DNA of 64,000 bases from Candidatus Omnitrophota bacterium (GTDB lineage Bacteria; Omnitrophota; Gorgyraeia; Gorgyraeales; Gorgyraeaceae), in contig JBDRCN010000051.1 in assembly GCA_043821705.1 (NCBI GenBank), positions 28,007 to 92,006 of the forward strand. Direction: 5' to 3'. Shown piece after piece: positions 1-64,000 of the stretch. How positions within the stretch are numbered: position 1 is the first letter of the stretch; each line of letters starts with the position of its first letter. The position numbers and the translations under genes were made by a program. Under the pieces are notes generated by a model. The model was not told the DNA's origin, made no database searches, and was given only the letters and a program-made list of their open reading frames with translations.

Positions 1-1
1 T

Positions 2-700
2 TATTTTTATGTTAGCGAGAAAAGGGGAAGTATAAAGAATGTAAATTTTGCTACATTTTTACTTATATTTTCTGCGATCGGCCTGACTTTTTCAAGGGGC
101 ACATGGATCTCTTTGATATTGATGCTCACGGTTTGGATGGCATTAAAAAGGAAGTTCAAGTGGATTGTTTTAGTGTGGAGCCTGGCTGTATTGTTTATCT
201 GGTTCTCTTCTTCAAGGTTTTGTTTTATCCCGGGCTTTAGGCATCGCTTTAGGATAGAACTATTGAGGCATTATATTAAATATGCTCACAGGACAGGTGC
301 GTATTTAGTTACTTGGAGCATGTTAAAAGAACACCCTTTTGTAGGTATTGGTCTAGGTCATTTTAGAGTATTATTTAATCTCTATTCAAATACGAAGCGT
401 AGCTATGAAGTCATGATCCCTGACAGCGTTTATCTCATGCATTTGGCAGAGACAGGTATTATCGGATTCGCAGGTTTTATAGCATTTTTAGGGAGTATAT
501 TTAGGAAACTCTTTATATCGTATGGGAAATCTGAAGAAAATAGTAAAAAGCTGATTTTTTATATGTCCATAAGCTTTATAGGCCTGTTGTTTAATATGAA
601 TACTTATGATGTTTTTTTATGGAAGACACCGCTTTATCTGTTTTGGTTGTTTTGTGGAATTTTAATGTCTTTTTCTATGGAAGAGCAAGCTCGTCTATAA
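2..700 (+). CDS. O-antigen ligase / Wzy_C-family membrane protein, 5'-truncated by the window edge. The frame is open from base 2 and the stop is at 698-700.
   Basis: The translation contains FSRGTWISLILML...HPFVGIGLGHF...YLMHLAETGIIGF and multiple TM segments typical of the O-antigen ligase domain. The reading frame runs open to the window start. Confidence 0.55.
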   Translation, partial: YFYVSEKRGSIKNVNFATFLLIFSAIGLTFSRGTWISLILMLTVWMALKRKFKWIVLVWSLAVLFIWFSSSRFCFIPGFRHRFRIELLRHYIKYAHRTGAYLVTWSMLKEHPFVGIGLGHFRVLFNLYSNTKRSYEVMIPDSVYLMHLAETGIIGFAGFIAFLGSIFRKLFISYGKSEENSKKLIFYMSISFIGLLFNMNTYDVFLWKTPLYLFWLFCGILMSFSMEEQARL

Positions 701-1817
701 ACGTATCAAGGTCATCTATAATTTTTTCCCAGTTATATCTTAGCGATGCTTCTCTAGCAGCCTGCCCCATTTTTAATACGATATCTTTATTATCTGCAAG
801 ATAGGCCAATTTTTTAGACATCTCAGTGGAAGATAGCGGGGTAAGAAGCCCGGTGACATTATTATCTATTATCTCTTTTGGGCCGCCTTGATCTATTGCT
901 ATTACAGGTTTTCCATAAGCCATTGCTTCTATAATAGTGATGCCAAAGTCTTCGTTGGGGGTAGTGGAAAGAGTTGCATAGCTATTTTGGAAAAGCTTAC
1001 GGAAAGTGTTTTTATCCGGATCTGGTATAATTTTTATTTTTTTATTGTTTTTAGATAGTTTTACTAGATAGTTATAGTATTTCTCGCTTCTTTTGTCTAA
1101 TTGTCCGGCTATGATAAGTTCAAAATTATTGTTTTTTTTGCAAAATATATTAAATGCTTCTATAGAAAGTTCAATATTTTTCCACCACTTTAGTCTGGCA
1201 GGGTGCAGAAAATAATTGTCATATTTCCATGTAGGAGTTATATTTTTACAATTTACCCCATTTGGCAATATGTGAATATGATTTTTGCTTATAAGATCAG
1301 CATTCAGAATTCTTTTTTTTACTTCTTGGCTTATCGTTATGGCATGTTTATAGTTTTTCCATGCTATCTTATCAATTGCCTTAAAGATATTAGACGCTAA
1401 GAGAAAAATAGGTTTTTTAAGTATATTTTTCTTTAAATAGACACCTTTCATGAAAGGATCATGAATAACTTTAATAGGGGTATGACAGAAGCATAAAATA
1501 GGTAAAGAGTGGTTTCTGAGCGTTATAAGATCTCCAAGCCCTTCGCTGTGTACTATCAATGCATCGTATTTTGAAAGGTTTATTTTTTGGAAGCACACCT
1601 TTAAAGCAGCCAGTAATACTTTTAAATATCCGCGCTCAACAGGTATTTTTGATAGCTCTACAATGTCTAAGTTCCTGAATTCTTTAAATGTTTGATCTTT
1701 ATCATAGTGGCTTGTAAAGATGGTCCAATTATGACGGCTACGCTTCACTGTTTCTAGTATAGTTTTCTCTATGCCACTTTTTAGATATATCCAAGGGTAA
1801 TATAAGGCAATTTTCAT
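675..1817 (-). CDS. Glycosyltransferase family 1 (GT4-type, retaining)
   Basis: 380 aa. The C-terminal GT1 motif EDFGITIIEAMAYGKPVIAIDQGGPKEII...TGLL is present. It is convergent with the upstream ligase gene. Confidence 0.85.
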   Translation of the reverse strand: MKIALYYPWIYLKSGIEKTILETVKRSRHNWTIFTSHYDKDQTFKEFRNLDIVELSKIPVERGYLKVLLAALKVCFQKINLSKYDALIVHSEGLGDLITLRNHSLPILCFCHTPIKVIHDPFMKGVYLKKNILKKPIFLLASNIFKAIDKIAWKNYKHAITISQEVKKRILNADLISKNHIHILPNGVNCKNITPTWKYDNYFLHPARLKWWKNIELSIEAFNIFCKKNNNFELIIAGQLDKRSEKYYNYLVKLSKNNKKIKIIPDPDKNTFRKLFQNSYATLSTTPNEDFGITIIEAMAYGKPVIAIDQGGPKEIIDNNVTGLLTPLSSTEMSKKLAYLADNKDIVLKMGQAAREASLRYNWEKIIDDLDTFIDELALP

Positions 1818-1837
1818 TTCGTTTTCTTTTTTAAAAA

Positions 1838-2923
1838 ATGTGTTATAATGAAGTTATGGAAAATAAAAAAACCAGCTTTGAAGATCGGTTGATATTTTTA
1901 TGTGCTCAGATAAAAACCACAACAGCTCAAATTGATGAGATTAAAGAGGTCTTAGCGCATAATCTGTCATGGGAACATGTTATTGCAGTATCAAGTAAGC
2001 ATGGTGTGTCCCCATTTTTATATTATAATCTAAAAAAGACAGATTTGTCAAACTTGATATCAAAAGATATTTTTGGAAGATTGAAAAATATTTATTATTT
2101 GAATTTAGCTAGAAATTTAAAATTATTAAATGAAGTATATATTTTGATATATTCTTTAAGAAAAAACGGGATCGATGTTATCCCGCTAAAAGGAGCATGT
2201 TTGTTGGAGACAGTCTATAAGGATCCTGGCTTAAGAAGAATAGCTGATATTGATATTTTGGTAAAAGAAAAAGATCTGGATAAATTAAGAGAAAATATGC
2301 CAAATGAGTACATTGAATGGGAATGCGCTGACCTAACTCAAAAGAAAAAACATACAAATTTTACAAGATCAATAACAAAGTTCTTAAAATTACATCTAGA
2401 CGTACATACGAATATATCAAATCTATCTATGCCAAGACCTCATAAAATAGATATTCCGCTATGGGATAGGGCTGAGATATATGATATAAACGGTAAAGAT
2501 ATTTATTTTTTATCAAAAGAAGATACTTTCTTAAATTTAGCCATTCATTTGAGGAGGCATACTCGTGTGGCGACGTTAAAGTTAAAATATTTGCAGGATA
2601 TTGCAGAGCTGCTTAAGGCTTACGGAAAAGACTTTGACTGGAGATATATATTAAGGATGGCAAAGAAGAATAATATTAAGAATGCTGTGTTTTATGCGTT
2701 GTTTATTTGTAAGAAGTTTTTTGGAGTTTCTGTTAATGAGGAAGTTTTTTTTAGTCTTAGACCAAACAGTCTTATAGTCAAAATTATGGATATCTTACTT
2801 AATAAAGAGACATTTTTTAAATTAAAACCATGGCATGGAGTGATATTGAGATTGTTGATGTTTGATAGGTTTTACTATGTTTTTTGTTATCTACATATAA
2901 TAGTTTTTAGAAAATGGGACTAG
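1838..2923 (+). CDS. Uncharacterised nucleotidyltransferase-like protein (NTP_transf_5-like). It is the first gene of the candidate RiPP island.
   Basis: 361 aa with a DxD-type motif RIADIDILV. Its size and composition resemble the nucleotidyltransferases found beside HPr-kinase-like enzymes in RiPP clusters. An extended -10 TGtTATAAT at 1841-1849 overlaps the first ATG, so the true start may be the ATG at 1856. Confidence 0.5.
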   Translation: MCYNEVMENKKTSFEDRLIFLCAQIKTTTAQIDEIKEVLAHNLSWEHVIAVSSKHGVSPFLYYNLKKTDLSNLISKDIFGRLKNIYYLNLARNLKLLNEVYILIYSLRKNGIDVIPLKGACLLETVYKDPGLRRIADIDILVKEKDLDKLRENMPNEYIEWECADLTQKKKHTNFTRSITKFLKLHLDVHTNISNLSMPRPHKIDIPLWDRAEIYDINGKDIYFLSKEDTFLNLAIHLRRHTRVATLKLKYLQDIAELLKAYGKDFDWRYILRMAKKNNIKNAVFYALFICKKFFGVSVNEEVFFSLRPNSLIVKIMDILLNKETFFKLKPWHGVILRLLMFDRFYYVFCYLHIIVFRKWD

Positions 2924-2989
2924 ATACATAAAGTTATTTACCTTAAGAACAAACTATTGTATACTGTGGAGTATGGAGAAGCGTGAAAT

Positions 2990-4957
2990 ATGAAAAGTGA
3001 ATACATGGCTATAAAAAACCAAACAAATCTTCCAAGAATACCACTTGAGGCAAGTATAGATCTTACCTATAGATGTAATAATAACTGCAGGCATTGCTGG
3101 AATCGGATACCTGGAAACTCAAAAAAAGAAAAAGAAGAGCTTTCGTTAGAAGAGATTAAAAATATAGCTTCTGAAGCCAGGAGCCTAGGAACAAGGAAAT
3201 GGCTTATCTCTGGTGGGGAGCCTATGCTGAGGCAGGATTTTATAGATATATTTGATTATTTGACCAGCCATTCCAAAAGCTTTCATCTTAATACAAATGG
3301 CACCCTGATTACTCCCAAGATAGCAAAAGTTTTTAAAAAGAGGCGCGGCGCTATAATGGTGGCTTTATATGGCGGAGATAAAAAGGTGCATGACCATATT
3401 ACCCGCAACCCAGGCTCATTTGAGCAAGCTTTAAGAGGTTTTAGATATCTAAAAGAAGAAGGGGTTAGATTTATAGTTCAGCTGATTCCCATGAAAGATA
3501 ATTTCCATCAGATAGATAAAATGAAAGAATTAGCTAAATCTCTCAGTGATGTTTATAGAATAGGCGCTTCATGGCTATTTGGTTCTGGATGCGCGGAAAG
3601 AAATAAAGAGATATTTAAGCAAAGGCTTCCTGCGGAAGTGGTGGTAGATTTAGACAAACCTGATATGTCATATGATAATAATGGTTTTGATCCGGAAGAA
3701 GAGGTTAAAAAAGAGGAGAGTTGCAGTATTAATACGAAGGGTATTTTTTCATCCTGCATAGACATGAGGCGTAATTTTCACATAGACCCCTGTGGAAAAA
3801 TGAGCTTCTGCAGTTTTGTTATAGGCCCGGAATTACGATACGACTTAAAATCAGGAACATTAAAAGATGCATGGGAGAATTTTATCCCATCTTTAAAAAA
3901 TAAGCTTACTGCTACAGAAAGATACCAGAAAACTTGCGGTTCGTGTGAACTTAGAGGAGATTGTAAGACATGTCCTGCTTATAGTTATTTGGAACATAAA
4001 AATTATTCAGGGAAGATAGGTTATCTTTGCGATGCAGCAAAAGAGACAAAGAAATATAAGGATAACTGGAAAAAGAATCACAGGAGGTTTTACGAAATAG
4101 CTGATATCAGTATACAGGTTGATTCAGATCTTCCTATAACAGATAAGACCTTTGCCAGTAAGTTTAAAGAGTTTGAAATAAAAAGCCCAGAAAAAGACAT
4201 AGTTAAAATAAGGCATCACTTTGGCATACCTGACATAACAAAAAAAGTTCTAGGAGAGGAGGTCTATCGTAAAGCACCATGGGCAATATATAAAAAGAAA
4301 AATTCCTGGATATATTTAGGTATATCTCCGATAGAAGACGATAAGCACCTTGATAGAATCGCTGTCTTTAATAAAGAGCATACTAGGCTAAGAGTGTATA
4401 ATACTAAGAGCAATAAGTTATTAAATAATTGCTCAACATCTTTAACTTTTTTTCCTAATGACCAGATAATGATTTCCAGGGCCTTGGCAGACAGAAATGG
4501 GTGTTATTTTCATTCAAGCGGAGTGGATTTTGAAGGAAAAGGCCTGTTGTTTATAGGACACGCAGAGGCAGGTAAGACTACAATGGCCAAGCTTTTGGAG
4601 GAAAAAGGAGCGGATATATTGTGCGATGAGCGTGTTATAGCCAGGAAAAAAAATGGCCAGTTCAGAATATATGGCACCTGGGATCATAGTGATTGGAATA
4701 AAGTGCTTAATAAAAGCGCTCCCTTAAAAGGAATATTCTTTCTTGAAAAATCAAAGCATAATTACTTAGAAAAAGTAAAGAATAAACAGATAATCATAAA
4801 AAAGCTTCTTTCAAGGGTTGTTAGGCCATTTGTAGATAAAGAATGGTGGGATAAGATAGTTTCAATAATAGAAGCTTTATCAAATGAAGTACCATGTTAT
4901 TTTGTCTATTTTGATAAGACAGGCAGGATAGCAGAGGTATTAAGGAAGTTAAAATGA
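2990..4957 (+). CDS. Radical SAM / SPASM-domain peptide-modifying enzyme fused to a C-terminal HPr-kinase-like P-loop domain
   Basis: 655 aa. It has a CNNNCRHC (Cx3Cx2C) radical-SAM motif and a GGEP glycine-rich SAM motif. A Cys-rich SPASM region CGSCELRGDCKTCPAY follows. The C-terminal HSSGVDFEGKGLLFIGHAEAGKTT...ADILCDERV matches the HprK C-domain pattern H-S-x-V-x-GKG-LL-G-x-GKT...DD/ER-V. Confidence 0.8.
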   Translation: MKSEYMAIKNQTNLPRIPLEASIDLTYRCNNNCRHCWNRIPGNSKKEKEELSLEEIKNIASEARSLGTRKWLISGGEPMLRQDFIDIFDYLTSHSKSFHLNTNGTLITPKIAKVFKKRRGAIMVALYGGDKKVHDHITRNPGSFEQALRGFRYLKEEGVRFIVQLIPMKDNFHQIDKMKELAKSLSDVYRIGASWLFGSGCAERNKEIFKQRLPAEVVVDLDKPDMSYDNNGFDPEEEVKKEESCSINTKGIFSSCIDMRRNFHIDPCGKMSFCSFVIGPELRYDLKSGTLKDAWENFIPSLKNKLTATERYQKTCGSCELRGDCKTCPAYSYLEHKNYSGKIGYLCDAAKETKKYKDNWKKNHRRFYEIADISIQVDSDLPITDKTFASKFKEFEIKSPEKDIVKIRHHFGIPDITKKVLGEEVYRKAPWAIYKKKNSWIYLGISPIEDDKHLDRIAVFNKEHTRLRVYNTKSNKLLNNCSTSLTFFPNDQIMISRALADRNGCYFHSSGVDFEGKGLLFIGHAEAGKTTMAKLLEEKGADILCDERVIARKKNGQFRIYGTWDHSDWNKVLNKSAPLKGIFFLEKSKHNYLEKVKNKQIIIKKLLSRVVRPFVDKEWWDKIVSIIEALSNEVPCYFVYFDKTGRIAEVLRKLK

Positions 4958-5053
4958 AAGTTCAATTTTTAAGAAAATCTTCAATATTTGCAAAAGTGTG
5001 GTATAATATATTAAAGATATATAAGCCATATTGTTAAAATAGGAGGATGTTTT

Positions 5054-5263
5054 ATGAAACAAAAAAAATGGGATAAGCCTGAATTGATTGTATTGTTGAG
5101 AGGAGAACCTGGAGAAGATGTTTTAATAGGGCAGTGCAAAACAGACACCGATGGTACTGACAAAATAGGGCCTATGGATGTAATAACAGGTTGCAGAGTT
5201 AACGCAGGTTGGATGGGCTGTCCGCCGGAGACAGCGTGCAGAGATTTTAGTTATACAACTTAG
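5054..5263 (+). CDS. RiPP precursor peptide A, with a PqqA-like leader (WDKPELIVLLRGEPGE) and a Cys-rich core ending in ...CRDFSYTT
   Basis: 69 aa. A strong RBS AGGAGG lies 8 nt upstream. A TGn-TATAAT promoter is at ~4976-5004. The core has five Cys. It lies between radical-SAM maturase genes. Confidence 0.6.
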   Translation: MKQKKWDKPELIVLLRGEPGEDVLIGQCKTDTDGTDKIGPMDVITGCRVNAGWMGCPPETACRDFSYTT

Positions 5264-5361
5264 CTAGCTCAGGAGGCTGAGAAAGTCTCGTTTTGTGTAT
5301 AATTTTGCTTTAGTAATAGTAGGATTTATAAATTTGTTATGTTAAAAAAGGGGTATTTATT

Positions 5362-5577
5362 ATGAAACAAAAAAAATAGAATAAGCCTGAATTGATTGTA
5401 TTGTTGAGAGGGGAGCCAGGAGAGTCAGTATTAGTCGGTGAATGTCTTACTGTATCAGCCGAGCCAGAGTTAGGTTCTAGTATAGGTGCAGCAGCAGAGG
5501 TAAACAATTGTGCATTGGTAAGATCTGCTGGTTGTGCAGCTATACAATGCAGTGCTATAGGCTATGAAGTCATATAG
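5362..5577 (+). CDS. RiPP precursor peptide B, a paralog of A, with an in-frame TAG at codon 6 (5377-5379) where A has TGG (Trp). It is either a pseudogene or uses the TTG start at 5392.
   Basis: The nucleotide sequence atgaaacaaaaaaaaTAGaataagcctgaattgattgtattgttgagagg parallels precursor A codon for codon. The downstream leader ELIVLLRGEPGESVLVGEC is conserved. The core is Gly/Ala/Cys-rich and sactipeptide-like. Confidence 0.45.
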
Positions 5578-5646
5578 GGGATTTCTGCTTTTATTTGTCT
5601 CGGCCCAAGATGAGATTGCAATCTAAATATTTAAAAGAAGCTAGCT

Positions 5647-6828
5647 ATGCATCAGGTATATGTAAAGAAAAAAAACATAAAACCTTATTTAGGTACTTTA
5701 ACCATAGAGCTTACAGAGAGGTGTAATAATAACTGCACTCACTGCTGTATTAACCTACCTGAACAGGACCTAGAGGCAAAAAGAAAAGAACTTTCCACAG
5801 ATAAGATAAAGTCTATTATTGAAGAGGCGCTTATTCTTGGCTGTAGGAAGATATGGTTTACAGGAGGAGAGCCTCTTCTAAGAGAGGATTTTGAAGACAT
5901 ATACATATTTACGCGTAAACTTGGGTTAAGAGTACTTCTTTTTACTAATGCTATGCTTATTACTCCTCGCATAATAGATGTTTTTAAAAAATATCCACCT
6001 AATGAAAAAATAGAAGTCACAGTATATGGATTAACTAAACAATCCTATGAATCTTCTACCAGGGTTCCTGGTTCTTTTGAAAAATTTAATCAAGGTACAA
6101 ACTTATTAAAAGAAAACAATATCCCATTTGTAATCAAGACAGCTTTATTGCCAGGAAATAAGCATGAAATGGGTAAAATACGAAGTTTTTCAGATTCCCT
6201 TCCTGCTACAGAGCTTGGCCTTCATTATTCTCTGCATTTTGACCTGCGAGGAAGAAGGGATGATGAAAAAAAGAACAACATGATAAAGCAATTAAGGATT
6301 TCTTCAAGAGATTCACTAGAGGTTTTAGCGAAAAATCGCGATGCTTATATTAAAGAGAAAAAGTTATATTGCAATAGATTTAATGGCTTAAAGGGAGATA
6401 GGCTTTTTTCATGCGGCGCAGGAATGCAGGGGGCGACTCTGGATGCTTATGGAAATCTACAACCCTGCGTTCTTCTTCGCCACCCTGATACAGTTTATGA
6501 CATTAAGAAAGGCACATTAAAAGAAGGGCTTAAAAAAATGCTCTATGAGGTGAGGAATATCCGTGCTGCTAACCCTGATTATTTATCCCGTTGTGCAAAA
6601 TGTTTTATAAAAGTATTATGTGAGCAGTGCCCAGGAAAATCATGGGGAGAACACGGTACTCTGGATACGCCGGTTGAATATCTTTGCAGTCTTGCGCATG
6701 GTTCTGCAAGATTTCTTGGCCTTTTAAAAGATAATGAAAGGGCGTGGGAGATTGAAGATGGGATAGAGAGGATGGAGAGGTTCACAGGCAAGAAAATAAA
6801 GGAGGTAGAAAGTGTCAACAAAAGTTAA
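5647..6828 (+). CDS. Radical SAM / SPASM-domain peptide maturase (paralog 2)
   Basis: 393 aa. It has CNNNCTHC, GGEPLL, and a C-terminal Cys cluster CAKCFIKVLCEQCPG. It is highly similar to the enzymes at 2990 and 7603. Confidence 0.8.
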   Translation: MHQVYVKKKNIKPYLGTLTIELTERCNNNCTHCCINLPEQDLEAKRKELSTDKIKSIIEEALILGCRKIWFTGGEPLLREDFEDIYIFTRKLGLRVLLFTNAMLITPRIIDVFKKYPPNEKIEVTVYGLTKQSYESSTRVPGSFEKFNQGTNLLKENNIPFVIKTALLPGNKHEMGKIRSFSDSLPATELGLHYSLHFDLRGRRDDEKKNNMIKQLRISSRDSLEVLAKNRDAYIKEKKLYCNRFNGLKGDRLFSCGAGMQGATLDAYGNLQPCVLLRHPDTVYDIKKGTLKEGLKKMLYEVRNIRAANPDYLSRCAKCFIKVLCEQCPGKSWGEHGTLDTPVEYLCSLAHGSARFLGLLKDNERAWEIEDGIERMERFTGKKIKEVESVNKS

Positions 6829-7120
6829 TCTTGATAAAATTTATAATATCTCTGACGAAGATGTTGTAGCTAGGGAAGTTGCTGGGGAATTTTTAATTAT
6901 TCCTATAACATCAGGCGTAGGAGATATAGAAGATGAGATCTATACTCTAAATGCTACAGGCAAGGCTATATGGGATAAGATAGATGGTAAAAAAACATTA
7001 AAAGAGCTAGCTTCAGAGCTTGCTGCTGAGTTTGAGGGCACTTCTGAAGACATTGAAAGAGATGTCACAGGCATAACAGAGGAGCTTTTAAAAAGAAATA
7101 TAATCTCTGAAAAGAAATAA
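6812..7120 (+). CDS. PqqD-like RiPP recognition element (RRE) protein
   Basis: 102 aa. Its size and pattern (VAREVAGEFLIIP...TLNATGKAIWDKIDGKKTLKEL...) are typical of the PqqD family. It overlaps the upstream radical-SAM gene by 17 nt. Confidence 0.65.
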   Translation: MSTKVNLDKIYNISDEDVVAREVAGEFLIIPITSGVGDIEDEIYTLNATGKAIWDKIDGKKTLKELASELAAEFEGTSEDIERDVTGITEELLKRNIISEKK

Positions 7121-7121
7121 T

Positions 7122-7613
7122 ATGTATCTTAGATATAAGGATGAAGTTGCTTATTTTTATAACGAGGAAATGATTGATTTAATGAAAGAAGCTTTCAAAA
7201 AAGGTAATTCCTTTCGTTTTAAGGCCAAAGGGTTTAGTATGTCGCCTTTCATTAAAGGCGGAGATGTTATTACTATTAAGCCGTTAAAAGAAGTTTCTTT
7301 GATAATAGGCGATATAGTATCTTTTATAAGCCCTAAAACAAATAGCCTTGCAGTGCACAGGATAGTCTCCATAAAAAAAAACGGTTGTGTGTTTAAAGGG
7401 GACAATAGCTTTAATTCTGATGGATTGGTTTTAAATAAGGATATTCTAGGTGTAATAAATAAGATAGAGAGAAATAATAAAGATATTACTTTCGGGCTTG
7501 GTAAGGAAAAAGGTATTATAGTATTTTTAAGTAGGACTAGAATCCTATTTTTATTTTTAAAGGTGTTTAGAGGTGTAAGGCGCTACACCAGGAGATTTTT
7601 TAATGGGAGATGA
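7122..7613 (+). CDS. S24/S26-family (signal-peptidase/LexA-like) serine peptidase, a candidate leader peptidase
   Basis: 163 aa. It has a GFSMSPFIKGGD nucleophile box, GDIVSF, HRIV and a KGDNSFNSDG box E-like motif. It is wedged between RRE and maturase genes. Confidence 0.55.
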   Translation: MYLRYKDEVAYFYNEEMIDLMKEAFKKGNSFRFKAKGFSMSPFIKGGDVITIKPLKEVSLIIGDIVSFISPKTNSLAVHRIVSIKKNGCVFKGDNSFNSDGLVLNKDILGVINKIERNNKDITFGLGKEKGIIVFLSRTRILFLFLKVFRGVRRYTRRFFNGR

Positions 7614-8751
7614 TTTTGTAAAGGTTCAGAAAATAACAGAGTTTAAGTTTAGAGGAAGCTCAAGCTCCACAAATACTCCCAAAGCTTTTAGTTTAGAACT
7701 TACTGCCAGGTGTAATAATAGGTGCGGGCATTGTTACATAGGCTTACCTGCCAATGATAAGGCTGCCAAAGAAAAAGAGTTGTCTTTTGAACAGATTAAA
7801 AGCATAGTTGATCAGGCTGTTTCAATGGGTGTTACAGGATGCCTTTTAACAGGAGGAGAGCCTCTCTTAAGAGATGATTTTTTTGACATCTATTTATACC
7901 TTAAGAAAAAAGGCCTATTTGTGTCTATTTTTACTAATGCCTGCCTTATTACAGAAGAACATGTAAAGCTTTTTAAAAGATATCCGCCGCGTGATGTTGA
8001 AGTAACAGTATATGGCGTTACAAAAGAGACGTATGAAAAAGTCACAAATGTCCCAGGTTCTTTTGATTCTTTTATGAGGGGGCTGAACCTTTTACTAGAT
8101 AATAGTATCAAGGTCAGGTTTAAGGCAATGGCTGTAAGGTCTAATTTAAAAGAACTTGAAGAGATCAAAAAATTCTGTAATGAAAGGACAAAAGATTATT
8201 TTAGATTTGACCCATTGCTTCATTTTAGGTATGACAGAAATGAATTCAGAAACCAGATGATTGCTTCCGAGCGCCTTACGCCTCTAGAAATAGCCCAGAT
8301 AGAAAAAGAGGATTTGAAGAGATTCGAGGTTTTGAAAAAAAACTGTGACAACTATATTATGCCGGAGTTTTTAGATAGAGTTACTAATCGCCTTATCTTA
8401 TGCGGAGCTGGTAATGGGAAATTTGTAGTAACTTATGACGGCTATTTTAAGCTATGCTCATCGCTTCATCATCCAGACTGTATGTATGACCTAAAAAAAG
8501 GCACTTTAAAGGATGCATGGGGAAACTTTATACCTAAAGTGAGGACAATGACCTCAAATAGGAAAGAATTTCTGGAAAAGTGCAGTAAATGCCCTATAAT
8601 AAATCTCTGCCTATGGTGTCCTGCGCATGCGTATCTTGAATCTGGTGAACTGGATAAGCCGATAGATTATTTCTGTGAAGTGGCGCATGCACGTGCGAAA
8701 ATGCTGGAAAGTGCAGTAAAGAAAAAAGAAGATGAAAAATTGCTAAAGTGA
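7603..8751 (+). CDS. Radical SAM / SPASM-domain peptide maturase (paralog 3)
   Basis: 382 aa. It has CNNRCGHC, GGEPLL, and a C-terminal CSKCPIINLCLWCPAHAY. Over its N-terminal ~150 aa it is ~50% identical to the 5647 gene by eye. Confidence 0.8.
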   Translation: MGDDFVKVQKITEFKFRGSSSSTNTPKAFSLELTARCNNRCGHCYIGLPANDKAAKEKELSFEQIKSIVDQAVSMGVTGCLLTGGEPLLRDDFFDIYLYLKKKGLFVSIFTNACLITEEHVKLFKRYPPRDVEVTVYGVTKETYEKVTNVPGSFDSFMRGLNLLLDNSIKVRFKAMAVRSNLKELEEIKKFCNERTKDYFRFDPLLHFRYDRNEFRNQMIASERLTPLEIAQIEKEDLKRFEVLKKNCDNYIMPEFLDRVTNRLILCGAGNGKFVVTYDGYFKLCSSLHHPDCMYDLKKGTLKDAWGNFIPKVRTMTSNRKEFLEKCSKCPIINLCLWCPAHAYLESGELDKPIDYFCEVAHARAKMLESAVKKKEDEKLLK

Positions 8752-8887
8752 TAAATTGCTAAATGGCTAAACTGTTAAATGGCTAAATTGCTAAATTGTT
8801 CAAAATTCAAAAATGATATAAGAAAAAGGACATAAAAATAAGGTAATTTATTTTGTATAAATACTAAAGATAGTATCTTGGGGAAAT

Positions 8888-10678
8888 ATGAGGCTATTCC
8901 AGCCTGATTTTAAGCAAACCAAAAAACAGTTCGAACTTTTTTTAAAATTCGTGAGGCTTATACTGCCTCATAAAGCCAAATGGATATTTATAATCTTATT
9001 AGGGGGTTTCTGGACGCTCTTAAGTGTAGTCAATCCATATATAACAAAGCTGGTTGTGGATGAAGGGATAATGAAGAGTGACCTGAGAAGATTTATAGCG
9101 CTAGCAGCCTTAGGGATCGTGATATTTATTATTCTTGGGGCAATCAATGGATTAAAGGAATATCTGGAGAAAAAAGTAAGCCTAGAGGTAAAATTTAGCT
9201 TAAATAAAATAGTTTTTGATAAGATCAATAAACTTTCTCTCAGCTGGTTTAGGACTAAATCAACAGGAGAGAATATCTATAAGATCAGTAATGACATTGA
9301 TAGGGTAAATAGCCTTATTACGACTATCCCTCCTAAAGCAGTAATGCTTTTTCCAAGAGTGATCTTTATCTTTTTAATAATGTTAAAGCTGAATTACAAA
9401 ATTGCTTTATTTTCATTGCTTTTAGCGCCATTTTTGTATATAGGCCCGTATTACTTTATCAAGAAACGTAGATCGATCTGGGAAAAATTAATAGAGTGCT
9501 CTCAAGGTATATTTAAATTTTTACATGAAAGTTTTTCACATAGCTATCTTATAAAAGCATTTGGCAAGGAGAGAGAAGAAAAGGACAAGTACTTAAAAAT
9601 ACTAAAAGATAATATTGAGATAGAAAAGACCAGCACAAAGCTAAACATTTTTAATAGCTTTGTTGCAAGGATAGCAGATAAGATCATAGTAGGGCTGATC
9701 ACTTTTTATGGCGGATACCATGTTATTAAGGGAGAGATGACTCTAGGGAGCCTGACTGCGATCTTAGTCTATCTAGGGCAACTGGTAGGCATGCAGCACG
9801 GGTTTATAGGATTTTTCCAGAGCACTGTCCTAGGCCTCGTATCATGCGAAAGGATAGCAGGTATCCTGGATGAAAAAGAAGAAATCACTGAAACATGTGA
9901 CGCAAAAGATATTTTAATTAAAAAAGGCGAAATAGAATTTAAAAAAGTAAATTTTGGATATTCTAAAGGTAAAGCTATTTTAAAAGATCTTGATTTCAAA
10001 ATAGAGGGCGGAAGGCATATTAGCTTAGCTGGTTCTTCGGGGCAAGGCAAGACCACAATCTTAAACTTGATCGCAAGGCTTTATGATGCGGATAGCGGTG
10101 AAATAATGATCGATAGGCAGTATATAAAAGACATCACGCTTAACTCCTTAAAAAAACAGATCAGCATGGCATTGCAGGAGACATTTCTTTTTAATACAAG
10201 CGTAAAAGACAATATCCTCTATGGGGACGGGAATGCTAGCTTAGAAGATGTTATAAGAGTGAGCAAGATTTCTTTAGTAGATAGTTTTACTGAAAATCTG
10301 CCAGAGAAGTATGACACAGTTATAGGTGAAAATGCATGTAAGATCTCAGAGGGACAGAAGCAGAAGATCGCTATTGCGAGAGCTTTAATTAAAAATCCTA
10401 AAGTTTTGATCCTAGATGAAGCATTTTCATCTATGGATTCAGCTAGCGAAGATAAGATAATATCGAACATAAAAGAAAATTTTAAGGATATTACAGTAGT
10501 CAGCGTCTCCCACCGCTTATCAACAGTAAAGCAATCAGACCTGGTGTATTTTTTAAATAATTCTGGGGGGATAGAGGTAGGTAAGCCAGAAGAACTTTTA
10601 GAAAAGAACATGGAATTTGAGGAATTGTTCAAGGGACAGAGGGAATTGACCATATCAGACCCGGGGTCTAATACATAA
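8888..10678 (+). CDS. ABC exporter, fused permease and ATPase (no C39 peptidase domain)
   Basis: 596 aa. An N-terminal 6-TM domain is followed by Walker A GSSGQGKTT, an ISEGQKQKIAIARAL signature, and Walker B LILDEA. Confidence 0.85.
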   Translation: MRLFQPDFKQTKKQFELFLKFVRLILPHKAKWIFIILLGGFWTLLSVVNPYITKLVVDEGIMKSDLRRFIALAALGIVIFIILGAINGLKEYLEKKVSLEVKFSLNKIVFDKINKLSLSWFRTKSTGENIYKISNDIDRVNSLITTIPPKAVMLFPRVIFIFLIMLKLNYKIALFSLLLAPFLYIGPYYFIKKRRSIWEKLIECSQGIFKFLHESFSHSYLIKAFGKEREEKDKYLKILKDNIEIEKTSTKLNIFNSFVARIADKIIVGLITFYGGYHVIKGEMTLGSLTAILVYLGQLVGMQHGFIGFFQSTVLGLVSCERIAGILDEKEEITETCDAKDILIKKGEIEFKKVNFGYSKGKAILKDLDFKIEGGRHISLAGSSGQGKTTILNLIARLYDADSGEIMIDRQYIKDITLNSLKKQISMALQETFLFNTSVKDNILYGDGNASLEDVIRVSKISLVDSFTENLPEKYDTVIGENACKISEGQKQKIAIARALIKNPKVLILDEAFSSMDSASEDKIISNIKENFKDITVVSVSHRLSTVKQSDLVYFLNNSGGIEVGKPEELLEKNMEFEELFKGQRELTISDPGSNT

Positions 10679-10712
10679 AAGATACTAGGGCAAGACCCCG
10701 GGTCTTGAATAT

Positions 10713-11606
10713 ATGATATCCGTAATAGTTGTAAATCATAATAGAAGCGCGCTATTGAAGAGGTGTCTTGAGTCTCTTAGGGGCCAGAGCCTTATGGACT
10801 TTGAGGTCATTGTGGTTGATAATGCATCTAGTGATGATAGTGTAGAGATGGTAAAGACCTATTTTCAGGATGCAAAGGTCATACAAAACACAACTAACCT
10901 ATATTTCTCAAAAGCATATAACCAAGGCATGGAAGCATCATACGGAAGTTTCATCCTGTGCTTAAATAATGATGCGTACCTGGAGAAAGATTTTTTAAAA
11001 GAAGCGCTCTTTGCTATAGGAAAAGATGAGAAGATAGGCATGGTAAGCGGAAAGATCCTTCGCGAAGATAAATTGACCATAGATTCAACAGGGCTGTTTT
11101 TAGGGAGAAATCGCAAGCCTATAGAAAGGGGTTACGGGTTACCCTCCTACGCCAAGGCTACGGAGGGCAGGCGGGATACGGGGCTGTATGATAAAGAAGA
11201 ATATATCTTCGGAGTAAGTGGCTCATGCGCATTTTACAGGAAAAAGATGCTCGAAGACATAAAAGATAAACATGGGTATTTCGACGAGAGGTTCGAGATG
11301 TATTATGAAGACTTGGACCTTTCCTGGAGAGCGCAGAAGAAGGGATGGAAAGCGTATTATACGCCTAAGGCGATAGCATATCATAAAAGGAGTTCAGGTT
11401 TTTTCACGATCCCAGATGACTTAAAGAAAAAATATATAAGGAATCGCTATTTATGCATGAAGAAAAACGATTCATTAAAAGATGTCATATGGAATATACC
11501 CTTTATATTAATATATGAAATTAAACTTTGGGGCTATATGATGTATAACTATTTTAGATCCCGGATCTTAAACATAGAAAAAACTCCGGCAAGATCCGGG
11601 ATCTGA
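10713..11606 (+). CDS. Glycosyltransferase family 2
   Basis: It has an N-terminal MISVIVVNHNRSALLKRCLESL...VVDNASSDDS DxD-type GT-A fold signature. Confidence 0.8.
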   Translation: MISVIVVNHNRSALLKRCLESLRGQSLMDFEVIVVDNASSDDSVEMVKTYFQDAKVIQNTTNLYFSKAYNQGMEASYGSFILCLNNDAYLEKDFLKEALFAIGKDEKIGMVSGKILREDKLTIDSTGLFLGRNRKPIERGYGLPSYAKATEGRRDTGLYDKEEYIFGVSGSCAFYRKKMLEDIKDKHGYFDERFEMYYEDLDLSWRAQKKGWKAYYTPKAIAYHKRSSGFFTIPDDLKKKYIRNRYLCMKKNDSLKDVIWNIPFILIYEIKLWGYMMYNYFRSRILNIEKTPARSGI

Positions 11607-11655
11607 AATATAGGATCTGAAACATAGAAAAACTCCGGCAAGATCCGGGATCTGA
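11546..11655. repeat. Tandem direct repeat (~40-bp unit, 2 copies) containing GATCCCGGATC/GATCCGGGATC hairpins. It overlaps the 3' end of the GT2 gene.
   Basis: aacatagaaaaa(a)ctccggcaagatccgggatctga occurs twice. The inverted motif gatcccggatc pairs with gatccgggatc. Confidence 0.7.
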
Positions 11656-11674
11656 TGATAAGTAAAAGAAGTGC

Positions 11675-11703
11675 TTGACGAAATAAATAATACATAGTAT
11701 AAT
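11675..11703 (+). promoter_or_regulatory. Sigma-70-like promoter of rpsO (TTGACG-17-TATAAT)
   Basis: -35 at 11675-11680 and -10 at 11698-11703, 24 nt upstream of the rpsO ATG. Confidence 0.6.
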
Positions 11704-11726
11704 TACTGCTCGGAGGTAAGAAAGAG

Positions 11727-11996
11727 ATGGCATTAGAAGCAAAGAGAAAATTAGAACTAGTAAAGGATTTTTCAGAGCACGAAAAAGATACAGGTTCTTG
11801 CAGTGTTCAGGTAGCGCTTTTGACTGAAAGAATTAATACTCTTACAGTGCACTTTAAAGAGCACAGGAAAGATTTTAATTCCAGGGTGGGGCTTTTACGC
11901 CTAGTAAGTCAGAGGAAGAGATTGCTAGAATATCTAAAAAGAGAAAACACTGAAAAATATCGCGAGCTCACAGAAAAACTCAATCTAAAAAAGTAA
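11727..11996 (+). CDS. rpsO: 30S ribosomal protein S15
   Basis: 89 aa with conserved S15 sequence ([39 protein letters not shown]). Confidence 0.95.
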
Positions 11997-12001
11997 TTTA
12001 G

Positions 12002-12066
12002 GGGCGGATTGCTTAGAGGTCTATTTAGTGTCTAACTAAAAAAGACCCTTGAAATCCGCCTTTTTA
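12002..12066 (+). terminator. Stem-loop with T-run between rpsO and pnp (attenuator or RNase III-type processing hairpin)
   Basis: ggcggatt...aatccgcc followed by ttttt. Confidence 0.5.
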
Positions 12067-12085
12067 ATAAAAAAAAGAGGGCAAT

Positions 12086-14158
12086 ATGAAAGTAGAGAAA
12101 ATAATAGGCAGAGAGAATCTCGTAATAGAAACAGGTAAGATGGCTAAGCAGGCGAATGGCGCTGTGTGCGTTCAATATGGGGGCACAGTAGTGCTAGTGA
12201 CAGCTGTCTCTAGCAAAGAGGTAAAGAAGGGGATAGATTTCTTCCCTTTAATGGTGGAATATAAAGAAAAGACATATGCTGCTGGTAAGATCCCAGGAGG
12301 GTATTTTAAAAGAGAAGGACGTCCTACAGAAAAAGAGATATTAACAGCTCGTCTTATAGATAGGCCTATCAGGCCGCTTTTTCCAGAAGGATATATAAAT
12401 GATGTGCAAGTATTTGCAACAGTGCTTTCAAGCGACGGGGAGAATGATTCTGACATCCCTTCCTTAATAGGGGCATCGTGCGCGCTGCATATATCAAATA
12501 TTCCTTTTTTAGGGCCAATAGGGGCTGTAAAGATAGGCATGATAAATGATGAGTTTATAGTCAATCCTACTTTTAAGGAGACAGAAGAGAGTAAGCTCAC
12601 TTTATTGGCAGTAGGACTTAAAGATAAAATAGTCATGATAGAATCCGAAGCTAATGAGGCATCAGAAGAAAAGATGCTTGAAGCTCTGGAATTTGCGCAA
12701 AAATATATAAAAGAGAGCATAGCTATCCAGGAAGACCTAAGAAAACAGTGCGGGATAGAAAAAGTAACACCAGTATTAGCAACTATCGATCAAGGGCTTT
12801 ATGAAAAAGTAAAGTCGCTCGCTCTAAAAGAGCTTCAAAAAGCAGTCAGTCTTTCCAAGAAAGAAGAAAGAAATGAAAAGAAAGACCAGCTAGTCAAGGA
12901 AGTGGTCGAGAAGCTAAAGGCAGAGGATGAGGAATTATCAGAAGTAGAGATAAAAAATGCCCTGCACAAGCTGGAAAAAGAAGAGATAAGAGCTTTTATC
13001 TTAAAAAATAATAAGAGGATCGATGGAAGAGGTTTTGAAGAGGTAAGGGCAATAACATGTGAAGTAGGGGTTCTTCCCAGGACACATGGTTCAGGGCTTT
13101 TTACCAGAGGAGAGACCCAGAGTCTTTCCGTTACTACCTTAGGCACTGGCCAGGATGAACAGAGGATCGATTCGCTAGAGGGCGAACAGTTCAAGACCTT
13201 TATGCTTCATTATAATTTCCCGTCTTTTAGCGTGGGAGAAGTAAGGCCAGCTAGAGGGCCAGGAAGACGCGAGATAGGCCATGGCGCATTAGCTGAAAAA
13301 GCTTTTAAAGCAGTTATACCCCCAGCTGAAGAATTCCCATATACAATAAGGGTAGTCTCAGAGATATTGGAATCAAATGGCTCTAGCTCTATGGCAACAG
13401 TCTGCGCTAGCACGCTTTCTCTGATGGATGCAGGGGTGCCTATTAAAAAACCTGTAGTGGGGATCGCGATGGGATTAGTAAAAGAAGGAGATAAAGCAGC
13501 TATTCTTACTGATATAGCAGGAGAAGAAGACCATTTTGGGGATATGGATTTTAAGGTCACTGGGACTGAGAGCGGTATAACAGCAGTTCAGATGGACTTA
13601 AAGATAGATGGTATAGGCCTGGCTTTAATAAAGAAGATCATGGCTCAGACCAAACCTGCGAGAGAATCTATAATGGCAAAGGTATTGGAAGTCATACAGA
13701 ACCCTAGAAAAGAACTTTCTACATATGCTCCTAAGATAGAGACCCTTACAATTGACAAAGACAAGATAAGGGATCTTATCGGCCCTGGTGGAAAAATAAT
13801 AAAAAAGATCATTGCTGATACTGGAGCGACCATTGAAGTGGATGATGACGGTAAAGTAGCAATATCATCTGACAATCAAGAGGCTATAAATAAGGCGATG
13901 GAGATCGTAAGAGGTATCGCAGGAGAGCTCGAGATAGGTGCAGTGTTTAACGGCACCGTGACGAAGATAATGAATTTCGGGGCATTTGTCGCGTTATTCC
14001 CAGGCAGAGAAGGCCTAGTGCATGTATCTGAATTAGCAGGCGGATTCGTGAAGAATGTCGAGGATGTAGTAAAAGTCGGAGATAAAGTAAAGGTTAAGCT
14101 CGTTAAAATAGACGAGATGGGCAGGCTGAATCTCAGCATGAAACAGGCAAAAGAATAG
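12086..14158 (+). CDS. pnp: Polynucleotide phosphorylase
   Basis: 690 aa with RNase PH, KH and S1 domains. The order is the canonical rpsO-pnp. Confidence 0.95.
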   Translation: MKVEKIIGRENLVIETGKMAKQANGAVCVQYGGTVVLVTAVSSKEVKKGIDFFPLMVEYKEKTYAAGKIPGGYFKREGRPTEKEILTARLIDRPIRPLFPEGYINDVQVFATVLSSDGENDSDIPSLIGASCALHISNIPFLGPIGAVKIGMINDEFIVNPTFKETEESKLTLLAVGLKDKIVMIESEANEASEEKMLEALEFAQKYIKESIAIQEDLRKQCGIEKVTPVLATIDQGLYEKVKSLALKELQKAVSLSKKEERNEKKDQLVKEVVEKLKAEDEELSEVEIKNALHKLEKEEIRAFILKNNKRIDGRGFEEVRAITCEVGVLPRTHGSGLFTRGETQSLSVTTLGTGQDEQRIDSLEGEQFKTFMLHYNFPSFSVGEVRPARGPGRREIGHGALAEKAFKAVIPPAEEFPYTIRVVSEILESNGSSSMATVCASTLSLMDAGVPIKKPVVGIAMGLVKEGDKAAILTDIAGEEDHFGDMDFKVTGTESGITAVQMDLKIDGIGLALIKKIMAQTKPARESIMAKVLEVIQNPRKELSTYAPKIETLTIDKDKIRDLIGPGGKIIKKIIADTGATIEVDDDGKVAISSDNQEAINKAMEIVRGIAGELEIGAVFNGTVTKIMNFGAFVALFPGREGLVHVSELAGGFVKNVEDVVKVGDKVKVKLVKIDEMGRLNLSMKQAKE

Positions 14159-14170
14159 GGGTAACCTCCT

Positions 14171-14911
14171 ATGACCTTTTTTGAAGCCGTCATATCAGGT
14201 ATTGTCCAAGGCATAACAGAATTCCTTCCAGTGTCCAGCTCAGGACATCTCGTAATCTTACATCATATGTTCGGGGTCAATGAGCCGCAGGTATTTTTTG
14301 ACATATTTCTGCATCTAGGCACTCTTATTGCGATATTTATCGTCTTTTGGAGAGATATCGTAGACCTCTTTTATTCCAAAAAGAAAAACCTCATCCCTCT
14401 ACTTATAGGGACTATAGTCACAGTAGGATTTGTCCTTATATTTAAAGACAGTATAGAGAATATTTTTGCAAGTACTAAGATAGTAGGCTTTATGCTTATT
14501 GTAACAGGAGCTTGGCTTATAGTAGGAAGCTTTATAAGGTTCGGAGGCGAGACGTTATCAGGCTTTAAAGCAGCTATTGTGGGGCTTGCCCAAGGCATAG
14601 CTAGTATCCCCGGGATCTCAAGGAGTGGGGCTACTATTTCTACTGGCATGTTTTTAGGCCTTTCCAGTAAAGCTGCTGCTAGATTTTCATTTTTACTCTG
14701 TATCCCTGCTATAATAGGCGCTTTTATACTCAAGGCAAAAAGCGGGTCAATGGAAGGTTTTAATATTAATTATATAGTAGGGCTCATTACTTCTTGCATT
14801 ATAGGTGTTTTATCATTAAAATTATTATTAAGGATGCTTTTTAAAGACAGGCTCTGGATATTTAGTTTTTACTGTATTATATTAGGAGTAGTTGTAATAT
14901 TTTTCTTATGA
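14171..14911 (+). CDS. uppP: Undecaprenyl-diphosphatase
   Basis: The GITEFLPVSSSGHL motif is present and the protein is polytopic. Confidence 0.9.
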   Translation: MTFFEAVISGIVQGITEFLPVSSSGHLVILHHMFGVNEPQVFFDIFLHLGTLIAIFIVFWRDIVDLFYSKKKNLIPLLIGTIVTVGFVLIFKDSIENIFASTKIVGFMLIVTGAWLIVGSFIRFGGETLSGFKAAIVGLAQGIASIPGISRSGATISTGMFLGLSSKAAARFSFLLCIPAIIGAFILKAKSGSMEGFNINYIVGLITSCIIGVLSLKLLLRMLFKDRLWIFSFYCIILGVVVIFFL

Positions 14912-17127
14912 GCAGAGACAAGATAGATCTGATAAAGGGTATAGGACTTTTTGCATTGATGCTATTTTTATTAGCAGCGATGTTCTCTTATTCGCCTTAT
15001 GATATAAAGTTCGAGACATCCACGCCGAATCTCCACATCAGGAATTACGCAGGTATCACAGGCGCTTATATCTCATGGTCGCTTTTCAGGATGGTCGGGT
15101 ATAGCGGGTTCTTCATACCGTTTCTTTTCCTTATCTGGGGCATTGGGATATTAGCAGAGAGGTTAAAACAAGGATATGTTATAAGGTTTTTAGGACTAGT
15201 GCTTTTCTTTTCGTCCATATCTACGTTTTTCTGCTTGAGCGCTATGGGGGACAGTGTAGCGATGGTAGAAAGAGGAGGCCTTGTAGGTTATTTCTTTTCA
15301 AATCTTCTGCTCGGGTATTTTGGCAGGATAGGAAGCTTCATAATCACTGGAGCCTTAAGTGTCCTTGCGCTCTTGGTAATAACAGAGTTTTTAGTAATAC
15401 CCCTGATCTCATTTTTATTTTTAAGGATATGGAACCTGATAAGAGAGCTAAAGCTTAGAAGAGCAGAAAGAGCTATGCTAAAGAAGGTAAGTCCTAGACG
15501 AGAAAGGCCTAGGTTAAAGCCAGCGATAAGGGTGCAGAGGAAACTCCCAAAAGTAAAAGACGAGAAAGAGGATGAAGAAGAAGAGGAGGAGGAAGAAGAG
15601 GATGAGATAGCCCCAAGATCATTACCAAAGATAAGCCTACCAAAACCCAAGCCTCCTAAAAAATCAATAAAGATAGAGCCTAGGATAGTAGGAGATTATA
15701 AAATGCCTCCTTTAGACCTTTTATCCGTAGGAGATATAAAAACAGTAAATATCTTAGAAGAAGACCTAGAAACTTCTTCCAGGATATTGGAAGATACATT
15801 ACGCGATTTTAATATAGAAGTAAAGGTGGTCAATGTAAGTAAAGGCCCAGTCATCACTAGATATGAGCTTCAGCCAGCTCCAGGCGTAAAGGTACACAGG
15901 ATCACATCTTTAAGCGATGACATTGCTCTTACCATGAAAGCAACCACTGTGAGGATCGTAGCGCCTATACCTGGCAAATCTGCAGTGGGCATAGAAGTGC
16001 CTAATCAGAGCTCCTCTTTAGTATATCTAAGAGAGGTCTTGGAGTCATCAGAGTTTCAGAAAAAAGCAAAGACCTCGAAGCTTACTATGGCTCTCGGAAA
16101 AGATATTTCAGGCAGGAGTGTAGTAGCGGAGCTGGGAGATATGCCGCATCTTTTGATAGCAGGCACTACTGGGAGCGGAAAGACAGTTTGCGTGAACTCT
16201 ATTATAATGAGCATGATATATAATGCGACCCCTGACGAGCTTAAATTTATAATGGTAGACCCGAAGATGGTGGAGTTAGCCATATATAATGGCCTGCCGC
16301 ATCTATTGTGCCCAGTGGTCACAGATTCTAAGAAAGCATCTGGAGCGCTTCTTTGGGTGGTAAATGAGATGGAAGATAGATATAAAAAACTTGCTAAGGT
16401 AGCTGCCAGGAACATAGATGCATTTAATAAAAAAGTAGAAACGCAAGACGAGAAACTGCCTTTTATAGTAGTTATTATAGATGAGTTGGCAGACCTGATG
16501 ATGATAGCTCAGCATGAGGTAGAGAATACTATCACTAGACTGGCTCAACTTTCAAGAGCTGTAGGCATACACATTATACTTGCTACACAGAGGCCTTCTG
16601 TAGATGTAGTGACTGGCGTTATAAAAGCGAATTTCCCTGCAAGGATATCTTTTAAAGTAGCTTCAAAGGTAGATTCAAGGACAGTGCTGGACATGAATGG
16701 AGCTGATAAGTTATTAGGAAAAGGCGATATGCTATTTCTGCAGCCCGGGAATGCAAAGCCGATCCGCGCCCAGGGAACGCTTCTATCAGATAATGAGATA
16801 GAAAAAGTAGTCGGATTTATAAAAGAGCAGAGAGAGCCTTTCTATGATGATGAGATATTGGAGCAGCAGAAAAAAAGTTTATCTAGCAGGGGTGGGTTTG
16901 ACAAAGATGAGTTTTTTGATGAAGCAGTACAGATGGTGCTGGAGACAGGCCAGGCATCAGTATCAATGATCCAGCGCAGGCTCAGGCTGGGGTATACCAG
17001 GGCTGCCAGGCTCATAGATTCCATGGAAGAAGAGGGCATTGTAGGTTCTTATAGAGGTAGCAAACCAAGAGAGATACTTATTAAAGAATATAAACCTAAA
17101 GAAGAGATCGAAGCAGGGGAAGCTTAA
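14908..17127 (+). CDS. ftsK: DNA translocase FtsK
   Basis: It has N-terminal TM segments, an acidic low-complexity linker, a Walker A GTTGSGKT motor domain and a C-terminal gamma winged-helix domain. Confidence 0.9.
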   Translation: MSRDKIDLIKGIGLFALMLFLLAAMFSYSPYDIKFETSTPNLHIRNYAGITGAYISWSLFRMVGYSGFFIPFLFLIWGIGILAERLKQGYVIRFLGLVLFFSSISTFFCLSAMGDSVAMVERGGLVGYFFSNLLLGYFGRIGSFIITGALSVLALLVITEFLVIPLISFLFLRIWNLIRELKLRRAERAMLKKVSPRRERPRLKPAIRVQRKLPKVKDEKEDEEEEEEEEEDEIAPRSLPKISLPKPKPPKKSIKIEPRIVGDYKMPPLDLLSVGDIKTVNILEEDLETSSRILEDTLRDFNIEVKVVNVSKGPVITRYELQPAPGVKVHRITSLSDDIALTMKATTVRIVAPIPGKSAVGIEVPNQSSSLVYLREVLESSEFQKKAKTSKLTMALGKDISGRSVVAELGDMPHLLIAGTTGSGKTVCVNSIIMSMIYNATPDELKFIMVDPKMVELAIYNGLPHLLCPVVTDSKKASGALLWVVNEMEDRYKKLAKVAARNIDAFNKKVETQDEKLPFIVVIIDELADLMMIAQHEVENTITRLAQLSRAVGIHIILATQRPSVDVVTGVIKANFPARISFKVASKVDSRTVLDMNGADKLLGKGDMLFLQPGNAKPIRAQGTLLSDNEIEKVVGFIKEQREPFYDDEILEQQKKSLSSRGGFDKDEFFDEAVQMVLETGQASVSMIQRRLRLGYTRAARLIDSMEEEGIVGSYRGSKPREILIKEYKPKEEIEAGEA

Positions 17128-17136
17128 GACAGGTCT

Positions 17137-17928
17137 ATGTCCCATTCATTAGGCACAACATTAAAAAAACTACGAGAAGCGAAGGATCTATCAATAAAAG
17201 AGGTCTCCGAGAGGACCCGCATACCTAAGTCAATAATATCGAATATAGAAGAGGACAAGGTAGAAGCCATCTCTTCAAGTTTTTATGCAAGAAGCTTTGT
17301 CAGATCCTATTCTGAGTTTTTAAATGCTACAGAAGAAAAATCAGTTAAGGATTTCCTCAGTAGAGCGCCCAAGAAAGACACGCCATCCTTAGAACTAAAA
17401 CCACAGACACCCGTAGAGACAAAAATATCTTTTGATTGGCTGGTAAGGCATAAAACACATATCATCCAGGGAGTAGCTACAGTAGTAGGGATATGGATAT
17501 TATTTTTAGGGGTCCTGGGCGTAAAGAATCTAGCAAAAAATGCTATGACTCGACATAGAGAAAAGGTCAAGCTTGTAGAAGTTGTGAAAAAAGCTGAAGC
17601 GCCAAAACCTGCGCCACTCCCTAAAGAAGAACCAAAAGTAGAGCCAGTAGTAGAAGAAAAAAAGATAGAGGCGAGTTTTGAGCTGGAGATCTTAGCGCGT
17701 TACAATGTATGGCTTGAAGTTGTGAGCGATGGGGGGTTGAAATTTAGAGGTATCCTTAAAAAAGGCGAGAAGGATATCTGGCATGCTGAAGAAGCAATAA
17801 ATCTGAAGATAGGGAATGCAGGAGCAACGCTCTTTAAATTAGATGGGAAAAGCCTGGGCTCTCCCGGCGGAAAAGGGGAGAAGGTAATGGCTGTAGTGAC
17901 AAAAGACGGATTTAAAAAACAGCAGTGA
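17137..17928 (+). CDS. RodZ-like HTH (XRE) domain membrane protein
   Basis: It has an N-terminal HTH (LKKLREAKDLSIKEVSERTRI), a single TM segment, a Lys/Pro/Glu-rich linker and a C-terminal DUF4115-like domain. Confidence 0.6.
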   Translation: MSHSLGTTLKKLREAKDLSIKEVSERTRIPKSIISNIEEDKVEAISSSFYARSFVRSYSEFLNATEEKSVKDFLSRAPKKDTPSLELKPQTPVETKISFDWLVRHKTHIIQGVATVVGIWILFLGVLGVKNLAKNAMTRHREKVKLVEVVKKAEAPKPAPLPKEEPKVEPVVEEKKIEASFELEILARYNVWLEVVSDGGLKFRGILKKGEKDIWHAEEAINLKIGNAGATLFKLDGKSLGSPGGKGEKVMAVVTKDGFKKQQ

Positions 17929-19193
17929 AAAAGACGTTTTCTATTATTAGCCTGGGATGTCCTAGAAATCTTGTAGATTCAGAGTATATTGCGAATGAAT
18001 TTAAAGAAAAAGGATTTGATCTAAAGGACGAAGCTGGCAAGGCTCATACAGTGATCATAAATACCTGTAGTTTTATAGAAGACGCAAAAGTAGAGTCTAT
18101 AGATACTATATTAAAGGTGATCGATGCTAAGAAAAAAGGCGATGTAAAGCGGATCATCGTAGCGGGATGCCTTCCTGAAAGATACAGCAAAAAGCTAAAA
18201 AAAGAATTTAAAGAGATAGATGAGTTTAGAGGTGTTTTAGACTTTAAAGCTACGTTTAAGGATAAAGACAGGACCACGCTCACCCCGAGTTACTATTCCT
18301 ATTTAAAGATATCAGAAGGTTGTAAAAATAGATGTACATACTGCATCATCCCTTACCTTAAAGGCCCATACACGAGCAGGCCTATTGGACCAGCAGTAGA
18401 AGAGGCCAGAGGACTTTTTAAAAAAAATATCAAAGAGATCATCTTGGTAGGCCAGGATACTTCTTTATACGGTAGTGACCTGTATGGTAAGAAGAGGCTG
18501 GCTGAGCTTCTTAAGAAAATAGATGATATTACTGACGGAAAATGGGTAAGGCTTTTATATTGCCACCCAAAGAATCTAGGCAGAGATGTTCTCCAGATCA
18601 TAAAGAACAGCAAGAATATCTGTAAATATATTGATCTTCCGATAGAGCATATAAGCAGTAATATATTGAAGAGAATGGGGAGGAAGATAAAAAAGAGCAA
18701 AATAGTGGCTTTGATCAAACGCATACGGGATATTATCCCAGGCGTAGCACTAAGGACCTCTTTTATCGTGGGATTTCCAGGAGAGACTGGAGAGGATTTT
18801 AGGGAGTTAGTGGAATTTATGAAAGATGTGAAGTTCGAGAGGCTGGGGATCTTTAAATATTCCAGAGAAGAAGGGACACCTGCGTATAAATATAAAGGCC
18901 AGATATCTGAAAAAATAAAAGAAGAGCGTTTTAAGGAAGCTATGCTCATCCAGCAAGAGGTCTCCAGAGAAGTGAATAGAGGTTTTATGGGTAGAGTAAT
19001 GGATGTACTCATAGAAGAAGAGAAGGATGGGGCTTTTGTGGGCAGGACTGAGTATGATGCGCCAGAAGTGGATGGGGTTGTTTATATTAATTCTAAGGAT
19101 AAAAAATTAGATATTGGAAATTTTTACAAAGCACGTATAATAGATACATACGAGTATGATCTAGTGGGAGAACTATATGAACCTACCGAATAA
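17925..19193 (+). CDS. rimO: Ribosomal protein S12 methylthiotransferase RimO (MiaB-family radical SAM)
   Basis: It has an N-terminal SLGCPRNLVDSE motif, a CxxxCxxC radical-SAM motif (CKNRCTYC) and a C-terminal TRAM domain. Confidence 0.8.
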   Translation: MKKTFSIISLGCPRNLVDSEYIANEFKEKGFDLKDEAGKAHTVIINTCSFIEDAKVESIDTILKVIDAKKKGDVKRIIVAGCLPERYSKKLKKEFKEIDEFRGVLDFKATFKDKDRTTLTPSYYSYLKISEGCKNRCTYCIIPYLKGPYTSRPIGPAVEEARGLFKKNIKEIILVGQDTSLYGSDLYGKKRLAELLKKIDDITDGKWVRLLYCHPKNLGRDVLQIIKNSKNICKYIDLPIEHISSNILKRMGRKIKKSKIVALIKRIRDIIPGVALRTSFIVGFPGETGEDFRELVEFMKDVKFERLGIFKYSREEGTPAYKYKGQISEKIKEERFKEAMLIQQEVSREVNRGFMGRVMDVLIEEEKDGAFVGRTEYDAPEVDGVVYINSKDKKLDIGNFYKARIIDTYEYDLVGELYEPTE

Positions 19194-19743
19194 ATTAACT
19201 GTGTCTAGAATAGTAATGGCAGTATTTTTTATATTTTTCTTGTTTGTGAGAGGTGTCGGCGCTAAATTTACTGCATTAGCGCTTTTTACAGCAGCGTGCA
19301 TCACTGATTATTATGACGGATTTATAGCCAGGAAATACAATCTGGTCACAAGCTTCGGTAAACTTATGGACCCTATTGCGGACAAGATACTTATCCTGGG
19401 AGCGTTTCTCTCGTTCGTCGAGATGAAGATCGTTCCTGCATGGATGGTTATAATAATCATCTCAAGAGAACTGGTCATCACAGGTATAAGGATCTTGGCT
19501 CTCAGCCAGAAAAAAGTGCTTCAGGCTGAAGTAGCAGGTAAGCATAAGACTATATCACAGATGGCAGCAGTGATATCAATATTGATATTTTTGGTCATAA
19601 GGGATTCTGGTTTTGCATTTCGCTATATTATGCTGTACACAAAGGCTGTATATTTATTGATGCTCATAACAGTGGGGATGACGCTTGCTTCAGGTATGGC
19701 ATTTATGATCAGGAATAAGTCAATATTCCTAGGAGAGAAATGA
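19177..19743 (+). CDS. pgsA: CDP-diacylglycerol--glycerol-3-phosphate 3-phosphatidyltransferase
   Basis: CDP-alcohol phosphatidyltransferase motif DYYDGFIARKYN...GKLMDPIADK. Confidence 0.85.
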   Translation: MNLPNKLTVSRIVMAVFFIFFLFVRGVGAKFTALALFTAACITDYYDGFIARKYNLVTSFGKLMDPIADKILILGAFLSFVEMKIVPAWMVIIIISRELVITGIRILALSQKKVLQAEVAGKHKTISQMAAVISILIFLVIRDSGFAFRYIMLYTKAVYLLMLITVGMTLASGMAFMIRNKSIFLGEK

Positions 19744-20186
19744 AGAGATTCTCGAAGGCGATCACTACAGTGTTTGGTATCGGATATACTCCTATTGCCT
19801 CTGGCACTGTTGGGAGTTTCGCAGCATTAATTTTATACTATTTTGTTAAAGAGAATATTTTTATTCAAGTAAGTATCATAGTCATAGGTATATTTTTAGG
19901 TTTTTTGACCATACCTCAGGTAGAAAAGGAGACAGGAAGAAAAGACCCGAGCATAATCGTGCTTGATGAAGTCATAGGCATGTTTATAGCGCTGTTCTTA
20001 TTGCCAGGGACATTTGGTTATATGATAGCTGGTTTTTTCTTATTCCGCTTATTTGATATCTTAAAACCCTTCCCAGGCCGCAGATTAGAAAAGATCCCAG
20101 GGACTATAGGCGTAATAGGAGATGACGTGATAGCTGGTATATACGCTAATCTTATTCTCCACCTCTTCCACTACCTATTTAAGTAG
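19740..20186 (+). CDS. pgpA: Phosphatidylglycerophosphatase A
   Basis: FGIGYTPIASGTVGS motif. It overlaps pgsA by 4 nt. Confidence 0.8.
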   Translation: MKRFSKAITTVFGIGYTPIASGTVGSFAALILYYFVKENIFIQVSIIVIGIFLGFLTIPQVEKETGRKDPSIIVLDEVIGMFIALFLLPGTFGYMIAGFFLFRLFDILKPFPGRRLEKIPGTIGVIGDDVIAGIYANLILHLFHYLFK

Positions 20187-20741
20187 ATGAGTAGAGAGCG
20201 GTGTGTATACTGCGCCTTTTTGAGTGAGAGTGCTTTGGTAGAGGATGATCTTATCCATTCTAACAGGTGTTTCCAGGCCTAACTTTAATCCTTCAATTAA
20301 ATTTTGAAGTTCTTCAATGTTTTTAAGGGATCTTACTCTGCCTAAGGTAAGGTGAGGCCTGAAATCGCGATTTTCTTTTTGAAACCCCAGCCTAACCAGC
20401 CTTTCTTCAATGGCCAGAGCAAGAGATATTAAACAATCCCCGCCTTCTTTTAAACCTATCCATATTACCCTGGGTTTGCTTAGATCAGGGAAACCACCTA
20501 TAGCGGATAATCTAATATTAAAGCAAGATGGATCTCTCAAGATATCGTTAAGCTCGCTGGATATATGTTTTATTTCATCCCGCTCCACGTTACCCAGAAA
20601 CTTCAATGTAAAGTGGATGTTTTCTGTAGGGATCCATTTTACATCAGCATTGGATTTTTTTAAATGCGTCACGAGAAGAGAAAGTCTTTCTTTTGTGAGT
20701 GGGTCGAGCTCGCAGGCAATAAAACTTCTTATAGCGTTCAT
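20175..20741 (-). CDS. thpR: RNA 2',3'-cyclic phosphodiesterase (2H family, LigT/ThpR)
   Basis: Two H-x-T-x motifs (HFTLKF, HLTLGR). 188 aa. Confidence 0.75.
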   Translation of the reverse strand: MNAIRSFIACELDPLTKERLSLLVTHLKKSNADVKWIPTENIHFTLKFLGNVERDEIKHISSELNDILRDPSCFNIRLSAIGGFPDLSKPRVIWIGLKEGGDCLISLALAIEERLVRLGFQKENRDFRPHLTLGRVRSLKNIEELQNLIEGLKLGLETPVRMDKIILYQSTLTQKGAVYTPLSTHLLK

Positions 20742-21976
20742 AGAGCTTTTCTTATCAAATCAAGCGCTACTTGGCTGGCTTTATGCTTTATGATCTCTCG
20801 CTGGCCAAGAAAGCCATATTTTTTACATATAGTCTTATTTTTAGTAGATAGAGTAATGTAAACCAATCCTACTGGTTTCTTCTTAGTGCCTCCTCCAGGA
20901 CCAGCAATGCCGCTTATTCCTATGCCAATATCAGCTCCAGAGATCTTGCGTATGTTTTTTGCCATAAGAGAGGCCACTTCTTTTGAAACAGCGCCGTGTT
21001 TATCTATAATAGAGAGAGGAATACCTAAGACCTTGCTCTTTGAAGCATTGCTATAGGTAACTGTACCAAGTATAAAATATTTAGAGCTACCAGGGACGTT
21101 GGTGATCCTGTTGGCCAATAGCCCACCTGTACAAGATTCAGCTAAAGAGATAGTTTTTTTCTTTTTTAAAAGGAGATTACCCGCTACTTCTTCAAGCAAT
21201 TCACTGTCATAACCAAATATGTAGTTTCCCATGCGCTTATTTATCTTTTTTTCTATTCTTTTGATAAGCTTATTGGCTAAGGTTGGGTTTTTTTCAGTTG
21301 CAGTGATCTTTACGATGATCTCTTCCGGGTGAGGGTATATGCCCATCTCCACTTTCCCAGAAAGCTTTAATATATCCTCTAATTTTTCATTTACTCTTGA
21401 CTCTGGAAGGCCTGTCATCTTTATAGCGCGAGATTTAATGATGTGGCCAGTCTTGAAATTCTTTTTTATATAGGTACTGACGGGCCCTTCCATCATAGAT
21501 ATCATCTCAAATGGTACGCCAGGTAGGGCTATGACTACTTTTTTATCCATAGGGACTATTAGGCCAGGGGCAGTTCCTATGTTATTTAGTATATATTTTG
21601 CACCTTTTGGTACGAGGGCCTGACGCATATTGTTTTTAGGCATTTTTAAATATCGTTTTTTAAAATGCTTCTCTATATGTCTTGTGACTCTGACATTAAA
21701 TATAAGTTCTTTATCTAATGCTTTTGAAAGAGCTTCGACAGTTATATCATCTACAGTAGGACCAAGGCCACCAGTGATTATTACAATATCAGAATGGTAC
21801 AAGGACCTGACTATTGAAATAGCTATGGTTTCAGTGTTGTCAGGTATAGATAGATGCTTTATGGTTTTGATCCCTATCTTAGAAAGGGAGCTTGAGATAA
21901 ACTGGGCATTAGTGTTAGCAATGTGGCCCAACATTATCTCATTGCCTATGCATATAACAGTAGCCTTATTATCCAT
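20738..21976 (-). CDS. cinA: Competence/damage-inducible protein CinA (MoCF-binding + CinA C-terminal domains)
   Basis: 412 aa. N-terminal ATVICIGNEIMLGHIANTN and a C-terminal CinA domain. Confidence 0.85.
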   Translation of the reverse strand: MDNKATVICIGNEIMLGHIANTNAQFISSSLSKIGIKTIKHLSIPDNTETIAISIVRSLYHSDIVIITGGLGPTVDDITVEALSKALDKELIFNVRVTRHIEKHFKKRYLKMPKNNMRQALVPKGAKYILNNIGTAPGLIVPMDKKVVIALPGVPFEMISMMEGPVSTYIKKNFKTGHIIKSRAIKMTGLPESRVNEKLEDILKLSGKVEMGIYPHPEEIIVKITATEKNPTLANKLIKRIEKKINKRMGNYIFGYDSELLEEVAGNLLLKKKKTISLAESCTGGLLANRITNVPGSSKYFILGTVTYSNASKSKVLGIPLSIIDKHGAVSKEVASLMAKNIRKISGADIGIGISGIAGPGGGTKKKPVGLVYITLSTKNKTICKKYGFLGQREIIKHKASQVALDLIRKAL

Positions 21977-22027
21977 AACTCCTATTATAAGTAAGTTTCA
22001 TAATTTTGGCAAGCTTTTCTAGCGCCA

Positions 22028-22055
22028 CCTCCGCAGACCCCGGGTCTGCGGAAGG
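22028..22055. repeat. REP-like GC-rich palindrome CCTCCGCAGACCCCGGGTCTGCGGAAGG (copy 1)
   Basis: Near-perfect palindrome. The same sequence recurs at 22141, 22862 and 40956. Confidence 0.85.
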
Positions 22056-22140
22056 GCAGCCTATTTGTATTTTTTTAAAGATTTTTTGAAAGAAATTGAC
22101 CCCCTCCTGTGTCTAATATAGTGTAAAAGCTTTCTAAAGA

Positions 22141-22169
22141 CCTCCGCAGACCCCGGGTCTGCGGAAGGG
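22141..22169. repeat. REP-like palindrome (copy 2)
   Basis: cctccgcagaccccgggtctgcggaaggg. Confidence 0.85.
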
Positions 22170-22204
22170 TTAAGTGTTTTTAATTCATAAAAAAGGAGGA
22201 TAAA

Positions 22205-22855
22205 ATGTTGCGTAATCCCATTATTCAAACAGGTGCTACTTATCATATTTATAGCAAGAGCATAGCGGGTTATAAAATATTTAATAGTGAGTCTGAATAT
22301 TTGCGAATGAAGGAGCTTATGGTATATTACCTGGCAGATAAAAGACAGATTAGTTTTTCTAAGTTTAAAGAAAAAAATGCAGAGATTTTATTAGGAAATG
22401 TGTCGAGCAAAGGAAATCTTGTGCAAATAATATGTTATTGCCTTATGCCTACGCATATCCACTTAACACTTACCCAGTTAGCGGATAAAGGTATATCCAA
22501 ATTTATTGGCAATATTCTTAGCAGCTACTCCCACTATTTTAATTTAAAACACAACAGGAAAGGGCCATTGTGGGAAGGGAGGTTTAAAGGTGGCTTAGTA
22601 AAAACTGATGAACAGCTTCTTCATCTAACGCGTTATATTCACTTAAATCCTGTTTCCGCATATCTAGTTGACAAGCCAGGAGATTGGAAATACTCTTCCT
22701 ACAAGGAATATATTTCGAAAGAACATTGCAAAAGCAGTTTATGTAACTATGATAATGTGTTAGACATCCAGCCTATTTTATATAAAAAATTTGTAGAAGA
22801 TAGGATTTCCTATCAAAGAGAGTTAGTCAAGATAAAGGCTTTAATATTTGACTAG
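22205..22855 (+). mobile_element. REP-associated tyrosine transposase (RAYT; IS200/IS605-like HUH Y1 transposase)
   Basis: 216 aa with an HIHL HUH motif (CYCLMPTHIHLTL) and a YHIY region. It is flanked upstream and downstream by the REP palindromes. Confidence 0.8.
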
Positions 22856-22861
22856 GCATTG

Positions 22862-22888
22862 CCTCCGCAGACCCCGGGTCTGCGGAGG
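22862..22888. repeat. REP-like palindrome (copy 3)
   Basis: cctccgcagaccccgggtctgcggagg, immediately 3' of the RAYT gene. Confidence 0.85.
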
Positions 22889-23031
22889 TGGTGTGGAGCT
22901 AGGTGGGTTAAGAAAGGGGGTATTATGGATATATATAGCATTTATATATAAATTACTTTACATTATATAGGGCGGGATGTATAATCTAAAAATAATCTAC
23001 TTGCCTAGCAGCAAGCAAAAAGGAGGAAGCC

Positions 23032-24069
23032 ATGGTAAAGAAACAGGAGAAGATGACCCAATCAATGAGTGATGAAAAATTAAAAGCATTAAACACAGCA
23101 GTAACGCAAATAGAAAAGCAATTCGGAAAAGGCTCTATAATGAAACTCGGGAAAGACACGAACTTTGATGTAGATGCCATATCTACGGGCTCACTCTCAT
23201 TAGACATAGCCTTAGGCGTAGGAGGAGTGCCTAGAGGCAGGGTGGTAGAGATATTTGGCCCTGAATCTGGAGGAAAGACCACGCTTACGCTCAGTATTAT
23301 TTCACAAGTTCAAAAGCTAGGTGGTGTAGCAGCATTTATAGATGCCGAACATGCATTAGATCCTTCGTATGCTAAAAAACTTGGCGTAGAACTCGATGAT
23401 CTTCTGATCTCCCAGCCAGACACAGGAGAACAGGCGCTTGATATAGCAGAGATGCTCGTTAGAAGCAATGCAGTGGACCTGATAGTGATAGATTCTGTTG
23501 CAGCGCTCGTTCCTAAAGCTGAAATAGAAGGAGATATGGGCGATAGGCACATAGGGCTTCAGGCCAGACTTATGTCACAGGCACTTAGGAAGCTGACGGC
23601 TATCATATCTAAGACAAATACCTGTGTTATTTTTATCAATCAGATAAGAGAGAAGATAGGTGTTATGTTCGGCAGCCCTGAGACCACCACAGGCGGAAGA
23701 GCCTTGAAATTCTATGCATCAGTAAGAATAGATCTAAGGAGGATAGGCTCTTTGAAGGCAGGCGAGAATGTGATCGGCGCTAGATGCAGGGCAAAGGTCG
23801 TGAAGAACAAGGTCGCGCCTCCTTTTAAAAAAGCTGAATTTGATATCATGCATGATGAAGGTATATCAAAGGCAGGCAGTATCCTGGACCTAGGCGTTGA
23901 AACAGGCATATTGGAAAAAACTGGCTCATGGCTGACTTATAACAGTGATAAGCTTGGCCAAGGGAGAGAGTCAGCAAGGGAGTTCCTAAGGAACAATGCC
24001 CAGGTAAGCAATGAGATAGTAAAAAAGATCAAGGATACTTTATTATCGAAATCCCCGGCTAAAAAATAA
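23032..24069 (+). CDS. recA: Recombinase RecA
   Basis: 345 aa. Walker [13 protein letters not shown] and conserved RecA sequence throughout. A TTACAT-16-TATAAT promoter is at ~22959-22986. Confidence 0.95.
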
Positions 24070-24108
24070 AATATTTTACAATAGCCTTACAGCATATCTT
24101 ATCCAACT

Positions 24109-26694
24109 ATGAGAGTTGACAAAATACGCGATAGATTTTTAAGATTTTTTAAGGAACGTAGGCATACTATCCATCCAAGCGATTCCCTAGTCCCCTCTAA
24201 TGATCCGACTCTGCTTTTTACCGGAGCTGGCATGAACCAGTTCAAGGATGAATTTTTAGGCAGGGTAAAGGGTTCTAGAAGAGCTGCTACTTGCCAGAAG
24301 TGTATCCGCACAGGAGATCTTGAAAATGTCGGGAAGACAGCAGGGCACCATACGTTTTTTGAGATGCTTGGGAATTTTTCATTTGGGGATTATTTTAAGA
24401 AAGAAGCGATCGAGTGGGCATGGGAATTTCTTACCAAGGACCTTGGCCTAAAAGAAAAAGATCTTTGGGTCTCAGTATACAAAGATGATAAAGAAGCATA
24501 TGATATATGGAAAAATGCCATCAAGGTCCCAGAGGAAAAGATATTAAAGCTAGGCCCAAAGGATAATTTTTGGCCTGCGAATGCACCAGAAGATGGTCCG
24601 AACGGCCCATGCGGCCCTTGTAGCGAGATATTTTACGGCGGTGAAGACGGAGTCGAGATATGGAACCTGGTATTTACTCAATTCGATAGAAAAGATGACG
24701 GTAAGCTAGACCCTCTACTGAATAAAAACATAGATACTGGTATGGGGCTTGAGAGGATCGCCCGAGTGATGCAAGGCAAGAAGAATAATTTCGAGATAGA
24801 TTCATTCGCGCCTATCGTAAACATAATAAAAGATCTTTCAATAGAAGCTAGCAAAAAAGCGCCAAAAGAAAACCTTACTCCTCACATCAATGCAATAGCT
24901 GATCACATAAGAGCATCGACTTTTGCAATAAGTGATGGGGTCCTGCCTTCGAACGAAGGAAGAGGTTATGTGATAAGAAAGCTGATACGAAGGGCGTTTT
25001 GGTATGGGAGAGGGCTAGGACTGGAAGAACCATTTTTATACAGGACAGTTCCAGTGATCGCTAATGTAATGGAAAAGCCGTATCCTGAGATAAAAAAACA
25101 CAGAGAAGATATCTCTCAGGTAGTACAGGCTGAGGAAGATAGGTTTAAAGCTACTCTTGAGGAAGGCCTTGATAATCTCGAGGATATTATAAAAAGAGCA
25201 AAGTCTTCTAAAAAGTTTTCAGGAAGAGATGCATTCAAGTTATATGACACTTATGGATTTCCACTGGAGCTTACTAAGGAGATCATATTAGAAAGAGGCA
25301 TGAAGCTTGATGAAAAAGAGTTTGAGGCTTGCATGGAAGAGCAGAGGGAAAAATCCCGCGAGTCCAGCAAGATAAAAGAAGCTATCTTTGATTCTATAAA
25401 TGTTACAGATAAGATAAAGATCGCTGTAAGCAAATTCCACAAAGACAATCATGAACTGGAATCCAAGATAGTCGCTATCATATCCAAGGACAAGGAAGTA
25501 AAGGAACTTAAAAAAGGTGAAAAAGGAAGCTTGTTCTTTGAAGAGACGCCTTTTTATGGTGAAAAAGGAGGCCAGGTAGGAGACAGCGGCACTATATTAA
25601 AAGCTAATAAGACAGTAGCAGAGGTCAAGCTCGCATTAGATATAGTAGGTCGAACCAAGCATGAGATATTAGTAAAAGAAGGCGATTTGAAGCTCGGGGA
25701 AAAGGTTGTTCTCAAAGTGGACTTAGAAAGGCGCGAGAAGATAAAGAAAAATCACACTGCCACGCATCTTCTTCATCATGCATTAAGAAAGGTACTGGGA
25801 GAACATGTAAAACAAGCTGGCTCATTAGTAGCGCCAGATAGATTGAGATTTGATTTCACTCATTTTAAAGCTCTTTCAAATGAGGAGCTTGTGAGGATAG
25901 AAGAGCTCGTTAATGAGAATATTAAAAAGAAATCCCCTGTAGAGACCAATGTGATGGCCATAGACAAAGCTAAAAAAGAAGGCGCGATCGCCTTGTTCGG
26001 AGAAAAATATAGCGATGAAGTAAGGATGGTGAATGTCGGAGGCTACAGTAAGGAGCTATGTGGTGGTACTCATGTAAAAGATACAAGGGAGATAAAGTGC
26101 TTTAAGATCCTATCAGAGTCATCCATTGCAAGTGGCGTAAGGAGGATAGAAGCTGTTACTAGCGATGAAGCACTGGAGAAGATAAAAGAGAAGAACGCTA
26201 TAATAGAAGAGATCGCTAGCATCTTAGATGTTAAGCCAGAATATATTGAAGAGACAATAGAAAAATATTCTGATGGGATGAAAAAAATAGAAAAAGAGCT
26301 GGAGACCGTAAGTCAAAGGTTGGTCCAGGTCAATATAGATGATATATTAAAACACAAAAAAGACATCTCAGGACATGCAGTTATTATTTCAGAGATAAAA
26401 AATGCTGACATGAATCTTTTAAGAAAGACAGGAGATGTAATAAAATCCAGAGTAAAGGACCCGGTCTTCATACTGGTCTCAGAAAAAGATGAGAAGATCT
26501 CTTTGATAGTAGGGCTTTCATCAAAGGACATAAAAGCAGGTGATATATTAAATAAGATCGGTTCAGATTTTGGGATAAGAGGTGGCGGCAGGCCAGACCT
26601 GGCTCAGGCTGGAGGCAAGTCCGGACCAGATATAAATAAGATATTAAAAAAAGCAGAAGAGGTAATCCATGAAAATCTTAAGACTATCAAGTAA
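24109..26694 (+). CDS. alaS: Alanine--tRNA ligase
   Basis: 861 aa with the class II AlaRS catalytic core, the editing-domain HxxxH (HTATHLLHHAL) and a C-terminal DHHA1. Confidence 0.95.
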   Translation: MRVDKIRDRFLRFFKERRHTIHPSDSLVPSNDPTLLFTGAGMNQFKDEFLGRVKGSRRAATCQKCIRTGDLENVGKTAGHHTFFEMLGNFSFGDYFKKEAIEWAWEFLTKDLGLKEKDLWVSVYKDDKEAYDIWKNAIKVPEEKILKLGPKDNFWPANAPEDGPNGPCGPCSEIFYGGEDGVEIWNLVFTQFDRKDDGKLDPLLNKNIDTGMGLERIARVMQGKKNNFEIDSFAPIVNIIKDLSIEASKKAPKENLTPHINAIADHIRASTFAISDGVLPSNEGRGYVIRKLIRRAFWYGRGLGLEEPFLYRTVPVIANVMEKPYPEIKKHREDISQVVQAEEDRFKATLEEGLDNLEDIIKRAKSSKKFSGRDAFKLYDTYGFPLELTKEIILERGMKLDEKEFEACMEEQREKSRESSKIKEAIFDSINVTDKIKIAVSKFHKDNHELESKIVAIISKDKEVKELKKGEKGSLFFEETPFYGEKGGQVGDSGTILKANKTVAEVKLALDIVGRTKHEILVKEGDLKLGEKVVLKVDLERREKIKKNHTATHLLHHALRKVLGEHVKQAGSLVAPDRLRFDFTHFKALSNEELVRIEELVNENIKKKSPVETNVMAIDKAKKEGAIALFGEKYSDEVRMVNVGGYSKELCGGTHVKDTREIKCFKILSESSIASGVRRIEAVTSDEALEKIKEKNAIIEEIASILDVKPEYIEETIEKYSDGMKKIEKELETVSQRLVQVNIDDILKHKKDISGHAVIISEIKNADMNLLRKTGDVIKSRVKDPVFILVSEKDEKISLIVGLSSKDIKAGDILNKIGSDFGIRGGGRPDLAQAGGKSGPDINKILKKAEEVIHENLKTIK

Positions 26695-27889
26695 AGAAAT
26701 ACAAAAACTATGCGAGAGGTACTATTCCAACAAGAAGCGCCTGACAAATAAAGTGCAGAACATTGTCTCTGATGTCAGGGATAATGGGGATAAGGCGCTT
26801 TTAAGGTATACGCGTAAATTCGATAAAGTAAAACTTGCTCCTAAGGACTTAAAGGTGAGCGCGAATGAGATAAATGGTTCTTACCAGAACATTGACACTG
26901 ATTTTATAGCCAGCTTAAAGAATATCATCGATAATATAGAAAAATTCCACAAGAAACAACTGCCAAAAGCCTGGAAAATAAAACAATCTGAAGGAGTGGT
27001 GCTCGGTGAGATATTCAGGCCTATAGAGACTGTGGGCGTCTATGTACCAGCAGGCACAGCTCCTCTAGTGTCCAGTGTGTATATGTCAGTCCTCCCAGCA
27101 AAGATAGCTGGTGTAAAAAGGATAGTGCTTGCAACACCTCCAAATAAGCAAGGCTATGTAGACCCTCATATCTTAGCAGTAGCAAACTTGCTAAAAGTAG
27201 ATGAGGTGTACAAGATGGGTGGCGCCCAGGCAATAGCAGCTCTTGCATTTGGCACTAAGACTGTTCCTAAAGTGGATAAGATAGTTGGCCCAGGCAATGA
27301 CTATGTGACAGAGGCTAAGAGGCAGGTATTTGGTTATGTAGATATTGATATGCTGGCTGGCCCGAGCGAGGTCGTGGTGCTGGCAAATAACATCTCTGAT
27401 AAAGAATATGTAAAACAAGACCTATTGGCGCAGAGAGAACATCTAAAAGGTACTGGGATATTGGTCACAACATCCAAAAAATTCGCCAAGGCAATGAAAA
27501 AAGAAATAGATAAAGGCTACATTGTCTTAGCCAAGAACCTGAGTCAAGCAGCAGAGGTCATAAACAGGATCGCTCCAGAACATCTTGAGATATTTATCAA
27601 TAGGCCAGACAGGGCTATTAAGCTCATAAATAATGCAGGCGCTATTTTTATAGGGCCTTATTCACCAGTCTGCGTAGGAGATTATGTGGCAGGGCCATCA
27701 CACGTGCTTCCTACAGGAGGAACAGCAAGGTTTTTCTCAGGTCTCAATGTAAGGAGTTTTCTTAAGAGCTCTCACACCATAACATATTCTAAGAAAGCGC
27801 TTGAAAAAGAAAAAAAGGCCATTGAAAAGATGACGAAGATAGAAGGCCTTACAAAACATTTAGAATCGTATCACGTTAGGTTTAAGTAA
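26669..27889 (+). CDS. hisD: Histidinol dehydrogenase
   Basis: 406 aa with the AGPSEVVVLAN motif. It overlaps the alaS 3' end by 26 nt. Confidence 0.75.
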   Translation: MKILRLSSKEIQKLCERYYSNKKRLTNKVQNIVSDVRDNGDKALLRYTRKFDKVKLAPKDLKVSANEINGSYQNIDTDFIASLKNIIDNIEKFHKKQLPKAWKIKQSEGVVLGEIFRPIETVGVYVPAGTAPLVSSVYMSVLPAKIAGVKRIVLATPPNKQGYVDPHILAVANLLKVDEVYKMGGAQAIAALAFGTKTVPKVDKIVGPGNDYVTEAKRQVFGYVDIDMLAGPSEVVVLANNISDKEYVKQDLLAQREHLKGTGILVTTSKKFAKAMKKEIDKGYIVLAKNLSQAAEVINRIAPEHLEIFINRPDRAIKLINNAGAIFIGPYSPVCVGDYVAGPSHVLPTGGTARFFSGLNVRSFLKSSHTITYSKKALEKEKKAIEKMTKIEGLTKHLESYHVRFK

Positions 27890-27912
27890 CCGTAAATCGT
27901 GATCCGTAATTC

Positions 27913-28572
27913 GTGATCCGTAAGATGAAAATAATAGATATTGGATTGAAAAAATATAGAGAAGCATATGAATTTCAACTTGAGCTAGTGGAAAAGGTGT
28001 CAAGGGGCCTAGAGCCGGATACGCTGATAATAACAGAGCATTACCCAATTATAACTTTAGGTCGACGCAGCAAGCTAGAGAATATTTTAGCATCAGAAGA
28101 AGAGTTGAATAATTTGGGGATAGAAGTGTTAAAGATCGATAGAGGCGGAGATGTCACGTATCACGGGCCAGGGCAGCTCGTAGCATATCCGATCATGAAG
28201 CTGGAGAATGAAGCGAAGGACATACATATATTCTTGGATTACCTAGAAGAAGTAGGGCTGGATTTTTTATCCAGATACAATGTGTCTGGTAGCAAGAAGT
28301 CAGGTTATAGAGGTGTTTGGGTAGGAGAACAGAAGATCGCTTCTATAGGAATAGGCGTGAAAAAATGGGTCACTTATCATGGTATAGCAATAAACATAAA
28401 TACCAGGCTAAAAGATTTTTCACTTATAACACCTTGCGGCATAAAAGATATTGGGATGACCAGCCTAGAAAAAGTGCTGGGCAAAAGGATCGACATTGAT
28501 CATGCAAAAGACAGACTCGTCTCCTCGTTCAAAGAGGTTTCCTTATTGGCTAAGGCAGACGCTTATAAATAA
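27913..28572 (+). CDS. lipB: Octanoyltransferase (lipoyl(octanoyl) transferase)
   Basis: RGGDVTYHGPGQLVAYPI motif. Confidence 0.85.
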   Translation: MIRKMKIIDIGLKKYREAYEFQLELVEKVSRGLEPDTLIITEHYPIITLGRRSKLENILASEEELNNLGIEVLKIDRGGDVTYHGPGQLVAYPIMKLENEAKDIHIFLDYLEEVGLDFLSRYNVSGSKKSGYRGVWVGEQKIASIGIGVKKWVTYHGIAININTRLKDFSLITPCGIKDIGMTSLEKVLGKRIDIDHAKDRLVSSFKEVSLLAKADAYK

Positions 28573-29362
28573 TAAGGATGAAGAGGATGTAAGGCAACTA
28601 TTAAAAGAACTTGGCCTTAACACAGTCTGTCAGAGCGCAGTATGCCCTAATATATATGAATGTTTTTCAAAAAAGATCTGCACTTTTTTAATATTAGGGG
28701 AATATTGCACTAGAAGCTGCAGGTTCTGCGCTGTTAAGACAAAGAAAAAATATCTAGAGAGACCTGGCGAAAAAGAGATCTTAAATATAATAGAAGCTAT
28801 TAAAAAGCTTAACCTAGAAAGAATAGTGATAACATCTGTTACTAGGGATGATCTGGAGGATGGGGGCGCAGGACACTTTGCACTGTGCATTCAGAGATTG
28901 AAAAACGCATTCAGAGATCTAGAAATAGAAGTGCTGGTGCCGGATTTTCTTGGGGATAAAGGATCTATAGAGACAGTTGTTAATTCAGGGCCAGATGTAT
29001 TTGCCCATAATATAGAGACAGTCCCAAGACTCTATGAACAAGTAAGACCAGAGGCAGATTACAAGAGGTCGCTACGGGTCTTGGAAGAAGCTAAGAACAT
29101 AAGGCTAGAAATAGTGATAAAAAGTGGGTTGATGTTAGGTCTGAGGGAAAAGAAAGAAGAAGTCCTCGAAGTGATGAATGATCTAAAAAGCATAGGATGT
29201 GACAATATAGTATTAGGCCAATATTTAAGGCCTAATAAAGATTGCATAGAAGTAGATAGGTTTTTAGAGCCTAAAGAATTTGAAGATCTGAAGCTGATCG
29301 CAGAACAGTTTGGTTTTAAAAAAGTTACATCAAGGCCTTTTGCCAGGTCTTCGATTGAATAA
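28496..29362 (+). CDS. lipA: Lipoyl synthase
   Basis: CPNIYEC and CTRSCRFC radical-SAM motifs. The start is uncertain (28496 or 28502). It overlaps the lipB 3' end. Confidence 0.9.
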   Translation: MIMQKTDSSPRSKRFPYWLRQTLINNKDEEDVRQLLKELGLNTVCQSAVCPNIYECFSKKICTFLILGEYCTRSCRFCAVKTKKKYLERPGEKEILNIIEAIKKLNLERIVITSVTRDDLEDGGAGHFALCIQRLKNAFRDLEIEVLVPDFLGDKGSIETVVNSGPDVFAHNIETVPRLYEQVRPEADYKRSLRVLEEAKNIRLEIVIKSGLMLGLREKKEEVLEVMNDLKSIGCDNIVLGQYLRPNKDCIEVDRFLEPKEFEDLKLIAEQFGFKKVTSRPFARSSIE

Positions 29363-29373
29363 AGGGAGGGGAT

Positions 29374-29604
29374 ATGGTAGAATTTAAATTACCTGAACTC
29401 ACAGAAGGGGTCAATGAAGCAGTAGTATCATTCTGGCACTTCAAAGTAGGAGATAGTGTCAAAGAAGGAGATGAGCTAGTAGAGATGGCTACTGATAAAG
29501 CAGCTTTCAATGTGCCTTGTAAGGCTTCGGGCACTCTAAAAGAGATAAAGGCTAATGAAGGGGATACTGTTAAAGTAGGCCAAGTTCTTGCGATAATAGA
29601 ATAA
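29374..29604 (+). CDS. Stand-alone lipoyl/biotin-attachment domain protein (76 aa)
   Basis: The E(M)ATDKA lipoyl-lysine motif (VEMATDKAAFNVP) sits in a single hybrid-barrel-sized domain. An RBS GGGAGGGG lies upstream. Confidence 0.6.
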   Translation: MVEFKLPELTEGVNEAVVSFWHFKVGDSVKEGDELVEMATDKAAFNVPCKASGTLKEIKANEGDTVKVGQVLAIIE

Positions 29605-29740
29605 ATTACTCTAATGACAAATGTCGAATTTCAAATGTCAAATCAATTACTTAAATCCCAATACCAAATTGGAAAATTGGTGATTTGGAATTTATTTGGA
29701 TTTTGTCATTAGTCATTCGGCATTATACGAGGAGGTAAAA

Positions 29741-30226
29741 ATGAAAGAGATTTTAGAGATCCTAAAAAAGGATGCCAGGACTACACCAGAAGAGATCGCA
29801 AAACTCACTAAGAAAAAAATAGCGTCAGTAAAGACCACGATAAAAAAACTAGAAAAAGACGGGGTGATACTTAAATACAAGACTGTCATAAACAATGAAC
29901 TTATAAAAGATGACACTAAGAGTGTGAGAGCTCTTATAGAGGTAAGGATAGCTCCTCAGAGAGGCCATGGATTTGACCAGATAGCTGAGAGGATATATAA
30001 GTTCCCGGAGGTAGTCAGCTGTTACCTTCTTTCAGGGACATATGACCTTCTCTTGGTAGTAGAAGGAAAAGATATACAGGAAGTATCAAGCTTTGTGTCT
30101 GGCAAACTCTCTACATTGGACAATGTAAGGGGAACAGTCACGCACTTCTTGTTAAAAAAATACAAAGAGGACGGGGATATATTGAAAAGAGCTGATAGAG
30201 ATAAAAGGATCGCAATATCGTTTTAG
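29741..30226 (+). CDS. Lrp/AsnC-family transcriptional regulator
   Basis: It has an N-terminal HTH (ILEILKKDARTTPEEIAKLT) and a C-terminal RAM domain. An RBS GAGGAGG is 6 nt upstream of this ATG. The ORF-track start at 29696 is probably too long. Confidence 0.85.
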   Translation: MKEILEILKKDARTTPEEIAKLTKKKIASVKTTIKKLEKDGVILKYKTVINNELIKDDTKSVRALIEVRIAPQRGHGFDQIAERIYKFPEVVSCYLLSGTYDLLLVVEGKDIQEVSSFVSGKLSTLDNVRGTVTHFLLKKYKEDGDILKRADRDKRIAISF

Positions 30227-30265
30227 TTTATCCCTCGACTTCGCTCGGGACAAGAAAGTTTAAAA

Positions 30266-31429
30266 ATGAAAAAAAATATTAAAATTTCAGAAAAAGTTGA
30301 AAAGATGCCACCATCAGGGATAAGGGAGTTCTTTGAGCTTGTTATAGGCATGAAGGATGTCATATCTCTTGGCGTAGGAGAGCCTGATTTTGTTACTCCT
30401 TGGAATATATGCGAGACCAGTATTTTCTCTATAGAAAAAGGCCATACTTCTTACACTTCCAATAAGGGGCTTTTTGAACTCAGGCACGAGATCGCTAGGT
30501 ATATTAAGCAAAAATTCAGCGTTACTTATAGTCCAGAAGACGAGATATTGATCACTACGGGGGTCAGTGAAGCGCTTGATCTGGTCCTAAGGTCTATTAT
30601 TAATCCAGGAGATAAGGTATTGATCCAAGATCCTTGTTATGTTTCGTATTATCCAGTTATTTATCTAGCAGGCGGCAAGGCAGTATCTATGCCTACAAAG
30701 TCTACTGGTTTTAAATTGACCCCTGAGATATTGAAGAAACATATTTCAAAAGGCGTAAAAGCAGTGCTCCTCAACTATCCAGCTAATCCAACAGGCGTGA
30801 CTTATACTAAAAAAGAACTTATAGAACTCTCGAAGGTATTCATAAAGCACGATCTTATCGTGATAAGTGATGAGATATATGATGAATTAACCTATGATTT
30901 CGATCACACGCCACTGAACGCATTGAAGGGGATGAAGGAAAGGACTGTCTATTTAAATGGCTTCTCCAAGAGCTTTGCTATGACTGGGTGGCGCATAGGT
31001 TATGCATGCGGACCTGAAAAAATAATCAGCGCTATGACCAAGATACACCAGTACACTATGCTTTGCTCTCCTATAATGGGCCAGATAGGCGCAATAGAGG
31101 CTTTAAAGAACTCTGAAAAATCTGTATTAGAGATGAAGCGTGAATATAAAAGGAGACGAGAATTTATTTCTGAGGAGCTGAATAGCATGGGGCTTAGCTG
31201 TCCAAAGCCCGAGGGCGCATTCTATATATTTCCATCTATTAAAAAGACCGGTATGAGATCAATGGAATTTTCTAAACAGTTATTAAAAAAAGAAAAAGTT
31301 GCAGTGGTTCCAGGAACTGCTTTTGGCAGAGAGGGTGAAGGGTATGTCAGGATTTGTTATGCTTTGGAGCTCGTAAAGCTGAAAGAGGCAAGTTCTCGCA
31401 TAAGACATTTCCTAAAGAAATATGCATAA
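30266..31429 (+). CDS. Class I/II PLP-dependent aminotransferase (aspartate/alanine aminotransferase-like)
   Basis: 387 aa with the PLP-lysine motif SFSKSFAMTGWRIGY. Confidence 0.85.
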   Translation: MKKNIKISEKVEKMPPSGIREFFELVIGMKDVISLGVGEPDFVTPWNICETSIFSIEKGHTSYTSNKGLFELRHEIARYIKQKFSVTYSPEDEILITTGVSEALDLVLRSIINPGDKVLIQDPCYVSYYPVIYLAGGKAVSMPTKSTGFKLTPEILKKHISKGVKAVLLNYPANPTGVTYTKKELIELSKVFIKHDLIVISDEIYDELTYDFDHTPLNALKGMKERTVYLNGFSKSFAMTGWRIGYACGPEKIISAMTKIHQYTMLCSPIMGQIGAIEALKNSEKSVLEMKREYKRRREFISEELNSMGLSCPKPEGAFYIFPSIKKTGMRSMEFSKQLLKKEKVAVVPGTAFGREGEGYVRICYALELVKLKEASSRIRHFLKKYA

Positions 31430-32540
31430 AAATAAAAAAATACTTCTCTTGTATATCACATTGAACTCTGGGCATCACAGAGCTAGCTGCGCGATAGAGA
31501 ACGCACTGAAGGATATCTCCCCCTCAATAGAGACCTTAAACATCAATGCCTTTGTTTATACAAATCCTATCTTCGAGAAGATAATCAACCGGACTTACAT
31601 GACAGTTATAAAAAATAGACCAGAGGTCTGGGATTATCTTTACGATAACCCGAAAGTGTTAAAAAGCGTGCAGGGTTTAAGGGATGTGATACATAAGCAT
31701 AATTCGAAGAAACTTAAAAATCTTTTAGAGGATTTCAAACCTGATGTTTGTGTGTGCACTCAGGCATTTCCATGTGGCATGATAGCTGACTACAAAAAGA
31801 ACCTTAAGCTGGACCTGCCACTTTTAGGCGTACTTACTGACAATGCTCCTCATTCTTACTGGATATTTGAAGATGTTGATTATTACATTGTCCCATCAGA
31901 TAGAAGTAAAAAACAATTCGTGAAGAACGGGGTCCCAGAAAAAAAGATAAAAGACTTTGGTATTCCTATTGATCCACGATTTAAGATAGGCCACAATAAA
32001 GACGAGATATGCAAGACTTTAGGCTTAAACCCAATGCTCCCGACAGTTTTGATCATGGGGGGTAGTCAGGGGCTTGGGCCAGTAGAGAGCGTGTTGGATA
32101 TATTAGAGTACCTTGAGGTTAGTTTCCAGATAGCTGTAGTATGCGGTAGCAATGATAAGTTAAAAAACACCCTTATTAAAAAAAGTCAGAGATACAAGAG
32201 GCGGCTTTGCGTCTTTGGCCTTATAAATAATATTGATGAATTAATGGAGGTCTCGAGCATTGTCATTACTAAGCCAGGAGGCCTTACTACAAGTGAAGCG
32301 CTGAGTAAAGGCCTTCCCATGATGATAGTAAATCCTCTTCCAGGACAGGAACAGAAGAACACACAGTATCTTTTAGATGCAGGTGTTGCTGTGAAGGCAG
32401 ATGACAGGGAGGATATTGCAACCCTCTTACAAGAGCTTCTCCTAAGCACTACTAAACTTGAAGAGATGAAGACCCAGACCGAAAAACTTAAAAAACCTAA
32501 TTCAGCGATCGATACAGCTAACCTTATAATTAGTCTATAG
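31422..32540 (+). CDS. MGDG-synthase-like glycosyltransferase (GT28; diacylglycerol glycosyltransferase family)
   Basis: It has N-terminal ILLLYITLNSGHHRASCAIENAL and a C-terminal GT-B nucleotide-binding half. Confidence 0.7.
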   Translation: MHKNKKILLLYITLNSGHHRASCAIENALKDISPSIETLNINAFVYTNPIFEKIINRTYMTVIKNRPEVWDYLYDNPKVLKSVQGLRDVIHKHNSKKLKNLLEDFKPDVCVCTQAFPCGMIADYKKNLKLDLPLLGVLTDNAPHSYWIFEDVDYYIVPSDRSKKQFVKNGVPEKKIKDFGIPIDPRFKIGHNKDEICKTLGLNPMLPTVLIMGGSQGLGPVESVLDILEYLEVSFQIAVVCGSNDKLKNTLIKKSQRYKRRLCVFGLINNIDELMEVSSIVITKPGGLTTSEALSKGLPMMIVNPLPGQEQKNTQYLLDAGVAVKADDREDIATLLQELLLSTTKLEEMKTQTEKLKKPNSAIDTANLIISL

Positions 32541-32543
32541 CTA

Positions 32544-33425
32544 ATGATATTCTATCTTTTATATAAATTTGGACATTTCCTGGCAAATACCCTGTCGATT
32601 AAGCACGCTTACTTTGTAGCAGAGAGATTTTCTGATGTGCAATGTTTCCTGTCAAGAAAAGATAGGAGAGCTGTGCAGGAGAATCTAAGCAAGGTCCTTA
32701 ATAAGAAGCCAGAGGAGTGTTTAGGTTTGGCTCGCAAGGCATTTAGGAATTTTGGGCTATATCTGGTGGATTTTTTCAGGGTTACGCAGTACACAAAAGA
32801 GGACTTTAAGAAAAGAGTAAAGATAGTCGGCCTTGAAAATGTAGATAATGTCTTAAAACAAGGTCGAGGCGTAATAGTCCTATCAGCTCATCTAGGGAAT
32901 TGGGAGATAGCAGGGATCGCCATGGGTGCGAGAGGTTATGATATAAGTGCTGTAACTTTGAACCACAAGCATAAGAATATAGATGATTTTTTTATTGACC
33001 AGAGAGAGAAAAAAGGCATGAAGGTCATAACCATGAACTCTGCTATGAAAAAATGCGTATCATGCTTACGTAAGGCAGGACTTCTAGCTCTTTTAGGGGA
33101 CAGGGATTTTACAGATTCAGGAGTGATGTTAAAGTTTTTTGGGAAAGAGACCAGCATACCCAAAGGGCCTGTGCTTCTCAGCCTTAAGACGAATGCTGCG
33201 ATCATCCCAGGATTCGGTATAAGGACGAGCAGGTTTGACTACACGCTCTTTTTTGAAGAACCTCTAGATATCAAGGTTGATGAAAGTTTAGATAAAAGAG
33301 AAGCTATAAAAGAAGCAGTAAAAGCTACTATACCTATAATGGAAAAATATATAAAAAAATACCCTGAACAATGGTTGGTCTTTAGAAGATTCTGGGAAAA
33401 GATAGAGGACCCGATGGCATTATGA
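32544..33425 (+). CDS. Lysophospholipid/lipid A-type acyltransferase (LpxL/HtrB family)
   Basis: AHLGNWE HX4E/D motif. 293 aa. Confidence 0.7.
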   Translation: MIFYLLYKFGHFLANTLSIKHAYFVAERFSDVQCFLSRKDRRAVQENLSKVLNKKPEECLGLARKAFRNFGLYLVDFFRVTQYTKEDFKKRVKIVGLENVDNVLKQGRGVIVLSAHLGNWEIAGIAMGARGYDISAVTLNHKHKNIDDFFIDQREKKGMKVITMNSAMKKCVSCLRKAGLLALLGDRDFTDSGVMLKFFGKETSIPKGPVLLSLKTNAAIIPGFGIRTSRFDYTLFFEEPLDIKVDESLDKREAIKEAVKATIPIMEKYIKKYPEQWLVFRRFWEKIEDPMAL

Positions 33426-34090
33426 ATGTATTTATTGTGATCCCTACATATAATGAATCAAGGACAATAGGCTATATTGTCAGTAGGCTCATTGAAAAAG
33501 GCTTTAGGGTCGTGGTGATAGATGACGGCTCAAAAGACCATACCATAGTAGATGCGAATAGATATGGAGCTGACCTGATAGTACATGAAAAAAATGTCGG
33601 AAAAGGCAGGTGTTTAAGAGAGGGCCTAGAATACGCTATTGAGAATGGCTGTGACGTAGCTATTACTATGGATGGAGATGGTCAACACGATCTAAGAGAG
33701 ATAAATAAGTTTATTGAAAAACATAGAGAGACAGGGGCTGATATTGTAATAGGGGACAGGATGCATGATCCTAAGAAGATGCCTCTAGTGCGGCGTTGGA
33801 CAAATAGATTTATGTCGTTTTTGGTCTCCAGTATGCTTGGGCAGAAGATAAGTGATTCGCAGTGTGGCTACAGGCTGATCTCTAGAAAGGCCATAGAAAA
33901 GATGAATCTCAAGACCAGTAAGTACGAGATAGATTCTGAAATACTCCTGGAGGCAAAACGCCATGGCCTCAAGATAACATCCGTGGACATCGCCTCGATA
34001 TATGGGGAAGAGTACAGCCAGATCCACCCATTTTTTGATACCATAAGGTTTATAAGGTTTATCATCTATGCTTCAAGAAAAAATATTTAA
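33422..34090 (+). CDS. Glycosyltransferase family 2 (polyprenol-phosphate glycosyltransferase-like)
   Basis: VFIVIPTYNESRTIGYIV...VVIDDGSKD...TMDGDGQHD. Confidence 0.8.
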   Translation: MNVFIVIPTYNESRTIGYIVSRLIEKGFRVVVIDDGSKDHTIVDANRYGADLIVHEKNVGKGRCLREGLEYAIENGCDVAITMDGDGQHDLREINKFIEKHRETGADIVIGDRMHDPKKMPLVRRWTNRFMSFLVSSMLGQKISDSQCGYRLISRKAIEKMNLKTSKYEIDSEILLEAKRHGLKITSVDIASIYGEEYSQIHPFFDTIRFIRFIIYASRKNI

Positions 34091-34562
34091 TTTTTTATAT
34101 TCATTTGGCTGGGATACGAGAGTCTTGATCACGTTTTTAGGGACTTTGCCTGTGACTGAGCTCAGGGCATCTATCCCTATAGGCATTCTAGTGTTGAAAG
34201 AAAATGTTAAGTTTGTGGTATTTTATTCTATACTGGGAAACCTTATACCTATTGCGCCTATCTATTTTTTATTAGACCCGATCTCAAAGAAACTATCAAA
34301 GACCCCTATAATGAAGAGATTTTTTGACTGGCTTTTTGCGAGGGCCAAGAAAAGAGCTGGACTGATCGAAAAGTATGAAGCCATTGGTTTAGCGCTTTTT
34401 GTAGGCATTCCTTTGCCAGGAACAGGTGTGTGGACAGGATGCTTGATCGCTTCTCTTCTACGGATGAGGTTTTTGCCGACATTCATCGCAGCGACTATAG
34501 GTGTATTCATCGCAGCGACTATTGTGACCTTGCTTACACTATTAGGCAAGCTGGCTTTTTAA
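34068..34562 (+). CDS. Small multi-TM membrane protein (putative small multidrug-export-like family)
   Basis: 164 aa and hydrophobic, with an IPLPGTGVWTG motif. Confidence 0.45.
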   Translation: MLQEKIFNFLYSFGWDTRVLITFLGTLPVTELRASIPIGILVLKENVKFVVFYSILGNLIPIAPIYFLLDPISKKLSKTPIMKRFFDWLFARAKKRAGLIEKYEAIGLALFVGIPLPGTGVWTGCLIASLLRMRFLPTFIAATIGVFIAATIVTLLTLLGKLAF

Positions 34563-34563
34563 T

Positions 34564-35082
34564 ATGATCCATATCTATACTGGCAATGCAAAAGGTAAGA
34601 CTACATGTGCGATAGGCCTTGCAGTAAGGGCTAGAGGCCAAGGACTAAAGGTCGCGATCTTCCAATTCTTAAAGCCAAAGGCTATCCAGTCCGGCGAAGA
34701 AAAACTCTTAAAAAAAATAAAAGGCATAGAGCTTGTTAAATTTGACCAGATGCACCCTATGTTTCACTCTGGTGATGTGAATTTTTTAAAGCTTAAAGAA
34801 GGTATAGAGAAAGACTTTAAAAAAATAGAAAAAACTGTCTTGAGTAAAAAATATGACATGGTTATATTGGATGAAGTTATAAATGCAGTGGATCAAAACT
34901 TTATTGATATAGAAAAATTTATAAAATTACTTAAAAAAGCTCCTAAGGATGTAGAGATCGTCCTAACTGGCCGCGGTGATATTTCAAACCTGGAGCTATT
35001 TGCAGATTACATAACAGTAATGGTGGAGAAAAAGCATCCTTTCAGAAAACAAAAACTTGCAAGAAAAGGGATCGAATATTGA
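34564..35082 (+). CDS. cobO: Corrinoid adenosyltransferase (CobA/CobO/BtuR family)
   Basis: IHIYTGNAKGKTTCAIGLAVRA P-loop and VILDEV. Confidence 0.8.
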   Translation: MIHIYTGNAKGKTTCAIGLAVRARGQGLKVAIFQFLKPKAIQSGEEKLLKKIKGIELVKFDQMHPMFHSGDVNFLKLKEGIEKDFKKIEKTVLSKKYDMVILDEVINAVDQNFIDIEKFIKLLKKAPKDVEIVLTGRGDISNLELFADYITVMVEKKHPFRKQKLARKGIEY

Positions 35083-35083
35083 G

Positions 35084-35152
35084 AAACAAGGGACACATCC
35101 CATTTTTTAGGGTTTTTGAAAGGTATAAAAAAATGGGATGTGTCCCTTGTTT
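35084..35152 (+). promoter_or_regulatory. Perfect 19-bp inverted repeat (AAACAAGGGACACATCCCA / TGGGATGTGTCCCTTGTTT) with a 31-nt loop. The 3' arm contains the start codon of the btuF-like gene.
   Basis: The arms at 35084-35102 and 35134-35152 are exact reverse complements. The ATG is at 35133. Confidence 0.7.
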
Positions 35153-35930
35153 AGTGTTACTTTTATGTACACTATTTTTTTTTCCAGTCCCCTCCCAAGC
35201 AGGGCAATATAAAATAGTTTCTCTTGCTCCTAATGTGACTGAGATCTTATTTAAGCTTGGCTTAGGAGAAAATGTTATAGGTGCAGATGATTTTTCAGAT
35301 TTTCCAGAAGAAGCCAAGGACATCGAGAAATTAGGAGCCTTTAATAACCCAAACATAGAAAGAATGATACTTTTAAGGCCTGATTATATTTTTATAAGTG
35401 CCAGTTTTGACAGTGAGAAGAAGAGATTCTTAGAGTCATTGGGAATAAAGGTTGTTAGAGTATCCCCCATGTCATTCGATGAACTAAAAAAAGATATAGG
35501 TATGCTTGGGGATATATTTAATAGAGGAGAAGAAGCAGGTTCTATATTGGAAGATATTGATAAAAGGTTGCGAAGCCTACCAATAAATGCTGATGGTAAC
35601 AGGCCAAAAATATTTATAGCGCTTTCAATGGACCCTCTTATAACTGTATCAAGTTTTGTAGGGGATCTGATAGATCTTGCAGGTGGGGAAAACATCGCAG
35701 ATGACATGAAAAAAGATAGTGGCATTTTTAGCATAGAGGCTCTCATCGATAGAGATCCTGACATAATAATTGCTTCGGGTTTCATAGAAGATCTAAACCT
35801 ACCAAGATCTATAAGCGCTATTAAGAATAATAGAGTATATAAGGATCTTCCAGCTGATATTCTCCTTAGGCCTGGACCGAGATCCATAGATGCCATTGAA
35901 ATATTAAATAAGGTATTTTATGAGAATTAA
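35133..35930 (+). CDS. ABC transporter periplasmic substrate-binding protein (cobalamin/siderophore type, BtuF-like)
   Basis: Signal peptide MGCVPCLVLLLCTLFFFPVPSQA, then YKIVSLAPNVTEILFKLGLGENVIGAD. The ORF-track start at 35079 is likely too far upstream. Confidence 0.8.
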   Translation: MGCVPCLVLLLCTLFFFPVPSQAGQYKIVSLAPNVTEILFKLGLGENVIGADDFSDFPEEAKDIEKLGAFNNPNIERMILLRPDYIFISASFDSEKKRFLESLGIKVVRVSPMSFDELKKDIGMLGDIFNRGEEAGSILEDIDKRLRSLPINADGNRPKIFIALSMDPLITVSSFVGDLIDLAGGENIADDMKKDSGIFSIEALIDRDPDIIIASGFIEDLNLPRSISAIKNNRVYKDLPADILLRPGPRSIDAIEILNKVFYEN

Positions 35931-36867
35931 GATCAGTACTTTTTTAATCATCTGTGTTTTAATCTTGATAGTAGTTAGTGTTTTAAGCCTGGTCCTCGGG
36001 AGCGTAAATTTCACTCTTAATAAAGAAATACTGAAACTAAGGTTTTTCAGGATAGTCTTAGCTATTATTGCTGGAGGCGGCCTTGCATTGGCAGGACTGA
36101 TCTTGCAAGCTCTTTTAAGAAATCCTCTCGCAGAGCCATATGTATTAGGTGTCTCATCTGGTTCAGGTCTGGGAGCTGTAATAGGGCTACTTTTTTTTGA
36201 AAGAATGATCTTTGCTAATAGCTTCGGTTTTATAGGAGGTATTTTAACTATAATTCTGGTGTCAGAACTCGCAAAGGTCAATAAAAGGACAAGTTCTGAA
36301 AACATGATCATCGCTGGGATCATAGTGAATGCATTATTTTCAAGCATTCTCATGTTTTTTGTATCAAATTCATTCAGCCCGAAGATACATTCAGTGATCT
36401 GGTGGCTTCTTGGGAATCTACAAGTTTATAAACTGAGCAATGTGATTATTCCTGGGATAATTTTACTAGCAGGTTTATTTATAACACAGTTTTATTCAAA
36501 AGAGCTAAATGCCATGAGTCTAGGAGAAGAAGAAGCGCTTCACTTAGGGGTAAATGTCGAAGTAGTTAAAAAGATCCTTCTGATCACTGCAACCTTGGTT
36601 ACGAGCATAATCGTTTCAATGTGCGGGATAATAGGATTCGTAGGGCTAATGATACCTCATATGGCAAGGCGTTTAATAGGGCCAGACCATAGAAAGCTCG
36701 TTCCAGCTTCAGTTTTAATGGGAGGAATATTTCTTTTAATATGCGATCTTATTTCTAGAACTATTATTTCCCCTAGAGAGATACCAGTAGGTGTGATCAC
36801 AGCATTTATTGGCGTCCCATTTTTTATCTATATCTTGAGAAGGACCAGAAAGGTGTATTTTAAGTAG
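35920..36867 (+). CDS. ABC transporter permease (FecCD/BtuC family)
   Basis: 315 aa and polytopic, with the FecCD family motif region. Confidence 0.85.
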   Translation: MRIKISTFLIICVLILIVVSVLSLVLGSVNFTLNKEILKLRFFRIVLAIIAGGGLALAGLILQALLRNPLAEPYVLGVSSGSGLGAVIGLLFFERMIFANSFGFIGGILTIILVSELAKVNKRTSSENMIIAGIIVNALFSSILMFFVSNSFSPKIHSVIWWLLGNLQVYKLSNVIIPGIILLAGLFITQFYSKELNAMSLGEEEALHLGVNVEVVKKILLITATLVTSIIVSMCGIIGFVGLMIPHMARRLIGPDHRKLVPASVLMGGIFLLICDLISRTIISPREIPVGVITAFIGVPFFIYILRRTRKVYFK

Positions 36868-36890
36868 CAATAAGCTCCCGCATCTAGAAA

Positions 36891-37736
36891 GTGTTTAAAT
36901 ATTCCGGCAAGATGCAGGAGCTGGGACGGTTAACATATATGTTAGAATTTCGTAATGTTACAAGCGGATATCACGATACAGAGATATTAAAAGGCATCTC
37001 TTTTAATATAGAGAAGGGGGATTTTGTCGGTATTATCGGGCCAAATGGTTCAGGAAAATCCACGCTTTTAAAAACAGCTACAAAGATAATAAAAATATCT
37101 AAAGGAGAGGTGTTGTTAGAAGGGAAACCAATAAATGAGATCTCATTAAGAGAAATGTCTACGCGCATAGCCATAGTTCCGCAAGACACTCTTTTTATGT
37201 TCCCCTTTAAGGTAATGGATATAGTTTTGATGGGCAGGATCCCTTTTATTAATGATAGATTTGGGAAAGAATCTAAAAAAGACCTAGAAATAGCAGAAGG
37301 GTCTTTAAGATCAGTAGATGCGCTTCACTTAAGAGACAGGTATTTGGATGAGCTTAGTGGTGGAGAGAGGCAACGCGTAATAATCGCCAAAGCATTAGCG
37401 CAGGAACCTGCAGTTTTATTTTTAGATGAGCCTACTACACACCTAGATATTCAACACCAGGTTGACATATTCAGTTTATTAAGCAATCTTAATAGGGAAA
37501 AGAATATTACAGTTATTGCGATAATGCATGATTTAAATCTAGCATCGAGTTATTGCAATGATCTGATATTATTAAGTGAAGGCAGAGTAAAGAAGCAAGG
37601 AACACCTCAAGAAGTTTTGGATTATAAGATAATAGAAGAAGTTTATAAGACGGTAGTGATCGTAAAAGATAACCCCATAAGCAAAAGGCCGCATGTATTT
37701 TTAGTAAAACAAGAAAGGAAACTGTTTCCAAACTAA
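36891..37736 (+). CDS. ABC transporter ATP-binding protein (BtuD/FecE-like)
   Basis: Walker A GPNGSGKSTLL, LSGGERQRV, Walker B LFLDEPT. Confidence 0.85.
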   Translation: MFKYSGKMQELGRLTYMLEFRNVTSGYHDTEILKGISFNIEKGDFVGIIGPNGSGKSTLLKTATKIIKISKGEVLLEGKPINEISLREMSTRIAIVPQDTLFMFPFKVMDIVLMGRIPFINDRFGKESKKDLEIAEGSLRSVDALHLRDRYLDELSGGERQRVIIAKALAQEPAVLFLDEPTTHLDIQHQVDIFSLLSNLNREKNITVIAIMHDLNLASSYCNDLILLSEGRVKKQGTPQEVLDYKIIEEVYKTVVIVKDNPISKRPHVFLVKQERKLFPN

Positions 37737-37834
37737 TCGGGAAAGTGGGTTCGGAAAAAGTTGCAGGTTAATAAAAGCTTGACAGGTTTTTAGAACTGTA
37801 GTATAAAGAAGTTAATTGAATATTTATTTTTATA

Positions 37835-37985
37835 TTGTCTAAGGGAAGCTGGTGAGATGCCAGCGCAGCCCCGCTGCTGTAATAGGGTACGAAAGCTAAC
37901 ACTAAGCCATTATCTGCTCACGAAGCGGACGAGAAGGCGTTAGCAAGTAGAGAGATCCTTAAGTCAGAAAACCTTACAGTATATT
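37835..37985 (+). ncRNA. Cobalamin (B12) riboswitch
   Basis: GGGAAGCTGGTGAGATGCCAGCGCAGCCCCGCTGCTGTAA matches the conserved core (GGGAA-GGTG-CC...CCCGC-CTGTAA). It is followed by GTCAGAAAACC, and then by expression-platform hairpins and a terminator. Confidence 0.7.
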
Positions 37986-38078
37986 TTTCTTAAAAACCTC
38001 CGCGAAGGACGGAGATTTAAGAGTTCTATGATTATAAAGGTAATCATAGAGCGATAGAGGCTGATAAAACGTGGGATC

Positions 38079-38114
38079 AACCCTATACCATACAAGGTAT
38101 AGGGTTATTTTTTT
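38079..38114 (+). terminator. Rho-independent terminator, the likely riboswitch attenuator, immediately before the btuB-like gene
   Basis: aaccctatacc-atacaa-ggtatagggtt followed by tattttttt. Confidence 0.75.
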
Positions 38115-38129
38115 GGGAGGAGAGATCAA

Positions 38130-40133
38130 ATGAAAAAAATAATATTGATCGGTATTGCGGCTGTAACATTATCTTCTTTTGCTTACGCAGAAGACAGCGC
38201 AATAGATTTGGAAAAGATAGTTATAACCCCGGCGCGTATGTGTCAATATATGAACGAGGTTGTCTCAAATGTGGATGTAATCACTAGCGATGATATTGCT
38301 GGCTCTAATGCGCTGTATGTAAAGGATATTTTAGAGCAGAAACTAGGCCTGAACATATACAGCAATAGCACCCCCAAGACAGTCAAGGTAGACATCAGAG
38401 GCTTTGCAGATACATCTGTAAGCAATGTATTAGTATTGATCGATGGCAGAAAAGTAAATTCCATAGACATGTCAGGCGCAGACTGGGTACAGGTACCTGT
38501 GGAGACAATAGAAAGGATAGAGGTCATAAAAGGCGCTGGGTCAGTCCTATATGGGGATAATGCAGTAGGAGGTGTAATTAATATAGTTACAAAAAAAGGC
38601 AGAGGCGATAAGGCCTCTGGGAGCGCAGGCGTTAAATATGGAAGCTATAACTTGATCAAGGAAGATGTTGAGTTGAAAGGGGAGTTTAAAAAAGTGTCTT
38701 ACTATTTCCATTCTGATTACAGTGAATCAGATGGTTACAGGGATAATAGCGATCTATTGGTAAAGGATTATAATACTAGGATATGTTTTGATGCCACAGA
38801 TGTTCTTAGTTTGGATTTTGCAGCTGGCTGGCATGAGGATGACTACGGCATGCCAGGAGGGCTTAATGACTCTGAATTGGCACAATATGGAAGACGAGGA
38901 TCAGTGGATAATAGAGATTTTGCCACTACTAAGGACAGATACATAAGACTATCTCCTGATTACAAGGCTGAATTGTTTGGCGTGGATTTTGGGGATATTA
39001 TAATAGACTTATTTTACAGGAACAGGGATTCTTACTCATGGTTCTATTATGGGGGCTTTCCAACAGCTACTAAGTATATGATAGACACGAAAGGTGTGAC
39101 ATTGAAGCACGTTTATAAGGGGGACCTTAAGGGCACCAGGCTTAACGTTGTGACAGGCGTAGATTATTATGATGTCGAGCATATTATCAAGCAGAGCGAA
39201 TGGGGAACAGATGATCTGACCATTTACAAGGATGAGCTAGGTGTTTATTCATATCTTGACTACGAACTATTTGACAAGTTTTTTATAAATACTGGAGGAA
39301 GGTACCAGACTGCAGAATATACTTTTGACCAAAGGGCTTCAAGCGTTAATTATGTAAAGAGAGAACCGAGAGAAAGTGTTTTTATGGGCGGCGCCAAATA
39401 CGAATACAGAAAAAACTCTTTTATACATTGTAGCGTTCATGAGACTTTCAGGTTTTTGGCGACTGATGAGTGGTATTCAACATGGACAGGATTAAATACT
39501 AATATCGATCATCAAACAGGAATTCAATATGAAGCAGGCATAAAACATGATTTTGACAATAAAGCCAAAATTAAATTGACCCCTTATTTAATAGATATAA
39601 AGAATGAGATATATCTCAATCCGAGCGTATGGCCCGGGAACAATGATAATTATGATAAGACAAGAAGAAAAGGGCTTGAAGTAGGCGTGGAAGCCAACAT
39701 AAAAGACATATTGGAGATAGATTTTCTGGATAAATTGTCTTTATCAGCAAACTACAATTACCAGGAACCAAAATTCAAGGATGGCTCTTTTAGCGGCAAA
39801 TATATACCTTTTGTCCCAAAGCATTCTTTTAACACAGTGCTGGAAGTGGGTGTTTTTGACGGTTTAAATATTTCAGCATCAGGCAGGTTCATTGGGGATA
39901 GGTACGCTATAAATGATACGAGCAATGTGGCATCCAAAGTGAAGAATAGCTTCGTATGCGATACAAGATTATACTTCATTAAGAAATACTATGAGATCTA
40001 CGCAGGAATTAATAATATATTTAATGAGAAATACTTTGATTACGCTGTTAAACCTACTGGAGCAGGTACTGCAAAAGATTACTATCCTGCACCAGAACGC
40101 AATTTCGAAGTCGGAGTAAAGTGTAAATTTTAG
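38130..40133 (+). CDS. TonB-dependent outer-membrane receptor (BtuB-like cobalamin receptor)
   Basis: It has a signal peptide, a TonB-box/plug region (EKIVITPAR), a 22-strand barrel-sized C-terminal part and a terminal aromatic residue (…KCKF). Confidence 0.85.
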   Translation: MKKIILIGIAAVTLSSFAYAEDSAIDLEKIVITPARMCQYMNEVVSNVDVITSDDIAGSNALYVKDILEQKLGLNIYSNSTPKTVKVDIRGFADTSVSNVLVLIDGRKVNSIDMSGADWVQVPVETIERIEVIKGAGSVLYGDNAVGGVINIVTKKGRGDKASGSAGVKYGSYNLIKEDVELKGEFKKVSYYFHSDYSESDGYRDNSDLLVKDYNTRICFDATDVLSLDFAAGWHEDDYGMPGGLNDSELAQYGRRGSVDNRDFATTKDRYIRLSPDYKAELFGVDFGDIIIDLFYRNRDSYSWFYYGGFPTATKYMIDTKGVTLKHVYKGDLKGTRLNVVTGVDYYDVEHIIKQSEWGTDDLTIYKDELGVYSYLDYELFDKFFINTGGRYQTAEYTFDQRASSVNYVKREPRESVFMGGAKYEYRKNSFIHCSVHETFRFLATDEWYSTWTGLNTNIDHQTGIQYEAGIKHDFDNKAKIKLTPYLIDIKNEIYLNPSVWPGNNDNYDKTRRKGLEVGVEANIKDILEIDFLDKLSLSANYNYQEPKFKDGSFSGKYIPFVPKHSFNTVLEVGVFDGLNISASGRFIGDRYAINDTSNVASKVKNSFVCDTRLYFIKKYYEIYAGINNIFNEKYFDYAVKPTGAGTAKDYYPAPERNFEVGVKCKF

Positions 40134-40226
40134 TTTTAGAAGCAGGGACGGTTCTTGAGCTAATCGGAAGAGTGTCCCCAGGCGGGACATTCTTTGCTTT
40201 ATCTGGAGAACCGTTCCCACAGCTGT

Positions 40227-40255
40227 TGACAATTTAGCCTACACTTGCTATTATA
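40227..40255 (+). promoter_or_regulatory. Sigma-70-like promoter (TTGACA-17-TATTATAAT) for the tonB-like gene
   Basis: ttgacaatttagcctacacttgctattataat. Confidence 0.5.
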
Positions 40256-40262
40256 ATTACAA

Positions 40263-40952
40263 ATGTCAGAGAACAAACCTTTTAAGATCGCACTTCTTGT
40301 ATCAGCGCTTATACACTCGATCTTTTTTATCTCCTATCCTGGTATTAGGCTTTTAGCGCCTAAGTATACACCTAGAGACCTAAAGATCACATACTGCAAA
40401 GTAAAGGAAGTCCCTGAGAAAAAATTAATAGGTATAAAGCCAACAGAAAAAAAGATCCCTCTAAAAGGTATTAAACCTACCCAACCAGAAAAAATGCCTG
40501 AAGTAAAAAAAGAAGATATCCTTAAGAAGTCAGAGCCTGTAGAAGCAAAAAAAGAAATACCTAAGCCAAAAGTCAAACCTGTAAGCAAAGTAGAGGTCGT
40601 TAAAGAAGTAAAGTTTGAGGAAGTGATAGAAGAAGAGAAGGACGATGCTAAGAAAGCTACTTATATTAGTTATTATCGCTCAGTAAGAGAGAGGATAAGT
40701 TATTTTGCAACTATAAATTACCCAAGTTATAACCTAATACATGATGGGGAGGTTTTTTTAACATTTGTTGTAGCTTCAAATGGCGAGCTATTAAGAGTGA
40801 GCGTTGTAGATGAGAGATCCACTGATAACCAATATTTAAGAAAAATAGCTCTTGATAGCATAAGAGATGCCTCTCCATTTCCCATCTTCCCAGAAGGCCT
40901 TAATCAATACCAGATCACCTTTAATGTAATAATCTCTTTCGAAGAAAATTAA
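40263..40952 (+). CDS. TonB-family energy transducer (Pro/Lys-rich linker + TonB C-terminal domain)
   Basis: It has an N-terminal TM segment, a KP/EK-rich spacer and a C-terminal YPSYNLIHDGEVFLTFVVASNGEL...FPIFPEG. Confidence 0.7.
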   Translation: MSENKPFKIALLVSALIHSIFFISYPGIRLLAPKYTPRDLKITYCKVKEVPEKKLIGIKPTEKKIPLKGIKPTQPEKMPEVKKEDILKKSEPVEAKKEIPKPKVKPVSKVEVVKEVKFEEVIEEEKDDAKKATYISYYRSVRERISYFATINYPSYNLIHDGEVFLTFVVASNGELLRVSVVDERSTDNQYLRKIALDSIRDASPFPIFPEGLNQYQITFNVIISFEEN

Positions 40953-40955
40953 TAT

Positions 40956-40983
40956 CCTCCGCAGACCCTGGGTCTGCGGAGGG
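40956..40983. repeat. Solitary REP-like palindrome (variant centre CCCTGGG)
   Basis: cctccgcagaccctgggtctgcggaggggg, the same family as the REPs at 22.0-22.9 kb. Confidence 0.8.
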
Positions 40984-40996
40984 GGTAAAAAAGTGC

Positions 40997-41067
40997 TTGA
41001 CAGAGAAAAGCAATACGTGTAATATATAGACCTCTTTAATAGCACTCCTCGAGTGAGAGTGCTGATA
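40997..41067 (+). promoter_or_regulatory. groESL promoter (TTGACA-17-TAATAT) followed by a CIRCE/HrcA operator (TAGCACTC-N9-GAGTGCTGA)
   Basis: -35 at 40997-41002 and -10 at 41020-41025. The inverted repeat is at 41037-41067. Confidence 0.75.
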
Positions 41068-41122
41068 ATTAAAATTCATTAGGTTGCCAATAAAAACCGA
41101 ATAAAAACAGGGAGGTGTAAGT

Positions 41123-43067
<1,945 letters not shown>

Positions 43068-43093
43068 TCCGACCTAGTTCTAAATAAACATCA

Positions 43094-43130
43094 CCCGCGA
43101 GTGATATTATGTTGCTCGCGGGTTTTTTTA
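43094..43130 (+). terminator. Rho-independent terminator after groEL
   Basis: cccgcgag-tgatattatgttg-ctcgcggg followed by ttttttta. Confidence 0.8.
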
Positions 43131-43429
43131 TACCCATAACAGCAAATATGTCAAAGCTAAAAGGAACCCTGTTTGCTCATATGAAAATTTCCCCTTCGGG
43201 TCACCTTTTATTCAGCATTTTTCGGGGCTCGAAGAACTTGCCACCACAAAATCTGGTGTGGTGGCTTCGGACAGCTTCGAGCCTTTTCGCCTCATAGAAT
43301 GTGGCATAAAAACCGAAAAATGCTTCATAAAAGTCTAAATTTCAAATTCGCAAACGAGGGTATCCGTTTTAGTTTTGACCATATAGGCCTATTGTCAGGT
43401 TGCTTCTAACCTGGTTAGAAGTGGCAGAT

Positions 43430-43519
43430 CAGCAGCGGGTGGCCGCGATTGGGGTCCCTGCAAGCGCGCAGCGTTTGGCGAGCACTTGCGGGGTGAATCG
43501 CGGACAGGACCCGCTGCTG
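43430..43519 (+). repeat. GC-rich structured repeat element, copy 1 (nested stems: CAGCAGCGGGT...ACCCGCTGCTG outer, CCGCGATT...AATCGCGG middle, CCTGCAAG...CTTGCGGG inner)
   Basis: It is ~90% identical to 47368-47464. The differences are compensatory on both strands of each stem. It is immediately upstream of a TTGACA -35 box. Confidence 0.7.
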
Positions 43520-43592
43520 ATAAGTTACGGAGATTGCTTTGACAATGAACACGCCCTATGATATATTAATATAATAAAGATAGGGGGTATAG

Positions 43593-44531
43593 ATGGCGAT
43601 CCTTCAGGAGCTTCCAAAAAAACTTATCGATAATATTTCAAAAGTAATAATCGGGAAATTAGATGCCATTGAACTGGTAGTGATAGGGCTATTAAGCAAT
43701 GGACATATATTGCTGGAAGATGTTCCGGGTTTGGGCAAGACTATGCTTTCAAGAGCTCTTGCAAGATCCATTGAAGGAGATTTTAAGAGGATACAATTTA
43801 CACCTGATCTTTTACCATCCGATGTAACAGGTGTCTCTATATATAATCAGAAAAAATGCGAATTCGAATTTAAAGAAGGCCCTATCTTTGCAAATATACT
43901 TTTGGCGGATGAGATAAACAGGACCACGCCCAGGACGCAATCAGCACTTCTTGAAGCTATGCAGGAGTTTAGCGTTACAATGGATGGAGAATTGAAAAAG
44001 CTTCCTAAACCATTTTTTGTCATAGCTACAGAAAATCCTATAGAATTTCATGGTACATATCCTCTTCCAGAATCTCAAATAGATAGATTCTTGATGCAGA
44101 TAAAAGTCGGTTACCCTACGAACGAAGAAGAAGTAAAGATACTGGTAAAAAACTTGAAAGAACCCCCGATTGATAAACTAACCAGCGTAATAGACATAAA
44201 AGATATATTAGCTTTGCAAGAAGCAGTAAAGACAGTGCACTTAGACACTCATGTAAGTCAATATATCGTTAAAATAGTATCAGAGACTAGAAACCTTCCT
44301 GGAGACATAAAGCTCGGGGCTAGTCCTCGTGCTACCCTAGCTCTTATGAATACTTCCAGGGCTTTAGCATATCTGAATAAAAGAGATTATGTCATACCTG
44401 ATGATGTTAAAAAACTTTCTTATCACGTGCTTAACCATAGGATCATTCTTCAGCCGCGCTCGATCGTTAGAGGGCTTACACCAGAACATATCATCTCTCA
44501 TATACTGAAAAATATGGCTGTTCCTGCATAA
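43593..44531 (+). CDS. MoxR-family AAA+ ATPase
   Basis: Walker A GVPGLGKT, Walker B LLADEINR, and the MoxR C-terminal region. Confidence 0.9.
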   Translation: MAILQELPKKLIDNISKVIIGKLDAIELVVIGLLSNGHILLEDVPGLGKTMLSRALARSIEGDFKRIQFTPDLLPSDVTGVSIYNQKKCEFEFKEGPIFANILLADEINRTTPRTQSALLEAMQEFSVTMDGELKKLPKPFFVIATENPIEFHGTYPLPESQIDRFLMQIKVGYPTNEEEVKILVKNLKEPPIDKLTSVIDIKDILALQEAVKTVHLDTHVSQYIVKIVSETRNLPGDIKLGASPRATLALMNTSRALAYLNKRDYVIPDDVKKLSYHVLNHRIILQPRSIVRGLTPEHIISHILKNMAVPA

Positions 44532-44534
44532 AAG

Positions 44535-45755
44535 ATGCCGAAGATCAAATGTATATCCCTTGCCTTCACTACCATTCTTACGTTAGCCTTTGCCTGGAAC
44601 ACAAGCGTTGAGCTTTTTTATACTTTATTCATATTAGGTTCCAGCATACTTATACTTTCTTTCCTGAGCTTTGTAACATTTAAAGCTAAACTCAAACTCG
44701 CAAGAACTGTCCAGGACATAGCATACGAAGATGACCTTATAAACGTAGGCATTGACATATCGAGCAAAAAGATACTTCCGTCTTATTCAGTGGAGATAAT
44801 AGATCATTTTAAAGGCGAGTCACCAGGGCAGACAGAAAAATCCATGTTCCTTTCAAAGTTAAAAGGAATGGGATCCAGGAAGATCAGTTATGTCACAGAG
44901 TGTTATAAAAGAGGGCTATGGGATTTTGGTCCCATCGTAGTGTCTTCGCAGGACTTTTTAGGGTTCTTTGAATCCAAAAAGAAACACAAGGTCTTTTCAA
45001 AGATCCTAGTGTACCCAAAGCTATTCAATGTACTTACTTTTCCAGAACCTAAAAGCTCGTCTTTATCCTGGATGGGAGTTGAGACAGCTAAGATAAGCGG
45101 TGATAGTCACGAATTTTTTGGTGTAAGAGAATACCAGAGAGGGGACCTGAAATCCAGGATCCATTGGCCATTGACCGCGAAACACAACAAGCTTATAACA
45201 AAAGAATTCCAAAGAAGCGCAGCGCAGGAAGTCACTATAATCTTGGACCTCGAAAAAGATCATGATATCGGGATAGGAAGGGATTCTACCTTAGAATATT
45301 CTGTCAAGATAGCTGGCTCTATAGCAAAGTATCTTTTGGATAAAGGGGTCTTTATACAGCTAATAGGGCACAGCAAGGAAAGAGATATCCTTCCGTTTGG
45401 AAAAGGTGAATCTCATATGCATAGGATATTGGAATATCTTGCGATGGTCACTTCAGCAGAAGGCCTAAAACTCAGCCATGTCCTAGATGAGGCGATATTT
45501 TTTACACCGAACCAATCTACACTTGTCACAATGGTCTTAGATAATGACTTAGAGGCGATATCCAATCTCTTCCAATATAAGATAAAAGGCATCAAATTAA
45601 TATTATTCGTATTTTCTGTAGAGACCTTTGGGGTTATCCATGAAACAGAAAAAAAACATGTTACTGAGTTTGAAGATACATTGGTAAACCTAGAAGCAGA
45701 GACCTATAGGATATCAAAAGATGACAATCTAGAGGAGAAATTACAGGCTAAATGA
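44535..45755 (+). CDS. DUF58-domain protein (VWA-like partner of MoxR)
   Basis: It has N-terminal TM segments and REYQRGDLKSRIHWPLTAKHNKLITKEF, the DUF58 signature. Confidence 0.8.
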   Translation: MPKIKCISLAFTTILTLAFAWNTSVELFYTLFILGSSILILSFLSFVTFKAKLKLARTVQDIAYEDDLINVGIDISSKKILPSYSVEIIDHFKGESPGQTEKSMFLSKLKGMGSRKISYVTECYKRGLWDFGPIVVSSQDFLGFFESKKKHKVFSKILVYPKLFNVLTFPEPKSSSLSWMGVETAKISGDSHEFFGVREYQRGDLKSRIHWPLTAKHNKLITKEFQRSAAQEVTIILDLEKDHDIGIGRDSTLEYSVKIAGSIAKYLLDKGVFIQLIGHSKERDILPFGKGESHMHRILEYLAMVTSAEGLKLSHVLDEAIFFTPNQSTLVTMVLDNDLEAISNLFQYKIKGIKLILFVFSVETFGVIHETEKKHVTEFEDTLVNLEAETYRISKDDNLEEKLQAK

Positions 45756-47308
45756 GAGATACCACGGAGAATTCTTTTTATCATTGGTCAAACCTAGCGC
45801 TTATTTTGTTAGTTATATTTTCTATCAGAAGTCTTACAGGTGTCTTTATTTCATACGTACTCTTCTTGGGCTTGATAGTAGGGTTCTTCGTAAGTTGGCA
45901 TATAAAAGACATAAAGATACGTTATATAGGTGCTGTGATAAATATATTATCAGTAGTCATGTTTATATTCATAATGGGAGAGATGTTAAGACCTGGCCTG
46001 ACGTTTTTTGACATCATCAGGACACTCTCTCTAATGCTTGCTTGGTTTGCATTCCTTAAAAGTTTTAACATAAAAGGCTTAAGGGACTATGGAACATTAC
46101 AGATCATGTCTGTGACGATGCTAATACTATTTGCTTCTCTCAAGATGGAGAGAGATATAGAACACCTACATATCGTCCTATTGTTCTTTTTCATATTTAT
46201 TTTTACGATGAGAATGAACCTGCGCTGTGAAAAAGTGGAAAAAGATTCTTTTATGGCTGACAGAAAAGATAGGTCATCCATTGTGTATAATGACCTAGGC
46301 CTGGCAGTCATACTTTTTTTATCAGTCATCTTAATAGCGACATTGTTATACCCTTTTATCCCTAAAAAGGATAATTTTTCAGTGGATTTTTTACCTAAGA
46401 TGATCCCAAGCGCCTTTATTCAAAAGATCTCAGAGAACTTAATGGAGAAGATAGACTTTGACGATATGATGCAAAAAAAGTTGCCTAGGGATAAGTCGCC
46501 TCAGTCATCTTCTGAGCCATCAACTGCTTCATCGTCTGATCTCGTATTAGAGTCAACACCTCTTTCATCATCAAGCGTTTCGTCGTCATCTATTTCTGCG
46601 TCAGAATCACCTGCGTCTTCATCATCGAGCTTATCTTCCGCGCCATCTATCTCCGTAGATGCTATATCGCCATCATCTTCTGCATCGTCAAGCTCGTCAT
46701 CTTCTGAGTCGTCTTCACCATCTTCTTCAGTAGCGCCAGAGACAGTCAAGATCGAGGAAGAAGAGGAAGAATATGAACCTGAGTTATTGAGGAAAATAAA
46801 TTGGTGGCTTATTCTATTGCTTTTATTATTACTACCTTTTTTAATATGGCTTGTCCTCCTGATCTTAGTACCGCTACTTATTATGTTTTTGCCTTATATC
46901 TTAGTGGCTATCTATCTCATTAGAACTTATATCCGTAGATATGTACTGAGCAAAAAAGCTAAAGACAATCCAAAAGAGTTTGTAATGGATATATACAGGT
47001 CTTTACGTAACAGCTTGAGGTTTTATGGGCTGAGCATAACTACCCACCAAAGTCATATGGAGCTTTACGATGAATTAAAAAAACATAAGGCTGCTTCATC
47101 CGAATATATGCATAAACTGACGACTAATGCATTAGAAGCTAGTTTTTCAAATCATCTGATCACTAAAGAACACTCAAAAGAAGCTTTGACCTTATTTAAG
47201 ATCATAAGATACAATCTTCTGAATAATAGAGAAAGTACGCCTTTATGGAGGAGAATATTTTTTAAGTTAGCTGTCCTGGATATTACACTGGTTTCGGAGG
47301 AGTTTTGA
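45752..47308 (+). CDS. Membrane protein with a Ser-rich/acidic low-complexity region and a C-terminal DUF4129-like domain (third gene of the MoxR operon)
   Basis: It has multiple N-terminal TM segments, a ~90-aa S/A/E/D-rich tract (46500-46790) and a C-terminal TM followed by a DUF4129-like region. Confidence 0.55.
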   Translation: MRDTTENSFYHWSNLALILLVIFSIRSLTGVFISYVLFLGLIVGFFVSWHIKDIKIRYIGAVINILSVVMFIFIMGEMLRPGLTFFDIIRTLSLMLAWFAFLKSFNIKGLRDYGTLQIMSVTMLILFASLKMERDIEHLHIVLLFFFIFIFTMRMNLRCEKVEKDSFMADRKDRSSIVYNDLGLAVILFLSVILIATLLYPFIPKKDNFSVDFLPKMIPSAFIQKISENLMEKIDFDDMMQKKLPRDKSPQSSSEPSTASSSDLVLESTPLSSSSVSSSSISASESPASSSSSLSSAPSISVDAISPSSSASSSSSSSESSSPSSSVAPETVKIEEEEEEYEPELLRKINWWLILLLLLLLPFLIWLVLLILVPLLIMFLPYILVAIYLIRTYIRRYVLSKKAKDNPKEFVMDIYRSLRNSLRFYGLSITTHQSHMELYDELKKHKAASSEYMHKLTTNALEASFSNHLITKEHSKEALTLFKIIRYNLLNNRESTPLWRRIFFKLAVLDITLVSEEF

Positions 47309-47367
47309 AATATTGCTCTTTCATCTGACAGCCTGTTTGGCATTCGAAAAATCGTAAGATTACTATA

Positions 47368-47464
47368 CCAGCGGGTGGCCGGGATTGGGGCTCCCCGTAA
47401 GCGCGCAGCTTTTCGCGAGCACTTACGGGGTGAATCCCGGACAGGACCCGCTGGCACAACAGCC
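47368..47464 (+). repeat. GC-rich structured repeat element, copy 2
   Basis: The same nested-stem architecture as 43430-43519, with covarying stem bases (CCGGGATT/AATCCCGG, CCCCGTAAG/CTTACGGGG). It is immediately upstream of a TTGACT-17-TATCAT promoter. Confidence 0.7.
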
Positions 47465-47531
47465 TTGACTTTTTACAAGTTTTACTGTATCATAAAAAAA
47501 TTAACTATTAAATCAAACGGAGGTACATAAA

Positions 47532-48692
47532 ATGGGGATGTGGATTGGAAGAGGCAAGCAAGCACGTATGTGTTATGGCTTTGATGAAGTAGCCCTAGTC
47601 CCAGGGTCTTTAACAATAAACCCTAATGAAACAGACACTAGTTGGACGCTCGGTAAAAAAACCTATAAAGTTCCTATATTAGCAGCTGCTATGGATGGGG
47701 TAGTGGATGTAAGATTTGCTATTGGGATGAGTAAGCTTGGCGGAGTTGCAGTGCTGAACTTAGATGGCGTGCAGACTAGATACGAAAACCCTGAAGAGAT
47801 ACTAAGTAGGATCGAGAAAGCTACTTCCGAAGAAGCTACCAAGCTAGTGCAATCTCTTTATTTAAAACCTGTTAAGGAAAAGCTTATAATCAAGAGGATC
47901 GAGGAGATAAAAAAAGCTAAGCAAACTGCAGCAGTATCTACTATCCCTCAGAATGCAGAACATTATGGGAAGATCGCTCAGGAAGCAGGTGCAGATATAT
48001 TTGTGGTCCAATCTACAGTTATCAGCATAAAACATGTTTCCAAAGAATACAAGGTGGTGGATTTTGAGAAATTCATAAAGTCTATGAAAATACCAGTTAT
48101 CCTTGGGAATTGCGTGACTTATTCTGTAGCTTTAGAACTGATGGAAGCAGGAGCAAGTGCTATTTTAGTAGGTATTGGGCCAGGCGCAGCTTGTACCACT
48201 AGAGGGGTTTTAGGTATAGGGGTTCCTCAGGTAACTGCTACAATAGACGTGGCTCAGGCAAGAGATTTTCACTTAAAGAAAACAGGCAAATATGTGCCTG
48301 TAATAACTGATGGAGGCATGGATTCAGGAGGAGATATCTGTAAAGCTTTTGCTAGTGGCGCAGATGCTGTAATGGTAGGCTCAGCTTTTGCTAGAGCAAA
48401 GGAAGCTCCAGGAAGAGGCTATCATTGGGGTATGGCAACTCTGCATGCAAATCTACCAAGAGGCACTAGGATACGCGTAAATACGACAGGTACTCTCGAA
48501 GAGATACTTTTTGGGCCAGCTAAGCTAGATGATGGGTCACAAAATCTTGTCGGAGCTCTGATGACATCTATGGGTAACGTGGGTGCAAAGAATTTAAAAG
48601 AGATGCAATTGACAGAACTTATAATAGCCCCATCGATAAAGACCGAAGGGAAATTAATGCAGAGGGTCCAAAGAGTCGGCATGGGAAAATAA
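47532..48692 (+). CDS. IMP dehydrogenase/GMP reductase-family protein lacking CBS domains (GuaB-like)
   Basis: TIM-barrel IMPDH-family sequence with a GIGPGAACTTR catalytic-loop equivalent. 386 aa. Confidence 0.7.
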   Translation: MGMWIGRGKQARMCYGFDEVALVPGSLTINPNETDTSWTLGKKTYKVPILAAAMDGVVDVRFAIGMSKLGGVAVLNLDGVQTRYENPEEILSRIEKATSEEATKLVQSLYLKPVKEKLIIKRIEEIKKAKQTAAVSTIPQNAEHYGKIAQEAGADIFVVQSTVISIKHVSKEYKVVDFEKFIKSMKIPVILGNCVTYSVALELMEAGASAILVGIGPGAACTTRGVLGIGVPQVTATIDVAQARDFHLKKTGKYVPVITDGGMDSGGDICKAFASGADAVMVGSAFARAKEAPGRGYHWGMATLHANLPRGTRIRVNTTGTLEEILFGPAKLDDGSQNLVGALMTSMGNVGAKNLKEMQLTELIIAPSIKTEGKLMQRVQRVGMGK

Positions 48693-48693
48693 G

Positions 48694-51600
48694 ATGTTCC
48701 ACTCAGATTTTGTACATCTACATGTACATACGCAATACAGTTTATTGGACGGCGCCTGCCTGATAAATAAACTGGTTGAGAGCGCTAGGCGAATGAAAAT
48801 GCCTGGTCTGGCTATCACTGACCACGGCAACATGTTTGGCGCAATAGAATTCTATCAAACCTGTATAAAAAACGGCGTAAAACCTATAATAGGCTGCGAG
48901 ATATACATTGCCCCTAATAGTAGATTAGACAAGACCATCTATGCAGGGGGCGAGACATCCAACCATCTTATCCTTCTTGTAAGAGATGAAGCTGGCTATC
49001 AAAATCTGATGAAGCTAGTGTCCATAGGTTATATGGAAGGGTTTTATTACAAACCCAGGATAGACAAGGAAGTCCTGTCTAAATATTCAGAAGGTTTGAT
49101 AGGCCTGTCAAGCTGCTTAAAGGGAGAGATCGCTAGGCTGGCTATGGAAGGCAAGATAGACAAGATAAAAGCCCTTACTTCTACTTACCAAGATATATTA
49201 GGAAAAGATAATTTCTACTTTGAGATCCAAGACAACCTCATCCCAGAACAAAAAAAAGTAAGCAAGATCCTCATAAAAGAGAGTAAAGACCTGGGCGTAA
49301 AGCTTGTAGCGACCAATGACGTGCATTATCTTACAAAAGAAAGCGCTAAGGCGCACGAGGCTCTTTTATGCATCCAGACACAGACCACGCTTCAAGATCC
49401 CAAAAGGATGAAGCTCCAGACAGAAGAATTTTATTTTAAATCACCCGAAGAGATGAAGGCGCTTTTTAAAGAAACCCCCGAAGCAATATCGAACACTATA
49501 GAGATAACTGAAAGATGTAATCTGGAACTGGATTTTTCAAAGACATACCTCCCTCATTATGCTGTCCCGAAAGAGATCAAACATGAAAAATATTTAAAGG
49601 ACCTATGCGAAGAAGGATTAAAGAAGAGATACCCCAATGCACCTAAAGAAGTAAGGGAGAGATTTGAGCACGAGCTCAGTGTCATCAACAAGGCAGGATA
49701 TACTAGTTATTTTTTAATAACATGGGATTTTGTGCATTATGCAAAAGACAATGGTATTGCAGTAGGCCCTGGCAGAGGATCGGCAGCTGGCAGCATAATA
49801 AGTTATTGTCTGGGCATAACAGATATAGACCCATTAAAGTATAATTTACTCTTCGAAAGATTTTTGAACGAAGAGAGGGTTACTATGCCTGATATCGACA
49901 TAGACTTCTGCTATGAGAACAGGGGCAAGGTAATAGAGTATGTCATAAACAAATATGGCCAGGAAAATGTAGCGCAGATCATAACATTTGGGACCATGGC
50001 AGCTAGAGGTGTCATCAGAGATGTGGGAAGAGTGATGAACGTGCCCTATGCAGATGTTGACAAAATAGCAAAATTAGTCCCAATGGACCTTAATATTACC
50101 CTCGATCTTGCGTTAGAACAAGAACCCGAATTAAAGGCGCTATACAAACAAGACCCTATCATAAAAGAATTGATCGACACATCAAAACATCTGGAAGGGC
50201 TCACAAGGCACGCTTCTACACACGCAGCAGGAGTTGTGATAAGCGAAGACCCTCTGGCAAACCATGTGCCGTTATTCAGGACCAGCGATGGTCAGGTCTC
50301 CACTGGATATGCAATGACATCGCTAGAAAAGATTGGCCTTTTGAAAATGGATTTTCTCGGGCTTAGGACTCTTACAGTCATACAGGAAGCGATCAAGATC
50401 ATCAAGAAAATAAAAGGTGTAGACCTCAACGAGACAGGCATTCCTATAGACGATGAAAAGACATATAAACTATTTAGCCGCGCAGAGACTACAGGAGTGT
50501 TCCAGCTGGAATCGTCAGGCATGAGAGATCTTCTAAAAAAATTAAAATCTGAAAGGTTTGAAGACATTGTAGCGCTCCTTGCTCTATATAGGCCTGGGCC
50601 TATTGGAAGTGGCATGTTGGATGATTTCATGAAGAGAAAACACGGCGAAGTAGAGGTGCAATATGACCACCCTCTTCTAGCATCAATACTTAAAGAGACT
50701 TACGGGATCATAGTATATCAGGAACAGGTGATGATGATCGTATCCAGTCTCGCTGGTTTTTCTCTCAGCCAAGCAGATATTTTAAGAAGGGCTATAGGAA
50801 AAAAGACCCCAGAGATAATGGACCAGCAGAGAAAGGCTTTTATAGACGGAGCTGTTAAAAATAAAATAGACAAAAGAATAGCTGAAAAAATATTTAATCT
50901 CATAGAGCATTTCGCAGGATATGGATTTAACAAAAGCCATTCAGCAGCGTACGCTATGATATCTTATAGGACAGCTTATCTTAAAGCGAATTATCCTGTG
51001 GAATTTATGACAGCGTTGCTGACCAGTGAAAAAGATAACACTGATAAGATCGTGCAGTATATAAATGAAGCTGAGAGGATGCATATAAAGATATTGCCTC
51101 CAGATGTAAATGAAAGTTTCGCAAATTTTACTATCACGAGCAATAATGCTATAAGATTCGGGTTGGGCGCGGTCAAGAATGTAGGGCTGGGTGCTATTGA
51201 AAGTATTGTAGCATCAAGACTCGAACAAGGGCTGTTCAAATCCCTTACTGAATTCTGCGAGAGAACAGATTCGAGGACAGTCAATAAAAAGATATTGGAG
51301 AGTTTGATCAAGTGCGGTGCCTATGATACGTTTGGTTTAAAGAGGGCGCAGCTTATGGCCATGCTCGCAGGTGCTATGGAAAAAGCAAATTCTATGCAAA
51401 AAGAAAAGTCCCTAGGCCAGATGACGCTTTTTAGTAATGATGATTACGAAGAAAAAGTGCCGGATATTAAAGAATGGCCAGAGGGACAGCTTTTAAATTT
51501 TGAAAAAGATATGCTTGGCTTTTATATCACAGGACATCCTTTGGCAAGATACAGCAAGATGCTCGGAGAATATTCTAGTGCAAATACTAAACAGTTAAAA

Positions 51601-52122
51601 AATCTAAAAGACGGTGCTAAAGTACGCTTCGGAGGGATAATATATAAGGTAAAACACACGATAACTAAAAGGACTGGCGAAAAGATGGCTATAATGATGA
51701 TGGAAGACCTCGAAGGACTAGTAGAGGCACTTGTATTCCCAGCTGCGTATAAAAAAGTCTCGAAGTTCGTTGTGGTAAACTTTGCAGCTTTTATCGAAGG
51801 CCGGTTGAGTCTAAAAGAAGAGAGGCCAAAGATCATAGTGGAAGAGATCATCCCTATTGACGAAGCAAGAGAACGTTTTACCAAATCTGTAGCTATAAAT
51901 CTAGTGTCATTAGGCATGGAAAATGATATTTTAGAACAATTAAAATCCCTGCTCAAAAGACACAGAGGCAATATACCTGTATATTTAAATGTTTCGACAA
52001 AAAGAAATGGCTCTTACCGTATCCAGATCGACAAGGACCTTTTTGTAACTCCCTCGAGTAAAATGGTTTCAGAGATAGAAGAACTCATCGGACAAGAACA
52101 CATCGCCTTCGAAAAAAACTAA
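48694..52122 (+). CDS. dnaE: DNA polymerase III alpha subunit
   Basis: 1142 aa with an N-terminal PHP domain (HLHVHTQYSLLDGA), a polymerase core and an OB-fold. Confidence 0.95.
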   Translation: MFHSDFVHLHVHTQYSLLDGACLINKLVESARRMKMPGLAITDHGNMFGAIEFYQTCIKNGVKPIIGCEIYIAPNSRLDKTIYAGGETSNHLILLVRDEAGYQNLMKLVSIGYMEGFYYKPRIDKEVLSKYSEGLIGLSSCLKGEIARLAMEGKIDKIKALTSTYQDILGKDNFYFEIQDNLIPEQKKVSKILIKESKDLGVKLVATNDVHYLTKESAKAHEALLCIQTQTTLQDPKRMKLQTEEFYFKSPEEMKALFKETPEAISNTIEITERCNLELDFSKTYLPHYAVPKEIKHEKYLKDLCEEGLKKRYPNAPKEVRERFEHELSVINKAGYTSYFLITWDFVHYAKDNGIAVGPGRGSAAGSIISYCLGITDIDPLKYNLLFERFLNEERVTMPDIDIDFCYENRGKVIEYVINKYGQENVAQIITFGTMAARGVIRDVGRVMNVPYADVDKIAKLVPMDLNITLDLALEQEPELKALYKQDPIIKELIDTSKHLEGLTRHASTHAAGVVISEDPLANHVPLFRTSDGQVSTGYAMTSLEKIGLLKMDFLGLRTLTVIQEAIKIIKKIKGVDLNETGIPIDDEKTYKLFSRAETTGVFQLESSGMRDLLKKLKSERFEDIVALLALYRPGPIGSGMLDDFMKRKHGEVEVQYDHPLLASILKETYGIIVYQEQVMMIVSSLAGFSLSQADILRRAIGKKTPEIMDQQRKAFIDGAVKNKIDKRIAEKIFNLIEHFAGYGFNKSHSAAYAMISYRTAYLKANYPVEFMTALLTSEKDNTDKIVQYINEAERMHIKILPPDVNESFANFTITSNNAIRFGLGAVKNVGLGAIESIVASRLEQGLFKSLTEFCERTDSRTVNKKILESLIKCGAYDTFGLKRAQLMAMLAGAMEKANSMQKEKSLGQMTLFSNDDYEEKVPDIKEWPEGQLLNFEKDMLGFYITGHPLARYSKMLGEYSSANTKQLKNLKDGAKVRFGGIIYKVKHTITKRTGEKMAIMMMEDLEGLVEALVFPAAYKKVSKFVVVNFAAFIEGRLSLKEERPKIIVEEIIPIDEARERFTKSVAINLVSLGMENDILEQLKSLLKRHRGNIPVYLNVSTKRNGSYRIQIDKDLFVTPSSKMVSEIEELIGQEHIAFEKN

Positions 52123-52399
52123 TCATATGAAAATTTCCTACATCTATCTGACAGTCCACCAGGCTGTCAGTAAGACTTAAATCTTCATATATCAAACCTA
52201 GACTGGGATCCTTTGGCGCATCAGGAACATAGCGGCATCCCGCAGTATTTAAGTGTGAAGTGTTCAAGGCTTTTAGAGCGAGATCGAGCCTGATTAAAGG
52301 CGAAAGCTCTATTCGGAGAACGAGCTCTAAACCGTAGAACACGGCGCGGTGTTCCAGCGCCAAAGGTTACAGGCTAGGGTTGGTTAATGTAGCAATGTA

Positions 52400-52415
52400 G
52401 GGACAGGACCCGCTG
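52400..52415 (+). repeat. Third occurrence of the GGGACAGGACCCGCTG motif (the 3' end of the GC-rich repeat family), again ~30 nt upstream of a TTGACA -35 box
   Basis: The sequence is identical to the 3' outer-stem arm of the elements at 43430 and 47368. The 5' partner arm was not found nearby. Confidence 0.5.
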
Positions 52416-52445
52416 ATAATAAAAAATTTTGGCCTACAAAAACTC

Positions 52446-52474
52446 TTGACATTAAAATCCCATCGTGTTACACT
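52446..52474 (+). promoter_or_regulatory. Sigma-70-like promoter for the hup gene (TTGACA-17-TACACT)
   Basis: ttgacattaaaatcccatcgtgttacact. Confidence 0.45.
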
Positions 52475-52518
52475 ACCCCTTGAAATTCAACTAGATAGGA
52501 AAAAACAAGGAGGAGCGT

Positions 52519-52791
52519 ATGACAAAAAAAGATATAGTGATCAAGATCGCCAATGAATCTGCTATAAAACAGATAGATGTCAAAAAGGTAGTACAGATGA
52601 CATTTGATTCTATAGTGGAAGCGCTTGAAAAAGGCGAGACAATAGAACTTCGTAATTTCGGCGTGTTCAAGACAAAATCCAGAAAAGGCCGCATGGGAAG
52701 AAACCCTAGAACTGGCGAGCAAGTGCCTGTTCAACCAAAACGAGTAGCTATATTTAAGCCAGGGCTTATCATGAAAGCCAAGGTTAAATAG
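52519..52791 (+). CDS. hup: Histone-like DNA-binding protein HU
   Basis: 90 aa with the HU/IHF fold sequence (GFGKFEV-like NFGVFKTKSRKGRMGRNPRTGE). Confidence 0.9.
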   Translation: MTKKDIVIKIANESAIKQIDVKKVVQMTFDSIVEALEKGETIELRNFGVFKTKSRKGRMGRNPRTGEQVPVQPKRVAIFKPGLIMKAKVK

Positions 52792-52848
52792 TTTTTAGTT
52801 GCTAGTTTTTAGTTGTTAGATGGTAGCTTGTAATCTGGAGAAAAGTGT

Positions 52849-54138
52849 ATGTTAAAAGCATTAAGAGGAACCAAGGATATCCTTCCGCAGGAAACTAAAC
52901 TGTGGCAATTCATAGAACAATCTGCCAGAGATATATTCTCTATATATAACTATAAGGAGATAAGGACCCCAGTTATAGAAGAGGCATCTCTTTTTATAAG
53001 AAGCATAGGAGATGCTACAGACATTGTACAAAAAGAGATGTATGTCTTTACAGACAGGGGTGAAAGGACCATTGCCTTAAGACCTGAAGCAACTGCGTCT
53101 ATAGTAAGAGCGTATATTGAAAATTCATTAGGCCAAGATCAATTTATTTCCAAATTATTCTATATCGGCCCTATGTTTAGAAGCGAGAGGCCGCAGAAAG
53201 GCCGTCAGAGACAGTTCCATCAGTTAGGAGCTGAGGTCATTGGATCCGATAATCCGTATGTCGATGTAGAGGTCATTACCTTGGCTGTGAAGTTCTTGGA
53301 AAGATTGAACATAAAAGATATAGAACTGAAGATAAATAGTCTCGGATGCAAAAAAGACAAGGCCGACCTTATTGAAAAATACCGCACTGCAGTTAAGCCT
53401 TACCTGGGTTCATTGTGTAGCGAGTGCAATAGCCGTTTTAAGAAAAATGTCCTTAGGGTATTTGACTGCAAAAATCCTGATTGTAAAAAGATAGTAGAGA
53501 AAGTCAAGTCCGTAGAGGTGCTATGTCCTGACTGCAAGGATCATTTTGATGTAGTGAAGGCCAAACTAAAAGAAAACAACATTGCATTTAGTGTGGAAAA
53601 AAAAATAGTCAGAGGTCTGGATTATTACACTAAAACTGTGTTTGAGATCTCACAAAAGGATCTGGGCGCAAAAGATGCCATATGTGCGGGAGGTAGGTAT
53701 AATGATCTAGTGAAGGAGATGGGAGGAAAAGATGTTCCTGCCATAGGTTTTGCTTTTGGCATAGAAAGGCTCATAATGGCCATGAAAGATATTTCAGTAA
53801 AAGCGAAAGATGGCTTAGATTTTTTTATCGTGACTACAGCTGACACTTTATTTGAAGAGGCATTTAAGCTAGTCTCCAACCTAAGAGATTCTGAACTTTC
53901 AAAAGATAACGCCATTTCTTATGAAATAGATTTTGAAAACAGGCCTTTAAAGTCGCAGATGAAAAAAGCCCAGAAACAAAACGCAAGATTTGTCATTCTT
54001 CTAGGAGAAGATGAGATAAAAAGGAACAAGATCATATTCAAGAACATGACTTCTGGAGAACAGGAAGAAGTAGGGTACGACGAAAAAACTATTCTAGATA
54101 AAATACAGGCATTACAAAAAGAAGGATCATTAAAATGA
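52849..54138 (+). CDS. hisS: Histidine--tRNA ligase
   Basis: 429 aa with class II motifs and HisRS-specific sequence. Confidence 0.95.
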   Translation: MLKALRGTKDILPQETKLWQFIEQSARDIFSIYNYKEIRTPVIEEASLFIRSIGDATDIVQKEMYVFTDRGERTIALRPEATASIVRAYIENSLGQDQFISKLFYIGPMFRSERPQKGRQRQFHQLGAEVIGSDNPYVDVEVITLAVKFLERLNIKDIELKINSLGCKKDKADLIEKYRTAVKPYLGSLCSECNSRFKKNVLRVFDCKNPDCKKIVEKVKSVEVLCPDCKDHFDVVKAKLKENNIAFSVEKKIVRGLDYYTKTVFEISQKDLGAKDAICAGGRYNDLVKEMGGKDVPAIGFAFGIERLIMAMKDISVKAKDGLDFFIVTTADTLFEEAFKLVSNLRDSELSKDNAISYEIDFENRPLKSQMKKAQKQNARFVILLGEDEIKRNKIIFKNMTSGEQEEVGYDEKTILDKIQALQKEGSLK

Positions 54139-55505
54139 TGACCAAGCGTACGCATACATGTGGGGAATTGACTTTGAGTGATATTGGAAAAAAAGCTATC
54201 CTTATTGGCTGGGTGCATAAAAGGCGCGATCATGGAAAGCTTATTTTTATTGATATAAGAGATAGATGTGGGATCACGCAGATAGTATTCTTTAAGATGA
54301 AAGAAGCCGAGGTCCTTAGGAGTGAATATGTCATAAGAGCAACAGGTGTTGTGCAAAAGAGGCCTAAGGGAACAGAAAATTTAAAGATCGTGACAGGTGA
54401 GGTAGAATTGGGAGTAGAAAGCTTCGAGATATTGAATGCTTCCAAGACGCCTCCGTTCGAGCTGGATAATATGACAGAGGTCTCTGAAGAGTTAAGGCTT
54501 AAATATAGATATATAGATCTACGAAGGCCTGAGGTCCAGCAGAGGATAATGTTTCGTCACAAGGTATGTAAAGCCATGAGGGACTTCCTTGATAAGGAGA
54601 ATTTTATAGAAGTTGAAACACCTATACTTACAAAGTCCACTCCGGAAGGCGCAAGAGATTTTTTAGTACCTTCGCGTTTAAACTGGGGCAAGTTCTTCGC
54701 TCTCCCGCAATCTCCACAGCTTTTCAAGCAGCTTTTAATGGTAGCTGGTTTTGAAAGGTATTTTCAGATAGCCAAGTGTTTTAGAGATGAGGACCTACGC
54801 TCTGACAGACAGCCTGAATTTACCCAACTGGACATGGAGCTTTCTTTTATAGATGAAGAAGATATCTTTAACATAACAGAGGGGCTTTTTTCATATGTAT
54901 TCAAGGAGACTCTAGGAATAGAACTCAAGACGCCTTTTCCAAGACTGAGCCATAAAGAGGCAATGGAAAAATATAAATCTGACAAACCTGACCTAAGAAA
55001 AGACAAGGAAGGTTTTGAGTTTTTATGGGTGTACCATTTTCCATTATTTAAATTCAATAAGGATGAAAAGAGATGGGATATGGAGCACCATCCTTTTACC
55101 TCTCCTGTAAAAGAAGATATCCCATTGATAGATTCTTCGCCTAAGAAGGTTCGGTCCCTTGCATATGACCTAGTGATAAACGGCGTCGAGATAGCAAGTG
55201 GAAGCATAAGGATACACCAGAGAGAACTTCAGGAGAAGATCTTCGAGAAAATAGGCCTAGACATGGAACACGCAAAAGAACGATTTGGTTTTTTATTAGA
55301 GGCTTTTAGTTATGGTGCACCACCTCATGGAGGCATAGCATTTGGATTAGACAGGCTTTTATCTTTAATGTGTAAAGTAGAAAGCATAAGAGAGGTCATT
55401 GCTTTTCCTAAAACACAGAGAGCATCTTCTCCTATGACAGAAGCGCCGTCTAGCGTAGACCCAAAACAATTAAAAGAATTAGGAATAAAATTAGAAAAAA
55501 AATAA
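54135..55505 (+). CDS. aspS: Aspartate--tRNA ligase, short form (no GAD insertion domain)
   Basis: It has an N-terminal OB anticodon-binding domain and a class II core. The C-terminal GAPPHGGIAFGLDRLLSLMCKVESIREVIAFPKT ends in AFPK, which is Asp-type rather than the Asn-type PFPR. Confidence 0.8.
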   Translation: MMTKRTHTCGELTLSDIGKKAILIGWVHKRRDHGKLIFIDIRDRCGITQIVFFKMKEAEVLRSEYVIRATGVVQKRPKGTENLKIVTGEVELGVESFEILNASKTPPFELDNMTEVSEELRLKYRYIDLRRPEVQQRIMFRHKVCKAMRDFLDKENFIEVETPILTKSTPEGARDFLVPSRLNWGKFFALPQSPQLFKQLLMVAGFERYFQIAKCFRDEDLRSDRQPEFTQLDMELSFIDEEDIFNITEGLFSYVFKETLGIELKTPFPRLSHKEAMEKYKSDKPDLRKDKEGFEFLWVYHFPLFKFNKDEKRWDMEHHPFTSPVKEDIPLIDSSPKKVRSLAYDLVINGVEIASGSIRIHQRELQEKIFEKIGLDMEHAKERFGFLLEAFSYGAPPHGGIAFGLDRLLSLMCKVESIREVIAFPKTQRASSPMTEAPSSVDPKQLKELGIKLEKK

Positions 55506-55515
55506 GGGAGGATAT

Positions 55516-56070
55516 ATGAAAAAATGTTTTTCAGTAACTTTGTTGTGCATGGTATTTTGTATTACGGGATGCGCTGTCAGGACCATCCCTTATGAGGCTG
55601 AAAGAGTAGACCAGGAACTGACTGGGAACCGCGGGGTAGTCGGAGGAGACCCTAGCAGCCTACCTCAGACAGAGAGAAAAAAGACGAAACGCATGTATAA
55701 TATCGAGATAGAACTCCCATCAAGATTCGATAGGAATAAAAGAGGAGAAAAACTAAACAAAGGTTATATCTCAAGTAAAGATGTGCTAGAGGCCAAAGAT
55801 AGGCCTGCCAGTGCAGTGGCTGTAGAGGCTCCTTCTAAAACAACTTCTATTGTAGAAGTCAAAACAGGAACCTCTAAGACAAGTATTGAAAATAAGAAAT
55901 ACATTGTCCAGAATGGTGATACATTGCAAAAGATATCAGACAAGTTTTATGGCACTGTAAAACAATGGAACAAGATATACGAAGCTAATAGAGCTGTCAT
56001 GGATAGCCCTGACAATATTAAACCAGGTATGGAATTAATAATACCAGGCGAGACGCAATGGAAAAAGTAA
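55516..56070 (+). CDS. LysM-domain lipoprotein
   Basis: It has a lipobox LLCMVFCITGC and a C-terminal LysM (YIVQNGDTLQKISDKFYG...IKPGMELIIP). Confidence 0.7.
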   Translation: MKKCFSVTLLCMVFCITGCAVRTIPYEAERVDQELTGNRGVVGGDPSSLPQTERKKTKRMYNIEIELPSRFDRNKRGEKLNKGYISSKDVLEAKDRPASAVAVEAPSKTTSIVEVKTGTSKTSIENKKYIVQNGDTLQKISDKFYGTVKQWNKIYEANRAVMDSPDNIKPGMELIIPGETQWKK

Positions 56071-57011
56071 TACCTGTAAATAATACCGAGGAAGTAAAAG
56101 TTCTATTTGGAAAATGTGACGAGAATCTGAGGCTTGTTGAATCGAGTTTCGATGTAAAGGTGAATTATAGAAATGATAGCATAGTCATAAAAGGAGATAA
56201 GGGCGCTGCTAGTAAATGCTCAAGGCTCTTCGAAGAACTTCTGCAGGTCTTGCGTAGAGGAGGCACTATAAAAAGGGATGAGATATCTTATTCTATCAAG
56301 TCTTTTAAGAACGACCCAACTATGGACATAAAGGATATTTATCTTGATAAGATAGAGGTCTCTTCTAAGAGACAGTTCATCACTCCCAAGACCGAGGGGC
56401 AAAAAAGATATATTGATGCAATAAGACAGTATGACATAGTCTTTGGAAGCGGCCCAGCAGGAACTGGCAAGACCTATCTTGCTATGGCAATGGCTGTGAA
56501 CGCCCTAAAGAAACAATTGGTCTCGAGGATAATACTGACCAGGCCTGCGATAGAGGCAGGCGAGAGCCTTGGTTTTTTACCAGGAGATCTGTACGAAAAG
56601 GTAACGCCTTACCTTAGACCTCTTTACGATGCATTGTACGATATGATGGAGCCAAGCAGGATACAGGATTACATAGAAAGAGGGGTAATAGAGGTCGCAC
56701 CCCTTGCTTACATGCGAGGCAGGACATTAAATGATTCTTTTATAATACTAGACGAGGCGCAGAACTCTACAAAAGACCAGATGAAGATGTTCCTTACGAG
56801 GCTGGGTTTTGATTCAAAGACTGTGATAACAGGAGATGCTACTCAGAGCGATCTGCCTCTAAAAGAGAATTCAGGACTTACCCATGCCTACACTATACTT
56901 AATGGGATAAAGGATATAAAGTTTATTGATTTTAGCGGCAAAGATGTTGTCAGGCACCCATTGGTGATGGCAATAATAGAAGCATACGAAAAAGACAAGG
57001 ACGTGTCATGA
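56058..57011 (+). CDS. phoH: PhoH-family ATPase
   Basis: Walker A GPAGTGKTYLA and the PhoH signature region. Confidence 0.9.
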   Translation: MEKVIPVNNTEEVKVLFGKCDENLRLVESSFDVKVNYRNDSIVIKGDKGAASKCSRLFEELLQVLRRGGTIKRDEISYSIKSFKNDPTMDIKDIYLDKIEVSSKRQFITPKTEGQKRYIDAIRQYDIVFGSGPAGTGKTYLAMAMAVNALKKQLVSRIILTRPAIEAGESLGFLPGDLYEKVTPYLRPLYDALYDMMEPSRIQDYIERGVIEVAPLAYMRGRTLNDSFIILDEAQNSTKDQMKMFLTRLGFDSKTVITGDATQSDLPLKENSGLTHAYTILNGIKDIKFIDFSGKDVVRHPLVMAIIEAYEKDKDVS

Positions 57012-59227
57012 GAAAAAATCTTAACAAGAAAAAGAGGGCTCCTAACCCAAACCTCTTATCGCATATTTTAATAGCTTTTATAACATGCCTGCTTTTAGTG
57101 GGTATAATGCAGTGGGACAAAGGGCTTTTTGAAGCTGGTTTTCGCGAAGGTGATATAGCGCTTAGGGACGTATACGCGCCATATAAATTTAGTGTAAAAG
57201 GGGACATTGATATACTGAAGACCGAGGAGAAAAAAAAAGAGGCCATAAGTGAATTGCTGCCAGTTTTTATATACGACGCGACATTAAAGGTCAAGCCGCT
57301 CGAGAAGATAACCTCTTTTATAAAAGAGATCGAAGCTCTACAAAAGATAGATGAAACCCTCGAAGAACCAAAGAGAGAGGTCAGTAAATCAGAAGAACTG
57401 GAAAGAATAGCAACTATCTATAATTTTCCATTACCTTTAGCCAAGAATATAATGGAAGCAAAGGACGTCAAAGTACTTGTTGATAAGGCTTCTATCGTGA
57501 TGGATGAGGTAATGGGGAAAAATATAATATCTAACAAGGATCTTACTTATCTTGATAGAGAAAAAACAGAAAGTATAGCTATCGTGAACACTGATTCAAA
57601 AGAGAGGAATATTGTGAAAATAAGTAACCTGCTCTTACTGGATCAGATGAAGGAAGAAATAGAAAAAAGCATGTCTCTTATTAAGGAAAAGAAAGACCGC
57701 CAGATCGCTAGAGACCTGATCAGCGCTACACTAATAGCAAACACCAGGTATAGCAAAGAGACTACAGATGCAGAAAAGAAATCCATTGTCAATGAGATAG
57801 AACCTGTTTACAAGACCATAGAGGTCAAGAAGAACGAGCTCATCATAAACAAAGGAGAGCGTATAGGTAAGGAGCATATAGCCAAACTAAAAGGTATACA
57901 GCAGAATGTCTCACAGGCCACGAGGCTTGGCGGAATACTTGCTGTAATTATCCTGGTAGGTCTTTTTATGTTGCTCCTTTCAATGTACATAAATATCTAT
58001 GATCCAGAGATCATCAAAGGCAATAAGGAGATGGTGCTTTTAGCCACAGTCTGCATATTGACCATAATGGCAGCTAAAGTAATAGTAATATCCCCTTGGC
58101 CTAGCAATCTTATCCCAGTAGCTGTCGCATCCATGTTAATAGCAATACTTTTAAATAGCCGCCTTGCATTAATAACCACGTGTTTCTTAAGTATTATCGT
58201 GGGTATCATATCTGGAAGCAGACTTGATATCACAGGGGTTTCTCTTGTGGGAGGCGTAATAGGTATATTTGCAATGAAGGGAGTAAGAAGGCGTTCACAG
58301 GTCTTGCAAGCTGGGCTTTCAGTAGGGTGTGCGAACATGAGTTATTTTATAGCTATGGGGCTTATAAGGGCACTTGATTTTAATACCTATATAGTAGAAA
58401 GCTTATTTGGTCTGGCGAATGGTATTATGTCTGCCATTATAGTGACAGGTGTCTTGCCGTTTTTTGAGAATGCTTTCAAGATATCGACTGATATCAGCCT
58501 GTTGGAATTATCAGACCTAAACCATCCTCTGTTAAAAGAAATGGTCATAAAAGCACCTGGGACGTACCACCATAGTCTAGTGGTGGGGAATCTTGCTGAG
58601 GCAGCATGTGAAGCAATAGGAGCAAATTCTCTATTAGCTCGAGTGGGCTCCTATTTTCATGATATAGGCAAAATAGATAAGTCTTCATACTTCAGCGAAA
58701 ACCAGGGGATGGGTTCTTCAAATCACGATAAACTATCACCTACGATGAGCAGCCTCATCATCACTAAGCACGTCAAGAACGGCGTAGAATTAGCAAGCGA
58801 ATATAAATTAAATAGAAAGATAAAAGATATAATAAACCAGCATCATGGCACAGGGCTTGTGTTTTATTTCTTCAAGAGGGCATTGGAGAAAAAAGGGGAC
58901 GAAGACATAGGAGAAGAATCTTTTAGGTATCCAGGTCCAAAGCCTCAGACAAAAGAAGCTGCATGCGTGCTATTGGCTGACTCAGTAGAGGCAGCGTCTA
59001 GGACATTGGACGAGCCTACGCCTTCCAGAATAAAAGGCTTGGTAAGAAAGATCATAAACAATAAATTCATCGACGGACAGCTGGATGAATGCGATCTTAC
59101 GCTTAGCGATCTGGAAAGAATAGCAGAAGTCTTTACTCATATATTAACTGGGATATTCCATACAAGAGTAGAATATCCTGATGATACAGAGATGAACACT
59201 AACTCAAAAAATAATTCTAAGAAATGA
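57008..59227 (+). CDS. 7TM receptor with intracellular HD-family phosphohydrolase domain (7TMR-HD)
   Basis: An N-terminal extracytoplasmic domain is followed by 7 TM helices and an HD domain (HSLVVGNLAEAA...YFHDIGK). Confidence 0.8.
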   Translation: MRKNLNKKKRAPNPNLLSHILIAFITCLLLVGIMQWDKGLFEAGFREGDIALRDVYAPYKFSVKGDIDILKTEEKKKEAISELLPVFIYDATLKVKPLEKITSFIKEIEALQKIDETLEEPKREVSKSEELERIATIYNFPLPLAKNIMEAKDVKVLVDKASIVMDEVMGKNIISNKDLTYLDREKTESIAIVNTDSKERNIVKISNLLLLDQMKEEIEKSMSLIKEKKDRQIARDLISATLIANTRYSKETTDAEKKSIVNEIEPVYKTIEVKKNELIINKGERIGKEHIAKLKGIQQNVSQATRLGGILAVIILVGLFMLLLSMYINIYDPEIIKGNKEMVLLATVCILTIMAAKVIVISPWPSNLIPVAVASMLIAILLNSRLALITTCFLSIIVGIISGSRLDITGVSLVGGVIGIFAMKGVRRRSQVLQAGLSVGCANMSYFIAMGLIRALDFNTYIVESLFGLANGIMSAIIVTGVLPFFENAFKISTDISLLELSDLNHPLLKEMVIKAPGTYHHSLVVGNLAEAACEAIGANSLLARVGSYFHDIGKIDKSSYFSENQGMGSSNHDKLSPTMSSLIITKHVKNGVELASEYKLNRKIKDIINQHHGTGLVFYFFKRALEKKGDEDIGEESFRYPGPKPQTKEAACVLLADSVEAASRTLDEPTPSRIKGLVRKIINNKFIDGQLDECDLTLSDLERIAEVFTHILTGIFHTRVEYPDDTEMNTNSKNNSKK

Positions 59228-59652
59228 AAGTAGCTATCAGGGACCTGCAGGACAAGGTAAAGATAGATAAAAGAAGGGCGACGAAGCTTACAGAAGCTGT
59301 ATTAAAGAAAATGGGAGAGGGTCTTACAGAAGTGAGCCTGATGTTCGTGGATGATCTTTATATCAGGCGGCTAAACCAAAAATATCTAGGCATTGATTCT
59401 TCTACGGATGTATTGGCTTTTTCCATGAGAGAAGGCGAGGGGCTCTCAGATGCTAGCCCGATATTAGGGGATGTAGTGATATCTACTGAAACTGCAAAAC
59501 GAGAGGCTATTAAAAGAAAAAAGAATGTCCAGGATGAGACAGATCTATACTTAGTCCATGGTTTGCTGCACTTATTGGGATATGATGATAGGACCAAAAA
59601 AGATAAAAAGAAGATGAGGCTTAAAGAAAAAGAACTTATGGAGGAAAGGTGA
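59224..59652 (+). CDS. ybeY: Endoribonuclease YbeY (rRNA maturation)
   Basis: HGLLHLLGYDD zinc-binding motif. Confidence 0.9.
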   Translation: MKVAIRDLQDKVKIDKRRATKLTEAVLKKMGEGLTEVSLMFVDDLYIRRLNQKYLGIDSSTDVLAFSMREGEGLSDASPILGDVVISTETAKREAIKRKKNVQDETDLYLVHGLLHLLGYDDRTKKDKKKMRLKEKELMEER

Positions 59653-60350
59653 AGCAGGGAAGGTTGGTCGATAGTTTTAATTCAGCTATAGAGGGTTTTA
59701 TATATGTCTTTAAGACCCAGCGCAACATGAGGCTTCATTTCTTAGTAGGGCTTTTGGCAGTCCTCTTAGGAGTGTTCTTGGATCTTTCAAACATTGAAAT
59801 AGTCGTACTCTGTCTTACAATAGCCTTCGTGCTGTTTGCAGAGATGTTGAATACTGCGATCGAGCATACGATCGACCTGATAAAAGATGAATTTCACCCA
59901 TTAGCTAGGATAATAAAAGATATATGTGCAGGCGCAGTGCTCTTAAGCGCAGCAGCATCTCTACTAATAGGCTACATATTGTTTGTGAGCAGAATGGGTT
60001 TTAGGATAGAACAGAATATCCTAAAGATAAGAGAATCAAGTTGGCATATCACATTTATAATCCTTCTTGCAATTTTAGCATTAGTAGTTTTAAGCAAGAT
60101 ATTTCTTCATAGCGGTACTCCTTTTAGAGGGGGTATGCCAAGCGGACATAGTGCAGTAGCATTCTCTATATGGGTAATAATGTCGCTTTTATACCCATAT
60201 AGACTGGTGATCTTTCTTGTGTTCATCTTAGCATTTTTAATAGCTAGAAGCAGGATAAGGGACAAAGTCCATTCTCCGCTAGAAGTCTTTATAGGAGCAG
60301 TTTTAGGCGTGACAGTGACCATCTTTCTTTATCAATTATTAAGGAGTTAG
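59649..60350 (+). CDS. dgkA: Diacylglycerol/undecaprenol kinase (DgkA) fused to a C-terminal PAP2-like phosphatase domain
   Basis: The N-terminal ~120 aa is DgkA (AIEGFIYVFKTQRNMRLHF...EMLNTAIEHTID). The C-terminal part has a PSGHS motif in TM context. Confidence 0.65.
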   Translation: MKQGRLVDSFNSAIEGFIYVFKTQRNMRLHFLVGLLAVLLGVFLDLSNIEIVVLCLTIAFVLFAEMLNTAIEHTIDLIKDEFHPLARIIKDICAGAVLLSAAASLLIGYILFVSRMGFRIEQNILKIRESSWHITFIILLAILALVVLSKIFLHSGTPFRGGMPSGHSAVAFSIWVIMSLLYPYRLVIFLVFILAFLIARSRIRDKVHSPLEVFIGAVLGVTVTIFLYQLLRS

Positions 60351-60391
60351 ATATGTAATCTAAACTAAGGGCAAATTTTTTAACAGGTTCT

Positions 60392-61003
60392 TTGATAGTC
60401 ATACCAGCAGTGCTTACCTTCTGGGTGTTTTATTTTATTATTCAAAAACTAAATTTTTTATTATTAGACCCTATTGCAGGCTTTCTAAATAGATGGCTGC
60501 CCATAGAGAACATAGAAGTGCTTAGCAAGATAGCAATATTCTTCTTAGTACTTATTCTTTTAGTGCTGATAGGGTTTGCTGCCAGAATAATACTTATCAG
60601 GAACATATTTGGATTTGGTGAAAAGATCCTCTATAGAGTACCTATGATAAGTACTGTCTATAGGACCATAAAAGAGATATCATTAGCGTTTTTTATACAG
60701 AAGAACACTATATTTAAACGAGCAGTATTGATAGAATATCCAAGAAAAGGCCTTTATCAGCTAGGATTTGTAGTATCAGAGCCTATGGGAGAGGTCCAGG
60801 AAAAGACAAAAGAGAATATCATAAATGTATTTGTCCCGACAACCCCAAACCCTACTTCAGGTATGCTGGTCCTCGTGCCTAAGGAAGAAGTTATGTCCTT
60901 AGGCATGTCTATTCCAGAGGCTATGAAGATGATCATTTCAGGAGGAGCTGTATTCCCAAAGAATCACAATGGCTATTCAAAAGACAGAGGCGCTACTGCT
61001 TAA
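60392..61003 (+). CDS. DUF502-family membrane protein
   Basis: Two N-terminal TM segments and a YRVPMISTVY...VLIEYPRKGLYQLGFV motif region. Confidence 0.6.
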   Translation: MIVIPAVLTFWVFYFIIQKLNFLLLDPIAGFLNRWLPIENIEVLSKIAIFFLVLILLVLIGFAARIILIRNIFGFGEKILYRVPMISTVYRTIKEISLAFFIQKNTIFKRAVLIEYPRKGLYQLGFVVSEPMGEVQEKTKENIINVFVPTTPNPTSGMLVLVPKEEVMSLGMSIPEAMKMIISGGAVFPKNHNGYSKDRGATA

Positions 61004-61607
61004 AAAAAGGGACCTGAGGGAAACGAGCCTTATCCTGAGTTTTTATACAAGGGATTTTGGTAAGATACATGGTATATTAAAGGGCGCAAGAGGATCCAGG
61101 GCTAGAAATACTACCAAGCCGCTTTTCTTTAGCCTGGATAACGTGGTATTTTATGAAAGCAAAAGAGATATTTTTACAATATCACAGTGCGAGGCTGAGA
61201 AGCTCTTTTTAAATATACTGAAAGATTGGGATAGGCTATCCATCGCGTACTATATATTAGAGTTGGTGGATATGTTTACTGAGCCTGGGGAAAAGGACGA
61301 AGCTATCTTTGAAAGCTTGCTAAAAGCCATAACATCTTTGGATGAAAAAAAAGAGCCCAGGTCCATTGCAAGGCTTTTTGAGATAAATCTTTTAAAATGT
61401 ATCGGGCTTTGGGCTGGCAGCGAAGATAAAAATGTCTCAAAAGGAGCAATGTCCACGCTTCTCTGCTATGAGAACGAGTCTTGGCTTACATCAGCAAAGA
61501 TAAAATTGAGCCGTGACATTGAAAAAGAGATAAGCACGATCACTAAGGAGATAATAACGAATAATATTCATAGGCCACTTAAAACCCTAAAGATGATAGA
61601 GGGGTAA
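60969..61607 (+). CDS. recO: DNA repair protein RecO
   Basis: An N-terminal OB-fold (TEALLLKKRDLRETSLILSFYTRDFGKIHGILKGAR) and a C-terminal helical domain. Confidence 0.8.
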   Translation: MAIQKTEALLLKKRDLRETSLILSFYTRDFGKIHGILKGARGSRARNTTKPLFFSLDNVVFYESKRDIFTISQCEAEKLFLNILKDWDRLSIAYYILELVDMFTEPGEKDEAIFESLLKAITSLDEKKEPRSIARLFEINLLKCIGLWAGSEDKNVSKGAMSTLLCYENESWLTSAKIKLSRDIEKEISTITKEIITNNIHRPLKTLKMIEG

Positions 61608-61611
61608 TGTC

Positions 61612-62472
61612 ATGAAAAAACTTTCCTTTATTGATGTAGTAGATAAGCTAAATGATTTTTGGAAGAAAAAAGGATGCGTGCTTTTGGAAGGCCTTGATAC
61701 TGAGGTAGGTGCTGGCACGTTTCATCCAGCAACATTTTTTAAATCCCTTGGAACTGATAAGTGGAGGACAGCTTATGTGCAGGCCTCTAGGCGTCCGACA
61801 GACGGGAGATATGCTGATAATCCTTTAAGAATGCAGTATTATTACCAATATCAGGTCCTTATCAAACCAAGCCCTAGAGATATTAAAAATATATATTTGG
61901 ATAGCTTGAAGGCATTGGGCGTAGACATAGATAAACATGAGATAAGATTTGTTGAAGATGACTGGGAATCCCCGACATTAGGAGCTTCTGGCTTAGGATG
62001 GGAAGTATGGTTGGATAGCCTAGAGATAACGCAGTTTACATATTTTCAAGCTATAGGAGGCATAGAACTAGACTTTGTTCCCTGTGAGATAACTTATGGT
62101 CTTGAACGTATATGTATGTTCATCCAGAAAAAGTTTAACATATACGACCTTGATTGGCAGTCGGAGTCAAAGCCAAGATTTAGTTATGGGGACCTGCATA
62201 AAGAGCAAGAGATACAGGGCTCTAGATATAATTTCGAAGAAGCAAACATTGACATGTATCTTAATCTTTTTGAGTCTTTTGAAAAAGAAGCAAAGGCGCT
62301 TTTAGCCAAGGACCTTCTTTACCCAGCATATAGCTTTGTATTAAAAGCATCGCATGCATTTAATGTGCTTGATGCAAGGGGTGCTGTCAGTCAAAGCGAA
62401 AGGCCGCGCTATATAGGAAGGATCAGGTCCCTTGCTAAAAAATGTGCTGAAAATTATTTAAACAAATTATGA
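61612..62472 (+). CDS. glyQ: Glycine--tRNA ligase alpha subunit
   Basis: Highly conserved GlyQ sequence (FHPATFF...YYQYQV). Confidence 0.95.
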   Translation: MKKLSFIDVVDKLNDFWKKKGCVLLEGLDTEVGAGTFHPATFFKSLGTDKWRTAYVQASRRPTDGRYADNPLRMQYYYQYQVLIKPSPRDIKNIYLDSLKALGVDIDKHEIRFVEDDWESPTLGASGLGWEVWLDSLEITQFTYFQAIGGIELDFVPCEITYGLERICMFIQKKFNIYDLDWQSESKPRFSYGDLHKEQEIQGSRYNFEEANIDMYLNLFESFEKEAKALLAKDLLYPAYSFVLKASHAFNVLDARGAVSQSERPRYIGRIRSLAKKCAENYLNKL

Positions 62473-64000
62473 AAAGATTCCTACTAGAGATCATTACTGA
62501 AGAGCTTCCTGCTAGCTATGTAGTACCAGCCTTAGAAAGCATGAAAGCTAGTTTTATGAAAGAATTTGAGAGATTCTCTATAGATAATGATCCTGCAAGC
62601 ATCATAGGGGACTTAGGCACCAAGAATAACTTATCTTTTAGCATAGAACTTGCTGTTAAACAAAAAGAAGCCCAGGAAGAGATATTAGGCCCGCCCAAGA
62701 GGATCGCATTTGATGATTCTGGAAAATTTACCAAGCAGGCACTGGGATTCGCAAATAAATTAGGAGTAAGGCCAGATGACCTAAAAATAAAAAACACCCC
62801 AAGGGGTGAGTATATAGTAGTAGAGAAGAAAGAAAAAGCCCGCAACACGAAAGACATCTTAAAAGAGATCATACCTAATATAATAAAGAATCTACATTTT
62901 CCAAAGACCATGAAGTGGGATGATTCTGGAGTGAGATTTGCTCGTCCAATAGAATCGATCGTGGTCTTGTTTGGCAGTGAAAATGTTTCTGTGAAAATAG
63001 GGGATATTCCTCAATCAAAAAAGCCAGCCAAGAGGAACTGCATCGCTAATATTTCCAAGAGAAAAGAAAAGATATCAAAAGAGATAGAAAAGTGCCTTTT
63101 AAAATTAAAAGCGGACATGGCCATAGATCAGGCCCTTTTAAAAGAAGTGAATTTTTTAGTGAATTCTCCAAAAGTCTTCACAGGGGAGTTCAGTAAAAAG
63201 TTTTTGGAGTTGCCTCAGGATGTTCTTAGGGCGAGTATGGCAAAACACCAGAGGATATTTCCGGTGTTGAAAAAAGGAAAACTCATAAATAAATTCATCG
63301 CAGTAATAGAAGATGGAAAAAAACGTGATCTAAACGCAATAAAAAGAAACTATGAATTTATTTTGGAAGCAAAATTAAAAGATTCACTCTTTTTCTTCGT
63401 CGAGGATGCTAAAAAACTTCTTATTGATAAGAAGACCCAATTAAAAGACTTGATTTTTCAAAAAGGATTAGGTAATATGTTCGAAAAAACAGAACGCCTG
63501 AAGAATATCTCTTTATTTATCTCCAGCGAAATAGGCCTGGAGGGTTCTTTGAAAAAAAATATTACTAGAGCAGCGGATATCTGTAAAGTAGACCTAGTCA
63601 CTCATATGGTAGGAGAATTTCCAAGTCTTCAGGGAATAATGGGCAGTGTTTATGCCCTTAAAGATAAGGAGAAAAAAGAAGTCTCCTTAGCTATAAGAGA
63701 CCATTACCTGCCTCAAGGTGCGGATGACAGTTTGCCGTCTACTCTAGAAGGATCCATCTTAGCGCTGAGCGACAAGATGGATAATATAGTAGGTTTTTTG
63801 GGAATGGCTATAAAAAACATCAGCGGGAGCTTTGATCCTTATGGAGTAAGAAGGAACTCCCTGGGTATTATAAAGATCTTAAAAGAAAAATCCATCAATA
63901 TCGACCTGGAAAAGCTGCTTGATAAGTCAATAGAACTTTACGGAGACAAATTAAGAGTTGAGACATCAGAATTCAAGAAACAGGTCTTAGATTATCTCAA
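62469..64000 (+). CDS. glyS: Glycine--tRNA ligase beta subunit, 3'-truncated by the window edge
   Basis: The frame stays open from the ATG at 62469 (MKRFLLEIITEELPASYVVPA...) to the window end. It overlaps the glyQ stop by 4 nt. Confidence 0.85.
   Translation, partial: MKRFLLEIITEELPASYVVPALESMKASFMKEFERFSIDNDPASIIGDLGTKNNLSFSIELAVKQKEAQEEILGPPKRIAFDDSGKFTKQALGFANKLGVRPDDLKIKNTPRGEYIVVEKKEKARNTKDILKEIIPNIIKNLHFPKTMKWDDSGVRFARPIESIVVLFGSENVSVKIGDIPQSKKPAKRNCIANISKRKEKISKEIEKCLLKLKADMAIDQALLKEVNFLVNSPKVFTGEFSKKFLELPQDVLRASMAKHQRIFPVLKKGKLINKFIAVIEDGKKRDLNAIKRNYEFILEAKLKDSLFFFVEDAKKLLIDKKTQLKDLIFQKGLGNMFEKTERLKNISLFISSEIGLEGSLKKNITRAADICKVDLVTHMVGEFPSLQGIMGSVYALKDKEKKEVSLAIRDHYLPQGADDSLPSTLEGSILALSDKMDNIVGFLGMAIKNISGSFDPYGVRRNSLGIIKILKEKSINIDLEKLLDKSIELYGDKLRVETSEFKKQVLDYL

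Follow-up and report, generated by a model that had tools for sequence, protein, structure and literature searches.

REP sequences are recognised as folded single strands in which some unpaired bases are critical, and the gene of RAYT, a Y1 HUH transposase, is typically flanked by REP repeats. The Rickettsia palindromic elements (RPE) are about 100 bp long and palindromic, and have no coding capacity of their own. Besides intergenic copies there are copies inserted without a frameshift in housekeeping genes, whose proteins then carry an additional peptide loop; no enzyme is known to mobilise them. The bacterial MITEs (e.g., Correia/CREE, ERIC and bcr1) are short non-autonomous repeats which form hairpins when they are transcribed, lie near promoters or terminators and are co-transcribed with their neighbours. 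Their terminal inverted repeats match those of a parent IS, and the direct target-site duplication that they produce has a fixed length. The attC sites of integrons are imperfect palindromes of 57–141 nt with a variable centre and conserved extrahelical bases, which are recombined as folded single strands. They have R''/R' core sites (RYYYAAC...GTTRRRY), flank gene cassettes in direct orientation and occur in cassette arrays near intI.

REP sequences are occasionally found inside genes, notably replication and repair genes; they carry a tag, an unpaired GTAG or CGTC tetranucleotide, at one end, and RAYT binds single-stranded REP (PMC3733652, where RPE are mentioned as a comparison). The MRSC-65-2 motif, described by the Breaker laboratory, is a long single hairpin defined by the repeat UYCCGG, which shows strong covariation and of which over 20,000 examples occur in a variety of phyla, with dozens of copies per genome; the authors judged that it is selfish and may act as DNA (PMC11109978).

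The window considered here is a stretch of 64,000 nucleotides from a Candidatus Omnitrophota MAG. The original prediction described two structured repeats, about 90% identical, which bracket the moxR-DUF58-DUF4129 genes, fold into three helices and differ from each other at compensated positions. All of this was borne out. The two copies (Table 1) are in direct orientation with a spacing of 3937 nt, and their gapless identity is 89% across 66 nt. Each of them folds as one long hairpin, in which three helices are stacked. Copy A has a conserved core, CGGGTGGCC...GGACAGGACCCG, of 78 nt (43436-43513), and its outer stem, ATCAGCAG/CTGCTGAT, is built from copy-specific flanks; the core of copy B has 79 nt (47372-47450) and its outer stem is CCAG/CTGG. 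The minimum free energies are −62.3 kcal/mol for copy A (z −7.4) and −55.0 kcal/mol for copy B (z −6.0), and none of 200 shuffled sequences was as stable in either case. The covariance model R1 gives copy A 89.4 bits on the + strand versus 10.6 bits on the − strand, and copy B 95.7 versus 16.6 bits. Between the two copies, one G-C pair of helix 2 is exchanged for C-G; in helix 3 one U-A pair is exchanged for C-G, and one C-G pair has become U.G. The other differences are in the loops or in the outer flanks, which are complementary within each copy. Structural comparison shows no pair-breaking change: every difference is compensated, wobble-compatible or in a loop.

Table 1. Hairpin element copies and remnant in the window
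Feature	Position	Strand	Basis
Hairpin element copy A	43428..43521	+	sequence, fold, covariance model R1
Hairpin element copy B	47368..47454	+	sequence, fold, covariance model R1
Solo 3'-terminal remnant GGGACAGGACCCGCTGATAA	52399..52419	+	exact 15-mer; without 5' arm or hairpin

It had also been noticed that the motif of the 3' arm recurs at 52400, ahead of a TTGACA. The 15-mer GGACAGGACCCGCTG does occur exactly three times, versus 0.34 times expected by chance, and its third occurrence (52401-52415) is followed by a TTGACA, but this site holds a remnant and no hairpin. The sequence is that of the 3' end of copy A except for a 3-nt CTG indel. A 5' arm was sought upstream, and the similarity to the element there is no greater than that of shuffled sequence; the site has no fold signal (z −0.7) and scores 14 bits with model R1 (E 0.8). 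The third site is the remnant of a 3' end of the element, and not a third copy.

The original prediction made its case depend on further copies elsewhere or in related genomes. A scan of genome loci for the exact pattern CGGGTGGCC-N50-80-GGACAGGACCCG found at least 113 matching loci, in about ten phyla, even if the relatives do lack the element at orthologous sites. The hosts among the matches listed include Acidobacteriota, Actinomycetota, Saccharibacteria, Omnitrophota, Planctomycetota, Nitrospirota, Chloroflexota and Methylomirabilota, as well as proteobacterial and other MAGs. Clear hairpins of the same architecture are present at about 100 of the loci found. A class specific to one lineage, which had been proposed, does not fit a family that covers about ten phyla. 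The element was not found in viral contigs, phages, plasmids or E. coli. The family is GC-rich even in hosts whose GC content is 38–49%.

The unit shared by the family is a hairpin of about 78–110 nt, the ends of which pair as CGGGU/ACCCG in about 100 relatives. It has a conserved asymmetric internal loop, in which GG faces (G)ACAGG; past this loop come a second helix, a G-rich bulge and a third helix. The apical module, GCGCAG...CGAGSAC, holds a covarying pair. One apical pair is C-G in 15 cases, G-C in 12 and G-U in one, and is never unpaired. Across the approximately 100 relatives 84% of cells are paired, and the covariation score is 0.347, compared to at most 0.08 for slid controls; none of 500 shuffles reaches 0.347. 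The proposed selection on structure is supported: what is kept is the hairpin and not the sequence alone, as the comparison of the two copies shows and that of the relatives shows with far greater force.

These features could be those of a new functional or catalytic RNA, for example a ribozyme that cleaves itself, or the RNA component of an element, retro-mobile or RNA-guided, which moves by way of an RNA intermediate. The three conserved internal-loop modules and the covarying helices, kept in about ten phyla, are in its favor, as is the strong strand asymmetry (about 90 bits on the + strand versus 10–17 bits on the − strand). So is the comparison with Rfam 15, which gave no match up to E 10 around copy A, only an unrelated cobalamin riboswitch at gathering scores in the whole window, and no match on the elements of 36 other loci. 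The distribution is multi-copy and context-free, like that of the hammerhead and twister ribozymes. However, no reverse transcriptase, nuclease or other partner is found nearby in about 100 loci, and G.U pairs are not in excess of A.C mismatches in the well-anchored helices (about 22 of each, a tally from partial per-pair lists). Since the two counts are about equal, wobble usage does not tell which strand is active, nor whether the element acts as RNA. The bias in orientation described below, toward the strand opposite the G-rich one, and the intragenic copies, which are in frame and free of stop codons and therefore translated rather than removed, also argue against a catalytic RNA, which we consider quite improbable.

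The genes around the copies belong to a syntenic block, groES-groEL-moxR-DUF58-TgpA/DUF4129-IMPDH-dnaE-HU, which is kept in seven other Omnitrophota genomes. Model R1 detects no element in the loci of these relatives (L114 to L121), including in four searched with filters off, and their homologous operons are not flanked by the element. Two direct copies that bracket exactly three genes could suggest that the repeats are the ends of an integrated MoxR cassette comprising this three-gene module, or its attC-like recombination sites. The cassette reading is refuted by this synteny: the module sits between groEL and the IMPDH-family gene in the seven element-free genomes. An integrase is lacking, and so are RYYYAAC/GTTRRRY core sites; there is next to no chance that the repeats are cassette borders. 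In one relative (L114), a different repeat fills the same two spacers, which points to permissive spacers rather than to cassette borders.

The same comparison bears on the idea that the element controls the moxR operon and the neighboring promoters, as a DNA palindrome to which a regulator binds or as a site for DNA architecture or recombination. The original prediction placed good −35 hexamers just downstream of copies in the same orientation, and the hexamers are indeed there: TTGACA at 43539, TTGACT at 47465 and TTGACA at 52446, that is about 18 nt past the outer stem of copy A, about 11 nt past that of copy B, and about 31 nt past the 15-mer of the third site. The position of two copies and a remnant about 11–31 nt upstream of such hexamers would suit a regulatory site. 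On the contrary, both promoters are kept in the Omnitrophota relatives, where the element is absent from the orthologous promoters; elsewhere the family neighbors unrelated genes, in both orientations, and even lies inside coding sequences. The element, with 80–110 bp and a variable apical part, is also far bigger than an operator. A regulatory palindrome is therefore very unlikely. Because the seven relatives keep the gene order and the promoters without the element, the element is neither a cassette border nor a regulator of the operon. The best explanation is that the copies neither define nor regulate the moxR module, and that they were inserted in two spacers, shortly before promoters that already existed; for the locus itself, the outcome is that the moxR-DUF58-DUF4129 genes are neither a mobile cassette nor controlled by the repeats.

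The copies might also be a structured RNA that benefits the host: cotranscribed with the upstream genes, it would stabilise their 3' end, or act as a transcriptional insulator or a non-canonical terminator before the next promoter. The hairpins are very stable (z −7.4 and −6.0), and no strong hairpin other than copy B occurs from the stop codon of DUF4129 (47308) to the promoter that follows. Copies at three other loci (L014, L040 and L041) lie inside operons, after a stop codon and ahead of the following Shine-Dalgarno sequence, and are certainly transcribed. REP sequences, moreover, are generally known to stabilise upstream mRNA. A terminator class, as had been proposed, is not supported, since the terminator scan finds no T-run after copy A or copy B, and the sole + strand terminator nearby is a canonical one that belongs to groEL and precedes copy A (43093-43123). 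The lack of a U-tract counts against the other variants too, as does the orientation relative to flanking genes, which is near random across the family (13 ++, 10 −−, 6 convergent and 5 divergent, based on crude gene calls). Copies inside ORFs occur in both orientations, relatives with the same operon and promoters lack the element, and a simple hairpin role leaves the conserved asymmetric loops unexplained. A host-beneficial RNA element seems improbable; a role such as 3'-end protection is possible as a side effect, and cannot account for the family distribution.

The context of the other copies is equally varied. No Pfam family is common to the genes nearest to about 100 copies, and none of the ORF clusters beside them recurs in more than five loci; the few recurrent ones are EF-G, DnaK, sigma factors and similar. 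No reverse transcriptase, nuclease, transposase family or parent IS was found beside these copies, and no mobilising enzyme. Genomes can hold several copies, and inverted pairs are observed. The top strand of the element is on the strand of negative GC skew in 61 loci versus 31 (p 0.002), and in 50 versus 28 when orthologous loci are removed (p 0.017), a bias away from the G-rich strand, which is usually the coding or leading one. The flanks of the element are mutually complementary and are not direct repeats.

Five copies lie in frame within housekeeping genes (ychF, cysS, lhr, dnaX and a Mur ligase gene), in both orientations and with Pfam domains on either side. They were detected on condition that a reading frame runs open through the element, a criterion that disrupted or spliced cases would escape. 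The reading frame is kept and there are no stop codons, so that these copies are translated rather than removed. Such tolerance in ORFs can be understood from the window copies, which are open in four to five of the six reading frames. A filled and an empty ychF, whose proteins are 97% identical, differ by a net insertion of 87 nt which coincides exactly with the core. Its position is ambiguous by only 2 nt (CG), so that any overlap is at most these 2 nt, and no long target-site duplication is found. The 30 nt on each side are unusually diverged; homologous exchange or precise deletion, instead of recent transposition, could account for the presence and absence of the insertion. In Saccharibacteria, YchF falls into length classes of 329 aa versus 354–388 aa and CysRS into classes of 445–448 aa versus 467–497 aa, which show the same presence/absence polymorphism.

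Taken as a whole, the two repeats and the remnant probably belong to a selfish kind of repeat, a GC-rich hairpin that is dispersed and non-coding and whose behavior is like that of REP/REPIN and RPE. The copies would be gained and lost independently of the adjacent genes, and would persist where the harm is slight: in the spacers between genes or between cistrons, and where an in-frame copy falls in a surface loop of a protein. That the element may be recognised as a folded single strand, most likely of DNA, is suggested by its conserved unpaired bases, by the need for a folded stem and by the replication- or strand-linked bias in orientation; the recognising enzyme would be encoded elsewhere in the genome. 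Effects on transcripts, such as a roadblock or the protection of 3' ends, would be incidental. The three loop modules conserved across phyla exceed known REP, MITE and RPE in elaboration and give the element the look of a functional RNA, which counts against a selfish repeat.

A rather unlikely reading is that of an uncatalogued cross-phylum structured element with a mobility machinery of a new type, which either recognises the conserved asymmetric loops or consists of them. Examples would be an RNA that processes itself, or a system for single-strand transposition or retro-insertion that is specific for hairpins and uses an unlinked enzyme, perhaps a domesticated one. If this were true, the element would be a "universal REP" that colonises spacers and essential genes from Saccharibacteria to Acidobacteriota.

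As a selfish repeat, the family would rank among the most widely distributed known in bacteria, with a range that includes the ultra-small Saccharibacteria and Omnitrophota, no model in Rfam 15 and no linkage to a gene. It offers a handle on the old question of how REP- and RPE-like sequences spread, and its conserved loops are a precise bait for the enzyme. For annotation, its members cause spurious ORF extensions and add about 30 residues to conserved proteins of MAGs.

Compared to known systems, the copies resemble attC sites in being imperfect palindromes that bracket genes in direct orientation, but neither copy has RYYYAAC/GTTRRRY core sites at its ends, there is no integrase and no cassette array, and the bracketed genes are a conserved chromosomal block. 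Like MITEs, the element is a short non-autonomous repeat that folds into a hairpin and lies beside promoters, whereas its shared ends are only CGGGT/ACCCG, the overlap in ychF is at most the 2-nt CG, and no parent IS is found in about 100 loci. Like RPE, it is read through in frame in housekeeping genes, and an empty ychF allele exists; RPE are AT-rich and confined to Rickettsia and relatives, whereas the present family is GC-rich and spans many phyla. The likeness to REP/REPIN is in the dispersed, multi-copy, GC-rich imperfect palindromes, mostly intergenic, in both orientations, sometimes in inverted pairs and occasionally intragenic. However, REP are stems or doublets of 20–40 nt, in families specific to a species or a genus, whereas the present unit is a single hairpin of 78–110 nt with three helices and three loop modules, whose core and loops are conserved in about ten phyla. 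The window copies have no GTAG or CGTC tag at either end, the ends being CGGGT.../...ACCCG, and no RAYT-like gene (TnpA_REP, HUH Y1) adjoins any of about 100 copies. The best reading is that the element is larger and structurally more complex than REP and RPE, and conserved across phyla. UYCCGG, the signature of MRSC-65-2, is absent from 89 of 104 members on the + strand and from 87 of 104 on the − strand; because about 85% of the members lack it, the present family is distinct from MRSC-65-2, and of the same general kind.

Copy A and copy B, the two GC-rich elements which bracket the moxR-DUF58-DUF4129 operon of the window, each fold into one long hairpin, with minimum free energies of -62.3 and -55.0 kcal/mol (z-scores of -7.4 and -6.0, respectively); no shuffled sequence folds equally well. 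Each hairpin is composed of helix P1 (CAGCGGGU/ACCCGCUG), an internal loop (GG opposite ACAGG), helix P2 (CCGSGAUU/AAUCSCGG), a G-rich bulge, helix P3 (CCCCGUAAG/CUUACGGGG as in copy B) and, beyond P3, the apical module CGCGCAG-hairpin-CGAGCA. The copies are 89% identical across 66 gapless positions. The differences between them are two pair swaps, both fully compensated, one change from C-G to U.G, loop changes, and outer flanks that are distinct yet complementary. None of these differences breaks a pair, and the original prediction of a structured hairpin with compensated differences was accurate. The coordinates of all features are collected in the table.

Coordinates of the hairpin elements and of other features in the window and in related loci (L-numbers, loci from other genomes)
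Feature	Position	Strand or sense	Basis or remark
Copy A, conserved core	window 43436-43513	+	sequence
Copy B, conserved core	window 47372-47450	+	sequence
Third site, GGACAGGACCCGCTG	window 52401-52415		3'-terminal fragment
groEL end	window 43067		
groEL terminator	window 43093-43123		canonical
Imperfect palindrome, ~250 nt	window roughly 43146-43390		groEL-moxR spacer, 5' of copy A
Hairpin, 12 bp	window 43401-43427		directly 5' of copy A
DUF4129-type gene stop	window 47308		
Copy in ychF	L008 5921-6021	sense	low-GC genome; read through, ~30 residues added
Copy in cysS	L043 3597-3697	antisense	low-GC genome; read through, ~30 residues added
Copy in 569-aa ORF	L074	antisense	low-GC genome; read through, ~30 residues added
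Copy in lhr (helicase Lhr)	L028 6526-6616		in-frame insertion
Copy in dnaX	L099 890-988		in-frame insertion
Copy in Mur ligase gene	L002 6915-7009		in-frame insertion
Inverted pair	L064 534-761		48 nt apart
Inverted pair	L078 6845-7120		~110 nt apart
Different repeat, Omnitrophota moxR locus	L114 9752-9789 and 13725-13762		...TTTTGAACGGGCAYGGT..GCCCT...; spacing 3973 nt
Cobalamin riboswitch	window 37799-37995	+	79 bits, E 7.5e-18
667-aa ORF	window 38130-40133		directly 3' of the riboswitch
Palindrome CCTCCGCAGACCCCGGGTCTGCGGAGG, 27 nt	window 22027, 22140, 22861, 40955		near-perfect
Three paralogous units	window 3056-8513		spacings ~2650 and 1989 nt (repeat families D3, D5, D7, D11)
99-nt copies	window 5032-5130 and 5340-5438		small ORF starting MKQKKWDKPELIVLLRGEPGE
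Tandem repeat	window 8729-8800		period 8 nt, (AAATTGCT)-like, ~9 units

One genome per species was scanned with the exact pattern CGGGTGGCC-N50-80-GGACAGGACCCG, which gave at least 113 loci. About 13 of them, in high-GC genomes, resemble chance matches, and about 100 share the hairpin architecture of the window copies. The hosts among the matches listed are Acidobacteriota, Saccharibacteria, Omnitrophota, Planctomycetota, Nitrospirota, Chloroflexota, Methylomirabilota, Actinomycetota (Solirubrobacterales, Thermoleophilaceae and Acidimicrobiia), delta- and gammaproteobacterial MAGs, and others. Additional copies do exist elsewhere, and the suggestion of a class specific to this lineage is not borne out. 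The same pattern did not find the element in viral contigs, and blastn gave no match to it in phages, plasmids or complete E. coli genomes.

The G+C content of the element ranges from 55 to 84% across the matches, and it is GC-rich even in hosts whose own GC content is 38-49%. Several genomes contain multiple copies, and the inverted pairs found in two loci (L064 and L078) are reminiscent of REP doublets and BIMEs. At four loci of one Vicinamibacterales MAG (L001, L047, L059 and L060) the core lies inside a palindromic unit of ~165 bp, TTAGAGCAGGTTGCAAAATTAGCTCGCTCG-core-CCTTGAGCTAGTTTTGCAACGCACTCTTA, with TTA on its flanks, which gives the impression that the composite is copied as a whole.

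In an alignment of 28 family members, from which a covariance model (R1) was built, 84% of the cells are paired, with a covariation score of 0.347 (0.054-0.082 when the partners are slid) that none of 500 shuffles reached. At one apical pair, for example, 15 sequences have C-G, 12 have G-C and one has G-U, and it is never unpaired; the outer stem also covaries outside the fixed pattern. Structure is thus what the family conserves, in agreement with the selection on structure that had been proposed from the two window copies. In further copies, which the model picked up and the exact pattern did not, the positions that resist change are 5' GGGUGR and 3' RCAGGACCCG. The model score depends on the strand (~90 bits for +, 10-17 bits for -), which indicates that the conserved loops make the element strand-asymmetric in sequence. 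The ratio of G.U to A.C pairs was treated as uninformative about strand or RNA: the overall count is 84 vs 47, but an approximate tally of the pairs listed gives about 22 each in the alignment-anchored helices.

The recurrence of the 3' arm motif at a third site of the window is genuine, but only as a 3'-terminal fragment, which has no fold and reaches just 14 bits with the covariance model. On its 5' side, similarity to the element does not exceed that of shuffled sequence, the score being below the shuffle mean, and a degenerate full copy was therefore rejected.

The flanks just outside the core vary from copy to copy and are mutually complementary far above expectation. From +1 to +5, 95, 77, 68, 69 and 57% of the positions pair, compared to 68% at +1 and ~38% at +2 to +5 when flanks are paired across different loci; uninterrupted runs of at least six pairs are seen in 15% of the copies, vs 0.5% in this control. 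Possible causes are a preference of the element for the centre of existing palindromes, the outward growth of the stem via template-switch "correction", or selection for longer stems.

In the window, ~18 nt separate the end of copy A from the moxR promoter's -35 hexamer, which lies downstream. Copy B is located downstream of the DUF4129-type stop codon and upstream of the promoter that serves an IMPDH-family gene. Neither copy is followed by a T-run and groEL has its own, separate terminator, so a role as terminator was rejected. The whole groEL-moxR spacer (401 nt) has a folding z-score of -10.2 and is a pile-up of palindromic inserts.

The window MoxR has 100% identity to an NCBI protein from a MAG, and its close homologues are all from Omnitrophota. 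Seven other Omnitrophota genomes (eight loci, L114-L121) share one gene block: TonB-dependent receptor, TonB, groES, groEL, moxR, DUF58, TgpA_N/DUF4129, IMPDH-family, dnaE, HU, hisS and aspS. The R1 search found no copy of the element in any of the eight loci (filters off in four of them), and these operon homologues are thus not flanked by it. Both the moxR promoter (TTGACAAT...TATGATATATT) and that of the IMPDH-family gene (TTGAC...ACTGTAT) are conserved in these relatives. Since the relatives keep the block and both promoters without the element, the window copies are lineage-specific additions, directly upstream of older promoters. The moxR operon is native to the locus and the element is not part of it. 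The original prediction had also considered the terminal repeats of an integrated cassette, which this conserved synteny refutes; the lack of core sites is a second ground on which a cassette or attC site was rejected. In L114, the two orthologous spacers carry a different shared repeat, which also brackets the moxR operon. These two spacers seem to be simply places where repeats can persist. An unrelated GC-rich repeat of the window, the REP-like palindrome CCTCCGCAGACCCCGGGTCTGCGGAGG, has one of its four copies directly upstream of groES, beside a TTGAC hexamer.

Copies were also found inside genes, through an open frame that spans the element, a criterion which disrupted genes escape. Five of these genes (encoding YchF, CysRS, Lhr, DnaX and a Mur ligase) have Pfam domains on either side of the element, which is inserted in both orientations and adds ~26-31 residues between or within the domains. 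The window copies are stop-free in four to five of the six reading frames, which explains the survival of in-frame insertions. Saccharibacterial YchF proteins fall into two length classes (329 and 354-388 aa), as do the CysRS (445-448 and 467-497 aa).

The comparison of filled and empty ychF alleles (97% protein identity) shows that the filled one is longer by exactly 87 nt, from CGGGTGG to GGACC. The ambiguity of the junction is limited to a CG dinucleotide, and a long target-site duplication is absent. The insertion matches the core, which indicates that the mobile unit is the conserved core itself. About 30 nt on each side are far more diverged than the rest of the gene (L008 5800-6140 vs the empty allele L122 570-830), a pattern which suggests that the insertion-bearing segment may have been exchanged by homologous recombination. 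For cysS, the divergence of the flanks is too high for the junction to be placed.

The genes next to ~100 copies are ordinary housekeeping genes. Among 86 ORFs upstream and 94 downstream of the copies, no Pfam family recurs more often than by chance. Transposases, integrases and reverse transcriptases were not found near the copies, and all-against-all clustering of 2671 ORFs from 100 loci placed no family in more than five loci; EF-G, acetyl-CoA synthetase, DnaK, RF1 and sigma factors make up the largest clusters. A linked partner gene was rejected, since Pfam, ORF clustering and inspection of the largest clusters revealed no recurrent family. The lack of gene association excludes a riboswitch or leader-type role, as well as an element carrying or adjoining its own enzyme. 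With respect to their neighbouring genes, the copies are oriented almost at random (13 ++, 10 --, 6 convergent and 5 divergent, with crude gene calls). The top strand of the element lies on the strand of negative GC skew in 61 loci vs 31 (p 0.002), or 50 vs 28 (p 0.017) when orthologous loci are left out; copies A and B have the minority orientation. The replication-coupled, single-strand transposition of IS200/IS605 elements yields such a strand bias, but the cause may also be linked to transcription.

No known RNA family matches the element: Rfam 15 gave no hit to the copy A region at E values up to 10, nor on the elements of 36 family loci, and ARAGORN detected no tRNA or tmRNA. What we took to be resemblances to the CR-V segment of RNase P (ACAGAACCCGGCU), the Ro-binding stem of Y RNA and the D-arm of class II tRNA (GUGGCCGAG) were set aside because Rfam lent them no support. 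At gathering scores, the only Rfam match in the window is an unrelated cobalamin riboswitch upstream of the 667-aa ORF, whose counterpart in relatives is a TonB-dependent receptor adjoining cobalamin salvage/transport genes. In a related genome (L026), the same riboswitch and one of the hairpin copies are ~600 nt apart.

The window contains other repeats. The three paralogous units look like a duplicated precursor-plus-maturase gene set; the small ORF is intact only in the first 99-nt copy, the second having a stop at the seventh codon. A short tandem repeat lies further downstream.

The family is real, structured and multi-copy, and it is spread over many phyla independently of neighbouring genes. 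Its presence is polymorphic, and it can occupy essential genes in frame. We infer that the element is selfish, of the REP/RPE kind. Its folded single strand would be recognised by an enzyme encoded elsewhere, and its local effects on transcription would be incidental.

A full-text literature search for the conserved sequence strings returned unrelated primers only. The closest published descriptions are those of REPs, including intragenic REPs in replication/repair genes (PMC3733652), and of the MRSC-65-2 hairpin (PMC11109978), which is similar in kind but proved, when tested, not to be of the same family. The Rickettsia palindromic elements are also among the closest parallels. The alternative, a functional RNA or a new mobility mechanism, is unlikely, but it stays alive because of the very features that distinguish this family from REPs, RPEs and MRSC-65-2: its size, the presence of three conserved loop modules and the fact that it is conserved across phyla.
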